Position numbers and translations under genes: made by a program | Assembly (NCBI GenBank): GCA_045600105.1 | Contig: JAZRXG010000049.1 | Span: forward strand, 304-64,303 | Direction: 5' to 3' | DNA from: Eubacteriales bacterium | GTDB lineage: Bacteria > Bacillota > Clostridia > Oscillospirales > CAG-382 | DNA length: 64,000 nucleotides | Notes under the pieces: model-generated | Seen by the model: the letters and a program-made list of their open reading frames with translations, nothing else | What the model was told of the DNA's origin: nothing | Database searches by the model: none | In this document: one piece after another, positions 1 through 64,000 of the stretch | How the letters are laid out: every line of letters starts with the position of its first letter | How positions within the stretch are numbered: position 1 is the first letter of the stretch

Positions 1-860
1 ACCTTTTCGTAATCCTTTATCTTCTGCTGTATCTGTTCGTTGGTGAGTTCTTTTTCGTAGCCCTTGAAATTCTCTTTGTTCTTCAGATGGTTATCGCTGG
101 AGCGCTTGAGTTCTTTTACGGTGGATTCGAGTTTTTCCTCGTTTATCGCGCTGAACTGCCATTCCTTGTCGCGTCCGCATACCTCGCACTTGTCGTACGA
201 AATGAGGTTCTTGTGGCCGCAGCAGCAAAGCCACGCGCTCTCGGTCTTTTCGGGAACGACGACGGTCGGATGGTACTGCTCAGCCTCCTGATATATGTTG
301 AGCCTGCTGTAAGCGTACTGCTTTTCGTCGTCGAAATCGGACATTCTCTTGCTCTTGTTGACGACTACGATATCAAGCCTTTCGGTCGTTCCGTCGTTGT
401 ATTCGACCGAAAGAAGCTCGAGCTCGATCTTTTTGAAATAGCTTTCGGGAAGGCTTATATACGTGGCGTTTCCGAAAAACTCGGTGGAACGTATATAGTC
501 CGGCTTTTTATTGCGCGAAAAGCGCTTCTTCACTTCCCCCGGAAGGTTCCGAATGCCGAGCGACGCGTTTTCCGCCGAATAGACGAACGGCACCTTGACG
601 TATGGGATGTTCATGTCACGGTAAAGCAGCAGTCTGATGTTCAGCGTCTTTATTTCTTTTTCGGAAAGGTTCTGAAAGGTGAAGCACGCGAATATCTCGT
701 GCGTTTCGGTGTCGGAAACGACGTAGCCGTTCTGCACCTGAACGGGAGAACCTTCGATTATGGAGGTGAATTCAAAATATTCGACTATTCTGAATATCCT
801 CTGCCGGTCACGGCGGAGCTTCTTTTTCTGTTCACGGGTATATCTGACCGTTTCTTCCAT
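1..860 (-). CDS. hypothetical protein, partial (3' end lies beyond the left edge); zinc-ribbon-like Cys cluster
   Basis: Hand translation of the minus strand from ATG at 858-860 stays open to position 1 (MEETVRYTREQKKKLRRDRQRIFRIVEYFEF...) and contains WLCCCGH-x9-CEVCG. It is absent from the ORF track only because it has no in-window stop. The listed + ORF 87-992 is its antisense shadow. Confidence 0.6.
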   Translation of the reverse strand, partial: MEETVRYTREQKKKLRRDRQRIFRIVEYFEFTSIIEGSPVQVQNGYVVSDTETHEIFACFTFQNLSEKEIKTLNIRLLLYRDMNIPYVKVPFVYSAENASLGIRNLPGEVKKRFSRNKKPDYIRSTEFFGNATYISLPESYFKKIELELLSVEYNDGTTERLDIVVVNKSKRMSDFDDEKQYAYSRLNIYQEAEQYHPTVVVPEKTESAWLCCCGHKNLISYDKCEVCGRDKEWQFSAINEEKLESTVKELKRSSDNHLKNKENFKGYEKELTNEQIQQKIKDYEK

Positions 861-873
861 AGGCACACGTCTT

Positions 874-1680
874 TCAGAAAATACGTTCGGGATCGTCGAG
901 CGTTCCCTTCACGGTATAGGCGTCGGTACGGACGAATCTGCTGCCGTCGCGTTGAACGAGACCGCACGATTCGGCGTATTCAATACGTTTGAATCTCACT
1001 TCGTATTCAAAGACGTCGTCAAAGACGTAAGGTTTATAAGTGTCTGCTTTCTTCGCGGCGTCAAGCGCTTTTTCGTAAATTTCACGGCAGACCTGCTTGG
1101 GATGGACGCAGACGCAGCTGTTCCACGCAAGCGCCTTTTTGGTGACGACGGTATTGATGCCGCCGAACGATGAAAGGGCTTGAGAGACGCATACGTCGTC
1201 TGACGACGCGAAAATGACGGGGCAGCCGTATTTGCCGGCAATGGCGGCGTCTATCTGCATTTCGCCGACGTCATTACCGTTTATCTTCTGATACTGATAG
1301 GTCATGGACGAATAAACGTGAGCAAGCACGGCGTTCACGGTGTCGTACGCGTGGTAGCCGATGAAAAGCACGCCGTCGAAACCGCTGTCAATATCGGGAA
1401 AACGCTTTTTGCTTCCGGCACCCATGACGATCTTCACTCTTTCGTCGAGCTCGTCGTAATTGAGGTTATACCCTTTTCCGTGGCAGTCCCAAACGTACAC
1501 CTCACGCGCACCGGCTTCAAAAAGAGCCTTTGCGGCGGAGTTCGCTTCTCTCGTTGCCTGCCTGCAGGCGTAAGCGTAGCCCGGCGTGTCGAACGCGAGT
1601 CCCTTGCCGTATTCGCCGATGGTGCAGGCAATGCCCTCAAGATCGACGCTTATATAAAATCTTCCGCCATTCTTAAACAT
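874..1680 (-). CDS. M55 family D-aminopeptidase (DppA-like)
   Basis: ORF 874-1716. FYISVDLEGI near the N-terminus and the overall pattern resemble the DppA/M55 family. Start moved to ATG 1678-1680, which has GGAGG about 8 nt upstream. Confidence 0.8.
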   Translation of the reverse strand: MFKNGGRFYISVDLEGIACTIGEYGKGLAFDTPGYAYACRQATREANSAAKALFEAGAREVYVWDCHGKGYNLNYDELDERVKIVMGAGSKKRFPDIDSGFDGVLFIGYHAYDTVNAVLAHVYSSMTYQYQKINGNDVGEMQIDAAIAGKYGCPVIFASSDDVCVSQALSSFGGINTVVTKKALAWNSCVCVHPKQVCREIYEKALDAAKKADTYKPYVFDDVFEYEVRFKRIEYAESCGLVQRDGSRFVRTDAYTVKGTLDDPERIF

Positions 1681-1811
1681 TAGTTTTATACCTCCGTTCG
1701 ATTTATATGATAACATATATACTTTGTTTTTTCAATATATTTGCGAATTTTGTTGCAATTTGCCGCGGATTATTATATAATAGGGCGTAAAAAACACAAA
1801 GGAGACCCGTA

Positions 1812-2597
1812 ATGAGCGGAAAACTTGCAAACAAAAAGCTTTTCGTCCTCGATATGGACGGAACCATCTATCTTGACGAAACTCCGATAGAAGGAGCGAT
1901 CGAATTCGTATCCTACTGCAAAAGCCACGGGATACGCATAATCTACTTCACCAACAACGCTTCCAGAAGCATAGATATGTACTACGAGCGTCTTCGCCGC
2001 ATAGGCTTCCCCGTTGACGACGGCGACGTGTATTCGTCCGCCGACGTGACGATCGATTATTTGCTTCGCAACCATCCGGGACAGAGCGTGTACCTCGTAG
2101 GCACTCCCCCGCTCGAGAAATCGTTCAGAGAAGCCGGCATCACGCTCACCGACGGTTCTTACGCCGACATCGTGGTGTCGTCGTTCGACACGACCTTAAC
2201 TTATGAAAAGCTCAACAACGCCTGCAGGCTCATCCGCGAAGGCGCGATATTCTACTCGACGCATCCCGATTTCAACTGCCCCGTAAAAGGCGGCTTCATC
2301 CCCGACAGCGGCGCGATATGTGCCCTCATCACCGCGTCCACCGGAAAAACGCCCAAGTATTTCGGCAAGCCGCATTACGAGACCGCCGAATACCTCGCCC
2401 GCAGCGTGGGAGTCGATTTTGATTCGACGGCAGTCGTAGGCGACAGGCTTTACACCGATATCGCGCTCGGCAAGAACCACGGCATCACCTCGATACTCGT
2501 GCTTTCCGGCGAGAGCACGCCCGACGATGTCAACGACGGAAACAGACCCGATTTTATTTATGAAAGCATCGGAAAAATAATTCCCGATTTACAGTAA
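1812..2597 (+). CDS. HAD-IIA family hydrolase (NagD/sugar-phosphatase-like)
   Basis: Motif I LDMDGT, FTNNASRS, and C-terminal GDRLYTDI; length 261 aa. Confidence 0.85.
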   Translation: MSGKLANKKLFVLDMDGTIYLDETPIEGAIEFVSYCKSHGIRIIYFTNNASRSIDMYYERLRRIGFPVDDGDVYSSADVTIDYLLRNHPGQSVYLVGTPPLEKSFREAGITLTDGSYADIVVSSFDTTLTYEKLNNACRLIREGAIFYSTHPDFNCPVKGGFIPDSGAICALITASTGKTPKYFGKPHYETAEYLARSVGVDFDSTAVVGDRLYTDIALGKNHGITSILVLSGESTPDDVNDGNRPDFIYESIGKIIPDLQ

Positions 2598-2606
2598 AAC
2601 ATACGT

Positions 2607-2646
2607 AAAACGCCTGACCGAAAACCGTTATTCGGGCAGGCGTTTT
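2607..2646. terminator. bidirectional intrinsic terminator between convergent genes
   Basis: AAAACGCCTG..CCGAA..TTCGG..CAGGCGTTTT hairpin with A-run and T-run flanks, between the stops at 2597 (+) and 2652 (-). Confidence 0.7.
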
Positions 2647-2651
2647 CATAT

Positions 2652-3389
2652 TCACAGTATCTTTTCGAGGCTGTTGTTGTATTTGAAAATGACGAGTGTG
2701 AAGCAAACGTAGGAAGCGGTCTCGAGGATGACGAGGATGAGGCTGTACGGGTCCGAAGTGCCGATAGACTGAATGATCATCGCAACGTCGGAAAGCGCCA
2801 TGACGATATACAGAACGGCGATGATAACGGGTATCTTTCCGCAGTTTCTGCCGTAACGAAGCGAATTGGCAAGTCTGGAGCACATCACGATGACGAAAGC
2901 GTAGCGCAGGACTATCAAGGCGGCAGCCACAAGAACTACGCCGAAGAGGACTCTCGGGTCAACTTCGAAGCCGACGAGCGCGTTCAGTTGTTCAATAAGC
3001 GGCATTATCATTTCGGAATACGCTTCGTCTTCGGCGAGGCTGCCGGCTGAAATCAGCAGATAAAGAGCGGAAGCCGCGACGATAGCGCCGGCGACGACCA
3101 TGATTATAGAATACGTTTTGAGTATGGTGAATCCCGATGTTCTGACTCCTGGGTATCTCGACGAGTTGCACGAAGTGACGATCATCATCATTGCCACGGC
3201 GCCCAGAAGCTGGAGTGGGTTGCTGCTCATCGGGGCGATCACAAACTGTATCAGCGGCAGCGCGATATATACCGCTGACGCGAAAAGGAACGTCTTCAGA
3301 CATCCAGTGTCTTTGATGTTGTTGATTATGGGATTGCCCGAAACGAGTTCGGGATTGGCATAGTTTTGGTTATTTTGTCCGCCGTTCAT
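2652..3389 (-). CDS. hypothetical polytopic membrane protein
   Basis: 245 aa ORF with several hydrophobic helices. Overlapping ORFs look like shadows. No family recognised. Confidence 0.6.
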   Translation of the reverse strand: MNGGQNNQNYANPELVSGNPIINNIKDTGCLKTFLFASAVYIALPLIQFVIAPMSSNPLQLLGAVAMMMIVTSCNSSRYPGVRTSGFTILKTYSIIMVVAGAIVAASALYLLISAGSLAEDEAYSEMIMPLIEQLNALVGFEVDPRVLFGVVLVAAALIVLRYAFVIVMCSRLANSLRYGRNCGKIPVIIAVLYIVMALSDVAMIIQSIGTSDPYSLILVILETASYVCFTLVIFKYNNSLEKIL

Positions 3390-3410
3390 ATTTTTCTCCT
3401 TGTGTTTGCT

Positions 3411-4874
3411 TCATTTTTTCAGCTCTTCCGCAGCATTTTCATAAAGCGGAAGCAGCTCTGATATTATATCTTCAAACGCTTTTTCCGACGTCAGCGAATA
3501 CGGGTAAACGCGTGCCGGCGAGGTGTCGCCCGACGACGCGTCGAGATAAAGTCCGCCGATATCGAACGAAAGGCCGTCCTGAATTATGGAAAGCATTTTC
3601 AGGTCGTCGTTTCCGAGCCGAAGCTTCTGCGCGATCTTTTCGTTGTATGCCTCCCTCACGTCGTGCCTGCCGTAATAGTCGAGCAGCTCGAGCGCGGCGC
3701 AGGCTTCGCGAAGGTTCGACGTGTTCGTTTTCGGTATCCCGACGACGGTCAGCGAATAGGTGTCGACGGGGGTAACATAGTCGGAGGAAACGTCTTTTTT
3801 CGGCATCGGAAGTATTCCGACGCTTTGCCCGAACGCCGCGTTTTCATTTGCGAGCGAAAGCGTGTACGGCATGAAAAGCGCTCTGCCTTCAAGGAATATC
3901 TCCTTTTCCCTTTCGTGCGTCGTTTTCCAAGTTCCCTGATTTTCGGCGATCACGGAACACGAATTATCAGAAAGGATCGACTTCAGCTTTTCAAAAAACG
4001 TCACGTTGGAAGGCGTTCCGATATTTATGACGGGGTATCCGTTCTGATCGGCAAAAGCGACGCATTCGCCGCACGACGTCATGAACGCGTTTGCGTCGTC
4101 GGTGCGTGAAACGATGCCGAAAACGGGGTCTTCGGAAGAGAAGGACATTTTTCCGTTCGACGTCTCCTTGGCAAACTCGTGCATTTTGTCGACCGTCCAT
4201 CCGCCCGAAAGAACGAGCGAATAAAGGTCTTCGAGGTATCCGGCGGCAAGCGCTTTGTCGTAAAAGACGGCGTAAGCCGAGTCAAACGACGAAAAGCAGG
4301 CGTCGCCCGTGACGAAATACACCTCTCCGCAGACCGAAAGTCTGTCGGCAAAGCCGAAATCGGCGTCAAATCCGTCGATCCCGTTCAGATCGTAATAAAG
4401 TCCCGAGGGAACGTGTTTCGCGAAAGACGAAGCGCCGTAAAGCACGAGATCGGTTTCGATCCCGCTTTCGGCGTAAGACGCGAGTTCGGTCGCGACGTCG
4501 TCGTTTTCGGCAACGACTCCGACCAAAAAAGTGATCCCGTGAACGGATTTTATTTTGTCAAGCCGTGCTCCGAGCGCGCTTTGGAGATCGCTTTCGGTCT
4601 CGCTGTCGGCGGAAAAATCCGATCTTCTCGATCCGTCGCCGACCAGCACCTTGAGCGCCGCGCCGTTAAAAACGTACGTCGGCACCGGTTCCTCGGAGCT
4701 TTCTTCGGTTTCTTTGCTCTCTTCGCCTTTTTCATCCGACACGTCAATGCTTTCGTCCCGCGGTTCTTCCGACGTTTCGGAAGAGCTTTGTTCTACGGGG
4801 TCCGAAGAACAGGCGCAAAGGAGCATGAAAAACGCGAGAAGGAGAGATATGAATATTATTGTCCGTCTATTCAT
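3411..4874 (-). CDS. putative lipoprotein of unknown function, with an acidic Ser/Glu-rich linker
   Basis: Signal peptide plus lipobox (LLCACSS), followed by a SSETSEEPRDESIDVSDEKGEESKETEESSEEP linker. 487 aa. Its start overlaps the upstream HAD gene by 8 nt. Confidence 0.7.
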   Translation of the reverse strand: MNRRTIIFISLLLAFFMLLCACSSDPVEQSSSETSEEPRDESIDVSDEKGEESKETEESSEEPVPTYVFNGAALKVLVGDGSRRSDFSADSETESDLQSALGARLDKIKSVHGITFLVGVVAENDDVATELASYAESGIETDLVLYGASSFAKHVPSGLYYDLNGIDGFDADFGFADRLSVCGEVYFVTGDACFSSFDSAYAVFYDKALAAGYLEDLYSLVLSGGWTVDKMHEFAKETSNGKMSFSSEDPVFGIVSRTDDANAFMTSCGECVAFADQNGYPVINIGTPSNVTFFEKLKSILSDNSCSVIAENQGTWKTTHEREKEIFLEGRALFMPYTLSLANENAAFGQSVGILPMPKKDVSSDYVTPVDTYSLTVVGIPKTNTSNLREACAALELLDYYGRHDVREAYNEKIAQKLRLGNDDLKMLSIIQDGLSFDIGGLYLDASSGDTSPARVYPYSLTSEKAFEDIISELLPLYENAAEELKK

Positions 4875-5514
4875 AAAGCAGCATACTCTTCAGTTCGGCA
4901 TAGGTCATAGCCATCGGGCAGCCGAAGGACCTCACGTATTCGAGCGGCTGATGTCCCCAACCGACCGTTATGCAGTCGATGCCGATTTCCTTTGCGGCTT
5001 TTATCTCCTGATCGGTGTCGCCGATTATGACACACTCCCCGGGAGCAAAGCCGTATTTTTTTATTATATCCGTCACCCTTTTCGCTTTCGGGGGCGCGTT
5101 TCTGTCGCCCGAGCCCGAAATTTCGGCAAAATAGCTTTCAACGTTCCACTTTTTCATAAGGCGGATGAGCTCCGTATGTTCGTAGCCCGAAACGACCACC
5201 TGCACCGCTCCCGCTTTGTCAAGCCCCTTCACGGTGTCTGCAAGCTCGGTCGGCACGGGAAGCTTTTCGGCGTAAGCGCGGTATATGCGGTAGTATTCGT
5301 CGGCAAGGGACGCGAAATCTTCTTTCGCAAGGTCGAAAGCCTTTTCATAAAAGCGGATTATGGGCGTGTCGATATAAGACAGGAACGTGGGCAGGTCAAG
5401 AGCAGGTTCGTTTCTTGCGGCAAGCATATCGTTGACCGCGCCGAAGGATATGTCGAGGTCATCGTAAAGCGTTCCGTTCCAATCCCATATCAGAAATTTG
5501 TATTTTGGTTTCAT
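4867..5514 (-). CDS. HAD-IA family hydrolase (phosphoglycolate-phosphatase-like)
   Basis: WDWNGTLYDD motif I and GDTDQEIKAAKEIG motif IV; 215 aa. Confidence 0.85.
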   Translation of the reverse strand: MKPKYKFLIWDWNGTLYDDLDISFGAVNDMLAARNEPALDLPTFLSYIDTPIIRFYEKAFDLAKEDFASLADEYYRIYRAYAEKLPVPTELADTVKGLDKAGAVQVVVSGYEHTELIRLMKKWNVESYFAEISGSGDRNAPPKAKRVTDIIKKYGFAPGECVIIGDTDQEIKAAKEIGIDCITVGWGHQPLEYVRSFGCPMAMTYAELKSMLLYE

Positions 5515-5523
5515 ATTATTCCT

Positions 5524-7362
5524 TTAACTGAAAATCGTATATATTCCGTTTATCGCAAGGCACATGACCGCACCGACAAGAGTCGGCAGAATGAACGAAA
5601 CGAGCGTCCACCTGACGCTTTTTGTTTCCTTTGCCACCGTGATGAGCGTCGTCGAGCACGGCCAATGGAAGAGCATCATTATCGTCACGCATAGCGGCGT
5701 TATCCCCGTCCAGCCGCAGTTCACAAGCAGGGCTTTGAGTTCTGCCGCGGGCGGTATCCGGCTCATGCCGCCCGACGCGGTATACGCCATAAGCATTATC
5801 GGCAGCACTATCTCGTTTGCCGGAAGTCCGAGAATGAATGCCGCGAGTATCACGCCGTCGATGCCGAAAAGTTTTGCAAACGGGTCGAGAAAGCCGGTAA
5901 AGCGTGCAAGAACGCTCATCCCTCCGACGCTGATATTGGAGCAAAGCCATATCACGATACCGGCAGGCGCGGCGACAGACGCGGCGCGCGCAAGTATGAA
6001 CAGAGTTCTGTCGAGCAGCGACCGCACGAGCATTTTGCATACGTCGGGTCTTCTGTAAGGCGGAAGCTCGATGACGAACGACGACGGAACGCCCGAAAGC
6101 AGCGTCCTTGAAAGTATTTTCGACGACGCGAGCGTCACGAGCACGCAGAACGTCAGTATTGCCGTGAGGTAAAGCGACGACGCGAGTTCACCCGCGGCGA
6201 ACGGAAAGAAAAGCGTGACGAGGAGCAGCAGCGTCGGGAATTTGCCGTTGCACGGCACGAGGCAGTTGGTGAGGATGGCGATAAGCCGCTCGCGCGGTGA
6301 ATCTATGATGCGGCAGCCGGTCACGCCGACCGAGCTGCATCCGAGCCCCATGCACATCGTAATCGCCTGCTTTCCGCAGGAGGTGCATTTTCTGAACGGT
6401 TTATCGAGATTATACGCGACTCGCGGAAGGTAGCCCGAATCCTCGAGAAGTGTGAACAGCGGAAAGAATATCGCCATGGGCGGCAGCATGACCGCCGTGA
6501 CCCAGGAAAGCGAACCATACATACCGTCGACGAACAGCGAGCGGCAGAATCCACCGACGCCGAAGTAAACGAGCGCCTTGTCAATGAGGTCTCCGAGACG
6601 GTCGAACAGTTTTGTAAGCAGTTCGGACGGATAATTCGCGAGCCGCACGGTGATATAGAGCAGCAGAGAAAGAAGAAGCACCATTATCGGGAAGCCGAAA
6701 ACACGGCTCGTTACGACGGAATCGATCTTCTTTTCCTTTTCGTTCACATCGCCGATGACGTTTACCGTTTTCAGTGCCGTTTCATGAGCGCGTGCGGAGC
6801 GCTCGTCGGCGTCAAGCGGCGGGATCGGGACGTTCTGCCGTTCCGACACGGTGAACGCGGCTTTTATAAGCTCGGCAAGTCCTTTTCCCTTTTTGCTTAT
6901 TATCGGTACGACGGGGATGCCGAGCTCTTTTTCAAGCGCTTCAAGGTCAAGGCTGATATGCCGCTTTTCTGCCTCGTCCATCATATTTACCCCGAGCACG
7001 ACTTTTGACGTGATCTCGAGGATCATGAATACAAGATAAAGATTGCGTTCAAGGCAGGTCGCGTCGGCGATGATGATGACGGCGTCGGAGCCGCCCGAGC
7101 AGATATAGTCGCGCGCAAGCTCTTCCTCGGGCGAACGCGACGACAGCGAATAGCAGCCCGGAAGGTCGCACAGTATATAATCGCCGTATTTTTTGCCTTT
7201 TCCGCTTAAAGTGTCCACCGTTTTGCCTGCCCAGTTGCCCGTGTGGTGCCTGAGCCCCGTGAGCGAATTGAAGACGGTGGATTTCCCCACGTTGGGGTTG
7301 CCGGACAAAGCGAAAACTTTTGTTTTTTCCTTTTTCGTGCACGTGTCGGGCTTACGCATCAA
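5524..7362 (-). CDS. feoB: ferrous iron transporter FeoB
   Basis: N-terminal G-domain GNPNVGKSTVFN followed by a long polytopic membrane domain; 4-nt overlap with feoA. Confidence 0.95.
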   Translation of the reverse strand: MMRKPDTCTKKEKTKVFALSGNPNVGKSTVFNSLTGLRHHTGNWAGKTVDTLSGKGKKYGDYILCDLPGCYSLSSRSPEEELARDYICSGGSDAVIIIADATCLERNLYLVFMILEITSKVVLGVNMMDEAEKRHISLDLEALEKELGIPVVPIISKKGKGLAELIKAAFTVSERQNVPIPPLDADERSARAHETALKTVNVIGDVNEKEKKIDSVVTSRVFGFPIMVLLLSLLLYITVRLANYPSELLTKLFDRLGDLIDKALVYFGVGGFCRSLFVDGMYGSLSWVTAVMLPPMAIFFPLFTLLEDSGYLPRVAYNLDKPFRKCTSCGKQAITMCMGLGCSSVGVTGCRIIDSPRERLIAILTNCLVPCNGKFPTLLLLVTLFFPFAAGELASSLYLTAILTFCVLVTLASSKILSRTLLSGVPSSFVIELPPYRRPDVCKMLVRSLLDRTLFILARAASVAAPAGIVIWLCSNISVGGMSVLARFTGFLDPFAKLFGIDGVILAAFILGLPANEIVLPIMLMAYTASGGMSRIPPAAELKALLVNCGWTGITPLCVTIMMLFHWPCSTTLITVAKETKSVRWTLVSFILPTLVGAVMCLAINGIYTIFS

Positions 7363-7595
7363 TCAGCCGTCACGCCGATACGCGACGCGTCTTCGTCACG
7401 CAAGGCGATGACCGCTCCGCGAACAAGGTAAGCCGACGGGTCTCCGAGCGGAGACGTGCCGATTTTTTCGACTGCCGTACCGACGGTAAAACCGAGGTCG
7501 TTCAGCCGGCGCTTTATTCCGATTTCATTATTTATTTCATATATGACCGCGCTTTCTCCTCGTGTGAGCTCGTGCAGCCGCATTTGACGGTACAA
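7359..7595 (-). CDS. feoA: FeoA family iron transport protein
   Basis: 78 aa SH3-like FeoA pattern (LTRGESAVI...RRLNDLGF..G). The TTG start at 7595 sits 7 nt from GGGAGGAG; the alternative ATG at 7583 has poorer spacing. Confidence 0.85.
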   Translation of the reverse strand: MYRQMRLHELTRGESAVIYEINNEIGIKRRLNDLGFTVGTAVEKIGTSPLGDPSAYLVRGAVIALRDEDASRIGVTAD

Positions 7596-7623
7596 ATATA
7601 TCTCCTCCCGAACGAGTCGTCAC

Positions 7624-7656
7624 TGTCATTATATGACAATATGCGACTTATGTCAT
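7624..7656 (-). promoter_or_regulatory. putative feoAB promoter with an embedded 6-3-6 palindrome
   Basis: On the minus strand, ATGACA (7651-7656), a 17 nt spacer, then TATAAT (7628-7633). TGTCAT-TAT-ATGACA (7624-7638) is a perfect inverted repeat spanning the -10. Confidence 0.5.
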
Positions 7657-7671
7657 TCGGAAGAAATGACG

Positions 7672-8307
7672 TCAGATGCTTTCGACGCCTCCGTCAAGGG
7701 ATTCGATATAGGCGACTATGGTCTTTACGGCGTTATCGATGCCGCTTTTGGACGTGTTGATAATGAGGTCGTAGTTCTCTGCGCTTCCCCATTTCTGCTG
7801 AGTGTGGGTGTTATGATAGTCGGAACGTATCTTGTCGGTCTTGCGGATGAGTTTGATCGCCTCGGATTCACTGATGTCGTAAAGCTTTTCGGCTCGTTTG
7901 ACTCTCGAATCCATATCGGCTCTTATAAACACTCGGACGACGTCTTTTCTGTCCTGAAGCAGGAAGTTGCCGCATCTTCCGACGATGACGCACGAATGCT
8001 CGGACGCGAGCTTCTTGACTGTCTCGAACTGAGCGTCGGCTATCTTTATGCCGATGGGAAGCATGAGCGACGGGTCGGAAGCGTACCACGACGAACCGTA
8101 CTGGAAGCCGTAAACGCCCCACATGCGCACGGGTTTTTCGTCGTATTTGCTGATGGTGTCGGGTGAACAGTTGAGCACCTCGGCGGTATGGTCGATGAAT
8201 TTTTTGTCGTAATACGGGATGCCGAGAGCGTCGGCGACTTTTTTGCCTATCTCGGCGCCGCCGCTGCAGAATTGACGTCCTATCGTGATGACGAATTTGT
8301 TTTTCAT
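7672..8307 (-). CDS. cytidylate kinase-like family protein
   Basis: N-terminus ITIGRQFCSGGAEIGKKVADALGIPYYDK is typical of the cytidylate-kinase-like family; 211 aa. Confidence 0.8.
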   Translation of the reverse strand: MKNKFVITIGRQFCSGGAEIGKKVADALGIPYYDKKFIDHTAEVLNCSPDTISKYDEKPVRMWGVYGFQYGSSWYASDPSLMLPIGIKIADAQFETVKKLASEHSCVIVGRCGNFLLQDRKDVVRVFIRADMDSRVKRAEKLYDISESEAIKLIRKTDKIRSDYHNTHTQQKWGSAENYDLIINTSKSGIDNAVKTIVAYIESLDGGVESI

Positions 8308-8355
8308 TTTTCTTCCCCCTTGGTCGGTCTTTGTAAACGCAAAACCTCGTTTGCG

Positions 8356-9045
8356 TTATTTGCCGCTTTTTTCGAGAATTGAATTTATGACTTCCCCCGC
8401 GAGTATTGTACCGGCGGCGGCAGTCACGCACGAAAGTGAGCCGACCGTTCTGCCTTCGCCGACCTTTGACGGCAGTTCGGAAGAACAGACGGTCTTTAGT
8501 TTTTTTACCCCTTCTTTGCGGAGCCTTTGTCTGAGCGCTTTTGCGAGCGGATCGTTTGACGTTGAGAATACGTCAACGACGTCGAAGCACTGCGGTTTGC
8601 GGCGGTTGCCCGCCCCCATCGACGATATGATACCGACGCCGAGCGACGTGCAGTTCTTTATGAGCAGCGTCTTGCAGTCGAGCGAATCGATGGCGTCGAC
8701 GACGTAATCGTAAGACGCAAGGTCAAATTCGCCCGCAGTTTCGGCGTTGTAGCGCATTGGGCGCGACACCGCGGCGCAGGACGGATTTATCGAGCGGATG
8801 CGTTCCGCCGCCACGTCGGTCTTGTGCCTTCCGATGGTATCAAGCGTTGCGTACAGCTGTCGGTTCAGGTTGGTTTCGGAGTAAACGTCGTCGTCGATCA
8901 GTTCGATCCTTCCGATGCCCGCTCTCGCAAGGCACTCGACGGCATACGATCCCACCCCGCCCACGCCGAAAACGGCAACGGTCGAGTTTTGAAGTATATT
9001 TACCGCGTTTTCGCCCAAAAGGGTCAAGGTTCTTTCATTCCACAT
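8356..9045 (-). CDS. tcdA: tRNA threonylcarbamoyladenosine dehydratase (ThiF/HesA family)
   Basis: VFGVGGVGSYAVECLARAGIGRIELIDDDVYSETNLNRQ Rossmann/E1-like motif; 229 aa. Confidence 0.85.
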   Translation of the reverse strand: MWNERTLTLLGENAVNILQNSTVAVFGVGGVGSYAVECLARAGIGRIELIDDDVYSETNLNRQLYATLDTIGRHKTDVAAERIRSINPSCAAVSRPMRYNAETAGEFDLASYDYVVDAIDSLDCKTLLIKNCTSLGVGIISSMGAGNRRKPQCFDVVDVFSTSNDPLAKALRQRLRKEGVKKLKTVCSSELPSKVGEGRTVGSLSCVTAAAGTILAGEVINSILEKSGK

Positions 9046-9067
9046 AATTTACCGTATAAAAAATCAT

Positions 9068-9097
9068 AAAGGGCCGCCGTAAAACGACAGCCCTTTT
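9068..9097 (-). terminator. possible weak terminator after the downstream ftsZ copy
   Basis: AAAGGGC..GCCCTTT stem followed by a T-rich tract on the minus strand, just past the stop at 9110. Confidence 0.4.
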
Positions 9098-9109
9098 ATT
9101 TTGCGTTTA

Positions 9110-10225
9110 TCAGTTATCGCTTCTTCTGTTATTGCTGAGCATGGAAATTATGCTGTCGATCTCATTGCCGGAAGCGTTTTTCTGAGGAGCAGACTGAGCA
9201 AAAGAAGTTGCCGCAGCGGGAGCGGAAGTGGTCGCTTCGGCTGCCTTTCTGTATTCGTACGAGCCTTTTTCTTCCTCAAAGCCGGTAGCGATGAGGGTGA
9301 TGTGCATTTCGTCCTCGAGCTGAGTATCGAACGCGACACCGAAGATAACGGTAGCGTCGGGATGTGCCTCGTTGGTGATGAGTGTGACGGCTTCGTCGAT
9401 CTCGTCAAGACCGATATCGGGAGACGAGGTGATGTTGACGATGATGCCCTTTGCTCCCGCGATGCTGGTTTCGAGAAGCGGAGAAGACATTGCCATCTTG
9501 GCTGCCTGCTCGGACTTGTCCTTGCCCTTCGCCGCGCCTACGCCCATGTGAGCAAGGCCCGCGTTGGTCATGACGGTGGAAACGTCGGCAAAGTCGAGGT
9601 TGATATAGCCGTTGGTGGTGATGAGTTCGCAGATGGACTGAACGCCCTTGCGGAGGATGTCGTCGGCTTCCTGGAAAGCGTTGAGGAAGGTAATCTTTTT
9701 ATCGGTGAGGAGCTTGAGTCTTTCGTTGGGGATAACGAGGAGAGAGTCAACGTACTGAGAAAGCTTTGCGATCCCCTCTTCGGCGTTGACCATTCTGTTT
9801 CTGCCTTCGAATTTGAAGGGCTTGGTAACGATGGCAACGGTGAGGATGCCGAGAGATCTTGCGACCTTAGCGACAACGGGAGCAGCGCCCGTTCCGGTTC
9901 CGCCGCCCATACCCGCGGTGATGAATACCATATTTGCGCCCTGGATCGCCTCGGTGATCTGTTCGAGGGATTCTTCGGCGGCTTTTTCACCGAGTTCGGG
10001 GTTGGCGCCTGCGCCGTGACCCTTGGTCACCTTGTCGCCGATGGCGATCTTGGTGGGAGCAAGAGACTTGACGAGGATCTGAGTATCGGTGTTGACGTTG
10101 ATATAATCAACGTTGTCGGCATTGATGTTCATGGAAACCATACGGTTGACCGCGTTTCCGCCGCCTCCGCCTACGCCGATGACTTTGATGCTTACGTTGG
10201 TGTTGTAGCCGTTTTCGTTAGACAT
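9110..10225 (-). CDS. ftsZ: cell division protein FtsZ, downstream paralogue
   Basis: GGGTGTG tubulin signature, IGVGGGGGNAVNRM, NLDFADV T7 loop, variable linker and a short C-terminal peptide (EIDSIISMLSN). GGAGG RBS. Starts 30 nt after the upstream ftsZ. Confidence 0.95.
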   Translation of the reverse strand: MSNENGYNTNVSIKVIGVGGGGGNAVNRMVSMNINADNVDYINVNTDTQILVKSLAPTKIAIGDKVTKGHGAGANPELGEKAAEESLEQITEAIQGANMVFITAGMGGGTGTGAAPVVAKVARSLGILTVAIVTKPFKFEGRNRMVNAEEGIAKLSQYVDSLLVIPNERLKLLTDKKITFLNAFQEADDILRKGVQSICELITTNGYINLDFADVSTVMTNAGLAHMGVGAAKGKDKSEQAAKMAMSSPLLETSIAGAKGIIVNITSSPDIGLDEIDEAVTLITNEAHPDATVIFGVAFDTQLEDEMHITLIATGFEEEKGSYEYRKAAEATTSAPAAATSFAQSAPQKNASGNEIDSIISMLSNNRRSDN

Positions 10226-10255
10226 TTATTATTCCTCCGATTTATTATCTATATT

Positions 10256-11317
10256 TTATCTTCTGTTGAGGAGATCAAAGATCTCGTTTATGTTCTGTTC
10301 CGCTTTGGGAGCTTCTTCGGTCTTGGAAGGCGCGGGTCTTTCGGGCATAGAAGGAGCCTGAACGGCTGATCTGCCGTTCTTTTCGAATCCGGTGGCGATG
10401 AGGGTTATGCGCATTTCGTCCTCGAGGGTGGGATCGAAAACGGTACCGAAGATGACGGTGGCATCGGGATGTGCTTCGTCGGTTATCATGGTAGCCGCCT
10501 GATCGATCTCGTCAAGGCTGATATCGGGCGACGCGGTGATGTTGACGATGATGCCCTTCGCGCCGTTGATGTTGGTCTCGAGAAGAGGAGAAGACATTGC
10601 CATCTTGGCAGCCTGCTCGGATTTGTCCTTGCCCTTTGCGGCGCCGACGCCCATGTGAGCAAGTCCCGCGTTGGTCATGACGGCGCATACGTCCGCGAAG
10701 TCGAGGTTGATGTAGCCTTCGTTGAGGATGAGCTCGGAAATGGAACGGACACCCTTGCGGAGTATGTCGTCGGCTTCCTGGAAAGCGTTGAGGAAGGTTA
10801 TCTTTTTATCGGTAAGGAGCTTGAGTCTTTCATTGGGGATGACGATGAGAGAATCGACGTATTCGGAAAGCGCGTCGATACCGGCTTCAGCCTGAGCCAT
10901 TCTGTGCTTGCCTTCGAAATTGAAGGGCTTGGTGACGATGGCAACGGTGAGGATGCCGAGTCCCTTGGCGATCTGGGCAACTACGGGAGCAGCGCCCGTG
11001 CCGGTGCCGCCGCCCATGCCGGCGGTGATGAATACCATATTCGCTCCCTTGAGAGCTTCTTTGATCTGTTCAACGGAATCCTCGGCGCTCTTTTTGCCGA
11101 GTTCGGGATTGGAGCCTGCGCCCTGACCTCTCGTGACTTTGTCGCCGATGGCGATCTTGGTAGCAGCGATAGTCTTGTAGAGTGACTGAGTATCGGTATT
11201 AACGTTGATATATTCAACGTTTTCAAGGTTATCGGCTATCATTCTGTCGACCGCGTTGCTTCCGCCGCCGCCTATGCCGATGACTTTGATTATTACGTTG
11301 CCGTCAAATGTTTCCAT
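10256..11317 (-). CDS. ftsZ: cell division protein FtsZ, upstream paralogue
   Basis: IGIGGGGSNAVDRM, GGGTGTG, NLDFADV; C-terminal peptide NEIFDLLNRR; 353 aa. Confidence 0.95.
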   Translation of the reverse strand: METFDGNVIIKVIGIGGGGSNAVDRMIADNLENVEYINVNTDTQSLYKTIAATKIAIGDKVTRGQGAGSNPELGKKSAEDSVEQIKEALKGANMVFITAGMGGGTGTGAAPVVAQIAKGLGILTVAIVTKPFNFEGKHRMAQAEAGIDALSEYVDSLIVIPNERLKLLTDKKITFLNAFQEADDILRKGVRSISELILNEGYINLDFADVCAVMTNAGLAHMGVGAAKGKDKSEQAAKMAMSSPLLETNINGAKGIIVNITASPDISLDEIDQAATMITDEAHPDATVIFGTVFDPTLEDEMRITLIATGFEKNGRSAVQAPSMPERPAPSKTEEAPKAEQNINEIFDLLNRR

Positions 11318-11366
11318 ATTTATTCCCTTTCCGACTTTATATGATTATTCTATATTACTTTATCGT

Positions 11367-11395
11367 AGTATAAAACAAATCCGTCGTTTTTTCAA
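11367..11395 (-). promoter_or_regulatory. putative sigma-A promoter upstream of the ftsZ pair
   Basis: On the minus strand, TTGAAA (11390-11395), a 17 nt spacer, then TATACT (11367-11372), in the 119 bp ftsQ-ftsZ gap. Confidence 0.5.
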
Positions 11396-11436
11396 TAGTT
11401 TTTTCGAAAAAATCGTTCATTTCCGCAGATTTTTTC

Positions 11437-12249
11437 TTAATTTTCGCCGCTTGGCGAGAATACCGCCTCTTTTTTGTCCGATATATCGAGCGTTCCCGTG
11501 TAATCGTCGTAAAGATGCTCCATTATCTTGATGAAAAAGCGTATCTTGTCCTCGCAGTCGTCGACACCGCCGAAATACACTCTGAGCCTTCCCTCGTAGC
11601 CGAAGCAAATATCGAATCTGTTCGGTGCCTCGATATAGTCGACCTTGTCGGTCAGCTCGTAGAGCTCGAGCATCTGCCAGAGCTCGTCCAGAGAGGTGAG
11701 CAGTTTTTCTTCGTTGAACGACAGTTTTTCACCGACGACGCATTCCCTGACGTATCCGGTCTTCAGCGGAAGCGCGTCCTCACTGTAAGCCATTTCGAGC
11801 ACGTCGAAATCCTCGGAAAGCAGGTATGTGTTGTTTTTGACGTCGATGCGGAAGCGAGCCTTTTCTTCCTTCACGTTGATGATGACCGTGGACGGCAGCT
11901 TTCGCGTAACGTCCGCGCTCTTTATGTACGGGAAGAGCGAGCATATCTCATCCTCGAGCGAGTCGGCGTCGAACGCATAAAGCGAGCCGCCTGTTTTGAG
12001 CGATATCGCCGCCTTTATCTCCTCGTCGGTGTACCTCGTGTTCCCTTTTACGGTTATCGTGTTTATCTTGAAAAACAGAGCTAAGACAACAGCGAAAAAA
12101 CTGACGGCCGCCGCCGCGATGATGACGAGATAAACTATCATCCGCATGCGGTTCTTTCTGCCGAGCGGTTTATCGAGGAGTTCCTCTTTTATTAAATTGT
12201 TCTCGGCAAGCCGAAGTTCTTCGTCGACGTTCTTATTTTTGTTTGACAA
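11437..12249 (-). CDS. ftsQ: cell division protein FtsQ/DivIB
   Basis: Single TM helix, then a POTRA-like segment (INTITVKGNTRYTDEEI). Located after murG in the dcw cluster. Confidence 0.8.
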   Translation of the reverse strand: MSNKNKNVDEELRLAENNLIKEELLDKPLGRKNRMRMIVYLVIIAAAAVSFFAVVLALFFKINTITVKGNTRYTDEEIKAAISLKTGGSLYAFDADSLEDEICSLFPYIKSADVTRKLPSTVIINVKEEKARFRIDVKNNTYLLSEDFDVLEMAYSEDALPLKTGYVRECVVGEKLSFNEEKLLTSLDELWQMLELYELTDKVDYIEAPNRFDICFGYEGRLRVYFGGVDDCEDKIRFFIKIMEHLYDDYTGTLDISDKKEAVFSPSGEN

Positions 12250-13342
12250 GCTTCATTACCTCGTCGGTTATTTTTTCGAGTGCGTCGGGTTTTCCGTATT
12301 CTTTCATTTTTGCTGCCATCTTCTCACGCTTTTCGCTGTCGGAAGCGAGAGACATGACACATTCGGCAAGCAGTTTGCCGTTCAGCTCGCTTTCGCGGAA
12401 TACCTCAGCGGCTCCCGCGTCCTTGAGGACGGCGGCGTTCTTGTACTGATGGTCCTCGGCGACGTTGGGCGACGGGATGAACACCGTTGCTCTGCCGAGG
12501 CAGGCGAGTTCGGAATAGGTCATCGCTCCCGCTCTGCATATCACTATATCGGCGGCTGCCTGTCTGAGCGGCATATCGTAGATATATTCCCTTATTTCAA
12601 AGCCTTCGCGTTTGTCAAGACCTTTTTCGTTTACTGCCTTGCTGAACTGTTCCCAGCCGATATGTCCGATGGCGTGGAGCTGCTTGATCCTCTTGTCATC
12701 CTTGTATATCTCCATCGCGTCGATGCAGTATTCGTTGACCTTGTCCGCTCCGAGGCTTCCGCCGTAGGACAGAACGTATATATCGTCGTCGGAAAGTCCG
12801 AGCTGTCTTCTCGCTTCACTGCGCGTGAAGGTGTTTTTCTTGACGGGGTTGCCGGCAAGAACGAGTTTGTTCTGAACGGACGGGTCGAAAAGCTTGTGGC
12901 TTTCGATAAAGCTGGTGCAGACGGTGTTGACGCATTTTGAAAGCTTTTTGGTCGTGACTCCCGGGTAGGCATTCTGTTCCTGGATGAGGGTGGGGATGCC
13001 GAGAGAAGACGCCGCTTTTACGCAGGGCCAGCTTGCGTAGCCGCCCGTGCCGATGACTATGTCGGGGGAGAACGCCTTGACGATCTTCTTGGCGTTTCTC
13101 ACCGAGGTGAGTGCCTTGTAGGCGACCTTGACGTTTTTGAGCGTAAACGAACGGTGGAAGCCGTAGACCTCGACCGTATTGAGCTTGTAGCCCGCTTCGG
13201 GAACGAGCTTGGTCTCGAGTCCGCGTTCGGTCCCGACGAATTCTATGACCGCGTCTTTATCGACGTTTTTGATAGACGAGGCAATGGCAAGAGCGGGGTT
13301 GATGTGTCCGCCGGTGCCGCCTCCGCAAAGTAGATATCTCAT
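12233..13342 (-). CDS. murG: UDP-N-acetylglucosamine--N-acetylmuramyl-(pentapeptide) pyrophosphoryl-undecaprenol GlcNAc transferase MurG
   Basis: GGTGGHINPALA N-terminal motif; 369 aa; dcw context. Confidence 0.95.
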   Translation of the reverse strand: MRYLLCGGGTGGHINPALAIASSIKNVDKDAVIEFVGTERGLETKLVPEAGYKLNTVEVYGFHRSFTLKNVKVAYKALTSVRNAKKIVKAFSPDIVIGTGGYASWPCVKAASSLGIPTLIQEQNAYPGVTTKKLSKCVNTVCTSFIESHKLFDPSVQNKLVLAGNPVKKNTFTRSEARRQLGLSDDDIYVLSYGGSLGADKVNEYCIDAMEIYKDDKRIKQLHAIGHIGWEQFSKAVNEKGLDKREGFEIREYIYDMPLRQAAADIVICRAGAMTYSELACLGRATVFIPSPNVAEDHQYKNAAVLKDAGAAEVFRESELNGKLLAECVMSLASDSEKREKMAAKMKEYGKPDALEKITDEVMKLVKQK

Positions 13343-14583
13343 TCTATCTCTCCTCTTTCGGTATAGGAATATTTGGATATTGAGAGCACGAGTCCCATCT
13401 CGGCAAGCGAAATGAGGAGCGCCGTTCCGCCGTAGCTGAAGAACGGGAGGCTTATGCCCGTTGAAGGGATCGTATTGGTGACGACCGCGATATTCAGTAT
13501 CACCTGAAGCGCGAGCTTGGTCATAAGTCCCGCGACGATGAGCTGACCGAATCTGTCTTTGCAGTTTTTGGCGATGATGAATCCGCGTATGATGAGGGCG
13601 GCGAAGAGCGCTATCGCGGCGAAAGCGCCGACGAATCCGAGTTCTTCACAAAGAATGGCAAAAATGTAGTCGTTCTGCGGTTCGGGCAGATAGCCGTGCT
13701 TCTGCATCGACTGTCCGAGTCCGACTCCCCAGAATCCGCCTGAGGAGATCGCGAAAAGTGACTGCGAAGGCTGCCAGCCTCCCCATCCCGTCGCTTCATC
13801 GCGCATATACTTTATGGGGTCCTGCCAGATAAGAAGACGCTTTGCGGCGTGTCCTATGTTTTCGCTTTTTGAAAGCAGGTCGATTATCTTCTGAATATGT
13901 GTGACGACGTAGGTCACGGCCGCTCCTCCGACTGCGCTGAGGAAGATGAGAAGCTTGCCGTTGGTGCCGCCGAGTATCATCATGCAGAAAACGAGGGTGA
14001 ATGTGATGATCGCCGCGGAAAGATGGTTCTGGAGTATGAGTATGCCGACGCTCACCGCCATCATGGCGGCAAACGGAAGGAATCCGTATCTGAACGTCCG
14101 CATCTTATCCTGTTTCAATGCCGCCCATCTCGCGCAGTAGACGACCGTCATTATCTTGAGTAATTCGGACGGCTGGAAGTTGACGCCGCCTATCACTATC
14201 CATCTTTTGGCACCGAGTCCGATATAACCGAACACGAGAACGGCGGCGTTCAGCAGGAGCACGGCGTAGTAGACTATCGGCGTGAGCTTCATTACAAGCT
14301 CGCGTTTGCCGAATTTGATGACGCACATCATCACGAGAAGTCCGAGAGCGATGAAAAATATCTGACTTTTGGAGAAATAATAACTGTCACCGAATTTGCT
14401 CTGCGCGTAAGCGTAGCTCGATGTGAATACCATGACCGTGCCGAAAGCAAGCAAAACGAGAAGCAGATAAAGGAACGGTCTGTCAACACCGCCCATCCAA
14501 CGGATGATGATGGTCTGCTTTTTGGCAGTTGTCTTATTTGCCGTCGGCTTTTTGACGGTTCTGCCGGTTTTTTCAGAATCCAT
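13339..14583 (-). CDS. ftsW: SEDS family peptidoglycan glycosyltransferase FtsW/SpoVE
   Basis: Polytopic membrane protein with PSELLK and GISLPFFSYGGT motifs; 4-nt overlap with murG. Confidence 0.9.
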   Translation of the reverse strand: MDSEKTGRTVKKPTANKTTAKKQTIIIRWMGGVDRPFLYLLLVLLAFGTVMVFTSSYAYAQSKFGDSYYFSKSQIFFIALGLLVMMCVIKFGKRELVMKLTPIVYYAVLLLNAAVLVFGYIGLGAKRWIVIGGVNFQPSELLKIMTVVYCARWAALKQDKMRTFRYGFLPFAAMMAVSVGILILQNHLSAAIITFTLVFCMMILGGTNGKLLIFLSAVGGAAVTYVVTHIQKIIDLLSKSENIGHAAKRLLIWQDPIKYMRDEATGWGGWQPSQSLFAISSGGFWGVGLGQSMQKHGYLPEPQNDYIFAILCEELGFVGAFAAIALFAALIIRGFIIAKNCKDRFGQLIVAGLMTKLALQVILNIAVVTNTIPSTGISLPFFSYGGTALLISLAEMGLVLSISKYSYTERGEIE

Positions 14584-14619
14584 GATTATCCTTTCCCGTT
14601 TGACGGTGTTTTATATTGT

Positions 14620-15609
14620 TCAGAGTTTGATTATTATCAGATACGACAATGCCGCGATCACCACGGTGAAGGCGAGGAACATTCCGACGATCTGCACTTC
14701 GGTAAGTCCGCAGAGCTCGAAGTGATGATGTATCGGCGCCATTTTGAAGAATCTCTTCTTCCCTTTCGTAAGCTTGAAAACCGCCACCTGGATCATTACC
14801 GAAATGCCTTCGAGAACGTAGACGAGACCGGCAAGGATCATGATGAGGGGACGTCCGACGCGCATCGCGCAGCAGACGAGCATCGATCCGAGGAAGAGGG
14901 AGCCCGTGTCGCCCATGAATATCTTTGCGGGATGGAAGTTGAAAATGAGGAACGCGGCAAGAGCGCCGAGAAGAGCCATTTCAACGAACGCCATATTGTG
15001 CAGCGATTCCCGGCAGGCGACGAAGAGGAACATTGCGGCAAGCACGAAAGCCACGCTTCCGGCAAGTCCGTCAAGTCCGTCGGTGAGGTTGGCGGTATTG
15101 ATTATATAAACCATCAGAACGCCGATGATTATGTAATAGAATACGCCGAGGTCGACCATCGAGGATGTGAACGGTATATTCACCGACGTGGTGATGAGTC
15201 CGCATTTCGCGAGAGCGAAAAGATAACCGGCTGCAGCCGCGGACTGAAGAACGAGCTTCTGTATCGCGGTGAGCCCCTGATTGCGTTTTTTGAAAAGCTT
15301 GACGTAGTCATCTATAAAACCGATGCCCGCGTTGAGAAGAGCGAAGCAAATATTGATGACGAAAAAACTGCTGCCCGCGTTGATGTCGCCTATGATCGCC
15401 ATGACGGCTATCGCGACCGCGCTGCCCGTGATGAAGAAGAGTCCGCCCATAACGGGGGTGCCCTCCTTGCACTTATGCCAGTTGGGTCCGATTTCGAGTA
15501 TTTTCTGACCGAGTTTCACTTTTCGAAGGAGCGGAATGAATACCTTGTAGAGCGCGAAAGAAACGGCAAACGACGTCAGAAAAGCTATAACGAGATGTAA
15601 TGTGTTCAT
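14620..15609 (-). CDS. mraY: phospho-N-acetylmuramoyl-pentapeptide transferase MraY
   Basis: NLTDGLDGLA, GDTGSLFLG and APIHHHFE motifs; 329 aa. Confidence 0.95.
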   Translation of the reverse strand: MNTLHLVIAFLTSFAVSFALYKVFIPLLRKVKLGQKILEIGPNWHKCKEGTPVMGGLFFITGSAVAIAVMAIIGDINAGSSFFVINICFALLNAGIGFIDDYVKLFKKRNQGLTAIQKLVLQSAAAAGYLFALAKCGLITTSVNIPFTSSMVDLGVFYYIIIGVLMVYIINTANLTDGLDGLAGSVAFVLAAMFLFVACRESLHNMAFVEMALLGALAAFLIFNFHPAKIFMGDTGSLFLGSMLVCCAMRVGRPLIMILAGLVYVLEGISVMIQVAVFKLTKGKKRFFKMAPIHHHFELCGLTEVQIVGMFLAFTVVIAALSYLIIIKL

Positions 15610-16943
15610 AATCCGGCTTCCTTTATTGTTTCATCAAGTCCCATGCGGTTGCTTCCCTTGAAAAGCATCACATCGCCGTTTTGAACGATGCTTCTGATAA
15701 AGGACGCCGCCTGACTTTTTTCTTCGATGCTGAAATAACGAGAAGTGCATTTTCTCGGTTTCTTTTCCCAATTCTCACCGACGAACAGAACGATATCGGC
15801 GATATCCGCCGCACAAGATGCCACTTCCTCGTGATAACGCCGCGTGTCTCCGCCGAGCTCGAGCATATCACCGAGAACTGCGATCCTGCGTCCCGTTTTG
15901 GAAGCGAGCACCGAAAGCGACGCTTTCATGGATTCGGGAGCGGCGTTATAGCAGTCGGCAATGACGGTGACTCCGTTCTTTTCGTAAATGCGCTGTCTGT
16001 TTCCGGTGGGAACGAAGTTTTCAAACGCTTTCGCCGCGTTTTCGGGGGAAATGCCGCAAAGGACGCCCGCCGCGAACGCGTAGAGCGAATCCTTGACGGT
16101 ATGAAGTCCCTCGGCAGGCAGGCTTACGCTTATCCTGCCGGACGGGTAAACTATGTCGTAATTGGTATTTCTGCCGTCAAAACCGATATTTTCGGCTTTG
16201 AAATCGCATCTTTCGGAAAAGCCGCAGAACATGACTTTCTGCTTCACCTTGTCACGCATAGCGTATTCGGCATCCGAATCGCCGTCGGTGACGAGATATC
16301 CGTCGTCTCTTTCGCCGACGGTTATATCGAATTTTTCGGCTCTGATGTTTTCCCTGCTGCCGAGATACTCCATGTGCGAAGTGCCGACGCAGGTGATGAC
16401 CGAAAGGTACGGCTTTGCCATATTCGAAAGGCGGGATATTTCGCCGCGAAGCGACATTCCCATTTCGAGTACGGCGTATTCGTATTCGTCTTTTTCAATG
16501 GAGCAGACGAGCATCGGAGAGCCGATGACGCTGTTTCTGTTTCCGCCCGAAACGAACGTCCTGTGCTCGGACGCGAACACGAGCCCGCACAGGTCCTTGG
16601 TCGTCGTTTTGCCGACGCTACCGGTGACGGCGATGACCTTCAGGTCGTAAAGTGCCTTTTCTTTCCAGTATCCGGCGATCTCGCACAGTGCCTTTTCGGT
16701 GTTTTCGACGAGGATATTGTTTTCGTTGAAATACTCTTCTTCCGAAACGACACAATGATATCCTTTGGCGTTTAGGTCGGGAACAAATTTGTGTCCGTCT
16801 ACCCTTTCACCTATCAGAGCGGAATAAAGTCCGCCGTCACACGGTGTGCGTGAATCGGTGAAAAGCCCTTTGACGACGGCTTTTCCGTCGCCTTTATATT
16901 TTCCGTGAGCGGCATTTGCCGCCTCTTCGAGCGTGATATACAT
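15606..16943 (-). CDS. murF: UDP-N-acetylmuramoyl-tripeptide--D-alanyl-D-alanine ligase MurF
   Basis: Mur ligase P-loop TGSVGKTTTK; 445 aa; overlaps mraY by 4 nt and shares one base with the pbp stop codon. Confidence 0.9.
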   Translation of the reverse strand: MYITLEEAANAAHGKYKGDGKAVVKGLFTDSRTPCDGGLYSALIGERVDGHKFVPDLNAKGYHCVVSEEEYFNENNILVENTEKALCEIAGYWKEKALYDLKVIAVTGSVGKTTTKDLCGLVFASEHRTFVSGGNRNSVIGSPMLVCSIEKDEYEYAVLEMGMSLRGEISRLSNMAKPYLSVITCVGTSHMEYLGSRENIRAEKFDITVGERDDGYLVTDGDSDAEYAMRDKVKQKVMFCGFSERCDFKAENIGFDGRNTNYDIVYPSGRISVSLPAEGLHTVKDSLYAFAAGVLCGISPENAAKAFENFVPTGNRQRIYEKNGVTVIADCYNAAPESMKASLSVLASKTGRRIAVLGDMLELGGDTRRYHEEVASCAADIADIVLFVGENWEKKPRKCTSRYFSIEEKSQAASFIRSIVQNGDVMLFKGSNRMGLDETIKEAGL

Positions 16944-19159
16944 TACTCTATATCCTCATCATAAATGAACGTGACTTCCATAATAGTGCCCACGGTGACT
17001 TCCGTGCCCGGTTCTATCGACTGGGAAAGCACGAAGCAGTTGTCGTATTCTTTGTTATAAACGCCTTCGACGATAACGTTGAGGTTGTTGTCGGTGATCC
17101 ATTTGAAGACCTGTTCGGGGGACATCTTGTTGAGGTTTCTTATCTTGACCTGCTGTTTTTCCATGCCGGATTCGGTATAGAGGATGACGGTGCCTTTTTC
17201 GGATATCGTGGTGCCGACTCTGGGAAGCTGGTCGACGACCTTACTGCCGTTGCCCTTGATGACGCATTTGATGCCCTTGCTTTCGATGTCGTATTTCGCT
17301 CTGTCAACGTCGGCGGTGATGTAGTCGCTGACCTTGTATTCCTTGAGAGCACCGTCGTGGGACGGATATATTTCAAGATAAGGGAGAACTTCGGAAAGCA
17401 CGTTTGCGACTACCGGAGCGGCGCACTGGCTGCCGTAGTATTTTCCGCCGGTAGGCTCGTCAACCACGATGAGTATGGCGATCTCGGGGTCTTCGGTGGG
17501 AGCGAACGAAACGCAGCTTGCGATGTAGTATTCTTCGTCGGGGAGCGCGTCTTTTCTGCCGAGCTTCTGGGACGTACCCGTTTTGGACGAAATATTATAA
17601 CCCGAAACGGACGCGTTTTTTGTCGAATTTTTGAGTGCGTCGAGAACCTGCTTCGCGGTGGAGGCGCTTATTACTGCGCGTTTCGACGAAAACTCTGTGC
17701 TTTCGGTGTAGTTGCCGTTGGGATCGACGAAGCCTTTGATAAGGTGAGGCGTCGTAAGATAACCGCCGTTGGCGATGCAGGAGACCGCCGCGATATGCTG
17801 CAGCATGGTGATGGACATAGACTGTCCGAACGCGCAGTTCGCGAGGTCGAGCTGATTCGCGAGGCTTTCGTAATATATGCTTCTCGCTTCGCCGAGTACG
17901 TCGGAACCCGTCTTGTCGGTATAGCCGAAGGCGTCGAAATATTTCATGAACATATCTCCGCCGATGTCAAGACCCATCTGAACGAACGCGGGGTTGCACG
18001 AATTGACGAGCGCCTGGGTGACCGTCTGATCGCCGTGCACGTTTCCGGTGTGGCAATGGATGGGAACGCCGAGAACGTTATAGACGCCGCTGCAGGTATA
18101 ATGCGAATCAAGCGTGAAAACGCCCTCTTCGATGCCTATGGCGGTGGTGATTATCTTGAAAGTGGAGCCCGGCTCGTAAAGCTCGGTCGCGACTTTGTTC
18201 TTCCACATTTCAAAGAGCAATTCGTTTTCGTAATTCTTCTTTTCTTCGTCGGTGCCCTCGAACGCTTCGTATTTTTCGAGATATTCGCCGGTGAGATGAC
18301 CGTAGGTGTTGAGGTCGAATTCATCGATGCTTGCCATCGCGAGTATTTCGCCGGTGTCGACCTGCAGCACGATGCCTCTCGCACCGAAGGTCGGTTTGTG
18401 TTCTTCGACCGCGTCCATGAGGTATTTGGTGAGTATCGACTGTATCGTTTTGTCGATGGTAAGCACGGCACTGTCGCCGTCCTTGGAGTCGATGTAGCTT
18501 TCGTACTGGAACGGGAGCTCGTTGCCCTGCCCGTCCTGACCCTGGATCGCTTTGCCGTTGATGCCGCTGAGGATGTCCTCGTAGGTCTTTTCGATGCCGT
18601 AAAGTCCCTTGTTTTCGCCGCCGACGAAGCCGATGATATGGCAGGCGAGGCTGTCGTAGGGATAATAGCGCTTGGTGGATTCTTCAAGGCATACCTGACG
18701 GTAGAGGTCGTTCTTTTCGATAAATTCGCGAACCGCGTTTTCTTCGCTTTCTTCGACGTTTTTCTTGATTATCTGATATTTCGAGTATTTTCTGCCGGCT
18801 CTTTCAAGAACGTCGGCTTTGTCGGCGCCGAGTATTCTCGCGAGCCCCGACGCGATAAGCTCCGCCTGAGCGTCGTCAACGATGTCGTACGGAGAAATAA
18901 AGACCGTCTGCACCGTGGAGCTCGTGGCGATTATTTTCATATTGCGGTCGTATATGTTTCCGCGTTTCGCGTATATGGTCAGTTCGGACGTATACTGATC
19001 GAGTGCGGCGTTTCTGTTGCTTTCGGCATCGATGAGCTGTAGGTCGGCAAGGCGGTATACGAGCGCACAAAGACATAGCAAGAGAAGCGTCATAACAACG
19101 CATCCTCTTGCTATTGTTGATTTTCCTGTTGTTTTGTTGAATGTATTATTCCTGTTCAA
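16943..19159 (-). CDS. class B penicillin-binding protein (FtsI/SpoVD/PBP2B type) with two C-terminal PASTA-like repeats
   Basis: SxxK (GSTFK), SxN (NSCN), KTG (SKTGTS); N-terminal membrane anchor; 738 aa. Confidence 0.9.
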   Translation of the reverse strand: MNRNNTFNKTTGKSTIARGCVVMTLLLLCLCALVYRLADLQLIDAESNRNAALDQYTSELTIYAKRGNIYDRNMKIIATSSTVQTVFISPYDIVDDAQAELIASGLARILGADKADVLERAGRKYSKYQIIKKNVEESEENAVREFIEKNDLYRQVCLEESTKRYYPYDSLACHIIGFVGGENKGLYGIEKTYEDILSGINGKAIQGQDGQGNELPFQYESYIDSKDGDSAVLTIDKTIQSILTKYLMDAVEEHKPTFGARGIVLQVDTGEILAMASIDEFDLNTYGHLTGEYLEKYEAFEGTDEEKKNYENELLFEMWKNKVATELYEPGSTFKIITTAIGIEEGVFTLDSHYTCSGVYNVLGVPIHCHTGNVHGDQTVTQALVNSCNPAFVQMGLDIGGDMFMKYFDAFGYTDKTGSDVLGEARSIYYESLANQLDLANCAFGQSMSITMLQHIAAVSCIANGGYLTTPHLIKGFVDPNGNYTESTEFSSKRAVISASTAKQVLDALKNSTKNASVSGYNISSKTGTSQKLGRKDALPDEEYYIASCVSFAPTEDPEIAILIVVDEPTGGKYYGSQCAAPVVANVLSEVLPYLEIYPSHDGALKEYKVSDYITADVDRAKYDIESKGIKCVIKGNGSKVVDQLPRVGTTISEKGTVILYTESGMEKQQVKIRNLNKMSPEQVFKWITDNNLNVIVEGVYNKEYDNCFVLSQSIEPGTEVTVGTIMEVTFIYDEDIE

Positions 19160-19225
19160 TTCCGACTCTCCCGACGATCGCCTTTCTTCCCTGCATTATA
19201 CTGCGTCAAAGGCGATAATATGTTA

Positions 19226-19735
19226 TCAATCGATGAAATTCTTGAAAACTTCGCCGAAGCCGCTGAGGAGAATACCGATACCGGATCTGTCGGAATCGTA
19301 TTTGTAAGTCGTTCCGCGGTCTTCGGGGAGCGCGGTGATATTTATGCGGGTGAGTCCGCCGGACTTGACCATGTCAAGCTCGTTCACGGCGTATTCTTCA
19401 AAGTCAACGAGGTCGTTCTTTTTGTCAAGTCTCTGTCCAAGCTTGACGGCGCTCTTCTGAAGCTCGGTGAGCTCGTCGCGGAGCTCGGCAATGTCACTGT
19501 TGTAATTGTCGATCTCGGCATAGTTCATTACCACGAACACGAGAAGGAGCGTGATGGTAACGACGGCGAAAAGAGCCCCTATGGAAATAGGAGTTTTGGG
19601 CTTTCTTTTGCTGTTGACGACGGTGACGCGGGTGGAAAGCGCGTTATCTTTTTTGGCGACGGCAAGTGCTTTATTCTGAGCGTTTGTCTCTTTTTTCGAC
19701 GCTGCATTTACGTTTTTTTCTGTTGTCTTTTTCAT
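19226..19735 (-). CDS. ftsL: FtsL-like cell division protein (single TM plus coiled coil)
   Basis: Located between rsmH and pbp. Basic N-terminus, one TM helix, then a heptad-like region (IAELRDELTELQKSAVKL). Confidence 0.65.
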   Translation of the reverse strand: MKKTTEKNVNAASKKETNAQNKALAVAKKDNALSTRVTVVNSKRKPKTPISIGALFAVVTITLLLVFVVMNYAEIDNYNSDIAELRDELTELQKSAVKLGQRLDKKNDLVDFEEYAVNELDMVKSGGLTRINITALPEDRGTTYKYDSDRSGIGILLSGFGEVFKNFID

Positions 19736-19770
19736 GTTCGTCCCTCTTTTCGATCATGTGCGGAAGTCTT

Positions 19771-20697
19771 TCAGAGTTTTTCCGCTATCCTTAGCTTAGC
19801 CGAATGTGAACGGCTGTTTTCTTCATTTTCCTTTTCAGAGCAGGTGACGGCCTTTCTGGTCAGCACCTTCACCACGGGTTTCTTTCCGCATACGCAGACG
19901 GGAAAGTTCTTGGGGCATTCGCAGGGGTTTTCGAGCTTTGCGAGCGTTGTCTTCGCTATTCTGTCTTCAAGCGAGTGGAACGTGATTATCGCGAGTCTTC
20001 CGCCGGGATTCAGCATATCGGCGGCGGTCCTGAAGGCATCCTCGAGGCAGTCAAGTTCTCCGTTCACGTATATGCGGAGCGCCTGAAAGCATCTTTTGGC
20101 GGGGTTGCCTTCTTTTTTATAAAACGCGGGGCAGGCGGAAGCGATGAGTGACGCAAGCTCCGACGTCGTTTCTATTTGCTTGGTTTCGCGGTAAGCGACT
20201 ATTTTTGCCGCTATCTTTTTTGAATACTTCTCTTCGCCGTATCTGAAAAATATGTCGGCAAGGTCGTATTCCGACATCGAATTTACCACGTCTTCGGCGG
20301 TCTCGCCCTTGGTGGTATCGAATCTCATGTCGAGCTTCGCGTCGCGTATATACGAGAATCCGCGTTCGGCGGTATCGATCTGATATGAGGAAACGCCGAG
20401 GTCGAACAGAACTCCGTCGACTTTTTCGAATCCGTATTCCGCGGCTGCCGTCCTCATTTCCTTGAAGTTGCCGTGCCACAGAAGAAGCCGAGGGTCCTTG
20501 ACCGTTTCCCTTGCGTTCGCGAGAGCGTCGTTATCGAGGTCAATGCCTATCACCCTGCCGTTTTCATTAAGCAGAGATAAGATCCTTTTGGTGTGACCGC
20601 ATCCGCCGAGGGTGCAGTCGATGTATACGCCGTCGGGTCTGACGTTGAGCCCTTCGAGCGTTTCGTCGGCCATGACCGAATAATGTCTGAATTCCAT
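19771..20697 (-). CDS. rsmH: 16S rRNA (cytosine1402-N4)-methyltransferase RsmH
   Basis: DCTLGGCGH and DLGVSSYQ motifs; 308 aa; starts 1 nt after the mraZ stop. Confidence 0.95.
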   Translation of the reverse strand: MEFRHYSVMADETLEGLNVRPDGVYIDCTLGGCGHTKRILSLLNENGRVIGIDLDNDALANARETVKDPRLLLWHGNFKEMRTAAAEYGFEKVDGVLFDLGVSSYQIDTAERGFSYIRDAKLDMRFDTTKGETAEDVVNSMSEYDLADIFFRYGEEKYSKKIAAKIVAYRETKQIETTSELASLIASACPAFYKKEGNPAKRCFQALRIYVNGELDCLEDAFRTAADMLNPGGRLAIITFHSLEDRIAKTTLAKLENPCECPKNFPVCVCGKKPVVKVLTRKAVTCSEKENEENSRSHSAKLRIAEKL

Positions 20698-20698
20698 A

Positions 20699-21118
20699 TC
20701 AGAATCCGCAGCTTATGAGGTCGTTCGTGACGTCCTCGGAGGTCATGAATTCCTGCTCGCTCTCCCAGACGGAGGCAGCCCATATCTCGATGTGGTTGTC
20801 GTTGCCGATTATGACGACGTCTTTTTCGAGAGAGGCGAACTGTTTGTAGGCGGGCGTGACGGTGATGCGTCCCTGAGCGTCGAGCACTCCGTCGACAGTT
20901 CCGGCGAAGAAGTAACGTCTCGCTCTTCTCTGGCTCGTTTCGGGAAGCGATTTGATCTTCTGCGCGAATTCTTCCCATTCGCCGAGCGGATAAATGTTGA
21001 CGCATTTGTCGAAGCCTTTGCATATCTTGAACTCGTCGCCGAGCAATTCGCGAAGCTTGGCAGGTACGGAGACACGGCCCTTGCTGTCCATGCTGTACCA
21101 ATATTCGCCTGTAAACAT
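20699..21118 (-). CDS. mraZ: division/cell wall cluster transcriptional regulator MraZ
   Basis: Two SpoVT/AbrB-like halves (DSKGRVSVP and DAQGRITV); 139 aa. Confidence 0.95.
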   Translation of the reverse strand: MFTGEYWYSMDSKGRVSVPAKLRELLGDEFKICKGFDKCVNIYPLGEWEEFAQKIKSLPETSQRRARRYFFAGTVDGVLDAQGRITVTPAYKQFASLEKDVVIIGNDNHIEIWAASVWESEQEFMTSEDVTNDLISCGF

Positions 21119-21227
21119 TGCCGTCTCCCCTTTCCTTAAAAATTATCGCAAGATCGCGTTTCGCTGTTTGGTTTTCTTTGCCCGACCTTGGTCTTGATTG
21201 TCGATTTTTGGGCGGCTGCCCGATTTT

Positions 21228-21303
21228 GTGGGAAAATTTGGAGTATTTTGCCACAATTCCCCACCGATAGGTCTATTATAATATAAGATTTCTCAAAATG
21301 CAA
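21228..21303 (-). promoter_or_regulatory. putative Pmra promoter with MraZ-box-like GTGG(G/C) repeats
   Basis: On the minus strand, TTGCAT (21298-21303), a 17 nt spacer, then TATAAT (21275-21280). Downstream are GTGGG (21260-21264) and GTGGC (21250-21254), 10 nt apart start to start, plus an inverted CCCAC (21228-21232). Confidence 0.5.
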
Positions 21304-21349
21304 TACCTTTTTAAGAATTTTTTCAAATAATTATGTATACTCAGTAAAC

Positions 21350-21384
21350 AAAAAAAGCCCCGTGTTCCCGTTATGGGAGCGCGG
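21350..21384 (-). terminator. possible terminator after the M23 peptidase gene
   Basis: On the minus strand, a CCGCGCTCCC-ATAAC-GGGAACACGG stem (8 of 10 paired) followed by GGCTTTTTTTG. Confidence 0.4.
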
Positions 21385-21410
21385 AGCGTTTTGCCATATC
21401 TTTTCAGTTT

Positions 21411-22520
21411 TTATTTATCGTCGAGAGGATATTCGTCGTAGCCGATGAGGTAGTCGGCAGGGTCAACGCAGTCGGTGTATTCCCCGTCGCTGCCCGGTAC
21501 GCGTATCTCAAAATGAATGTGCGCGCCATAGCTGTTGCCGGAGTTTCCGATGCGGCCTATGACGTCGCCCTGTTTCACGTAGTCGCCTACCTTGACGAGT
21601 ATCTTGCTCTGATGTCCGTAGTAAGTACGCAGACCGTTTGAATGTTCGATGACGACGTAATAGCCGTAGCTGCTGCCGTAGCCCGCAAACACGACCTTGC
21701 CGCTGCCCGCGGCGTGGATGTCGTCGCCGAAGCAGTCCGCGCGTTCTATCTTTCCGGTGCTGTTGTACTTCTGACGGTTGATCCCCGCGATATCGATGCC
21801 GCGGTGATTGGTGTATCCCATCAGATACCGTCCGCCGAACTGCGAAGTGATGCGTCCGTCGTACGGGAAGATGAATATCTGAGTTGACTTTTTATACTTC
21901 GTACCCTGCTCGATGACCTTGTCGACGGGGTAGGAAATGACTTTTTCGCCCGTTTTTTCGGTTTCGATCAGCTCGCCGTCGCGGTAAACGACGCGGTATA
22001 TCTCTTCGTTGACGCCGTCACTTCCGTTGGACCTGACTTTTTCGTATCCGATATATTCGTTTGCGTTATCGACATATTTCGTGGAGAACGGCACGCTGAC
22101 GCGCTTGACGCTCGTTGAATACACGTTGATCGAAAGCCGCGGCAAAGCGTTTTTTTCGCTCACAAGGAGCTCGTCCTCGGTCATCGTGACGTCATAAATG
22201 TCGTAAGTGCTGATTATATCGTAGCCGTCGTATTCGTCGTATTCGGCGCTGACCTGTCTGTAAGCGGCGTTCTCGACCGCCACCACCGCGTCATCAGCCG
22301 TGGGATAATAGCCGATGAATCCGCCGTCTACCGAAAGCGAAACGCAGTCGCGCCAAACGATCTCGGGCTCTTTGACTATCATTGCCGAATAATCGTTTTC
22401 GGGTACTTTCCCCGTGTTCTTCGGGGCATTTGAAGGAAGCATTGACGATACGGCAAAAGACGCCGCGAGAATACCGACGCACAATAACGTGCTGCCGCCC
22501 CTGCCGATCGACATCGCCAT
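21411..22520 (-). CDS. M23 family metallopeptidase with a G5-like domain
   Basis: HRGIDIAG and GNSGNSYGAHIHFEI M23 motifs. N-terminal signal/anchor. The central RVVYRDGELIETEKTGEKVISYPVDKVIEQGTKY resembles a G5 domain. Confidence 0.85.
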   Translation of the reverse strand: MAMSIGRGGSTLLCVGILAASFAVSSMLPSNAPKNTGKVPENDYSAMIVKEPEIVWRDCVSLSVDGGFIGYYPTADDAVVAVENAAYRQVSAEYDEYDGYDIISTYDIYDVTMTEDELLVSEKNALPRLSINVYSTSVKRVSVPFSTKYVDNANEYIGYEKVRSNGSDGVNEEIYRVVYRDGELIETEKTGEKVISYPVDKVIEQGTKYKKSTQIFIFPYDGRITSQFGGRYLMGYTNHRGIDIAGINRQKYNSTGKIERADCFGDDIHAAGSGKVVFAGYGSSYGYYVVIEHSNGLRTYYGHQSKILVKVGDYVKQGDVIGRIGNSGNSYGAHIHFEIRVPGSDGEYTDCVDPADYLIGYDEYPLDDK

Positions 22521-22637
22521 ATACCCCCTTATACTTTTCAGATGACATATTATGTTAACATAAAATCAAACGGATTTCAAGTACTTTTGAAAAATTTTAT
22601 CATTTTCGGCTTTTTTGAGTTTTTTTTGCCTAAACGG

Positions 22638-22666
22638 TTGAATTTTTGAAAGCAATGATTTATAAT
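22638..22666 (+). promoter_or_regulatory. putative sigma-A promoter of ilvE
   Basis: TTGAAT (22638-22643), a 17 nt spacer, then TATAAT (22661-22666), about 50 nt upstream of the start codon. Confidence 0.55.
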
Positions 22667-22714
22667 AAGTTAAATATTTTTATTGCACCATCAACAAATT
22701 CGGAGGTATTATCA

Positions 22715-23782
22715 ATGGAAATCAAAATCACCAGAACCACCGCTCCCAAAGCAAAGCCCACCGACACTTCCAAGCTCGGTTTCGGCAAAATTTTCACCGA
22801 CCATATGTTCGTATGCGACTATTCCGAAGACAAAGGCTGGCACGACGCGAGGATCGAGCCGTTCCACGATATAGCCCTTTCTCCTGCCTGCATGGTTTTC
22901 CACTATGCTCAGGAAATGTTCGAAGGACTCAAAGCTTACCGCGCTGCCGACGGCAGGGTTCTGCTTTTCCGCCCCGACAAGAACATCGAAAGAATGAACA
23001 ACACCAACGAACGTATGTGCATCCCTTATGTTGATCCCGATTTCGCTCTCGAAGCGATCAAGACCATCGTTAAGGTCGATGAGGACTGGATCCCCTCCGC
23101 TCCCAACACTTCCCTTTACATCCGTCCGTTCATCATCGCCACCGACCCGTTCCTCGGCGTTCATCCCTCTCACACCTACAAATTCATCATCATCCTTTCT
23201 CCGTCGGGATCCTACTACGCCGCGGGCCTCAATCCCGTCAAGATCGCCGTTGAAGACGAATACGTCAGAGCGGTCAGAGGCGGCACCGGCTTTGCGAAAG
23301 TCGGCGGAAACTACGCCGCTTCCCTCATCGGTCAAAAGAAAGCCGAAGAAAGCGGATACGCTCAGGTCCTCTGGCTTGACGGTATCTACCACAAATACAT
23401 CGACGAAGTCGGCGCGATGAACGTCTTCTTCAAGATCAACGGCGAGATCGTTACCCCGAGCCTTGAAGGCAACATCCTTCCCGGCGTTACCAGACGTTCC
23501 GCCATCGAGCTCCTCAGAGCCGAAGGCTACACCGTTACCGAACGCCGCGTTTCCATCGACGAAGTTTGGGAAGCTTCCCAGAACGGCACTCTTGAAGAAA
23601 TGTTCGGCACCGGCACCGCAGCCGTCGTTTCTCCCGTAGGCGAGCTCTATTGGGGCGACAGGAAGATGACCATCAACAATTTCGAGATCGGCGAGGTTTC
23701 CGGCAAGCTCTACAACGATCTTACTTCCATTCAGTGGGGCAAAGTCGAAGACAAATTCGGCTGGACTGTGGAGATCAAATAA
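22715..23782 (+). CDS. ilvE: branched-chain amino acid aminotransferase
   Basis: Class IV aminotransferase pattern (FEGLKAYR, GTGFAKVGGNYAASL). Start moved to ATG 22715, with GGAGG at 22702-22706. Confidence 0.93.
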   Translation: MEIKITRTTAPKAKPTDTSKLGFGKIFTDHMFVCDYSEDKGWHDARIEPFHDIALSPACMVFHYAQEMFEGLKAYRAADGRVLLFRPDKNIERMNNTNERMCIPYVDPDFALEAIKTIVKVDEDWIPSAPNTSLYIRPFIIATDPFLGVHPSHTYKFIIILSPSGSYYAAGLNPVKIAVEDEYVRAVRGGTGFAKVGGNYAASLIGQKKAEESGYAQVLWLDGIYHKYIDEVGAMNVFFKINGEIVTPSLEGNILPGVTRRSAIELLRAEGYTVTERRVSIDEVWEASQNGTLEEMFGTGTAAVVSPVGELYWGDRKMTINNFEIGEVSGKLYNDLTSIQWGKVEDKFGWTVEIK

Positions 23783-23797
23783 AAGCGGAGACTCAGA

Positions 23798-24946
23798 ATG
23801 GATCGTACGGAAAACACAAAGCGCGGCTTTTTCACAAGGCTGCGTGACCGCGGCGTTTTCAAGCCGTTTTATGTGACCTTATACGTCCTTTTCGGGCTCA
23901 GTCTCCTGGTTTACATAATCTCGCGTTTCTCTTCCCCGTTCGCGGAATTCTGGGCACGTTATCCCGGAAACGGCATAAGATATATTCTGTCGCTTCTCAC
24001 GACGTGGATTCCGTTTTCGCTCGCGGAATGTCTCATCGTTCTTATCCCGCTGTTTTTGTTCGCGGTCATCGCTTATACGGTCAGAGCGTGCAGGCGCAAA
24101 AGCGCCGAAAGCGCGAACCGCGTCGTGATGACGCTGCTGTCGCTCATCCTCTTTATTCTCACGACGTTCTTTTCGGCGTTCGCGCCTTCGTATTTCCGCT
24201 ATCCGCTTACGCAGAACATCGGGCTCACAGACGCGCCCGTATCGGGTGAAGCGCTGTACGAGACGGCTGTCTGGCTTTCTTTGCAGCTCGACGGCGTTCT
24301 CCCGGACGTTTCGTTTGCCGAAAGCGGCGAATCGCATCTGCCGATGACCTACGACGGACTTTGTGACGAGATCAACGACGCCTACGCAAGCCTCGCGCGT
24401 GATTACGACGTGATCCCCTCGTACCGTTCACGACCGAAACCCGTCGCGCTTTCGGAATACATGACCTACACTCACATTTCCGGTGTCTACACGTTTTTCA
24501 CCGGCGAAGCGAACGTCAACATCAACTACCCCGATTTTATTCTTCCCTACACGATGGCTCACGAGATGGCGCATCAGCGCGGTATCGCAAAAGAGGACGA
24601 AGCCAACTTCGTTGCTTTTCTCGTCTGCATACACAGCGATGAGCCATATATCGTTTACAGCGGCTATCTCAACGTGCTGCGTGAAGTCATGTCGGCACTG
24701 AACAAGTCCGACAAGGATTTGTACAAGCAGTTCGTCCGCGAGTATTACCCCGGCGTCATCGCGAACGAGATGTCGGCATATTCGCGTTTCTTTGACAAGT
24801 ACCGCGAATCGACCGCGGCAAAGGTCGTTTCCGCCACCAACAACGCTTACCTCACGTCGCAGAACGTGAAGGCGGGCGAAAAGAGTTACGGACTTGTGAC
24901 CGACCTCACCGTGGCATACTATTACACAAACGTCAAAGACAAATAA
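23798..24946 (+). CDS. membrane-anchored zinc-metalloprotease-like protein (DUF3810-like)
   Basis: N-terminal TM helices and a HEMAHQRG (HExxH) motif. The DUF3810 assignment is from memory of that family's architecture. Confidence 0.7.
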   Translation: MDRTENTKRGFFTRLRDRGVFKPFYVTLYVLFGLSLLVYIISRFSSPFAEFWARYPGNGIRYILSLLTTWIPFSLAECLIVLIPLFLFAVIAYTVRACRRKSAESANRVVMTLLSLILFILTTFFSAFAPSYFRYPLTQNIGLTDAPVSGEALYETAVWLSLQLDGVLPDVSFAESGESHLPMTYDGLCDEINDAYASLARDYDVIPSYRSRPKPVALSEYMTYTHISGVYTFFTGEANVNINYPDFILPYTMAHEMAHQRGIAKEDEANFVAFLVCIHSDEPYIVYSGYLNVLREVMSALNKSDKDLYKQFVREYYPGVIANEMSAYSRFFDKYRESTAAKVVSATNNAYLTSQNVKAGEKSYGLVTDLTVAYYYTNVKDK

Positions 24947-24966
24947 TGTCAAAGGCAAAAAATCCA

Positions 24967-25001
24967 GAAGCCTTCGCTTTAACGCGAAGGCTTCATTATT
25001 T
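24967..25001 (+). terminator. intrinsic terminator after the DUF3810-like gene
   Basis: 11 bp stem GAAGCCTTCGC/GCGAAGGCTTC (24967-24994) followed by ATTATTT. Confidence 0.65.
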
Positions 25002-25033
25002 AGATCATACCATCCGTAGTCATCAAAGGCATT

Positions 25034-25064
25034 AAAAAGGCACTCCAAGCGGAGTGCCTTTTTT
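25034..25064. terminator. bidirectional intrinsic terminator; ends the 12.6 kb minus-strand operon
   Basis: AAAAAGGCACTCC-AAGC-GGAGTGCCTTTTTT, 20 nt past the stop at 25084. Confidence 0.8.
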
Positions 25065-25083
25065 GATGAATTGTCGCTTTGTA

Positions 25084-26118
25084 TCAGCCGGTGATACCGC
25101 TGCGTTCGACGCCTTCGATGAGGGTTCTCTGAGCGAAGAGGTAAACGATAACGAGCGGGAGAAGGATCAGCAAGCCGCAGGTATTGCGGATAGCCGTTTC
25201 GTACAAGGTCTTTGCAGCGTATTCGGTATCGAGCGATTTCGGGATCGCAACGATATTCGGCAGAAGCTTGATCTTGTTGGTATCCTTGAAGAAGAGGCTG
25301 GTGTAGAAGGTATCGGTCCACTGCCACGAGAACGCGAACATGAAGATCGTTACCATCATAGGAACGGACATCGGAATGATTATTCTGACGAAGGTCTTGA
25401 AAACGCCTGCGCCGTCAACGTATGCGGCTTCTTCGAGTTCATCGGGAACGCCCTTGTAGTACTGACGCATAATGAAGATGAACAGACCGTTCTTGAATGC
25501 AAGACCGCAGAACGAAAGGATTCCGAGAGGCCAGTAGGTGTCAAGCAGGTTGGCGATCGCCGGAGTTGCCTCCGTGGACCCGAACAGCTTGGCAATGCCG
25601 CCGTAAATTCCCCAGATATCGAAATATCTGAATTTCATGAAGAGAGACATCTGAATCGACTGATGAGGGATTATCATGGTGATGATAACGAAGATAAAGA
25701 TGGTCTTCTTGAACTTGAAATTGAATTTGGCGAAGCCGTAACCGACTACGGACGCAATGAGCATCTGAACAACACCGCAGAGCACGGAAAGCGTGGTGGT
25801 GTTGAAAAGCGCCTGCCAATAGTGGTTGTCGTTGATGATCGCCTTGTAGGTATCGAGCGTAGGATAACGCGGGATAAGGTGGACGGATACGTCAACGAAG
25901 TCATCACGGCTCATGAACGAACCGGAGATCTTGGAAATGTACGGGAAGATGATGACGTAGGAAATACCTATGAGAAGTACCAGACGGAAGATGGTCCAAA
26001 GAACCTTTCCGAGGAAGTAGGTCGTAAGGTATTTATAACGCATCTTGACCCAAAACGGGGTCTTTTCGTCAAAGACGAGCATAGAGGGATCGCTTTTTTT
26101 GCTGTATGTTTTATCCAT
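25084..26118 (-). CDS. carbohydrate ABC transporter permease (MalG-like), pair 2
   Basis: EAA loop EAAYVDGAGVFKTFVRIIIP; six or more TM helices; 344 aa with an N-terminal extension. Confidence 0.9.
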   Translation of the reverse strand: MDKTYSKKSDPSMLVFDEKTPFWVKMRYKYLTTYFLGKVLWTIFRLVLLIGISYVIIFPYISKISGSFMSRDDFVDVSVHLIPRYPTLDTYKAIINDNHYWQALFNTTTLSVLCGVVQMLIASVVGYGFAKFNFKFKKTIFIFVIITMIIPHQSIQMSLFMKFRYFDIWGIYGGIAKLFGSTEATPAIANLLDTYWPLGILSFCGLAFKNGLFIFIMRQYYKGVPDELEEAAYVDGAGVFKTFVRIIIPMSVPMMVTIFMFAFSWQWTDTFYTSLFFKDTNKIKLLPNIVAIPKSLDTEYAAKTLYETAIRNTCGLLILLPLVIVYLFAQRTLIEGVERSGITG

Positions 26119-26130
26119 TGTATTCCCTCC

Positions 26131-27102
26131 TTAATCTCTTCTCTGATAGAAGATGTAAGCCGACAGGATACCTGCGACGAGCGCGAGTATCAATGCTACG
26201 AGCAGGAAGTATACCCAGCTCATTGCCGTGGCTCTTACCATACCGCCGGATCCGTTGAAGATGCCGTCGATGAATTTCATAACGGTGTTGGACTGAGACG
26301 TGAACGCGTCGATGACCGTATAGATAGTGTTGACGAGGATCATCGGAGAGATCATCGGGAAGGTTATCTTCCAGAAGGTTTCCCAAGCGCTGGCGCCTTC
26401 CATCTTACAGGATTCGTAGATGGCGGGTGAGATGGACTGAAGACCCGCAAGGAATATAAGCATCTGAACACCGGACTTATTGATTATATCGTAAACCGAG
26501 TTGACGATATCGACAACGTAATTGACGAGTTCCGTACCTACTTTCATGCTGCTGAAGAATCGCTGAACGTCCATTACGTTCAGTATCTGCTGTCCTGCGT
26601 TAGCGGCGTTTTCCATTACGTCCGAGTCCATATTCGTCATTGATTCCTGAACAGACGCGAGTGTGTTCTGGAGGTCGATGGATTCGACGATACCGGTGGA
26701 AACGATGACGGGGATGAAGAATATTGCTCTGAAGATCGCTCTGCCCTTCATTTTCTGGTTAAGAAGAACCGCCATGAAGAGCGAGAAAATAACGATCGCG
26801 GGAATGTTGAAGAGGAGCTCTTTAACACTCGTGATAAGCTTCTGAGTGAAGTCAGCGTTTTCGAGGAACGCGTATCTGAAGTTGTCAAGACCTACCCAGA
26901 TCTCCTCGTAACCGCCGCCTTTCATTGCTTTGGTTTCGATGAAGCAATACTTGATGGAGTCAAGTATCATGGGCATATAGATAAGCACGAAGCCGAGAAG
27001 GAAGGGTGCAATAAAGAACCAACCATAACGAGCTTTTTTCTTATCGAGGGATTTGCTCTTACGTTTCTTCGCCTTAACGGGCAATGTTTTTGCATTATCC
27101 AT
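26131..27102 (-). CDS. sugar ABC transporter permease (MalF-like), pair 2
   Basis: EAA loop ESCKMEGASAWETFWKITFP; 323 aa. Confidence 0.9.
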   Translation of the reverse strand: MDNAKTLPVKAKKRKSKSLDKKKARYGWFFIAPFLLGFVLIYMPMILDSIKYCFIETKAMKGGGYEEIWVGLDNFRYAFLENADFTQKLITSVKELLFNIPAIVIFSLFMAVLLNQKMKGRAIFRAIFFIPVIVSTGIVESIDLQNTLASVQESMTNMDSDVMENAANAGQQILNVMDVQRFFSSMKVGTELVNYVVDIVNSVYDIINKSGVQMLIFLAGLQSISPAIYESCKMEGASAWETFWKITFPMISPMILVNTIYTVIDAFTSQSNTVMKFIDGIFNGSGGMVRATAMSWVYFLLVALILALVAGILSAYIFYQRRD

Positions 27103-30100
27103 TTACGACTTCTCCTTTCTCTTCGGTATCTTCAACGGTGGTTTTAACGAAATCGTTTGCTTTGATCACGATCTCTTTGTCGCCGAAAGTTACTTCATAA
27201 TCGGTTTCGAGGTAGTTGATGAGGAATACCGTGCCGTTGTCGTAAGTTACCTTGACGACCTTCTTGTTGGGATCGAGGTACTCGTGACCTACGATGAGCG
27301 AATACTTGACATCCTTAAGAGCATTATTGAGGGTGTTGTAAGTATTCTTGATATCGTTGAACCAAATGGAATACTTGACGGAATAATACTTGGAAAGGAG
27401 GTAATTGCTGTTGTAGTTCTTGAGTTCGGAGGTATTTTCATAAGCGATCACGAAGAACGGATCCGCGCCGTTTTCGATCGTCTTGAGGAGCTGGTACTGA
27501 TAGTCGCCTGCGAGGTTGATCGCGGTGCCGGCGAAATCGATGTAGCCGTGGATGACCATTCCGTAGAAAGGAACGGATGCGCTGGTGTATTTGTAACGGG
27601 AGTCATCGAGAGGAACTTCAATGATATCCGTTACGTAGGGCCATACGTAGTAGTTACCGCCGGAAACAAGTACCTTGACATTGTCTTCTCTGATCTTCTT
27701 GATGAGTCTGGTAACGATCTTCTTGGAGTCTTCTCTGTTGAGAGGATCGTCTTCATTGAAGTCGGAGGAGAGGTACTGACCGAGGGTGGTGACCGCGATG
27801 CCGCCGATGTCGTACTTCTTATAATCCTTCATTGCCTTTTCGTAGAATTTTTCTACTACGTTGCTGGAGATTATACCAAGTCTGGCGTTGTTGTAGCCCT
27901 GATAGAGAGGATCGTAATAACGAAGTCCGGTAGAACGGTCATCGATGGTCTTCGCGAGATCGTCGCTGTCGAAGCCGTCGAACATTTCGTCTTTGGCTGC
28001 GAGAACGAAATCGAGGTTCGGGAAGAGCTGGATGTTTCCGTTTGCCTTATCGGCTGCGTAAGCAATGAGTTCTTTGAACTTCTTTTCGCCGCCGAGTGCG
28101 TCACAGATCTCGATTTCGGAAGGAACGAGCGGGATCATACCGTCGTTGCACCAGCCTTCCATAAGTACCTTCACGTTGGTGATGCCCGCCATTTCTTTGA
28201 GGTTGGTGAGTATCGTGATGGTATCTTCGAAGCTGGTAAGAGGAACACTCTTCGTTACGGGAACGCCGAGGAACGTCTTCTTGGTGTCGATGGCGCCGAG
28301 CGTCTGGATATAAAGAGGAATATCTTCCGAAGAATCGTTATCTTTTTCGAGTTTTGCGAAGTAGCCCTGATTTTCGAGGTAGTTTCTGTAGGTGTTTGCC
28401 ATACCTGCGATGGAAGCGTTTTCACCGTCGAGGATGAAAATTCTGAGTCCGTAGTCGCCGGTATATCTTCTCTTGGATTCAACGGTCCACATTGCGTCGG
28501 AGCCCGCGGAAATACCGCCGTTCAGTCTGTACGTGTCGCTGGGACGCGGGTTGAACGTGGTATACGCGGAAGCGTACATATGGAGCGAGCCGCCGTTGTT
28601 GACGGTGAGTTTTGCAAGAGAGTCGCCCGCGGTGAGCATTGCGAGATAACCGTAGTTGGTTTTGATGTCGCGGGTCTTTGTGATTTCGGTGACGATTTCT
28701 TCACCGGTTTCGGGGTCGATGACGACATCTTCGTCTGTGTATTCTTCATACGTTACGACGGTTTCGACCGCACCGAACGCAGGATATCTCACGACTTCCT
28801 TGCTGGCGCCCGAAATGGTGTGATACGCGAAGTCCGCACCGTAGATCTGGCTCGTAGTGGTGAACTGCTTGCCTGCGATATCCTTGAGTGAGAACATTGT
28901 ACCGGAACCGTCCGGAGAGAAGATGAAGCCTTCATCGTGGGTATCCACGGCGCCTGCATAAGGCAGGAAGGAAATGGACTGGAGAGTGTAGTTGGAAGAG
29001 TCGAATCTGATCTTGCCGGCGTTGAGTCTGATGTAAAGTCCGTTTTCGTCAAGCGTGTATTCAACCGCAAGCTTGAACAGAGCGGGGATCTTATCGTTTG
29101 CGGTGTACTCGGTTTCGGCATGGTCTTCTTCAAGACGTTCCTTGGAGTAGTCGGTATAAAGTTTGACGTACTGCTCGACCTTGCGGAGTTCGGCGGCCTT
29201 TGCGGTACCTTCGAATACCATTATCGCGAAGTTCTTGGTGCAGGGGAATTTTTCTTCGTTTTCCTTGAGGGTCTTATTGGATTTATCGCGCTGAGTGACT
29301 ACGTAGCTTTCGTAAACACCGGCGTAAATACCCCAGGCGCCCGGATCGGGAGGATTGGTCGCGAGGTAATCCTTCTTGGACTGGAAGAGATATTCCCAGG
29401 TAACGTCACTGATCGAATCTTTTCTGGTGGACTTGAAGGTGTCGCCCCAGGAAGTAAGCTGTTCTACGCTCGTAGCTCTGAGAGTGTAGTAAGCCATGAA
29501 GGTTCTGGTGACTTTGGATTTGGCGGAGTTCTCGGATATCTGAATGAGAAGCTCCATCCATTTGTCGAATCTGATCTGACGGGGAACGAGGTAGGTCGTT
29601 TCTTCACGTCCGATTGTGTATTCGACTCTGAGACCGCCGCGGATCTTCTTGCAGGTGATCTGATCGAAGAGAGCGGAGCTTGCGTAGGATTCAAGAGTGG
29701 TTTCGTTGGTGTTTTCCTGATATTTGATGACTATCTGGGAGAGGAGGGTCTTCTTGACGGAGACCGAAGTATCCTGCTCTTTTTCAACGGATTTACTCTG
29801 ACCTACCTTATAGGGGTTAGTGCAGTAGTAGCCGACGTATTTGTATACGCCGTTTTCATCCATTTCGTATTCGCCCTCGGCATTGGGAGGAGCGAGCTTG
29901 AGGCAGATGACTTCGCCGTTGAGGGGGTCGTTGTAAAGTGCGTAGCCTTCGTTTACGAGGATGAGCTCCATCTTTGCGATATTGGTGTCGCCGGCGATCC
30001 TTGCTTCAACGGAGTTGAACTCGGCGGAAGTATAGGCAGGATCGAGGGTGTCCCAGATATTGACGTTGGAGGAATCATCCGCTGCAAAAGAAACGGTGGA

Positions 30101-30169
30101 AAGGACGGACGGTGCAACGAACGTAAGTGCGAGGACAAGCACCAAAAGTGTTATAAGTGATTTTTTCAT
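27095..30169 (-). CDS. large secreted protein of unknown function, possibly glycoside-hydrolase-like (may correspond to DUF5696)
   Basis: Signal peptide MKKSLITLLVLVLALTFVAP...AADD; 1024 aa. The C-terminal half has alternating beta/alpha-like segments resembling a TIM-barrel glycosidase (EGWCNDG, VPFYGMVIHGY). The family name is from memory only. Confidence 0.75.
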   Translation of the reverse strand: MKKSLITLLVLVLALTFVAPSVLSTVSFAADDSSNVNIWDTLDPAYTSAEFNSVEARIAGDTNIAKMELILVNEGYALYNDPLNGEVICLKLAPPNAEGEYEMDENGVYKYVGYYCTNPYKVGQSKSVEKEQDTSVSVKKTLLSQIVIKYQENTNETTLESYASSALFDQITCKKIRGGLRVEYTIGREETTYLVPRQIRFDKWMELLIQISENSAKSKVTRTFMAYYTLRATSVEQLTSWGDTFKSTRKDSISDVTWEYLFQSKKDYLATNPPDPGAWGIYAGVYESYVVTQRDKSNKTLKENEEKFPCTKNFAIMVFEGTAKAAELRKVEQYVKLYTDYSKERLEEDHAETEYTANDKIPALFKLAVEYTLDENGLYIRLNAGKIRFDSSNYTLQSISFLPYAGAVDTHDEGFIFSPDGSGTMFSLKDIAGKQFTTTSQIYGADFAYHTISGASKEVVRYPAFGAVETVVTYEEYTDEDVVIDPETGEEIVTEITKTRDIKTNYGYLAMLTAGDSLAKLTVNNGGSLHMYASAYTTFNPRPSDTYRLNGGISAGSDAMWTVESKRRYTGDYGLRIFILDGENASIAGMANTYRNYLENQGYFAKLEKDNDSSEDIPLYIQTLGAIDTKKTFLGVPVTKSVPLTSFEDTITILTNLKEMAGITNVKVLMEGWCNDGMIPLVPSEIEICDALGGEKKFKELIAYAADKANGNIQLFPNLDFVLAAKDEMFDGFDSDDLAKTIDDRSTGLRYYDPLYQGYNNARLGIISSNVVEKFYEKAMKDYKKYDIGGIAVTTLGQYLSSDFNEDDPLNREDSKKIVTRLIKKIREDNVKVLVSGGNYYVWPYVTDIIEVPLDDSRYKYTSASVPFYGMVIHGYIDFAGTAINLAGDYQYQLLKTIENGADPFFVIAYENTSELKNYNSNYLLSKYYSVKYSIWFNDIKNTYNTLNNALKDVKYSLIVGHEYLDPNKKVVKVTYDNGTVFLINYLETDYEVTFGDKEIVIKANDFVKTTVEDTEEKGEVVNG

Positions 30170-30190
30170 AATACTTTTTCCTTCCTTTCT

Positions 30191-32392
30191 TTATGATACG
30201 CGGAACGAGATCTCGGCGTAAATGTTGTAGAAGAACGTGTAGACCTTGGTAAGAAGCGTACCGAAGAGGATTATGATGAACATAATGAACGCGGCGCCGA
30301 CTATCGTACCGATGGTCGTAAGAACGTTTTTACCGAGCGTGTAATCGTGAATGACCATCATTCCGAAGAACACGAGAAGTCCGAGCCAGAAGAACGCAAC
30401 GGAGTTGACGAGGGAAAGAATTCCCATTTCTTCAATAGTGACGATGTTGGAAAGCCAGATGGTGGGGAGAATGAGGAGAGGAAGCGGAGTCAGCGAATAG
30501 CAGGTCGCAATGTAGACGTCCTTATAGGTTCCTTCTCCGTCGAACAGAGTGGTAAGGCACCAGTTTGCGGTGACCCAGAGGAACAGAGGAAGCAGTACCG
30601 AAAGGATCTCGGTTACATAGCTTACGTTTGCTCCGTAGGGGTTATAGAGATAGCCGCGGCCCACTGCCTGGTAGATGAACACGAGTACCGTGGTGCAGAG
30701 AATGATGGTCGCACCGCGGACACCGCCGCGTTTTTCATGTTTCAGATCCCAGAAACCGTCGAACGGGTGGAATATGACATGGAACGCGTAAAGAAGTTCT
30801 TCTTTGATGGTTCTCTTCTCTTTGTAAACACGGCCCTGTGCGTTGACCTTGTTTGCCCATTTGAAGAGGAGGCTGACAGCCACGCAGAATACTATGACTA
30901 CGAGAGGAACGATAAGGATCCACTTCTCTACCCAGTCTTTTCTGTATTCGGCATAGGCTTTGGAGTAGTTTTCGGTATCGTACGCGCTCTTGTAATAAGT
31001 CATTGCTTCGGTGAATTTGCCGTTTCTGTAAAGGGTATCACCGATGCCGACGTACGCTTTGTCGTAGTTGTTGTTTCTCTGAAGGATGGACTTGTAGTAG
31101 TTGACTGCTTCGTCGTAGTTCTGATCTTCGGTATTCTGAAGAGCGGCTGCGAGAAGGTCGCCGTAGCTCGTACGTTTGAAAACTGTAACGGAGTTTGCGG
31201 TGGAGTCAACGAGAAGGAGATTGGTTCCCTGATATGCGATGGCGATGAGGTTCTGTACGAGACCGACCTGGTCGCCCTTGTCACCGAACGCGAAGAGGAG
31301 GTTGCCGTTGGAGTCGTAAGTGAATACGCGGCTTCTCTTCTGGTCGGCGATGGACCACATACCGTTGGGGCCGAGTGCTACGTCCACGATGGTGGAGCAG
31401 CCGTAGGAAGCATAGGAGGAGTCGGCATAGCTCGTAACGTCCACTTCGCCGGAAGGCGGATAGAAGCCGTTTCTCTGAAGAACGTCACTTCCGCTCGGGT
31501 TGAGCTTCTTGACGGGAGCTTTGTCGGAAAGTTTGGACTTGCCGTTGATGGCAGCCTGCTGTTCGCCTTCATCGATGGAAGAAAGCGTTACGTAGAGGAA
31601 GCCGTCGGGGTCTATCGTGATGTTGTTATATTCGGTAGGAACGTAACGGATAGAAGCGGCGAGCTGTTCCTGAGTCTTGAACTTTCTCCAGAAGAGGTCC
31701 AGAAGGCTGTAGGTAACCTTCTGAGGTCCGATGAATGCGTTGAAGGAACCGTCACGGTTCATGGAGATGACACCGTAGTTGGTGGTGGAAGATACGACGT
31801 AGATGGTTCCGGCAGAGTCGGTGGCAACGGCGATGGGCTTGTAAACGTCGCTGAAGAGGTCACCGGTAGGCTGAGGAACGATCATCTTGAAGTTACCGAT
31901 CTTATCGAAGATGACGATACGGGATTTTTCGGTATCGGCAACGATTATTTCGGTATCGGAAACGTAAACGCCGGAGGGAGAGGAAAGTGCGTCGGGAACG
32001 CCCATCTGGTTGACGAAAGTGCTGATTATCAGACGAAGATTGTAGTTTTCGTCAAGGCAGATGACTCGTCCGTTGGAGCCCGCGGCTCCTTTATCGACGA
32101 TGTAGATGTAGCCGAGACCGTCTACACAGATATCGGAAACGGCTTCGATGTCGGTCCAGGTCTCGGCGTAAAGCTGAGACGCCATTTCGTTGACCTTGGA
32201 CGCAAGGCCTTCCTGAATGGAAGCCGAGGTGATGACTTTGACGGGGACGTATGCGTCGGGACTGGTCTGCTTTTTGCCGTTGACGTCGTAGGTGTAGCTG
32301 ATATACGGGATAAGAGCGTTAGCAACGACACCGCCGAGCAGGATCATAAGGCAGACAGTCAGAAGCAATACTTTTGTAAATCTTGATTTCAT
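30191..32392 (-). CDS. membrane protein fusing an NHL-repeat beta-propeller, TPR repeats and a C-terminal Yip1-like polytopic domain
   Basis: N-terminal signal/anchor. About six NHL-like blades (e.g. GVYVSDTEIIVADTEKSRIVIFDKIGNF). TPR (YDEAVNYYKSILQRNNNYDKAYVGIGDTLYRNGKFTEAMTYYKSAY). Then roughly six hydrophobic helices. Confidence 0.8.
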   Translation of the reverse strand: MKSRFTKVLLLTVCLMILLGGVVANALIPYISYTYDVNGKKQTSPDAYVPVKVITSASIQEGLASKVNEMASQLYAETWTDIEAVSDICVDGLGYIYIVDKGAAGSNGRVICLDENYNLRLIISTFVNQMGVPDALSSPSGVYVSDTEIIVADTEKSRIVIFDKIGNFKMIVPQPTGDLFSDVYKPIAVATDSAGTIYVVSSTTNYGVISMNRDGSFNAFIGPQKVTYSLLDLFWRKFKTQEQLAASIRYVPTEYNNITIDPDGFLYVTLSSIDEGEQQAAINGKSKLSDKAPVKKLNPSGSDVLQRNGFYPPSGEVDVTSYADSSYASYGCSTIVDVALGPNGMWSIADQKRSRVFTYDSNGNLLFAFGDKGDQVGLVQNLIAIAYQGTNLLLVDSTANSVTVFKRTSYGDLLAAALQNTEDQNYDEAVNYYKSILQRNNNYDKAYVGIGDTLYRNGKFTEAMTYYKSAYDTENYSKAYAEYRKDWVEKWILIVPLVVIVFCVAVSLLFKWANKVNAQGRVYKEKRTIKEELLYAFHVIFHPFDGFWDLKHEKRGGVRGATIILCTTVLVFIYQAVGRGYLYNPYGANVSYVTEILSVLLPLFLWVTANWCLTTLFDGEGTYKDVYIATCYSLTPLPLLILPTIWLSNIVTIEEMGILSLVNSVAFFWLGLLVFFGMMVIHDYTLGKNVLTTIGTIVGAAFIMFIIILFGTLLTKVYTFFYNIYAEISFRVS

Positions 32393-32404
32393 TCGTATTC
32401 CTCC

Positions 32405-33295
32405 TTAGTCTTTCATGCCCGATGCAGACATTGTCTGAAGTATGTTGGATTGCGTGATGACGAATACCAGGATAGGTACGATCATCATTACAACGGTGGA
32501 AGCAGCGCTGACGCCGGTACGGGAAATACCGGAGTTGACGAGCTGGCTTATTGCGTAGTTGAAGGTCTTGAGCTGTTCGCTGTAGATGTAGGTACTCGAA
32601 CCGGTGTTCCACAGATCCTTGAACGCGAACACTATAAGAGTGAGCCACGCGGGTTTGACCATCGGCATTGCGATGACCCAGAAGATCTTGGTTTCGGAAG
32701 CACCGTCAAGTCGTGCGGATTCGAGGACCGCGTCGGTAACGGAGGTTTCCATGAACTGCTTCATGAGGAACAGACCGTAGGTCGTGCAGAACGCGGGGAT
32801 GATGATTGCGAAATAGGTATCTACCCAACCGAGCCAGGACATGAGGATGAAGTTGGTGATGCCGGCAACGGTGGAGTTGAACATGAGGGAGTAGGTGACC
32901 ATCTTGAAGAGGCCTTTTCTTCCGGGGAACGGGATCTTGGAAAGCGCGTAAGCCGCGTAGGAAGCAAGAAGAACGTTGCCCGCGGTACCAACCACGGAAA
33001 TGAGGATGGTATTGAAAATGTATCTGGAGAAAGGCACCCAGCTGTCGCCCATGAGTCTGAACAGGTCGGAGAAGTTCTTGAGGGTCGGGTTGGTAGGAAT
33101 AAGACGCGGCGGGAATACCCAGAACTCTTCAAGAGGCTTGAGCGACTGACCGATAGCGTAGATGAGAGGCAGTACCATCAATGCGCCGAATACGCCGAGT
33201 ATGATGTATATCGCGATATCGCCCTTGACGGAGCGGTTGACGGAACGTTTGAACTGTTCCTTCGGCTGTTTTGCTTTTTTGCTGAACAACGCCAT
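32405..33295 (-). CDS. carbohydrate ABC transporter permease (MalG-like), pair 1
   Basis: EAA loop ESARLDGASETKIFWVIAMP; 296 aa. Confidence 0.9.
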   Translation of the reverse strand: MALFSKKAKQPKEQFKRSVNRSVKGDIAIYIILGVFGALMVLPLIYAIGQSLKPLEEFWVFPPRLIPTNPTLKNFSDLFRLMGDSWVPFSRYIFNTILISVVGTAGNVLLASYAAYALSKIPFPGRKGLFKMVTYSLMFNSTVAGITNFILMSWLGWVDTYFAIIIPAFCTTYGLFLMKQFMETSVTDAVLESARLDGASETKIFWVIAMPMVKPAWLTLIVFAFKDLWNTGSSTYIYSEQLKTFNYAISQLVNSGISRTGVSAASTVVMMIVPILVFVITQSNILQTMSASGMKD

Positions 33296-33296
33296 A

Positions 33297-34241
33297 TCAT
33301 GTACCTACCTTTCTGAGGAGTTTATTGACAAGCATGTTGCAGCCTATCATCATTAGGAAGAGTATGGTAGCGATGGCGGAAGCGTAGCCCATTTCGAATC
33401 GTGTCCAGCCATAGTCGTCCAAATGGTGCATTATCGTGTGCGCGCAGTAGTTCGGGCTCGGGAAACCGACGAGTGCGGTAATGACTCCGCCGAAGCTGAA
33501 CGAACCGGTAATCGCGAGGATAGCGGAAAGGAGAAGCTGAGGACGCATATACGGAAGAGTGATGAACCAAAGTTCCTGCCAGCGGTTCTTGACACCGTCG
33601 ACTGCGCCTGCCTCGTAAAGCGACTTATCAACGACCTGGAAGCCGGCGATAAGGGTAAGGAACGAGGTGCCCAAGCTGGTCCAAAGAGCTATCGCTATGA
33701 TGAGAGGTACGATGTATTCCTCGTTGGAGAACCAGAGTATCGGTTTGTTGATGAAGCCGAGCTTCATGAGCCAGGCGTTTGCGAAACCGTACTGGTCGCC
33801 GGAGAAGAAGACCGTCCAGATGAGGTATACGTTGCCGGAGATGGAGGGTGCGTAGTAAAGAAGAGTAACGACTGCTCTTACCTTAGGTCTGAGTTCGTTG
33901 ATGAACCACGCGAAGAACAGGGACAGCAGATAGGAGCCCGGACCTGTTACGGACGCGAACACGAGGGTGTTCTTGATCGCGGTAAGGAATATTTCGTCGT
34001 CGAGGAAGAGTCGGATATAGTTATCGAGGAAAACGATATCGGGTGCTTCCAGAAGGTTGAAGGTTGTGAAACCGAGGAGGAACGAGAACACGACGGGAAG
34101 AACGGTGAACATGAAGAAGAGTATGAAGAAGGGGGCGATCATAAGATACGCGACCTTATATTTCTTCATTTCCCTGAGAGTCCACTTGAACTTCGACATG
34201 TCTTTTCGTATGACTACCTGGTCTTTTTCTTTCTTTGACAC
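33297..34241 (-). CDS. sugar ABC transporter permease (MalF-like), pair 1
   Basis: EAA loop EAGAVDGVKNRWQELWFITLP; 314 aa. Confidence 0.9.
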   Translation of the reverse strand: MSKKEKDQVVIRKDMSKFKWTLREMKKYKVAYLMIAPFFILFFMFTVLPVVFSFLLGFTTFNLLEAPDIVFLDNYIRLFLDDEIFLTAIKNTLVFASVTGPGSYLLSLFFAWFINELRPKVRAVVTLLYYAPSISGNVYLIWTVFFSGDQYGFANAWLMKLGFINKPILWFSNEEYIVPLIIAIALWTSLGTSFLTLIAGFQVVDKSLYEAGAVDGVKNRWQELWFITLPYMRPQLLLSAILAITGSFSFGGVITALVGFPSPNYCAHTIMHHLDDYGWTRFEMGYASAIATILFLMMIGCNMLVNKLLRKVGT

Positions 34242-34258
34242 TTTTATATCCTCCTCTC

Positions 34259-37200
34259 TCAGTTATTTTCCTTAGCAGAATCCGCGGCTCTGATATCCTC
34301 CTGAGTGGGAAGACCGAACTCTTTACGTTTTCTGGTAAGTTCGTTGTTTATATCTACTATATAGGAAAGCATTTCGGTAACGGGATCCGCGTTATCGTTG
34401 TAAACGTCGAGGAACGCGAAGTTGGTGTAACGTCCGATGATGTAGCTTCCCGGGAATTCGGGGGTACATTCAACGGCGTTGAACTGTGCCATGAGGTTAT
34501 CCATTTCATCCTTGGACCAGGACATCGTGGTGAGAGCTTCGATGTTTGCGGTCGCCTGTTTTGCGGACGGTCCGAGGAGGGCTTCCATTTCGTTGCCGAA
34601 GGCTGCCTGAACTTCCGCGTTCGTGAACCACTGCATGAAGATCCAAGCGGTGAACGCGTTTTCGTCGGTGACGGAACGCATGAGGATCATGGTGGAAACG
34701 GATGCCACCGTGGTATTGTCGATGGTCTTGCCGTCTTCAAGCACGGTGCCGGGAAGCGGAGTGAATTCCCACAGACCTGCGATCTCGGGAGCGAATACGA
34801 TCAGCGTGTTGTAGGTGCCGGAGTAATCCGCGACCGCAAGAGGCATCGTACCGTCTCTGAAACGGTCGGCAAACGTGTAGCTTACCGGGAAGTCGTACAT
34901 CGTGAAGTACTGGCAGACTTTCTTGAACGCGGAGAGCGATTCGTTGGAGTCGAGGTTGATCGTCATACCGTCGGTCTTCGGGCGGATCACTTCATTGCCC
35001 TCGTCGTCGACTACGGTGTAAACGTTCTTGGTGTATTCACCGGTCGCTTCGTCGTATCCGAAGAGCTCGGGATAATTCTCGAGGTAGTAATCGTAGTTGC
35101 CCATATCGTAGAGGGGTTCGCCGATCTGATACATGAGTATCATGGATCCGCCGGTGCCGGTCGGGAAGCCGATGTTGAGGTTGTTCGCCTGAAGCGCGGA
35201 AATGACCTCTTTGAACTGGTCCCAGGTATTAGGCACATTGAGTCCCATTTCTACGAATATGTCTTTGCGGTAGAAGAGCATCGGGAAGGACATCGTGACG
35301 GGGATCGCGTAGGTTTCACCGTAAAGAGTGATGGGCGTGATGGCCGCCGGAGCGAAACGCTTGAACGTCTCGTCAAATGTGTCAACGTAACCGGATTCTA
35401 TCGCCTGCTTATAAGCGGGGTTGTTCTCGAACTTGGAGAAGTCGTTGAAGTTGTAGCCCCTCTTGGGATCGTCCGTGTTGAGCGCGTATACCGCGGAACG
35501 GATGGCGTAGTTGACAGGTGTCGACTGGTCGATGTTCATCGCTATATCGGGTCCCGTGCCGGCAAGGGTCGCAGGCAGAAGCGTACTGCCTATAACGAGC
35601 TTGACGTTGACCGGAACGTTGTATTTTTCCATGAAGTCGTCATCTACGAGCTTTTTGATGATCTGAGCCTGGTCACGGCTGGAAGCGGTCCAGACTTCGA
35701 TTCCCGCTTTTTCGATCGCTTTGAGTTCTTCCTCAGTCAGGTTGCTGGTAGAGCTGATGGAGTTGTAGTCTGCAACGAAGGAAACGAAGAATTTCTTGAC
35801 TTCGTTGACGACCTTCTTCCAGAAGCCTGCTTCTGCCTTCGGGATCTTGGCGTCAACCGGCTGAACGAGGATGTAGTCGATCTCAAGCGGCTGGCTCTGC
35901 GTATCGGTGAGCCAGGAGCCGAGTGCCGCGAGGTAATCCTTCATCTGAGAAAGGAGAGCGGCGATCTTGTTGGGATGGGTACCCATTTCTTCGATGGTGG
36001 TCGCGACTCTTTCGAGAGTACCGTTGTTGCTTCCGCGGACGCCGGTAACTTCGGTAAGTCTCGCGGAAACGTCCTTCAGTTCCTGAGCGCTCTTCTTGAG
36101 GCCTTTGAGAACGTCGGGCATGATCTTCTCGAACTGATAGTCACGGTATTCATCGGGATCGGGACCGGTGAGCATCAATATCTTTCTGTAATACGCGTTG
36201 CAGTTGGTAAGCGTGTTTTCAACGCTGCTGAGGATCTCGGACATATCGCCGAGAACGACCTCGAATCTGACGGTGTTGACACCCTTCTCGAGATAGAACT
36301 TGAAGTCCTTTCTCTTGGTATCAAGCTCTGCTTTGCCGTCGTACATGCCGCCGGTCTGCCACGAGTCATCGTAGTTGAAACGGCAGTTGGCTGCCTCGGC
36401 AAACGGAACTTCACCGTTTATGTAGATCTTTCTCGAAACGTACATACCTTCCATGATGGACTGCTTGTATCTGAGAACGATGTTATAGAAGCCGTCTTCG
36501 GGGACGTCGATCTCGTATTCGATCCACTGACCGACGTAAGTCCACTTATCGCCGCCGATGCTGTTCAGTCTCTGGAGAGCCGCGTCCTGCGGTTCGCTGA
36601 TGGCGGAAGTTCTGTCGTTGAGCTGATAGATAGTCTTATCGGAAGTGAGGGTCGGGTATTCGCCCTGGACCTTGATCGCATTTCCGGAATAGTCGTTTGC
36701 GCCAGCGTGGCTTGCAAGATACTCGGCGTAAGTCGGAAGCGCGGCGGAGGGGCAAAGTCTGATGCTCTTTACCGCGACGGGCTCACGAATGGTCGAGAAG
36801 GTGATGACGTGCTCGCCTTTGGTAAGCGCGAAGCGGAGCGGATCGGGATAGTATCCGGCGGAATCGCAGAGATACTTGGTGTACCAGTTGTCGCGAAGCT
36901 CCTTGTTGGGCTTCATTTCGTTTCCGGCGTTATCGCGCTGGAAAATACGTACGTTGGCACTCTGATCTCTCGCGGCGTCGGTGAATCTCGAATCCGAAGT
37001 ATCGAAAGTGACTTTTCTTTCTTTTCCGTCGGCACCTTTTTCGTAAACGGCTTTGTAACCGTTATCCTTGTCAACGACGTTGTATACGTCGGTCCAGCTT
37101 CTCGTAAGAGAGATGGAACGCGCTTCCTTGTATGGAACGGCGCCGTCTATGAGGATGATCCTTTCGATGTCGGTGGATTTGCCTTCGATCACGGCTTCTC

Positions 37201-37648
37201 CCGATTCGTCGTTGATAACGATGTTGCCGGTCCAATATTCGAACTCGATGCAGTAGAACGCATCTTCGGGAACATTGACCTTGAACGATACCTTACCGTC
37301 GTCGCCCATAAGAAGGACTTTGCCGTCGGTACCGTACTTGCTGCCGTCATCAACAGCTACGGTCGCAGTCGTTTCGTCGGCGAAATACTTGGTAACGTCG
37401 ACGTCAAGGCTTGATTTCGCATTTCCGAAAACCTCGGCGTTTTCTTCAATGTAGTCGGCATAACTCTTTGAAGTCAGAACGCTTTTGATTTCCGAGAGCG
37501 AGGTTCTTACCAGCGAATCCGACCCGTTTACGCTTTCAACGAGTGCATTCGCCGAGATGTCGGCCACGGTGAGGCAGCTTGTCAGTACGAACAAGAATGC
37601 CAGACAGAAACCGAGCATCCGCTTGAGTGGATTTTTCAGTTTGCTCAT
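34259..37648 (-). CDS. giant lipoprotein: two CBM-like modules plus a helical region plus a family-1 extracellular solute-binding domain
   Basis: Start set to ATG 37648, with AGGAGG 6 nt upstream. Lipobox LTSC. Two beta-sandwich-like modules (DAFYCIEFEYWTGN.., DGFYNIVLRYKQS..). C-terminal SBP-like region (GPDIAMNID, TWDQFKEVISALQ). 1129 aa. Confidence 0.85.
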   Translation of the reverse strand: MSKLKNPLKRMLGFCLAFLFVLTSCLTVADISANALVESVNGSDSLVRTSLSEIKSVLTSKSYADYIEENAEVFGNAKSSLDVDVTKYFADETTATVAVDDGSKYGTDGKVLLMGDDGKVSFKVNVPEDAFYCIEFEYWTGNIVINDESGEAVIEGKSTDIERIILIDGAVPYKEARSISLTRSWTDVYNVVDKDNGYKAVYEKGADGKERKVTFDTSDSRFTDAARDQSANVRIFQRDNAGNEMKPNKELRDNWYTKYLCDSAGYYPDPLRFALTKGEHVITFSTIREPVAVKSIRLCPSAALPTYAEYLASHAGANDYSGNAIKVQGEYPTLTSDKTIYQLNDRTSAISEPQDAALQRLNSIGGDKWTYVGQWIEYEIDVPEDGFYNIVLRYKQSIMEGMYVSRKIYINGEVPFAEAANCRFNYDDSWQTGGMYDGKAELDTKRKDFKFYLEKGVNTVRFEVVLGDMSEILSSVENTLTNCNAYYRKILMLTGPDPDEYRDYQFEKIMPDVLKGLKKSAQELKDVSARLTEVTGVRGSNNGTLERVATTIEEMGTHPNKIAALLSQMKDYLAALGSWLTDTQSQPLEIDYILVQPVDAKIPKAEAGFWKKVVNEVKKFFVSFVADYNSISSTSNLTEEELKAIEKAGIEVWTASSRDQAQIIKKLVDDDFMEKYNVPVNVKLVIGSTLLPATLAGTGPDIAMNIDQSTPVNYAIRSAVYALNTDDPKRGYNFNDFSKFENNPAYKQAIESGYVDTFDETFKRFAPAAITPITLYGETYAIPVTMSFPMLFYRKDIFVEMGLNVPNTWDQFKEVISALQANNLNIGFPTGTGGSMILMYQIGEPLYDMGNYDYYLENYPELFGYDEATGEYTKNVYTVVDDEGNEVIRPKTDGMTINLDSNESLSAFKKVCQYFTMYDFPVSYTFADRFRDGTMPLAVADYSGTYNTLIVFAPEIAGLWEFTPLPGTVLEDGKTIDNTTVASVSTMILMRSVTDENAFTAWIFMQWFTNAEVQAAFGNEMEALLGPSAKQATANIEALTTMSWSKDEMDNLMAQFNAVECTPEFPGSYIIGRYTNFAFLDVYNDNADPVTEMLSYIVDINNELTRKRKEFGLPTQEDIRAADSAKENN

Positions 37649-37732
37649 AGTGATCCTCCTGCGTGAGATTTGGCAGTAAAACGGCGCATTTTCCGTCACG
37701 GATATGCAATACACCGAATTTAATTACGCTAA

Positions 37733-37761
37733 ATTATACCCTGCGTCAGTCATTTTGTCAA
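37733..37761 (-). promoter_or_regulatory. consensus sigma-A promoter of the 7-gene ABC/NHL-Yip1 operon
   Basis: On the minus strand, TTGACA (37756-37761), a 17 nt spacer, then TATAAT (37733-37738), giving a leader of about 75 nt. Confidence 0.7.
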
Positions 37762-38051
37762 GTGTGCATATAATATATGAGGCTTTTTTAGGCACTTTAA
37801 CTTGATTCGGTCCCGTTTCGGCGGTCTCTTCCCTTTTCGGGCAAAAAAGACGGTATGTGCAATTTGACATTGTCAAAATCGCCACACTTTTGCGTCTGTA
37901 TTTTCCAACCCGAAAAATGCCGTACGGCTCCCCGTATTTTCCGCCCCGAAAAGTCCTTGAAATATGGGAACGCAAACGTATTATTATATAAATATCATAT
38001 CCGAATTTGACGGTGCGGGCCGCGGTTGATAAATTTCGTTAAATTTTAATT

Positions 38052-38105
38052 TTAGACAAAAATATACAACCCCGTTTCAGACGGAGTTGTATGTGAATTT
38101 TTTTA
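38052..38105. terminator. bidirectional intrinsic terminator downstream of the VanY-like gene
   Basis: ATACAACCCCGT-TTCAG-ACGGAGTTGTAT stem (one mismatch) flanked by A-run and T-run. Confidence 0.6.
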
Positions 38106-38211
38106 TTTGATTTTTTGTCCGAATCCGTCGATTTTCGTGGTAATGTTGCACAAAAATCGCGGAGATATTTCTACCTATCCAAAATTTCAACAAAACATTT
38201 GTTCACGGTGC

Positions 38212-38265
38212 TTTTTTGCACGTTTTTTGTCATTTTTGACACGTTTTGCCGTTTTGCGCGATTTT
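38212..38265. repeat. six helically phased T-tracts (predicted intrinsically curved DNA)
   Basis: T4-T6 runs begin at 38212, 38223, 38233, 38244, 38252 and 38262 (spacing 8-11 bp, mean about 10), immediately 3' of the stop at 38275. Confidence 0.7.
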
Positions 38266-38274
38266 GCGGTCTTA

Positions 38275-39300
38275 TCAGTCGTTGACGAGTCCTGCCATAA
38301 CGGTCACGATAAAGCCTTCGGAATTGTCGCCCGAGATGGTGTAATCGCAGTTTTCGGGTATCTTGATCTCGGTATCTCCGGACGTATTCGCCTTTACGTA
38401 ATAGATGTAATAGCGTTTTCCTTCGGAGTTTATCGAATAATAATTGTCGTAAGTAAAGCGTTTGCAGAAGTCGATGTATTCTTCAAGGCACTGGTTGTTG
38501 AGCTTCATAAGGAAGGCGTGCGGTCTGCCGACGTATCTGAAAAGCGAATCAGAACCGTCGTGAAGAGTAAGTGATTTTCTGCCGTTGGGGTATCTGAGGA
38601 TAAAGCCGTATTTGCTGCAGTTCTCGGCAAGCCAAGTGAATTTTCCGTCGCTCAGACTTCCCTCTTCAGCCGGGTAGACGGTGCACATGAACGAAAGACC
38701 GGTATTGAGGTCGCTGCCGCCCGCCATATCGGAATCTTTTCCCGACGAATAGCGTTCAGCCTGATCGGATTCGCTCCTGAAACCGTAGGTGACGGTGAGC
38801 GCGTTGCTTCCGGTATAGGAATTGAGCGCCGCCATCATCGAATTGAGGGACGGAAGAACATCGAAAGATATCTGCAGTTCGAGGTCGCGGAGCTTGAAGA
38901 CCTTGCTCGTGTACTCGGAATAATTGCTGAATTTCATCAGCTTGGGGGTATTTGCGAAATCGAATTTCCGGTCGTTGTTGACAACGATGAGGTCGCCCTT
39001 GTGGATATCGGAGTACGGGACCTTGACGGTATCGTACTTCAGCACGGGTTTTGGCGCGTCGCCGGAAGTTTCGGCGGGAAAAGATTCTTCGGACGTGTCG
39101 CCGAACGGTTCCGACGTATCGGAAGACGTTTCGGAGGACTTTTCCGCTTGTTCGGAAACGTCACTGCTGTCTTCCTCGACCGATTTTTCAAACATGAAAT
39201 TCGCGAGTAATACCGACAGTATTACGACGATGACGCCGAAGCAGGCGACTACCGCTATAAGGTTTATGAAGCTGTAACTGTTTTTTGCCTGTTTGCCCAT
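38275..39300 (-). CDS. VanY/LdcB-like (M15B) D,D-carboxypeptidase family protein, probably catalytically inactive
   Basis: Membrane anchor, acidic S/E/D-rich linker, then a VanY-like core (YGFRSESDQ, GFILRYP, FRYVG). Start set to ATG 39300, with AAAGGAA 8 nt upstream; the ORF-track start is 39318. Confidence 0.75.
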   Translation of the reverse strand: MGKQAKNSYSFINLIAVVACFGVIVVILSVLLANFMFEKSVEEDSSDVSEQAEKSSETSSDTSEPFGDTSEESFPAETSGDAPKPVLKYDTVKVPYSDIHKGDLIVVNNDRKFDFANTPKLMKFSNYSEYTSKVFKLRDLELQISFDVLPSLNSMMAALNSYTGSNALTVTYGFRSESDQAERYSSGKDSDMAGGSDLNTGLSFMCTVYPAEEGSLSDGKFTWLAENCSKYGFILRYPNGRKSLTLHDGSDSLFRYVGRPHAFLMKLNNQCLEEYIDFCKRFTYDNYYSINSEGKRYYIYYVKANTSGDTEIKIPENCDYTISGDNSEGFIVTVMAGLVND

Positions 39301-39384
39301 TGGTGACGTTCCTTTCATATATAATAATGATACGTGAATAAATCACCGCCGCGCCAAGCGCGGCGGTGATTACCGAAACCGGGA

Positions 39385-42300
39385 TCAGTTCTGTTCGGAA
39401 AGCTTCTTGAGTTTGAGATATTTCTCTTTCGCTTCGATCTCTGCTCTGTCGAAGAGGACTTTCGCTCTTTCGGGGAAGAAGAGGTTGAGGGAAGAATATC
39501 TGGACTCGGTGTTGATGAATTCCTTGTAATCGTTGGTCGGTTCCTTGGAATCAAGGGTGAACGGGTTCTTGCCTTCAGCGGTAAGACGAGGATCGTAACG
39601 GAAGGTGTGCCAGTAACCCGCGGCAACTGCTGCCTTGGTTTCGAGCATGGAGGTTCCGAGGCCCTTCTTGATACCGTGGTTGATACAAGGAGCGTAACCG
39701 ATGACGATGGAAGGTCCGTGATAGCTTTCGGCTTCGCTGATGGCCTTGACGCACTGGTTGTAATCGGCGCCCATAGCCACCTGTGCGACGTAAACATAGC
39801 CGTAGCTCATTGCGATACCCGCGAGGTCCTTCTTCTTGACGGCTTTGCCGGCTGCAGCGAACTGAGCAACGGAGCCGGTAGGAGTGGACTTGGAAGCCTG
39901 TCCGCCGGTGTTAGAGTAAACCTCGGTATCGAAGACGAATACGTTGACGTCTTCGCCGGAAGCGAGAACGTGGTCGAGACCGCCGAAGCCTATATCATAA
40001 GCCCAGCCGTCGCCGCCGAAGATCCACATGGACTTCTTGACGAAGAGATCCTTCATCGCGAGTGCCTGCTTGTAAGCGGCGTCACCGTTATCGGCGTTCT
40101 TGATAGCTTCTTCGAGAGCAGCGGAAGCGGCAACGGAAGCCTTTCCGTCGTCCTTGACTTCGAGCCAAGCCTTGGAAGCAGCTGCGAGAGCTTCGTTATC
40201 GGAAGCGGCAAAGCCTTCGACGAGCTCGATGAGTTTGGCACGGCGCTGTTTGACGGCGGTAGCCATACCGAGACCGTATTCGGCGTTGTCTTCAAAGAGG
40301 GAGTTAGCCCAAGCGGGTCCTTTGCCTTCCTTGTTGACCGTGTAAGGAGTGGAAGGAGCGGAGCCGCCCCAGATGGAAGAGCATCCGGTAGCGTTGGCGA
40401 TGAACATTCTGTCGCCGAAGAGCTGGGTTATGAGTTTTGCGTAAGGAGTTTCGCCGCAGCCTGCGCATGCGCCCGAGAACTCGAGCAGCGGCTGTTTGAA
40501 CTGCGAACCCTTGACGGAGTCGGGTTTGAATTTTGCAAGCACTTCGGGGTCATCGGCATATTTATAGCTGAGTTCGAAGTACTTCTGTTCTTCCTGCTGG
40601 CCTGCCGCGGGCTGCATGGAAAGAGCCTTTTCGCCCTTCTTGCCCGGGCAGATCTGTACGCAGCTGCCGCATCCGAGGCAGTCGAGTACGGAAACGGTAA
40701 CGCCGAACTTATATCCGGGCATAGCCGTCATGGGAAGAAGCTTCATTTCGGGATATTTTGCGGCGTCTTCGTCTTTCATCGCAACGGGACGGATGGTAGC
40801 GTGCGGGCAGACGAGAGAGCAGAAGTTGCACTGAATGCAGTTTTCGGGGTTCCAGACGGGAACGTCGACCGCGACACCGCGTTTTTCATAAGCGGCAGTG
40901 CCCTGAGGAGAAGTACCGTCGGCTCTGTCGAGGAAGGTGGAAACGGGAAGGTTGTCACCCTTCTGAGCGGTAACGGGTTTGAGGATGTTATCGACGAAGT
41001 TGACTACGTCGGCTCTGCCTTCGGTAGCTTTGACTTCGACTTTTTCGTCAACGGCGTCAGCCCAGGATGCGGGGATCTCGACCTTGACGGCTGCGTTTGC
41101 GCCTTCTTCGATTGCGGCGTAGTTCATGTCAACGACTGCCTGCCCCTTCTTGATGAAGGACTTGTAAGCAGCTTTCTTCATATATTCTATGGCGTCGTCA
41201 GCGGGGATGATGTTGGCGAGCTTGAAGAACGCGGACTGGAGAACGGTGTTGGTTCTGCCGCCGAGACCGAGCTTCTTGGCGATGGAGATGGCGTCAACGA
41301 TGTAGAAGTTGACTTTCTTCTTTGCGAGGTCGCGTTTTGCCTTTGCGGGGAGGACGGAATCGAGTTCGTCCGCGCTCCACTGGCAGTTGAGGAGGAACGT
41401 GCCGCCTTCCTTGATGTCGGCGGTGATGTCATACATGTGGATGTATGCGGGGTTGTGGCAGGCTACGAAGTTCGCATTTGAAACGAGGTAGGTGGAACGG
41501 ATGGGGGTGTCGCCGAATCTGAGGTGAGATACGGTGATGCCGCCGGACTTCTTGGAGTCGTATGCGAAATAAGCCTGAATATATTTATCGGTATGGTCGC
41601 CGATGATCTTGATGGAGTTCTTGTTCGCACCAACGGTACCGTCGGAGCCGAGACCCCAGAACTTGCAGGATACGGTGTCCGCGGGAGCGGTGTCGGGTTC
41701 CTCTTCGATGGGAAGAGAAAGGTTGGTGACGTCGTCGGTGATGGAAAGGGTGAAACCGTTGACGGGTTTCGCTGCGTCGAGGTTCTTGTATACGGAAACG
41801 ACTGCGCCGGGAGTGGTGTCCTTGGAGCCGAGGCCGTATCTGCCGCCTACGATGAGAGCCTTTTCGAAGATGGTGCCGCGGACCGCGGAAACAACGTCGA
41901 GGTAGAGAGGCTCGCCGAGAGCGCCCGGTTCCTTGGTGCGGTCAAGGACCGCGATCTTGGTAACGGTCTCGGGGATGGCGGAGATGAAATGCTTGACGGA
42001 GAAAGGTCTGTAAAGTCTGACTTTGAGAAGACCGACTTTTTCGCCTTTTGCCATAAGGTAGTCGATGGTTTCTTCGGCGGTGTCGCAGATGGAGCCCATG
42101 GCGACGATGAGCTTGTCGGCCTTGGGATCGCCGTAGTAGTTGAAGAGCTTGTAATCGGTGCCGATCTTTTCGTTGATCTTTGCCATGTAATCTTCAACGA
42201 TGGCGGGAACCGCATTATAATAACTATTGGAAGCTTCTCTTGCCTGGAAGAAGATGTCGGGGTTCTGAGCGGTGCCGCGGAGAACGGGATGATCGGGGTT

Positions 42301-42927
42301 GAGGGATCTTTCGCGGAAAGCCTTTACGGCGTCCATATCGACGAGATCTCTGAGGTCCTCATAGTCCCAGGTCTCGACTTTCTGGATCTCGTGAGAGGTC
42401 CTGAAGCCGTCGAAGAAGTGCATGAAAGGAACTCTGCCTTTGATGGCGGAGAGATGTGCGACCGCGCCGAGGTCCATGACTTCCTGGACATTGGAGGAGC
42501 AGAGCATTGCGAAGCCGGTCTGACGGCACGCCATGACGTCGCTGTGATCGCCGAAAATGGAGAGGGCGTGGGAAGCGATGGCACGTGCGGTGACGTGGAT
42601 GACGCCGGGGAGAAGCTCGCCGGCGATCTTGTACATATTGGGGATCATGAGGAGAAGACCCTGGGAAGCAGTATAGGTGGTGGTGAGGGCGCCTGCGGAA
42701 AGCGAGCCGTGAACGGTGCCGGAAGCGCCGCCTTCGGACTGCATTTCAACTACCTTGACGGTCTGACCGAAAAGGTTCTTACGTCCTTCTGCCGCCCATT
42801 TGTCGGTATACTCCGCCATCGGGGACGACGGCGTTATGGGGTAAATACCGGCAACTTCGGTGAAAGCATAGGATACATGAGCGGCAGCGTTGTTGCCGTC
42901 CATGGAAATCTTTTTTCTTGTTACCAT
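39385..42927 (-). CDS. nifJ: pyruvate:ferredoxin (flavodoxin) oxidoreductase
   Basis: 1180 aa single-chain PFOR. Ferredoxin-like CIQCNFCSLVCPHA and CLGCGSCVQICP; TPP motif GGDGWAYDIG. Confidence 0.97.
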   Translation of the reverse strand: MVTRKKISMDGNNAAAHVSYAFTEVAGIYPITPSSPMAEYTDKWAAEGRKNLFGQTVKVVEMQSEGGASGTVHGSLSAGALTTTYTASQGLLLMIPNMYKIAGELLPGVIHVTARAIASHALSIFGDHSDVMACRQTGFAMLCSSNVQEVMDLGAVAHLSAIKGRVPFMHFFDGFRTSHEIQKVETWDYEDLRDLVDMDAVKAFRERSLNPDHPVLRGTAQNPDIFFQAREASNSYYNAVPAIVEDYMAKINEKIGTDYKLFNYYGDPKADKLIVAMGSICDTAEETIDYLMAKGEKVGLLKVRLYRPFSVKHFISAIPETVTKIAVLDRTKEPGALGEPLYLDVVSAVRGTIFEKALIVGGRYGLGSKDTTPGAVVSVYKNLDAAKPVNGFTLSITDDVTNLSLPIEEEPDTAPADTVSCKFWGLGSDGTVGANKNSIKIIGDHTDKYIQAYFAYDSKKSGGITVSHLRFGDTPIRSTYLVSNANFVACHNPAYIHMYDITADIKEGGTFLLNCQWSADELDSVLPAKAKRDLAKKKVNFYIVDAISIAKKLGLGGRTNTVLQSAFFKLANIIPADDAIEYMKKAAYKSFIKKGQAVVDMNYAAIEEGANAAVKVEIPASWADAVDEKVEVKATEGRADVVNFVDNILKPVTAQKGDNLPVSTFLDRADGTSPQGTAAYEKRGVAVDVPVWNPENCIQCNFCSLVCPHATIRPVAMKDEDAAKYPEMKLLPMTAMPGYKFGVTVSVLDCLGCGSCVQICPGKKGEKALSMQPAAGQQEEQKYFELSYKYADDPEVLAKFKPDSVKGSQFKQPLLEFSGACAGCGETPYAKLITQLFGDRMFIANATGCSSIWGGSAPSTPYTVNKEGKGPAWANSLFEDNAEYGLGMATAVKQRRAKLIELVEGFAASDNEALAAASKAWLEVKDDGKASVAASAALEEAIKNADNGDAAYKQALAMKDLFVKKSMWIFGGDGWAYDIGFGGLDHVLASGEDVNVFVFDTEVYSNTGGQASKSTPTGSVAQFAAAGKAVKKKDLAGIAMSYGYVYVAQVAMGADYNQCVKAISEAESYHGPSIVIGYAPCINHGIKKGLGTSMLETKAAVAAGYWHTFRYDPRLTAEGKNPFTLDSKEPTNDYKEFINTESRYSSLNLFFPERAKVLFDRAEIEAKEKYLKLKKLSEQN

Positions 42928-42961
42928 AAAAACAATACCTCCGTTTTTTTCATTGCCATTT

Positions 42962-42990
42962 ATTCTATCACAACTTTTTCAATATGTAAA
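42962..42990 (-). promoter_or_regulatory. putative promoter of the PFOR gene
   Basis: On the minus strand, TTTACA (42985-42990), a 17 nt spacer, then TGaTAGAAT extended -10 (42962-42967). Confidence 0.55.
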
Positions 42991-43093
42991 TATGCTTTTA
43001 CAAATTTTTCCCGATATTTTTATTTTATTTGCGTTTTCCGCGGCGCGGCGCACTCTTTTTTTGTCACAATGACATTTTTTGTTTCAAAAAGAC

Positions 43094-43122
43094 TTGAAAA
43101 ATGGATATTCTTGTGGTATTAT
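43094..43122 (+). promoter_or_regulatory. putative promoter of yifB/comM
   Basis: TTGAAA (43094-43099), a 17 nt spacer, then TGgTATTAT extended -10 (43117-43122). Confidence 0.5.
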
Positions 43123-43191
43123 CATTGTGTATCGTTATAAATTGCATTAATTTGCGTTTGAAAAAGCGTATTTTCCGTACCGGAGGAAGCC

Positions 43192-44721
43192 ATGGTAAGA
43201 GTGATAACCACGTTTGCCCTTAACGGAATAGACGGCATCCCCGTGTTCGTCGAGGCGACCTCGTTCAAATCGAGCGACCCGAAAATCACGCTTATCGGTC
43301 TTCCCGACACCGCCGTCAAAGAATCGCTCGAACGCGTCCACGGCGCCGCCGTCGCATCGGGCATCAAGCTCAGGACGGGGCACGTCACGGTCAACCTCGC
43401 TCCCGCCGACGTGAGAAAAGAGGGCTCGTCGTTCGACCTGCCCATCCTCCTTTCGATGCTGGACGAGTCGATATCCGAACGTTTCGACACGGCGGGAAAA
43501 GCGTTTGCCGGTGAGCTTTCGCTGACGGGTGAACTGCGCCCCATAAACGGAGCGCTTTCGATGGCGATAGCCGCCCGTGACAGCGGGATAAAAGAAATAT
43601 ATCTTCCCGACGCCAACGCCGCCGAGGCGTCCGCCGCGGAAGGGATAGACGTATTCCCCGTTTCAAGCGTGAATCAGCTCTGCCGTCATCTGACCGGTGA
43701 CGAGAAAATCGCAAAGACCGTCTTCTCGGAAGAGGCGTTCACGCGCGAAGCGTTCCTGTCGGCGCTCGATTACCGCGACGTGAAGGGTCAGGACACGGCG
43801 AAAAAAGCGATCGAGCTCGCCGCTGCCGGTAGCCACAACCTGCTTATGATCGGGCCTCCGGGCTCGGGCAAAAGCATGCTCGCCTCCCGCATACCGTCGA
43901 TACTTCCGCCGATAACGCTCAAGGAAGCGATCGAAACCACGAGGATACACTCGATAGCCGGCGCTCTCGGAAACGGAGTGTCGCTCATCTCCTCCCGTCC
44001 CTTCCGTTCGCCGCATCACACGATGTCGACCGCGGGGCTTGCCGGAGGCGGAAAGAATCCGAAGCCGGGCGAGATCTCGCTCGCTCATCACGGAGTGCTT
44101 TTCCTTGACGAATTCCCCGAGTTCGACAAAAGCGCGATGGAGGTGCTGCGTCAGCCGCTCGAGGAACGCCTTATAAATATAACGAGAGTAAGCGGAACGG
44201 TGTCGTATCCGGCGTCGTTCATACTCGTCTGCGCCATGAACCCGTGCAAATGCGGCTGGTTCGGTCATCCCACCCACCCGTGCACCTGCTCGGAAATATC
44301 GCGCAAGGCCTATGTTTCGAAAATTTCGGGCCCGCTTCTCGACAGGATAGACATCCAGGTCGAGGTACCGTCGCTCGACTACGCCGGCGTTTCGATGACG
44401 AAGGAATCGGAGCCGAGCGAAGAAATAAGAAAAAGAGTCGTTGCCGCCCGTCTTTTCGCGGCGGAACGCTTCGGCGACCCCGCAATGGCGAACGGACTCA
44501 TGACGCCCTCGCAGATACGTAAATTCTGCGTCGTCGACGACGGCGGGAACGAGCTGCTCAAAAAAGCGTACACGACGATGTCGCTTTCGGCGCGAAGCTA
44601 CGACAGACTGCTCAAGGTAGCGCGCACGGCAGCCGATTTCGACAGATCGGACGACATAAAGAAGCGTCACATAGCGCTTGCGCTTCAGCTCCGCACGCTT
44701 GACAAAAAATACTTCGGTTGA
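43192..44721 (+). CDS. comM: YifB/ComM family Mg-chelatase-like AAA+ ATPase
   Basis: Lon-protease-like N-domain, Walker A GPPGSGKSMLA, Walker B LFLDEFPEF, C-terminal Mg-chelatase domain; 509 aa. Confidence 0.92.
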   Translation: MVRVITTFALNGIDGIPVFVEATSFKSSDPKITLIGLPDTAVKESLERVHGAAVASGIKLRTGHVTVNLAPADVRKEGSSFDLPILLSMLDESISERFDTAGKAFAGELSLTGELRPINGALSMAIAARDSGIKEIYLPDANAAEASAAEGIDVFPVSSVNQLCRHLTGDEKIAKTVFSEEAFTREAFLSALDYRDVKGQDTAKKAIELAAAGSHNLLMIGPPGSGKSMLASRIPSILPPITLKEAIETTRIHSIAGALGNGVSLISSRPFRSPHHTMSTAGLAGGGKNPKPGEISLAHHGVLFLDEFPEFDKSAMEVLRQPLEERLINITRVSGTVSYPASFILVCAMNPCKCGWFGHPTHPCTCSEISRKAYVSKISGPLLDRIDIQVEVPSLDYAGVSMTKESEPSEEIRKRVVAARLFAAERFGDPAMANGLMTPSQIRKFCVVDDGGNELLKKAYTTMSLSARSYDRLLKVARTAADFDRSDDIKKRHIALALQLRTLDKKYFG

Positions 44722-44781
44722 CGGTTATCCTTCACAACTTAACATAATCCGCCGGATTTTTCCCCTATTCCGGCTCACGGA

Positions 44782-44868
44782 TGTGGATAACTATGTGGAT
44801 TATGTTGATAACTCCCGCGATTTTCAATAGTTTTCCACATACCGGGCGATTTTCCGGCGTGTGGATAA
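44782..44868. promoter_or_regulatory. cluster of five DnaA-box 9-mers
   Basis: TGTGGATAA (44782-44790, perfect), TGTGGATTA (44794-44802), TGTTGATAA (44803-44811), TTTTCCACA (44831-44839), TGTGGATAA (44860-44868, perfect). Compared with the TTATCCACA consensus: two perfect, three with one mismatch. Confidence 0.7.
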
Positions 44869-45026
44869 CCGATTTCATAATGTCCGGAAGCACGTTATTA
44901 TGTCAACACGGCGTTACCGGTCCGTTCTTTTTGAAGGATACGGAAGGTCGTCCGTATGAATAAACAACACGTTTTGACCCCTTAACGCGGTTTTGCGTTT
45001 GCCCCCTTACGAAAGGAAGCGATTAC

Positions 45027-45857
45027 ATGGATTTCGACGGAAACGAGCTCCCCGAGGAAATACCCGCGGAGCGTCCGCCGCAGAATAAAGTGACGAAAAT
45101 AATAAAAAAGGTCCTCAAATATACCTTCATAGCCATCGTGACGGCGGTCTGGGTCTTCATCCTGCTTTCGATATTCCTTCGCCGCGACGACGCGATACTC
45201 GAAACTCCCATCCTTTCCGAAAGCGCGAGGAACGCTTTCAAGGAAGACAAAAAAGGCTTCACGACCTACGAAGTCCACACCAAGGAGCACATGAACTACG
45301 ACGGCACGTTCCAGCTCGCCGGAAACGTCTACGCCGAAAAGGCGAACGAGCTTGAGGTGGGGCTGAGGATAGCGTGGACGCAGCTGAGGTACTGCGAGGA
45401 ATGCGGCAGGCTTTACACCACCGAGCAGCTCGACAGTCAGAAGGCTGACGACAAGCCCGATAAAGGCATACTCGCGAGCTGCGAAGCCAAAGGTCACCAT
45501 GTCGTGAGGGCTCCCGAGTCCGACAGAGGCATCGTGTGGACGCTCACCGACTCAGACGGAAACGTCTATGAAAAGGTGAACGAAAAAGGAAAGACCAAGA
45601 ACCTCAATTTCGGTTTCTTCAAGATCAGGTACGAATATATCCGCAGCTGCTTCGGCAAGGTATATTTTGACATCGAGAACAATATAATCAATACGGTAGG
45701 CAAAGAAGTCACAGATCAAGGCAAAGGTACCCTTTACTATTTCCGCATATACGACGAGGTTACCGGCGACACGCTGTTTTCAACGTGTCTGTACGATAAC
45801 CAGACCTATATCGAGGAGTTCGAGTACGAGCTTCCCGACAAGGACTATATCAGTTGA
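45027..45857 (+). CDS. hypothetical single-pass membrane protein
   Basis: 276 aa ORF with one TM helix (YTFIAIVTAVWVFILLSIF) and a CxxC..C motif (YCEECG). No family recognised. Confidence 0.65.
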   Translation: MDFDGNELPEEIPAERPPQNKVTKIIKKVLKYTFIAIVTAVWVFILLSIFLRRDDAILETPILSESARNAFKEDKKGFTTYEVHTKEHMNYDGTFQLAGNVYAEKANELEVGLRIAWTQLRYCEECGRLYTTEQLDSQKADDKPDKGILASCEAKGHHVVRAPESDRGIVWTLTDSDGNVYEKVNEKGKTKNLNFGFFKIRYEYIRSCFGKVYFDIENNIINTVGKEVTDQGKGTLYYFRIYDEVTGDTLFSTCLYDNQTYIEEFEYELPDKDYIS

Positions 45858-45878
45858 ATTCTGAAAGGACGCGCCAAA

Positions 45879-46811
45879 ATGACTTATAACATTTTTCAAA
45901 AAATGATGTACGTGATACTCGCCGTCACGGTAGCGTGCGCGGTAGGTGTCGCCAACTACATCTATCTGCCCTCGGATTCCCGTATGCCGAATACGAAGAA
46001 GACCGCCGCTTTTCTCGACAGGTACTATGAAACGAACGAGAAGGTGCTGAAGGAGCTCTTCCCTTACGAAGAACCCCAGTACACCCTCGAGGTCCCGTAC
46101 AATATGTCGTACACGACCGCCGAGTTCCAGCAGTTCGTCGGTACCTATCTCACCAAGACCGACGAAAAGAGAGCCACGAGCTACATGAAGAACATCTGCT
46201 TCTGCGGCGACTCGCTCAGCTGGCACATGACCTGGGCGGGAAACAAGCCTCTTGAGAATTACGACGTCGTGGGTATGATGGGTCTTTCGGTCGGCGACTA
46301 CGCGACGTGGCTCGACCCTCAGAATCACTATTCGAGCTATAACCACTCCGACGATACGTCCAAGACCACGCTTTACTGGATCAAGAAGCTTCAGCCGCGC
46401 ATGATATACATAATGCTCGGCACGAACGGCGTCAACTATTACGACAACGACACCCATATAAGACTTTACAACGAGCTTCTCAACAAGATCACCGCCGCTT
46501 CCCCCAACTCCATAGTCGTCATCTGCGCGGTTTCTCCGTGGAACAAGCTCTGCGGCGAATCGATCTCGACCGTGTCGGCTCTCAACAACAAGATCGACCA
46601 CTTCAACATGATGCTCCTTGAGCTCGCGAAGAAGAGGGGACATTATTTCCTCAACGTCGCCGAGGATCTTCAGGCCCGCAAGACGAGCGGAAACGAGATC
46701 GCGGGACATCTCAAATACGACTTTACCGTAGGCGACGGTTACCACTGGAGCGATGCGGCGAGAAGCGCATACATCAATTACGTTCTCACTCATCCCGTCC
46801 CCGGTTTTTGA
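45879..46811 (+). CDS. membrane-anchored SGNH/GDSL family hydrolase
   Basis: Block I FCGDSLS, block III GTNG, block V DGYHW; N-terminal TM anchor. Confidence 0.8.
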   Translation: MTYNIFQKMMYVILAVTVACAVGVANYIYLPSDSRMPNTKKTAAFLDRYYETNEKVLKELFPYEEPQYTLEVPYNMSYTTAEFQQFVGTYLTKTDEKRATSYMKNICFCGDSLSWHMTWAGNKPLENYDVVGMMGLSVGDYATWLDPQNHYSSYNHSDDTSKTTLYWIKKLQPRMIYIMLGTNGVNYYDNDTHIRLYNELLNKITAASPNSIVVICAVSPWNKLCGESISTVSALNNKIDHFNMMLLELAKKRGHYFLNVAEDLQARKTSGNEIAGHLKYDFTVGDGYHWSDAARSAYINYVLTHPVPGF

Positions 46812-46859
46812 TAAACAGTCAGATGCCGTCCGATAAACGGACGGCATAATTGATATTAT

Positions 46860-47813
46860 ATGAAGGAAGACGCAAAAATGGATAATACTAAAGAAAAAGG
46901 AAACGAAATTTTCAGGATAAAGAAAAGCAGGAATCTGACGCCGCTGCTCGCGTTTTTCGCGCTGCTTCTGGCGTGTGCCTCGGGATATCTCCTTTATCTG
47001 TACTTCACGCTCGACCTCAAAATGCCGTTCGAGATACTCTTCCTCGTGGTAGGCGGCGTCGGCGCGGTATATTTCACCGTGTGTTTCTTCAATCTCCTTT
47101 ATCAGGTGATCTCTCCCAAGAACGCGCTGCTCATTTCGGAAGACGGTTTTCTTGACCTCATCAACGGCGACGCGGGCGCGGGATTCGTGAGCTGGACGAA
47201 CGTCAGCAGAGTGGAAATGCTCGGAGACGACAAGCCCTATATCGGCATCGGTCTGCTTTCGGTGTCTAATCTTGAAGAAAGTCCCACTAAAAAACTCACG
47301 TCACAGATGGAAGAAAGAGCATCGAAAGGGCTTCCCGAGCTCGTCATCCGTCCGTTTGAGATCGCGTGCGGTCTTGAAGAAGCGTTTTCGGCGCTGCGCG
47401 ATTTCCGCAACAGATATTACAGCCACCTCGACGCGGGCGACACCAACGTATTCGATGCCCGCAAGATACCCGGTCTTGAATCGCTGAACGAATTCGACGG
47501 TCTGTTCAAAGAAAAGGAAAATGAAAACGACGAAGATATCGAAAGCGGCGAAAAAAGCGGCGGCATTGCCGGCGCGATAGGGACCGACGAGGATACGCCC
47601 CTTGCCGACGACGACATAAAGATCGCCGAAAGCACCGACGTCGATGTTCCCGCCGAGAAAACCGACGACACCAAAAAATCGATAGACGAGCTGCTTGCCG
47701 AGCTTTCGGAAACCATAGGCAAAAAACGTGAGGAAACGTCTGAAAGCAGCACCGACAAAGCGGTGAACGACGGCATCGAGGAGCTTATAAAGCTTTTGAA
47801 AGAGAAAAAATGA
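46860..47813 (+). CDS. membrane protein with a PH-like domain and an acidic disordered tail (STM3941-like, tentative)
   Basis: Two TM helices, then ALLISEDGFLDL...WTNVSRVE (bacterial PH-like pattern), then a D/E-rich C-terminus. An alternative start is the in-frame ATG at 46878. Confidence 0.65.
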   Translation: MKEDAKMDNTKEKGNEIFRIKKSRNLTPLLAFFALLLACASGYLLYLYFTLDLKMPFEILFLVVGGVGAVYFTVCFFNLLYQVISPKNALLISEDGFLDLINGDAGAGFVSWTNVSRVEMLGDDKPYIGIGLLSVSNLEESPTKKLTSQMEERASKGLPELVIRPFEIACGLEEAFSALRDFRNRYYSHLDAGDTNVFDARKIPGLESLNEFDGLFKEKENENDEDIESGEKSGGIAGAIGTDEDTPLADDDIKIAESTDVDVPAEKTDDTKKSIDELLAELSETIGKKREETSESSTDKAVNDGIEELIKLLKEKK

Positions 47814-48565
47814 AAAGAATAACGGGAACATTCCTTGCCTTTTCCCTTCTCGTTCTTATGTTTTCCTGCGGTGAAAACGAAAACGTGTCAGGCGTTCCAA
47901 GCGTTCCGACCGTGTCGGAAATATCGGTCCCGTCTGTTTCCGAAGAGATATCGGAGGAATTTTCCGCCGACTTTTCTGCCGAAGAAACGAGCGATGTATC
48001 CGAAGAAACGTCTTTTTACGACGACCCGACATTACCCGTTTACGGAAAATACGGAAAAAAATATTTTGAACTGATCGATGGCGGAACGTATTGCCGCAGA
48101 ACGGTCGAGAGCCGCACCATCGGCGGCGAAGCCGTGCCTTACACGGTCACGGTGTACCGCAGTCCGGAAGCAGTCAACGTCGTGATCGAGGAAAGCTACG
48201 GAATGAAAACGACGTATATCATCCGCGACGGCAGGCTGATAACTCTCGACGGGTTTCAAAAGAAAGCGTATATCACCGAATACGACGGCACGGTATACGA
48301 AAAGCCGCTCTGGAACGGCGTGATAAAGCTGAAAAGCGAAGGAACGCAGACTCTGTTCCAGCGCAATTATCAGTACGAAACGTACAGAGATTCCGACGGA
48401 TTCGAGTTCACGGTGTTTTATTCCGAAGGCGTTCCCGAAAGATACCGCAGCTTCGACAAGGACAAGCTCGACACCATCGTGATAGATTTCACGGTAAGTG
48501 ACGATATGTCGGGAGCCGTGTTCGACATTCCCGAAAATTACAGTATCGCAGACTATACGAAATAA
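47810..48565 (+). CDS. putative lipoprotein of unknown function
   Basis: Signal peptide plus lipobox (LMFSCGEN) followed by a Ser/Glu-rich linker; 4-nt overlap with the preceding gene. Confidence 0.7.
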   Translation: MKRITGTFLAFSLLVLMFSCGENENVSGVPSVPTVSEISVPSVSEEISEEFSADFSAEETSDVSEETSFYDDPTLPVYGKYGKKYFELIDGGTYCRRTVESRTIGGEAVPYTVTVYRSPEAVNVVIEESYGMKTTYIIRDGRLITLDGFQKKAYITEYDGTVYEKPLWNGVIKLKSEGTQTLFQRNYQYETYRDSDGFEFTVFYSEGVPERYRSFDKDKLDTIVIDFTVSDDMSGAVFDIPENYSIADYTK

Positions 48566-48584
48566 GCCTGTTTTAAGGACAGTT

Positions 48585-49277
48585 ATGAAAAATAAGTTCA
48601 AAAAACTCATTGATTTTGTCATTGATTTTCTCAAAGCGCGTCCGTACAGCGCCATCCTGCTTTTCTGGATACTTGAATGGATATGGTACGGGATCCTCAA
48701 TCACCTGCAGACCGCCGAGACGAGCCACATAATGCATACCGCTCTCGACGACAGTATACCGTTCTGCGAATGGTTCATAATCCCCTACTGGATGTGGTAT
48801 TTCTACATAGCGGGCGCTACCCTCTACACGCTTTACAAATCCAAAAAAGATTTTCTGCGCACGGTAACGATGATATACCTCGGTATGTTCGGCAGCATGA
48901 TGATCTGCACGTTCTACCCGAGCTGGCATCTGCTCCGGCCCGAGACGATGCCCGACAACATCCTGTCGTGGTGGGTGCAGTTCACCTACACGCTTGACAA
49001 CCCCGCCGTCATATTCCCGTCCATGCACGTTCTCGTGGCGTTCCTCATAACGATCTCGCTGACTTTCGCCGACTGCATGAAGGGCAAAACGCGGACGAAA
49101 GTGCTGTGCTGGATATACGCGGTCGTCGTTTCGGCATCCACCGTGTTCGTAAAACAGCACTCGATAAAAGACGTATGGTTCGCGCTCGTATTCATCATCC
49201 CCTACACGCTGCTGACCTACTTCGTGATATGGCCCGCAAAGAGATTCAAAAAAGAAGATCAGGCAATTACCAAATAA
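48585..49277 (+). CDS. PAP2 superfamily membrane phosphatase/phosphotransferase-like protein
   Basis: Polytopic, with FPSMHV and KQHSIKDV (PAP2 motifs C2/C3). Start set to ATG 48585, because the longer ORF-track start overlaps the previous gene. Confidence 0.7.
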   Translation: MKNKFKKLIDFVIDFLKARPYSAILLFWILEWIWYGILNHLQTAETSHIMHTALDDSIPFCEWFIIPYWMWYFYIAGATLYTLYKSKKDFLRTVTMIYLGMFGSMMICTFYPSWHLLRPETMPDNILSWWVQFTYTLDNPAVIFPSMHVLVAFLITISLTFADCMKGKTRTKVLCWIYAVVVSASTVFVKQHSIKDVWFALVFIIPYTLLTYFVIWPAKRFKKEDQAITK

Positions 49278-49407
49278 AGCAAAAGAGAGGCTCGTCCTCT
49301 CTTTTTTGATAAAAAATATGATAAAAACGAAAAATTTTCCGTTTTCATGTCCGTTTTTCGCGATGTGAAACGTATTATAAGCAGAAGACCGAAAGGAAGT
49401 GAATGCC

Positions 49408-49941
49408 GTGAACAAGCTGATATGCGAAAAAAGGTGCAAAGCCGCGCTTGAAGGTATAGCGTCGGGCGACAAAACGAAGCTCACCGTCATATACGACTGT
49501 CTCGGACGTCAGATATTCACGCTTTCACTGTCCATCCTCGGGTCGGCAAGCGACGCGGAAGACGCGATGCAGGATACCTTTCTTAAAGTGCTTAGTCACA
49601 TCGACACCTACCGCAAAGACGGCAGCGCAGCGTCGTGGGTGCTTTCCATCGCACGGAATTCATCACTCGACATCATGAGAAAAAGAAGGTACGATCTTGA
49701 CGTAGACGAGCTTCCCGTTTCGGACGAACCGTCGTACACCGACGGAGGACCCGACGTGAGCGACATGCTCGCGTGTCTTGACGAAGCCGACAGAGAGATA
49801 GTGACACTCAAAACAGTCTCGGGGATGAAGTACAGGGAAATCGCATCCGTCACGGGGCTCTCGGTCTCCGCTGTCCAGAAACGCCATCAGCGCGCTCTGG
49901 AAAAACTTCGCGAATACAACAGAAAGGAAAACAGAAAATGA
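49408..49941 (+). CDS. ECF-type RNA polymerase sigma-70 family factor
   Basis: Region 2 (DAEDAMQDTFLKV) and region 4 HTH (MKYREIASVTGLSVSAVQKRHQRALEKL). GTG 49408 is 8 nt from AAAGGAAG; the ORF-track start is GTG 49399. Confidence 0.8.
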   Translation: MNKLICEKRCKAALEGIASGDKTKLTVIYDCLGRQIFTLSLSILGSASDAEDAMQDTFLKVLSHIDTYRKDGSAASWVLSIARNSSLDIMRKRRYDLDVDELPVSDEPSYTDGGPDVSDMLACLDEADREIVTLKTVSGMKYREIASVTGLSVSAVQKRHQRALEKLREYNRKENRK

Positions 49942-51656
49942 AAGCAGAAAAGCAAATAAAAAAGTATCTGAAATCCGTTCCGCTTCCTTCTCAGAACAGC
50001 GTGCTGCCCGACGAAGCGTTTGAAGTCAAAGAGATCGCGCGCCCCGCAAAGAAAAGCAGCGTGAGCAGACGCGTCGTCAACGGAATCGCCTACGCGGCGG
50101 TCGCTCTCACCCTCACGGCGGTCATCGCAGCCGCCATCTTCATTCCGTCCGTGACGACCAACACGGTCACGCCCGGTGACGGGACGGATGGATCCAAAGA
50201 AGCGGTGGCGGAAAAAAGCGGATCGGAAAGCACCCCTGCCTGGAGCTGCTGGCTTCGAAAGACCGGCGAGGAAACGGTCGACGGACTCACCTATAACTTC
50301 GACAAGCTCGACTCCGGCATCCTCAATATGACTGCCAACGAAAACGGCAAGCGTTACGTACAGGTCTTCCGTTTCAACAGCGACGATGAGATAATCGGAA
50401 ACAACGAATTCCACACCGATAAAGAACTTTCGGCGCTGTCTTTTGACGAAAAAGTCGCGGCGATCGTTCCGGCTTTCTGGCAGTACAACGTGGTCTCGGC
50501 AGACGACACAAAAAGGCTCTGCATAATCGACCCGCTTGCGGGATATGATATTCCCGCGGAAGCCGAAAAGTATTTGTCAGAATACTCCGCGCCTCCTGTC
50601 GTGACCGAACAGAACGAGGACATTTACCTTGACGGCATACCCGCTTCGTTTTCGACAATGCTCGCCCTGCTTGAAGCGTACGGTATCGACGACGCCGACT
50701 ACGTGGGCGCGTACGAATACGCTCCGCTTTTAGGAAGCCATCCCGAAAACGGCACGCGCTGGCTTGGCTACTTTATGATCTACGCCGACGAAGACCTCGT
50801 GAAGACTCTGCTCGCGGACGGCCGTCTCGTCGCAAGACTCGATCCCCTTCCCAAACCGGCGTCACAGATCGGCTATCTCTATACACCGGCGGAAGAAATC
50901 AAATTTGCCGAAAAGGATCCGCCGGCAGACGATATCGATTCCCTTAAAAGCAAGATAGCACACGATTATTACGGTTTCTTAGGCGACTGCAAGCTCCTTT
51001 ATCCGATCGTCGAAGAAGACGGCATTTACGTGCAGAAATATTTCGGCACATTCAACGGAAGCTCCATCGTATTCATGGGCGGCGACTGGCTGGCTGTCAC
51101 CGAGGCTTACCGCGACGTGACTCTCGGAGAACACACCATTACCTTCCCCGACGGGCAGATATGCTGGGTATACAACGACGGCAATTTCCGCAGACTTGAG
51201 GAAGCATACGAAATCGGCCTTATCACCGACGCCGACGTCGAGGTATTCGGTCCCGAGGTCGGGATCGCGTTCGACGGTGTTGAAAAATACGCCGATCAAC
51301 AACTCGTTCCCAAGCATCCGCTTGACACCGAGGATATAGACAAAGCTCTCGCGTCCGATATAAAATACTACTATCGCGAAGCGTTCCGCAGTTCGTGCGA
51401 TATTACGACCATGTATATCCCCGTATATTATGAGACGGAACAAGGTGATTCGGTCGTTCTTGTCTGCGGTGAAGATTGGGTGCACGATGATGTGTTCATA
51501 ACACAACATCTCTGTGGGCATGATCTTTATTTCCCTAACGGCTACGTTCCGGATTTTTACTGCGGCGGTTCGTTTATGAGTCTTAAAGAAGCATACGACA
51601 AGGGACTTCTTACCGAAAACGACTTTGCGAATCTCGAAATGATTTTCCACGAATAA
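49938..51656 (+). CDS. single-pass membrane protein coupled to the ECF sigma factor (putative anti-sigma/sensor) with an internally duplicated extracytoplasmic domain
   Basis: 4-nt overlap with the sigma gene. TM helix at about aa 50-70. Two repeats of about 100 aa (nt 50929-51250 and 51331-51645). Confidence 0.7.
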   Translation: MKAEKQIKKYLKSVPLPSQNSVLPDEAFEVKEIARPAKKSSVSRRVVNGIAYAAVALTLTAVIAAAIFIPSVTTNTVTPGDGTDGSKEAVAEKSGSESTPAWSCWLRKTGEETVDGLTYNFDKLDSGILNMTANENGKRYVQVFRFNSDDEIIGNNEFHTDKELSALSFDEKVAAIVPAFWQYNVVSADDTKRLCIIDPLAGYDIPAEAEKYLSEYSAPPVVTEQNEDIYLDGIPASFSTMLALLEAYGIDDADYVGAYEYAPLLGSHPENGTRWLGYFMIYADEDLVKTLLADGRLVARLDPLPKPASQIGYLYTPAEEIKFAEKDPPADDIDSLKSKIAHDYYGFLGDCKLLYPIVEEDGIYVQKYFGTFNGSSIVFMGGDWLAVTEAYRDVTLGEHTITFPDGQICWVYNDGNFRRLEEAYEIGLITDADVEVFGPEVGIAFDGVEKYADQQLVPKHPLDTEDIDKALASDIKYYYREAFRSSCDITTMYIPVYYETEQGDSVVLVCGEDWVHDDVFITQHLCGHDLYFPNGYVPDFYCGGSFMSLKEAYDKGLLTENDFANLEMIFHE

Positions 51657-51663
51657 TAACAGC

Positions 51664-51697
51664 AACCCGGGTCTGCGCAGCGCAGACCCGGGTTTTT
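51664..51697 (+). terminator. strong intrinsic terminator
   Basis: 14 bp perfect stem AACCCGGGTCTGCG/CGCAGACCCGGGTT, a 3 nt loop, then TTTTT. Confidence 0.9.
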
Positions 51698-51785
51698 AAT
51701 GGCAAATTGAAAATTGATGAAGATTTCCGCGCGAAAAGCGCGGAAAGTCGACCTTAACGCAAGCGATATTCCACAGCCCTAAAGA

Positions 51786-51981
51786 TTATTTCATCATTCG
51801 TTTACGGGACGTCGAGGACGCCGTCCCCTACAAGGCACGAATTCTGCCGTCATTATCTCTGTAAACCGAAGCTGTCAGACAGAAGGCTCCACTTGGTAAG
51901 GGGAGCTGGCGCCGACAGGCGACTGAGAGGTTTGTAGATGAAGGCAAAAGCCAAAACGAAGGTTCGCGGATGATGAAATAT
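51786..51981. other. structured intergenic element closed by 14 bp inverted repeats (ncRNA or MITE-like candidate)
   Basis: 51787-51800 (TATTTCATCATTCG) pairs with 51967-51980 (CGGATGATGAAATA; 13 Watson-Crick pairs plus one G-T). Internal GC-rich hairpins such as GGGACG..CGTCCC (51806-51827). Lies between convergent genes. Confidence 0.35.
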
Positions 51982-51982
51982 C

Positions 51983-52020
51983 AAATTAAAAGGATTTCCG
52001 CAAAAAAGCGGAAATCCTTT
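51983..52020 (-). terminator. intrinsic terminator of pepT
   Basis: 13 bp stem AAAGGATTTCCGC/GCGGAAATCCTTT followed by a T-rich tract on the minus strand. Confidence 0.8.
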
Positions 52021-52044
52021 CCTATTCGCTTAAGGCTTGATGCT

Positions 52045-53253
52045 TTATTTTACAACGCACATTTCGAAAATGATGTCCGACACCTTTTCGAGTCTTTCGA
52101 CGGTGACGAATTCGTATTTGCCGTGGAAGTTCTCGCCGCCGGTGCAGATATTCGGGCAAAGGAGCCCCATGTACGAAAGTCTCGCGCCGTCCGTGCCGCC
52201 TCTGATGGGGACGATGATGGGCTCGACGTCAACGGCTTTCATCGCGTCGATGATGCGCTCGACGATGAAATACGACGGCTCGATGAGCTCGCGCATATTA
52301 TAATAGCTGTCGCGCAGCGTGAGAGCGACGATGTTTCTGCCGTACTTTTCGTTGATGAAATCGCAGGCGGCCTGCATCTGCTTTTTCTTTGCTTCGAACA
52401 GAGCCTTGTCGTGGTCGCGGATGATGTACTTCATCTTCGCGGATTCAACTCCGCCCTCAATGTTGTTGAGGTGGAAAAATCCTTCGCGCTTTTCGGTGTG
52501 TTCGGGACGCTGCCACGCCGGAAGCAGCGAGTTGAGCTCGAACGCGATCTGGCAGGCGTTTATCATCTTGTCCTTGGCGCTGCCCGGATGGATGGAGCTG
52601 CCCGAAATGGTGATGGAAGCCGAAGCAGCGTTGAAGTTTTCGTATTCTATTTCGCCGAGCATACCGCCGTCAACGGTGTACGCGTAGTCGGCGCCGAAGT
52701 TTTCGACGTCGAACAGGTCGGCGCCTCTGCCTATCTCCTCGTCGGGAGTGAAGCCGATGAGGATGTCGCCGTGCTCTTTGCCCGATTCCTTGAGACGGAT
52801 GACGGCGTCCATTATCTCGGCGACGCCCGCTTTGTCGTCGGCTCCGAGGAGGGTCGTGCCGTCGGTGGTTATCATCGTTTCGCCGACGTAGTTCGCAAGG
52901 TTCGGGTAATCGGCAGCGGTCATTTTTATGCCGAGCTCTTCATTCAGCGTGATATCTCCGCCTTCATAAACGAATACCTTGGGGTTTATATTTTTGTCGG
53001 ACATATCGGGAGACGTGTCGACGTGAGCGATAAAGCCTATCTTCGGGCATTTTTTGTCGGTATTGGCGGGCAGCTTTGCGTAGACGTAGCCGCGTCCGTC
53101 GCTTCTGACATCGGAAAGTCCCGCTTCCTTCAGCTGCTTTTCGAGCAGTTCGGTGACGTCAAGCTGCTTTGAAGTGGAAGGAGCCGACTCGGAGTATTCA
53201 TCGGAATTGCTTGAAATACGGGCGTATTCGAGGAATCTGTCTTTTATGTTCAT
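52045..53253 (-). CDS. pepT: peptidase T (M20B tripeptide aminopeptidase)
   Basis: HVDTSPD, GADDKAG and PDEEIG motifs. Start set to ATG 53253 (MNIKDRFLEYARI), preceded by AAAGGAAAA. Confidence 0.9.
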   Translation of the reverse strand: MNIKDRFLEYARISSNSDEYSESAPSTSKQLDVTELLEKQLKEAGLSDVRSDGRGYVYAKLPANTDKKCPKIGFIAHVDTSPDMSDKNINPKVFVYEGGDITLNEELGIKMTAADYPNLANYVGETMITTDGTTLLGADDKAGVAEIMDAVIRLKESGKEHGDILIGFTPDEEIGRGADLFDVENFGADYAYTVDGGMLGEIEYENFNAASASITISGSSIHPGSAKDKMINACQIAFELNSLLPAWQRPEHTEKREGFFHLNNIEGGVESAKMKYIIRDHDKALFEAKKKQMQAACDFINEKYGRNIVALTLRDSYYNMRELIEPSYFIVERIIDAMKAVDVEPIIVPIRGGTDGARLSYMGLLCPNICTGGENFHGKYEFVTVERLEKVSDIIFEMCVVK

Positions 53254-53405
53254 TTTCTTTTTTCCTTTCGTTATACTTGATTCGTTTGCCGTGACTTCAT
53301 TATAAACGTCTTTCAATCATTTTGCAAGATTTTTTCGCTTTTGCTTGCATTTTTTGTAAAAATAAAGTATAATGCAGAAGAACTAAAAACAACGGAGGTT
53401 TTATC

Positions 53406-54374
53406 ATGATCAAAAAGATAACCGGTACCTGGTTTGAATTCACCCATCACAACGTTCCCGAAGGCAAATACTGGAACCCCATCTGCCGCCACTTCTCCGC
53501 CGAGCAATGGCGCGAAAAGGTAAGGGAGATCAAAAGCCTCGATATGAAATATATCGTCCTCATGTGTACGTCGCTCGTATACGAGGACAAGGCAGAAGCG
53601 TACTTCAAGACCGATATCTACCCCGCTCCCGTGGATTTCGCCTGCGAAGACCCCATCGAAGCCCTGCTTTCCGAAGCCGACAAGTGTGATATCAAGGTAT
53701 TCGTTTCCACCGGCTTCTACGGCGTATGGACCCATACGATGGAAAATATGACGAGCGACGAAGTCACCAAACGCGCTTTCAAGGCGATGGAACAGCTCTA
53801 TGCCCTTTACGGACAGCATAAGTCGTTCTACGGCTGGTACTACCCCGACGAGACCTGCATCAGCGGTCACTTCCACCCCGATTTCATCACTTACTGCAAC
53901 AGATACACCGAATTCGCACGCACCATCGACAAAACGAAAAAAGCCCTCATCGCTCCCTACGGAACCAACATACTCAAAGCCGACGACGAATACGTCCGTC
54001 AGCTCGAATCGCTCGACGTTGATATCGTGGCGTATCAGGACGAGATCGGCGTGAGAAAGTCGACCTACGACCAGACCGGCGCTTATTACGCCGCTCTCCG
54101 CAAGGCGCACGACAAAGCAGGCAGAAGCGCTCTGTGGGCAGACATGGAGATCTTCGAGTTCGAAGGCGACGTTTACCGCTCCGCGCTCATTCCGGCAGCC
54201 GTCACGAGAGTTGAAAAGCAGCTCGAAGCGATCTCGGAATACTGCGACGAAATCCTCTGCTATCAGTACCTCGGTATGATGAACAAGCCCGGCACGATCG
54301 CGTTCTGCGGACATCCCGGCTCGATCGAATACTACCGCGGCTACAAAAAGATGATCGACGAAAAGGTGAAATGA
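53406..54374 (+). CDS. DUF4434-like protein (glycoside-hydrolase-like TIM barrel, function unknown)
   Basis: ITGTWFEFTHHN...KYIVLM N-terminal pattern recalled from DUF4434; 322 aa; GGAGG RBS. Confidence 0.7.
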   Translation: MIKKITGTWFEFTHHNVPEGKYWNPICRHFSAEQWREKVREIKSLDMKYIVLMCTSLVYEDKAEAYFKTDIYPAPVDFACEDPIEALLSEADKCDIKVFVSTGFYGVWTHTMENMTSDEVTKRAFKAMEQLYALYGQHKSFYGWYYPDETCISGHFHPDFITYCNRYTEFARTIDKTKKALIAPYGTNILKADDEYVRQLESLDVDIVAYQDEIGVRKSTYDQTGAYYAALRKAHDKAGRSALWADMEIFEFEGDVYRSALIPAAVTRVEKQLEAISEYCDEILCYQYLGMMNKPGTIAFCGHPGSIEYYRGYKKMIDEKVK

Positions 54375-54375
54375 C

Positions 54376-55263
54376 ATGGAGACCGAAAACAGCGTGAACG
54401 TAAACGATATCCCCATGATGGAGCGCATCAGCAAATACGCCGAAAACTGCTCCAAGGGTCACAAAAAGATAGCGAAATTCATTTCCGAAAGCTACGTTTC
54501 CGCGTCGTATATGACCGCGTCAAAGCTCGCGAGCGAGGTCGGCGTTTCGGAATCCACCGTGGTCAGATTCGCGATGGAGCTCGGCTTCGAGGGCTACCCC
54601 GAGCTTCAGGCATCCCTCAGAAGCATGCTCAAGAACAAGCTGACTTCCATTGAAAGGATCGAGATCGCCACCGAAAGAATGGGCAACGACGTTCTGTTCG
54701 CCACCCTTTCCGCCGAGATCGACAACCTCCGCGCAACGCTCGCAAACACCGACAAGGACAATTTCGAGTCCATCGTCGATATGATAATGTACGCCAAAAA
54801 CGTATACATCGTGGGCAACCGTTCCTCGACGTCGCTCGCAAACTTCATGTATTTCTATATGTCGCTCATTTTCGACAAGGCGCGTCTCGTCCAGTCCGTC
54901 AGCGGCAGCGACATTTTTGAGCAGATGTTCCGCATCGGCGAAGGCGACGTCGTCATCGGCATCACGTTCCCGCGTTATTCCAAGCGCACCGTCGACGCCA
55001 TGACCTTTGCTCACAAGAGCGGCGCTTTCACCGTGGCGATAACCGACTCGCCCTCCTCCCCCGTCGTACCCATCGCCGACAAGGTGCTTTACGCCAAGAA
55101 CGAAGTCTCGTCGTTCGTCGATTCGCTGGTAGCCCCGATGGCGCTCATCAACGCGCTCGTTTCGGCGCTCTGCCAGAAGAAAAACAAAGAAGTCGTCAAA
55201 AACTTTGAAAAGCTCGAGAGTATCTGGGATGAATACAGTATCTACGACAAAAACGCAAAATAA
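54376..55263 (+). CDS. MurR/RpiR family transcriptional regulator (HTH plus SIS domain)
   Basis: HTH MTASKLASEVGVSESTVVRFAMELGFEGY; SIS domain VYIVGNRSS. Confidence 0.9.
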   Translation: METENSVNVNDIPMMERISKYAENCSKGHKKIAKFISESYVSASYMTASKLASEVGVSESTVVRFAMELGFEGYPELQASLRSMLKNKLTSIERIEIATERMGNDVLFATLSAEIDNLRATLANTDKDNFESIVDMIMYAKNVYIVGNRSSTSLANFMYFYMSLIFDKARLVQSVSGSDIFEQMFRIGEGDVVIGITFPRYSKRTVDAMTFAHKSGAFTVAITDSPSSPVVPIADKVLYAKNEVSSFVDSLVAPMALINALVSALCQKKNKEVVKNFEKLESIWDEYSIYDKNAK

Positions 55264-56485
55264 CATTGTCATCATAGGTGGCGGCGCGGCAGGAATGCTC
55301 GCCGCCGTTTCCGCGTCCGGCGGAGACTGCGACGTCGTCGTCATCGAAAAGAACGACCTCCCCGGCAAAAAAATAAATATCACCGGCAAAGGCAGATGCA
55401 ACGTCACCAACAACTGCACCGAGCAGGAATACCTCGCGAACGTCGTTTCGAACCCCAAGTTCCTGCTTAAAGCCATTTACCGCTTCCCTCCCGCAAAGAC
55501 GATGGAGTTCTTCGAGTCGAACGGCGTTCCTCTCAAAACGGAACGCGGCAGACGAGTCTTTCCCGTCAGCGACAAGGCGGTGGATATAACGAGCACGCTC
55601 CGCAAAGCAGTTGAGAAAAGCGGCGGCAGATTCGTCCACGGCACGGTATTTGACATTGAAAAAGACGAAAACGGTGTAAAAAGCGTGCTTTACCGCACTC
55701 CGAACGGCGTAAAGAAGATAGACGCCCACGCCGTCATACTCGCGACCGGAGGCAAAAGCTATCCGCTCACGGGCTCGACCGGAGACGGCTACCCCATTGC
55801 CGAAAAGCTCGGCCACACCGTGACTCCGCTGCGTCCGTCGCTCGTGCCGCTCCTCGCCGAGGAAAGCTGGTGCAAGACGCTTACGGGGCTCTCGCTCAAG
55901 AACGTCAGCGTGTCGCTCGAAAGCGGCGGCAAGACCGTATATTCCGATCAGGGCGAAATGCTGTTCACGCATTTCGGCGTGACGGGTCCGCTCATACTCG
56001 CGGGCTCCGCGTATATCAAGTCGTTCCCGTGCAGAATGTTCATCGACATGAAGCCCGCACTCTCGTTCGAAACGCTCGACGCGAGACTTTTGTCGGATTT
56101 TGAAGAATTCAAAAACAAAGATTTCATCAACTCGCTCGAAAAACTGCTGCCCAAAGCGATGATACCCGTTTTCGCGTCGCTTTCCGGCATCGACGTCCAC
56201 AAAAAGACGAATTCGATAACCAAGGAAGAACGTCACAGACTCGTGAGCCTTCTCAAGGCGATACCGCTGACGATAACGGGGACCCGCCCCATCGAGGAAG
56301 CCGTAGTCACCGCCGGCGGAATAAACGTCAAAGAGATAAATCCGTCCACGATGGAGTCGAAGATAGTCCCGAATCTTTACTTCGCGGGCGAGATAATCGA
56401 CGTCGACTGCTACACGGGCGGCTACAGCCTGCAGGAAGCGTTCTGCACCGGCTACCTCGCGGGCGACAGCGCAAAACAAAAATGA
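55229..56485 (+). CDS. HI0933-like NAD(P)/FAD-dependent oxidoreductase
   Basis: IVIIGGGAAGMLAA dinucleotide fold and GKGRCNVTN. Start at ATG 55229 overlaps rpiR by 35 nt; the ORF-track start is 55205. Confidence 0.85.
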   Translation: MNTVSTTKTQNNIVIIGGGAAGMLAAVSASGGDCDVVVIEKNDLPGKKINITGKGRCNVTNNCTEQEYLANVVSNPKFLLKAIYRFPPAKTMEFFESNGVPLKTERGRRVFPVSDKAVDITSTLRKAVEKSGGRFVHGTVFDIEKDENGVKSVLYRTPNGVKKIDAHAVILATGGKSYPLTGSTGDGYPIAEKLGHTVTPLRPSLVPLLAEESWCKTLTGLSLKNVSVSLESGGKTVYSDQGEMLFTHFGVTGPLILAGSAYIKSFPCRMFIDMKPALSFETLDARLLSDFEEFKNKDFINSLEKLLPKAMIPVFASLSGIDVHKKTNSITKEERHRLVSLLKAIPLTITGTRPIEEAVVTAGGINVKEINPSTMESKIVPNLYFAGEIIDVDCYTGGYSLQEAFCTGYLAGDSAKQK

Positions 56486-56503
56486 AATATTTTGAATTTC
56501 CTC

Positions 56504-56532
56504 TTGCATTTTTGCTCATAATGTGATATAGT
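56504..56532 (+). promoter_or_regulatory. putative promoter of gdhA
   Basis: TTGCAT (56504-56509), a 17 nt spacer, then TGaTATAGT extended -10 (56527-56532). Confidence 0.55.
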
Positions 56533-56540
56533 TTGTATAA

Positions 56541-57917
<1,377 letters not shown>

Positions 57918-57975
57918 GTGACGCGTTCATTCGGCGAAGACCACACGAAAAAGGATCATTATATATCTTTTCGGA

Positions 57976-58012
57976 AGAAAGAGTGCTGAAAAGCACTCTT
58001 TCTATTATTTTT
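57976..58012 (+). terminator. intrinsic terminator of gdhA
   Basis: AGAAAGAGTGC-TGAAAA-GCACTCTTTCT stem followed by ATTATTTTT. Confidence 0.8.
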
Positions 58013-58120
58013 GGTGTTTTCGTATTTCGAACGAACCGTCCCTCTCGCAGTACCTTTGTACAGCTTCGACCGATCTTCATCCGAATGCTCCGTGCCCTTA
58101 TGCTCTCGGCATTATGTAAA

Positions 58121-58148
58121 CAAAAAAGAACTTCCGTGAGGAAGTCCT
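58121..58148 (-). terminator. intrinsic terminator of the nfnAB-cysK operon
   Basis: On the minus strand, a GGACTTCC-TCAC-GGAAGTTC stem (one mismatch) followed by TTTTTTG. Confidence 0.6.
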
Positions 58149-58179
58149 TTTTCATTAGTTATCAGTTATTGGTTTACTC

Positions 58180-59109
58180 TCATTCTTCGAACAGAGGAGT
58201 GGAGAAATAGCGTTCGGCGGTATCGGGAAGGACGGTCACGACGGTCTTGCCCTTGCCGAGTTTTTTGGCAAGCTTAATCGCCGCCGCCACGTTGGTGCCG
58301 CTCGAAATGCCGCACATTATGCCTTCCTTGGACGCGAGTTCCTTCGAAACGCGGATGGCTTCGTCATCCTTGACGATGCAGATATCGTCGTAAATATTCT
58401 GATTGAGGATGACGGGGATGACGCCGTCACCGATGCCCATCTGAATATGCGTGCCGATCGAGCCGCCGGAGAGTATCGCCGCGTTCTCTGGTTCGACCGC
58501 CCAGATGGTCATATCGGGGTTCGCTTCCTTGAGCACTTCGCCGATGCCGGTAATGGTGCCGCCGGTGCCGATGCCGGAGCAGAAGCCGTGGATGGGACCG
58601 TCGACCTGCTCGAGTATCTCGCGCGCGGTCTGCGAACGCTGGATATCGGGATTCGCGGGGTTTTCGAACTGCTGAGGAACGAACACGTTGGGGTCTTCGT
58701 CACGCATTCTCAGCGCGAGATTCAGACATTCCTCGATACATTCGCCGATATTGCCCGCGTCGTGGACGAGGATGACCTCGGCGCCGTAGTGGTTGACGAG
58801 CTTTCGCCTTTCCTCGCTGACCGAGTCGGGCATGATTATTTTGGTTTTGTAGCCGCGCACCGCGCCGACCAGCGCAAGTCCGATGCCCTGGTTGCCGCTC
58901 GTGGGCTCAACGATGACGGTATCCCTGCCGATGAGTCCTTTTCGTTCGGCGTCGAGTATCATATTGTAAGCCGTGCGCGTCTTGATCGAGCCGCCGACGT
59001 TGAGCCCCTCGAATTTGACGAGTATTTGGGCGCTGTCGGGCTCGCATATACGGTTGAGACGGATGATGGGCGTGTTGCCCATCGCGTCGAGTATGTTTGA
59101 GCAGATCAT
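58180..59109 (-). CDS. cysK: cysteine synthase A (O-acetylserine sulfhydrylase)
   Basis: GNTPIIRL, GGSIKTR (PLP lysine region) and EPTSGNQGIGLA; 309 aa. Confidence 0.92.
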   Translation of the reverse strand: MICSNILDAMGNTPIIRLNRICEPDSAQILVKFEGLNVGGSIKTRTAYNMILDAERKGLIGRDTVIVEPTSGNQGIGLALVGAVRGYKTKIIMPDSVSEERRKLVNHYGAEVILVHDAGNIGECIEECLNLALRMRDEDPNVFVPQQFENPANPDIQRSQTAREILEQVDGPIHGFCSGIGTGGTITGIGEVLKEANPDMTIWAVEPENAAILSGGSIGTHIQMGIGDGVIPVILNQNIYDDICIVKDDEAIRVSKELASKEGIMCGISSGTNVAAAIKLAKKLGKGKTVVTVLPDTAERYFSTPLFEE

Positions 59110-59111
59110 TT

Positions 59112-60491
59112 TTATTTGTTATATTTAGCGTCGATGACTTCAGCTGCTTTTTTGCCCGCGCCCATGGCAAGTATGACGGTTGCCGCACCCGTTACGGCGT
59201 CGCCGCCGGCGTAAACGTTTTCACGGCTGGTCATGCCGTTTTCGTCAACGATGATGCCGCCCCATTTTTCGGTATCGAGTCCTTCGGTGGTGGACTTGAT
59301 GAGGGGGTTGGGGTTGTTGCCGAGCGCCATGATGACGCCGTCGACCTCGATGGTATGTTCGCTTCCCTCTTTGACGATGGGGCGTCTTCTGCCGGAAGCG
59401 TCGGGCTCGCCGAGTTCCATCTCGACGCACACGATGCCGTTAACGAATTTCTTATCGTCGCCGGTGATCTCGACGGGGTTGGTGAGGAACTTGAAGACGA
59501 TGCCTTCTTCCTTTGCGTGTTCGATCTCTTCACGGCGCGCGGGAAGCTCGGCTTCGCTTCTGCGGTAGATTATGTAAACCTCGTCCGCTCCCATGCGCTT
59601 TGCGCATCTGGCAGCGTCCATAGCGACGTTGCCGCCGCCGACGACAGCGACCTTTTTGCATTTGAGGATGGGGGTATCGGAATCGCGGTATGCTTTCATG
59701 AGGTTGATGCGGGTGAGATATTCGTTGGCGGAATAAACGCCGCTGAGGTTTTCGCCCTTGATGTTCATAAACTTGGGAAGACCCGCGCCGCTTCCGACGA
59801 AAATGGCTTCGTAGCCTTCGTCAAGCAGCTCGTCGACCGTGACGGTCTTGCCGATTATTACGTTGGTCTCGATCTTTACGCCGAGTTCCTTGAGGATCTC
59901 GATCTCTTTTGCGACGATGGTCTTGGGAAGACGGAATTCGGGAATGCCGTAAACGAGAACGCCGCCGGGAACGTGGAGCGCCTCGAAGACGGTGACGTCC
60001 CAGCCTTTGGAGGCAAGTCCGCCGGCGCAGGCGAGTCCGGAAGGACCGGAGCCGATGACCGCGGCTTTATGTCCGTTGGAAGCCGGCTTTTCGGCTTTTG
60101 CGGAAGTATTTGCATTGTGCCAGTCGGCAACGAAACGTTCGAGTCTGCCGATTCCGACAGGTTCGCCGTTTTTGCCTCTGACGCACTTGGATTCGCACTG
60201 GGTCTCCTGAGGGCAGACGCGTCCGCAGACCGCAGGAAGCGCGTTGTTCTGCTTGATTATGGAATACGCGCCCTCGTAATCACCGTCAACGATGGCTTTG
60301 ATGAACGAGGGGATGTTTACGTTTACGGGGCAGCCGGTGACGCAGAGCGGATTTTTGCAGTTGAGGCATCTTGCCGCTTCGTCAAGCGCGATTACTTCGG
60401 GATAGCCGAAAGCGACCTCATTGAAATTGGTGCATCTTATCTCCGGCTTTTCGCTCGGCATGGGGTTTTTGGTCTTTTTAAGGTTTGCCAT
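59112..60491 (-). CDS. nfnB: NfnB/SudA/GltD-type NADPH-dependent iron-sulfur flavoprotein (large subunit)
   Basis: Two N-terminal Cys clusters (CLNCKNPLCVTGCP, CGRVCPQETQCESKC) and two dinucleotide folds (VIGSGPSGLA, VVGGGNVAMD); 459 aa. Confidence 0.88.
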   Translation of the reverse strand: MANLKKTKNPMPSEKPEIRCTNFNEVAFGYPEVIALDEAARCLNCKNPLCVTGCPVNVNIPSFIKAIVDGDYEGAYSIIKQNNALPAVCGRVCPQETQCESKCVRGKNGEPVGIGRLERFVADWHNANTSAKAEKPASNGHKAAVIGSGPSGLACAGGLASKGWDVTVFEALHVPGGVLVYGIPEFRLPKTIVAKEIEILKELGVKIETNVIIGKTVTVDELLDEGYEAIFVGSGAGLPKFMNIKGENLSGVYSANEYLTRINLMKAYRDSDTPILKCKKVAVVGGGNVAMDAARCAKRMGADEVYIIYRRSEAELPARREEIEHAKEEGIVFKFLTNPVEITGDDKKFVNGIVCVEMELGEPDASGRRRPIVKEGSEHTIEVDGVIMALGNNPNPLIKSTTEGLDTEKWGGIIVDENGMTSRENVYAGGDAVTGAATVILAMGAGKKAAEVIDAKYNK

Positions 60492-60492
60492 T

Positions 60493-61335
60493 TTATTTTA
60501 CCTCCTGCTTGAAGAGATTGCAGGTGTCTTCGTGAGCCTTGCGTTCAAAGGGCTTATAGATCGCGCCTCTTGAAAGCGCTTCGTCGAAGTCGACCTCGTG
60601 ACCGTCGAAATCGGGACCGTCAACGCAGGCGAATTTTGTTTTGCCGCCGACGGTAAGTCTGCAGCCGCCGCACATTCCGGTGCCGTCGATCATTATGGGG
60701 TTCATCGAAACGATGGTCTTCACGTCGTACTGCCTGGTGAGCAGGCAGACGAATTTCATCATGATGAGCGGTCCGATGGTGATGACGCAGTCGAATTTTT
60801 CGCCTTCGTCAAGCAGCTTCTTAAGAGCGTCGGTAACGAGTCCCTTTTCGCCCACGCTGCCGTCGTCGGACATGAGGACGTATTTGTCGGAAACGGATAC
60901 GAATTCGTCCTTGAGGATGACGAGGTCTTTGTTTCTGAAGCCGACTATTGAGGTGACTTCGCAGCCCTGCTCGTGGAGCTTTTTGGCTACGGGGAACGCG
61001 ATGGCGCAGCCGACGCCGCCGCCGATGACGGCGACCTTCCTCAGTCCATCGGTCTCGGTCGGTTTGCCGAGAGGTCCCGCGAAATCGTGGATGTAATCGC
61101 CTTCTTCAAGACGGTTGAGCTTTTCGGTAGTCGCGCCGACTATCTGGAAAATGATCGTTACCGTGCCGGCGTTTCTGTCGTAATCGGCAATGGTGAGCGG
61201 GATGCGTTCGCCGTCGGCATCAACGCGGAGGATGATGAACTGACCGGGTTCCGCTTTTTTCGCGATGAGGGGGGCTTCCACCTTCATCAGAGTGACGGTG
61301 GGATTGAGAGATTCTTTGTAAATAATTTTATTCAT
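60493..61335 (-). CDS. nfnA: NfnA/SudB-type FAD/NAD-binding ferredoxin-reductase-like small subunit
   Basis: PyrK-like fold with a C-terminal 2Fe-2S motif CGGCRLTVGGKTKFACVDGP. Start set to ATG 61335 (MNKIIYKE). Confidence 0.85.
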   Translation of the reverse strand: MNKIIYKESLNPTVTLMKVEAPLIAKKAEPGQFIILRVDADGERIPLTIADYDRNAGTVTIIFQIVGATTEKLNRLEEGDYIHDFAGPLGKPTETDGLRKVAVIGGGVGCAIAFPVAKKLHEQGCEVTSIVGFRNKDLVILKDEFVSVSDKYVLMSDDGSVGEKGLVTDALKKLLDEGEKFDCVITIGPLIMMKFVCLLTRQYDVKTIVSMNPIMIDGTGMCGGCRLTVGGKTKFACVDGPDFDGHEVDFDEALSRGAIYKPFERKAHEDTCNLFKQEVK

Positions 61336-61470
61336 GAAAATCACCAAATCAAAAAATTCATTTTTATGCATTATATCACCGTTTATTCCTTTTGTAAATA
61401 GTTATTTTGAAAAAATGCACTATCATAATGCCCATTTTTTGTTATAAGCAAGACGTTATTTACACAAATA

Positions 61471-61499
61471 TTGACAAATGCCCCGTTTTGGTATATAAT
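61471..61499 (+). promoter_or_regulatory. putative promoter of trkAH
   Basis: TTGACA (61471-61476), a 17 nt spacer, then TATAAT (61494-61499). Confidence 0.6.
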
Positions 61500-61548
61500 A
61501 AATCAATGTTTGCAAAATCCCCTTCTTGAAACGGAGGAATATATAAGT

Positions 61549-62925
61549 ATGAAAATCGTAATTATCGGCTGCGGGAAAGTCGGCTTTACCCTTGCCGAGC
61601 AGCTCTCGCGCGAGGATCACGACATCGTCGTGGTGGACGAAAACCACAGATATCTTGAAGAAGCTCAGGACACGCTCGACATCATGACCGTCGAAGGCAA
61701 CGGCGCATCGCTCGAGGTTCTCCGCGATGCCGGCACCGCCGACGCGGACGTTCTAATCGCGACCACGAGCGCCGACGAGATCAACCTGCTTTGCTGCATT
61801 TCGGCGAAGAAGCTCGGCTGCCGTCACACCATCGCAAGGGTCAGGAATCCTCAGTACACCCAGCAGATCGCTTTCCTCAAGGACGAGCTCGGTCTTTCGC
61901 TGTCGGTCAACCCGGAGCAGGCTGCCGCTCAGGAAATATTCAAAATAATACAGATACCCTCTTTCCTCAAGCGCGACTCGTTCTACAAAGGACGCGTGGA
62001 GCTCGTTGAGCTCAAGCTTGCGGAAGGCGGAAAGCTCGACGGCAAACGCATAATGGACGCCGCGAAGCTGCTCGGGCTCCGCGTGCTTATATGCGCCGTG
62101 GATCGTGACGGCAAGGTATTCATCCCCAACGGACGTTTCGAGCTCAAGGGCGGCGACAGGATAACCGTTACCGCCGCGAGAAGTCTGCTCGCCAAGCTCA
62201 TCCACAACCTCGACCTCGAGCATCAGAAGATACGCGGCGTCATGATAATCGGCTGCAGCCGTGTCGCCGAATATCTCGCCGAGGAGCTCATCAAGAGCGG
62301 CGTTGACGTGAAGCTCATTGAAAAAGACGCCGAAAAATGCCGTCAGTTCTCGATAAACTTCCCCGAAGCCGTCGTCATCAACGGCGACGCTTCCGAAAGA
62401 GGCTTCCTTGAAGCCCAGGGGCTTGAGATGGCAGACGCGGTCATCACCCTCACCGGCAACGACGAAGAAAACCTCATCACCTCGATATACGCCAACCACC
62501 TCGGCGTCACCAAGACCGTCACAAAGGTGGACAGAAACGAATACGCCCGCCTTTTCGACGACCGTATCGGCAGTATCGTATGCCCCAAAGACCTGACGTC
62601 AAACGAAATACTCCGTTACATAAGAGCAATGGGCAACAGAGGCGACGGAACGGTCAAGGCTCTCCACCGCATAGTCGACGGAAAAGCCGAGGCGCTTGAG
62701 TTCGCGGCGTCGACGCCCGCAGCATACCTCGGCGTGCCTCTCGCAAAGCTCAACATCAAGCCCAACACGCTCATCGCCTGCATCTGCCGCAGCAACCAGA
62801 TAATCATTCCCAAAGGCGACGACGAGATCAGGCTCGGCGACACCCTCATCGTGGTAACCGGTGCCGAGCAGTCGTACAGCGATCTCAACGACATATTTGA
62901 AAAGGAAGCGGTAAAACAACAATGA
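61549..62925 (+). CDS. trkA: Trk system potassium uptake protein TrkA (two RCK/NAD-binding modules)
   Basis: MKIVIIGCGKVGFTLA and a second IIGCSRVAEYLA Rossmann fold. Start ATG 61549, with GGAGG upstream. Confidence 0.93.
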   Translation: MKIVIIGCGKVGFTLAEQLSREDHDIVVVDENHRYLEEAQDTLDIMTVEGNGASLEVLRDAGTADADVLIATTSADEINLLCCISAKKLGCRHTIARVRNPQYTQQIAFLKDELGLSLSVNPEQAAAQEIFKIIQIPSFLKRDSFYKGRVELVELKLAEGGKLDGKRIMDAAKLLGLRVLICAVDRDGKVFIPNGRFELKGGDRITVTAARSLLAKLIHNLDLEHQKIRGVMIIGCSRVAEYLAEELIKSGVDVKLIEKDAEKCRQFSINFPEAVVINGDASERGFLEAQGLEMADAVITLTGNDEENLITSIYANHLGVTKTVTKVDRNEYARLFDDRIGSIVCPKDLTSNEILRYIRAMGNRGDGTVKALHRIVDGKAEALEFAASTPAAYLGVPLAKLNIKPNTLIACICRSNQIIIPKGDDEIRLGDTLIVVTGAEQSYSDLNDIFEKEAVKQQ

Positions 62926-64000
62926 ACCTGCGACTTACGGGAAACTTTCTCGGAAAGATACTGCTTCTCGAATGTGCCGCGATGGTGCCGTCGCTGATAC
63001 TCTCGATCTGTGAAACGAATTGGAGCTCGGTCACGGCTTTCCTCATCACGATGGCGGCGCTTTCCGCTTTCGGGGGCATGCTTTCCCTGATAAAAGCCAA
63101 AAAACAAAAACTTTACGCCCGCGAAGGCTTCGTCATAGTTGCGCTTTCGTGGATACTCATTTCGCTTTTCGGTGCGCTTCCGTACACGATTAGCGGCTAT
63201 ATCCCGTCCTACGTCGATTCCCTGTTCGAGACGGTATCGGGCTTCACGACCACCGGCTCGTCCATACTCTCGGACATCGAAGCGCTTCCGATGGGGCTTC
63301 TGCTCTGGCGAAGCATAACCATCTGGCTCGGCGGTATGGGCGTGCTCGTGTTCATACTCGCGCTCGCTCCGCGCGGCAACGGCAACGGCATGAATCTTCA
63401 CATAATGAAAGCCGAAAGCCCGGGGCCCGTCGTGGGCAAGATAGCGCCCAAGCTTCATTCGACAGCGCGCATCCTTTATTCGATGTACATCGCGCTGACA
63501 ATACTTGAATTCATCTTCCTCATCTGCGGAGGGATGCCGCTTTTCGACTCGGTCAACACCGCCCTTTCGACGGCAGGCACCGGCGGATTCGCCATAAGGA
63601 ACGCGGGCATCGCCGCGTATTCGGCGTACAGCCAGGTAGTCATCGCGATATTCATGATGCTGTTCGGCGTGAACTTCAGCATCTATTATCTGCTCCTCAT
63701 CCGTGATTTCCGCAGTATATGGAAAAACGGCGAAGTCAAGGTCTATTTCTCGATAGTCATCATCGCCACCGCGGTCATCGCGTTCAACACCGCGAGTCTT
63801 TTCTCGAACGCGGGAGAGACGATAAGACACTCGTTCTTCCAGGTAAACGCCATAATCACGACGACGGGATTTTCGACGGTCGACTTCAATATGTGGCCCG
63901 TCTTCTCGCAGACGATACTCGTGGGCCTTATGTTCATAGGCGGCTGCGCGGGTTCCACCGCGGGCGGTCTCAAGGTCACGCGCGTCATCATTCTCCTCAA
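62922..64000 (+). CDS. trkH: Trk/Ktr family potassium transporter TrkH, partial (continues past the right edge)
   Basis: ATGA start/stop overlap with trkA. Hand translation MNLRLTGNFLGKILLLECAAM...FETVSGFTTTG...MKAESPGP stays open to 64000. Not in the ORF track because it has no in-window stop. Confidence 0.9.
   Translation, partial: MNLRLTGNFLGKILLLECAAMVPSLILSICETNWSSVTAFLITMAALSAFGGMLSLIKAKKQKLYAREGFVIVALSWILISLFGALPYTISGYIPSYVDSLFETVSGFTTTGSSILSDIEALPMGLLLWRSITIWLGGMGVLVFILALAPRGNGNGMNLHIMKAESPGPVVGKIAPKLHSTARILYSMYIALTILEFIFLICGGMPLFDSVNTALSTAGTGGFAIRNAGIAAYSAYSQVVIAIFMMLFGVNFSIYYLLLIRDFRSIWKNGEVKVYFSIVIIATAVIAFNTASLFSNAGETIRHSFFQVNAIITTTGFSTVDFNMWPVFSQTILVGLMFIGGCAGSTAGGLKVTRVIILL

Follow-up and report, generated by a model that had tools for sequence, protein, structure and literature searches.

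The window analyzed here, the whole stretch of 64,000 nucleotides (positions 304 to 64303 of contig C49), belongs to a 2.10-Mb draft genome (51 contigs, 52% G+C) of an uncultured bacterium of the Eubacteriales, an organism represented by MAGs only. As shown in Table 1, it was found that a cluster of five DnaA boxes lies downstream of a comM/yifB gene. The next ORF on the same strand, here called gene X, starts 305 bp after the comM stop codon, and this gap holds all five boxes within 87 bp. Two boxes are perfect and three have one mismatch, and four of them are on the minus strand and one is on the plus strand. An initial annotation of this DNA had reported five boxes at 44782-44868, placed between a comM/yifB ORF ending at 44721 and a next ORF beginning at 45027; a scan for DnaA boxes returned exactly the same five sites, and the ORF boundaries are as reported. 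Seven further one-mismatch matches to the DnaA box are scattered over the window. The boxes are accompanied by three ACATAAT-type motifs. The right one of these motifs contains a -10-like TATTAT on the plus strand and a -35-like TTGACA on the minus strand.

Table 1. Features from the comM gene to gene X, with positions in the window and conservation in bits per alignment column.
Feature	Position	Strand	Remarks
comM/yifB, Mg-chelatase-like AAA+ ATPase, 509 aa	43192..44721	+	Pfam Mg_chelatase/ChlI/Mg_chelatase_C; NCBIfam TIGR00368 YifB family, 514 bits
Left flanking motif TTAACATAAT (family consensus GTTTACATAAT)	44739..44748	+	40 nt before box 1; 1.79 bits/column in 18 orthologous spacers
DnaA box 1, perfect TTATCCACA	44782..44790	-	1.81 bits/column; GTGG core in 18/18 loci
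DnaA box 2, TAATCCACA	44794..44802	-	Start-to-start 12 nt from box 1 (gap 3 nt); 1.47 bits/column
DnaA box 3, TTATCAACA	44803..44811	-	Abuts box 2; 0.36 bits/column family-wide
DnaA box 4, TTTTCCACA	44831..44839	+	Sole box in the opposite orientation; 0.95 bits/column
DnaA box 5, perfect TTATCCACA	44860..44868	-	78 nt after box 1; 1.45 bits/column
Middle motif GATTTCATAAT, third CATAAT element	44871..44881	+	Just 3' of box 5; counterpart in the tsaD cassette TGTGGATTTCATAAT
Candidate sigma-A-type promoter, TTCATA-16-TATTAT, 9/12	44874..44901	+	Promoter scan; -35 starts 5 nt past box 5
Right flanking motif GTTATTATGTCAAC, inverted copy of the left motif	44894..44907	+	1.01 bits/column
Gene X, 276-aa single-pass membrane protein with an extracytoplasmic beta-rich domain	45027..45857	+	Usual downstream neighbour of the cassette

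How exceptional is this cluster in the genome? Only 18 perfect and 284 one-mismatch DnaA boxes are present in the whole genome. At this box density, about 3e-7 clusters of five boxes within 87 bp would be expected by chance per 2.1-Mb genome, so the density is indeed far above chance, as had been claimed. The strength of the cluster was assessed by the A score, which is the summed affinity of four successive boxes divided by the mean inter-box distance, with boxes defined as TTATNCACA with up to one mismatch. The definition of the distance was validated against Table 2 of PMC2533591. In B. subtilis, the threshold of A > 0.3 selected exactly the eight ChAP-chip DnaA sites (PMC2533591). The comM cluster has an A score of 0.84 for boxes 1-4 and 0.50 for boxes 2-5, while the next best region of the genome reaches 0.14; it is the sole region with A > 0.3 in the 2.1 Mb. 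By this measure, the comM cluster is the only predicted stable DnaA site of the genome. It has the sequence attributes by which DnaA-box clusters (DBCs) have been defined (Ishikawa 2007; Okumura 2012), namely at least four close boxes with A > 0.3 in an intergenic position outside the rpmH-dnaA-dnaN region. In this clade, the boxes are degenerate at the TTAT end (TGTGGAWWD). When a pattern adapted to the clade was used, only two clusters were found genome-wide, one of seven boxes after tsaD on contig C9 and the other being the five boxes after comM. A whole-genome scan for boxes had been recommended by the initial annotation; besides the comM cluster, it gave this one cluster after tsaD.

On contig C24, the jag, yidC, rnpA, and rpmH genes diverge from the dnaA, dnaN, recF, gyrB, and gyrA genes. 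The dnaA, dnaN, and rpmH genes had been noted as missing from the window, and all of them are on C24. The rpmH-dnaA spacer has boxes and a 30-mer with 97% AT. In the dnaA-dnaN spacer, a perfect box and a second box, TTATCCACT, are followed by a GC-rich spacer and CTA-type repeats. The GC-rich spacer and the repeats read TACACGGCGG TA CTA ATA CGA TCA CTA CAA CTA CTT, and the whole has the layout of a basal unwinding system (BUS). At the same dnaA-dnaN position, the closest long-read relative has CACCGCC TA CTC CTA CTA TCA CTA CTA CTT CAA CTA, a textbook trio run, and a more distant relative has a mirror-image trio arrangement. The succession of box, GC-spacer, and trio element is conserved in the relatives L087 and L085. 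Since the formal BUS rule with three trios is too permissive, it was supplemented by manual inspection and by conservation in relatives. The rule-based BUS scan revealed no DnaA-trio run at the comM cluster; the formal matches there are neighbouring boxes read as trios. An AT-rich unwinding element (DUE) was sought in the comM spacer and none was found. The spacer, described earlier as not obviously AT-rich, has a G+C content of 46%, as compared with 52% in the window as a whole, and the 30-mer in it with the highest AT content (70% AT) coincides with the box triplet.

Composition and gene order were also surveyed for signs of the origin. In the long-read relative G011 (= G001), which belongs to the same genus, GC skew does not exceed +/-0.045 over contigs of 866 kb and 507 kb, and the bias in gene strand along them is patchy, even around dnaA. 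Thus, skew and strand bias cannot place the origin in this lineage. The GC-skew check that had been proposed gave a flat curve in the contigs of the present genome as well, and it has no power here. Two perfect parS sites were found, both on the small contig C29, and they are uninformative as to C49 versus C24. In G011, dnaA is at 480 kb on contig 1 and the comM cassette is at 661 of 866 kb on contig 4. The two loci are separated by at least 232 kb of the 2.2-Mb genome (at least 10%), the order of the contigs not being fixed. In the draft genome itself, the distance is at least about 33 kb.

Could the comM cluster still be the chromosomal origin, or a cryptic second origin from which dnaA has moved away as in E. 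coli? By the strict criterion it is the densest box cluster of the genome, stronger than the dnaA flanks, and GC skew is unable to exclude such an origin. Nevertheless, this idea is extremely improbable. The cluster has neither a DUE nor a trio run, whereas the dnaA locus combines the ancestral gene order with the 97% AT block and the conserved element of box, GC-spacer, and trios. A near-identical cassette exists at a second locus. Moreover, as described below, most of the family lacks the cassette, as does the rest of the order, and thus the cassette cannot be an essential origin. The initial annotation had regarded oriC as unlikely; with dnaA elsewhere in its canonical setting and no trios or DUE at comM, the sequences indicate that the comM cluster is not oriC and that the origin lies at dnaA on C24.

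The conservation of the cluster was analyzed in related genomes. With the ComM sequence as query, 80 loci were retrieved from named genomes, which all belong to uncultured Clostridia labelled Eubacteriales or Oscillospiraceae. Seventeen of these loci encode a ComM with 55-77% identity, and in 16 of them two to six boxes follow the stop codon within about 150 bp, in the same orientation pattern. Three or more boxes after comM were found in none of the 63 loci with a ComM identity of about 50% (Faecousia and others). When the genomes were arranged by GTDB kinship, the cluster was present in all nine evaluable genomes of the same genus and in five of the 13 other genera of the family; it was absent after comM in the other eight genera and in all five other families of the order. 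At the comM loci, the cassette is always 3' of the stop codon. In 18 orthologous spacers (ComM 55-77% identical), the spacer columns have 0.42 bits, as compared with 1.45-1.81 bits for boxes 1, 2, and 5 and the left motif. Box 3 is retained only in the genus, where it lies at +20 to +22, and in a few other loci. Outside the genus, most repeats read TGTGGAAAA, and the conservation is strongest at the TGTGGA core. A strain about 90% identical, represented by a metatranscriptome contig, differs at 20 positions; among the differences listed (about half), none is in a box. A check of box conservation in relatives had been suggested, and it revealed a phylogenetic footprint of the boxes both in the genus and in the other genera that carry the cluster. 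These boxes outside the origin are far more than chance would give, and they are evolutionarily constrained. They have been retained for a long time in a group of uncultured gut Clostridia.

The DnaA protein of the organism may provide a clue to the form of the boxes. Encoded at C24:20698-22086, it keeps the equivalent of R399 and the D433-H434-T435 base contacts of the 'RDHTT' motif, as judged from my own alignment with this motif in E. coli and B. subtilis. In the same alignment, the equivalents of P423 and H439 are K and S, so that two of the six base-contact residues are altered. Since two base contacts are changed, the affinity for the E. coli consensus box is an assumption. The K and S substitutions may account for the fact that, in this clade, the TGTGGA core of the boxes is fixed and their other end is loose. 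The list of base-contact residues was taken from PMC2533591.

The second cluster follows tsaD (gcp) at C9:50763-50895. Over about 200 bp it shares 74% identity with the comM cluster, and its parts come in the same order. To compare the spacings, 27 comM loci and 10 tsaD loci were measured. Box 2 starts 12 nt from the start of box 1 in all modules measured. The left motif (ACATAA) is 39-42 nt from box 1 in 15 comM loci, 30 nt in eight, and 20 nt in two, while in all ten tsaD cassettes it is 20-21 nt. The motif-to-box distances change by single helical turns. The offset between box 1 and box 5 is 74-79 nt in the genus, or 85-87 nt where the left spacer is 10 nt shorter, and the right motif (TTATGT) lies 36-41 nt past the last box. 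In this genome, the cassette is marked by inverted ACATAAT motifs 156 nt (comM) or 157 nt (tsaD) apart, by a third CATAAT after the last box, common to the comM and tsaD cassettes, and by a box triplet in a 12/9-nt register. At the position of this third element, the genus-level comM cassettes have AATAAT or CATAAT. The phasing of the ACATAAT motifs suggests a protein touching the DnaA complex.

The motif is not confined to these two loci. By my own estimate from base composition, about three copies of TTTACATAAT would be expected in the genome, versus 28 found; the copies are often inside genes, and some of them form CATAATTATG palindromes. Thus, the presence of the motif alone is not specific to DnaA sites. 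The left ACATAAT motif was also considered as a -10 element. A conserved -35 element was sought 16-18 nt from it across the loci and none was found, only six loci have the extended -10-like form TGACATAAT, and the motif is frequent inside genes; this candidate was rejected.

The tsaD cassette sits between convergent genes, and thus the design works without a promoter to control. It is kept in all ten same-genus relatives with a tsaD match, in several other genera, and in four of the 11 other families of the order. Thus, the tsaD cassette is older than the comM copy. An origin of both cassettes from a MITE or another mobile element was rejected because each copy is syntenic across genera.

Is the comM cassette a device for transcription of the downstream gene? 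Gene X has no match in Pfam or NCBIfam, and a homologue search returned only 12 sequences, none of them named. The AlphaFold model of the protein (pLDDT 86) has no fold match in the PDB. The initial annotation had suggested that an envelope gene set (45027-51656) could be under DnaA control. This is not supported, since gene X alone, the first gene of the set, travels with the cluster in relatives. A promoter-like element TTGATA-17-TAGTTT over boxes 3 and 4 had also been pointed out; it is below the threshold of the promoter scan and falls where the spacer is least conserved, and it was not retained. The candidate in Table 1, TTCATA-16-TATTAT, might be the gene X promoter, though weakly so. 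On the opposite strand, a promoter TTGACA-18-CATTAT composed of the right and middle motifs was examined. The genus retains it approximately, but in the tsaD cassette its two elements are wrongly spaced, and it lacks RNA support; it was rejected. None of the promoter-like geometries on either strand is conserved beyond the genus. The public runs comprise metagenomes and only two low-depth metatranscriptomes. One 209-nt metatranscriptome contig, from the strain about 90% identical, covers exactly 44758-44965, at an organism coverage of about 2-4x, which is patchy; the same run gave no coverage of the tsaD cassette. At such coverage, the contig is too weak to be taken as a cassette transcript.

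It is conceivable, though on balance doubtful, that the cluster is mainly a promoter operator, with DnaA acting as a transcription factor for gene X and, in the genus, for the genes behind it, and with titration being incidental. Expression of this membrane protein would then be tied to the state of replication. Gene X is co-directional with comM and follows the cassette in nearly all loci, and some co-directional gene follows in every comM locus seen. No plus-strand terminator was found between comM and gene X, and the promoter candidate begins close to box 5. In a subclade, a clean TATAAT that precedes the ATG by 25-35 nt is aligned with the right motif. The 209-nt RNA contig spans the site, and DnaA is known to regulate the neighbours of several B. 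subtilis DBCs. As in the DnaA-regulated promoters of the B. subtilis dnaA, sda, ywlC, and yydA genes, the boxes adjoin a promoter-like element of a co-directional gene. Unlike in those promoters, there is no conserved geometry, and the cassette can be kept without its partner gene. The TTCATA-16-TATTAT arrangement is not kept in relatives; box 5 and the -10-like element are separated by anything between 5 and about 28 nt, and the -35 is poor. In the genus G020, the cassette after comM is followed by fhs instead of gene X, whereas in three genera comM and gene X are only 20-30 nt apart with no boxes between them. Thus, the cassette behaves as an autonomous insert tied to the 3' end of comM. The RNA evidence amounts to a single low-depth contig from another strain, and the twin after tsaD, placed between convergent genes, has nothing to regulate. 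Because the promoter-less twin has a like architecture and the cassette is independent of gene X, an autonomous DnaA-related function would be somewhat likelier than a dedicated promoter operator. The two roles are not mutually exclusive.

Another idea is that the TGTGGA-type repeats are bound by a regulator other than DnaA, or that the region is an RNA element in the comM 3' UTR or the gene X leader, the match to the DnaA box being a coincidence. The prevalence of TGTGGAAAA outside the genus, the peak of conservation on the TGTGGA core, and the short RNA contig spanning the region would be compatible with this idea. It is very unlikely, since two of the repeats are perfect TTATCCACA, the family consensus is within one mismatch of it, and the same repeats mark the dnaA flanks. 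Furthermore, the paralogous tsaD cassette is at the position of a B. subtilis DnaA site verified by ChAP-chip. As for an RNA element, the cassette region has no Rfam match, and the conservation tracks the 9-mer boxes rather than paired stems.

The explanation that I consider probable, with some reserve, is that the comM cluster is a selected high-affinity DnaA-binding cassette outside the origin, that is, a DBC in the B. subtilis sense. The initial annotation had offered a non-origin site of the DBC or datA type, and this reading is borne out by the location of dnaA elsewhere, the A score, the footprint of the boxes, and the lack of trios and a DUE. Like the B. subtilis DBCs, which have 4-8 boxes in 44-96 bp, the cluster is intergenic and is not an unwinding site. 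It passes the same threshold of A > 0.3, with a score of 0.84 as against 0.36-1.64 in B. subtilis. The tsaD cassette resembles DBC[gcp-ydiF] of B. subtilis by position, as both follow tsaD (gcp) and lie between convergent genes, an arrangement called 'uncharacteristic for transcriptional regulation' for DBC[gcp-ydiF] (PMC2533591). On the other hand, nothing in B. subtilis corresponds to the position after comM. Five of the six DBCs of B. subtilis lie near the origin, although this is no strict requirement for the class; in G011, the one relative in which the distance could be bounded, dnaA and the comM locus are separated by at least 10% of the genome. The flanking inverted ACATAAT motifs and the helically stepped spacings also set the cassette apart; no description of such features was found for the B. 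subtilis DBCs. In summary, the comM cluster would belong to the class of non-origin DnaA-box clusters, a kind already known, with an inferred function. New here are the position after comM, the extension of the gcp/tsaD-linked DBC to Clostridia, and the rigid cassette with phased ACATAAT motifs.

Other DnaA-binding loci were compared as well. The datA locus of E. coli is also a non-origin locus with five DnaA boxes, and it lowers the initiation potential. It needs a second factor, IHF, at a fixed place among the boxes, and the conserved ACATAAT motifs of the present cassettes are candidate accessory sites. It has no sequence relationship with the comM cassette, and it works by IHF-dependent hydrolysis of DnaA-ATP. 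Firmicutes are not known to have IHF. An element resembling DARS, which would reactivate DnaA through ADP release rather than act as a sink, is hardly to be expected here. The Hda/RIDA cycle, which makes DARS necessary, is not known from Firmicutes, and B. subtilis DnaA swaps its nucleotide readily. The resemblance that speaks for it is that the E. coli DARS cores are also small box clusters with accessory factors (PMC3245932), and the conserved non-DnaA motifs could be such accessory sites. At oriC, a pair of boxes in the same orientation with a gap of up to 3 bp nucleates a DnaA oligomer in the BUS (Richardson 2016/2019; Pelliciari 2021, PMC8287927). Boxes 1 and 2 share this same-orientation geometry in a 12-nt register. 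Unlike in the BUS, neither trios nor an AT-rich element come after the pair, and the genuine BUS of the genome is between dnaA and dnaN.

How might a DBC at this locus work? It is likely that DnaA, most probably DnaA-ATP, would bind cooperatively to boxes 1-3, which stand head to tail in a register of 12 and 9 nt, as well as to boxes 4 and 5. A stable nucleoprotein complex might thereby form on about 90 bp. The DNA would not be opened, because the cassette has neither DnaA-trios nor an AT-rich unwinding element. Several DnaA molecules would be held away from oriC, and initiation might be dampened or timed, as the B. subtilis DBCs do collectively. Since the cassette occupies the only non-coding gap between comM and the next gene, it might also act as an operator or a roadblock for transcription across this gap. 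The three ACATAAT-type motifs, which are in helical phase around the boxes, would probably serve as sites for a partner protein. The occupancy by DnaA, the effects on initiation and on transcription, and the partner protein are all inferred.

In B. subtilis, the six DBCs jointly restrain initiation, and several of them also regulate their neighbours (PMC3245932). The deletion of all six leads to early initiation, and a single re-inserted DBC partly rescues this phenotype, most strongly near oriC, while single deletions had little effect (PMC3245932). A site of five boxes would hold only a few DnaA molecules, which counts against a role as a sink, as does the location of the locus in G011, which by the lower bound would not be origin-proximal (at least 232 kb, or at least 10% of the genome, from dnaA).

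A more ambitious proposal, which is tentative and rather unlikely, is that the comM and tsaD clusters are two copies of a self-contained DBC cassette of about 165 bp, serving as a dedicated replication-control device of this family of gut Clostridia. On this cassette, DnaA would assemble with an ACATAAT-binding partner whose role would be like that of IHF at datA and DARS2. The comM copy would have been duplicated from a much older tsaD-linked DBC shared with Bacillus.

Experimental work on non-origin DnaA-box clusters covers very few organisms, namely B. subtilis with its DBCs and E. coli with datA and DARS. The comM cluster adds a putative DBC that has been conserved in place across genera of an uncultured gut lineage, and with the tsaD cassette, Clostridia have a cluster at the position of the gcp/tsaD-linked DBC known from Bacillus. 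In this lineage, the origin is not the strongest predicted DnaA site, a point of relevance to automatic prediction of oriC in MAGs with a flat skew. Finally, two DBCs of one genome share a precise architecture with helically phased non-DnaA motifs, and the candidate site for a partner protein may offer a handle on the mechanism.

A second cassette of DnaA boxes was found directly 3′ of tsaD/gcp, between convergent genes, on another contig (C9) of the same draft genome. It holds seven DnaA boxes, three of them perfect, and its position is identical to that of the Bacillus subtilis non-origin DnaA-box cluster DBC[gcp-ydiF]. The tsaD cassette is kept in all ten same-genus relatives with a tsaD match. 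Beyond the genus, several genera of the family have it, as do 4 of the order's 11 other families.

The five boxes of the comM cassette (window 44782-44868) lie between the comM stop codon and gene X. A 209-nt contig of metatranscriptome run X22, belonging to a strain with about 90% identity, spans exactly this cassette (window 44758-44965) and starts about 9 nt 3′ of its left CATAAT. The contig may represent a discrete transcript, or it may merely reflect sparse coverage. Gene X is restricted to the family, and none of its 12 database homologues is named. A confident structure model predicts one transmembrane helix and a beta-rich extracytoplasmic domain, which within the genus bears a CxxC...C..H insert; no fold match to the model was found in the PDB.

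Two perfect boxes on contig C41 are arranged in tandem with a 12-nt register, as are boxes 1 and 2 of the comM cassette. They lie within a Rep-like ORF of 281 amino acids (1243-2088), which adjoins a recombinase-like ORF. The tandem boxes are probably the origin at which a mobile element, integrated or plasmid-like, recruits DnaA. In the DnaA protein itself, the positions that correspond to the E. coli base-contact residues P423 and H439 carry K and S; the counterpart of R399 is retained, and so is D433-H434-T435. This residue pattern may be linked to the degeneracy of the box in this clade (TGTGGAWWD).

Another motif, TTTACATAAT, occurs in 28 copies genome-wide, whereas the base composition predicts about three. 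Several of the intergenic copies directly follow a terminator or are arranged as CATAATTATG palindromes or in tandem, and many other copies are intragenic. Separately, an identical stretch is shared by the start of contig C5 and the interior of C24; it may mark a contig join or be a repeated element.

Positions of the features (C, contigs of the source genome)
Feature	Position	Remark
tsaD cassette	C9:50739-50909 (= L092:2540-2700, tsaD region)	outside window
Tandem boxes, TGTGGATAA CTA TGTGGATAA	C41:1407-1427	outside window
dnaA	C24:20698-22086	
Gene X	window 45027-45857	
TTTACATAAT, example sites	C41:10147-10170; C20:27065; window 23910 and 58120-59580	
parS, TGTTTCACGTGAAACA	C29:1983 and 3372	outside window
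Repeat, TTATCCACTcagataaaagtacaCTTTTACTCTTT	C5:70 and C24:30021	at least 35 nt

The only two perfect parS sites of the genome are 1.4 kb apart on a 13-kb contig. GC skew is almost flat (absolute values up to 0.045 per 20 kb) on C9, C24 and C49 of the source genome and on C1 and C4 of G001, a long-read relative of the same genus (stretches L121-L152). On the same contigs the gene-strand bias is patchy, also around dnaA, where the skew is likewise flat. Origin prediction from skew will fail in the lineage of the source genome and G001.
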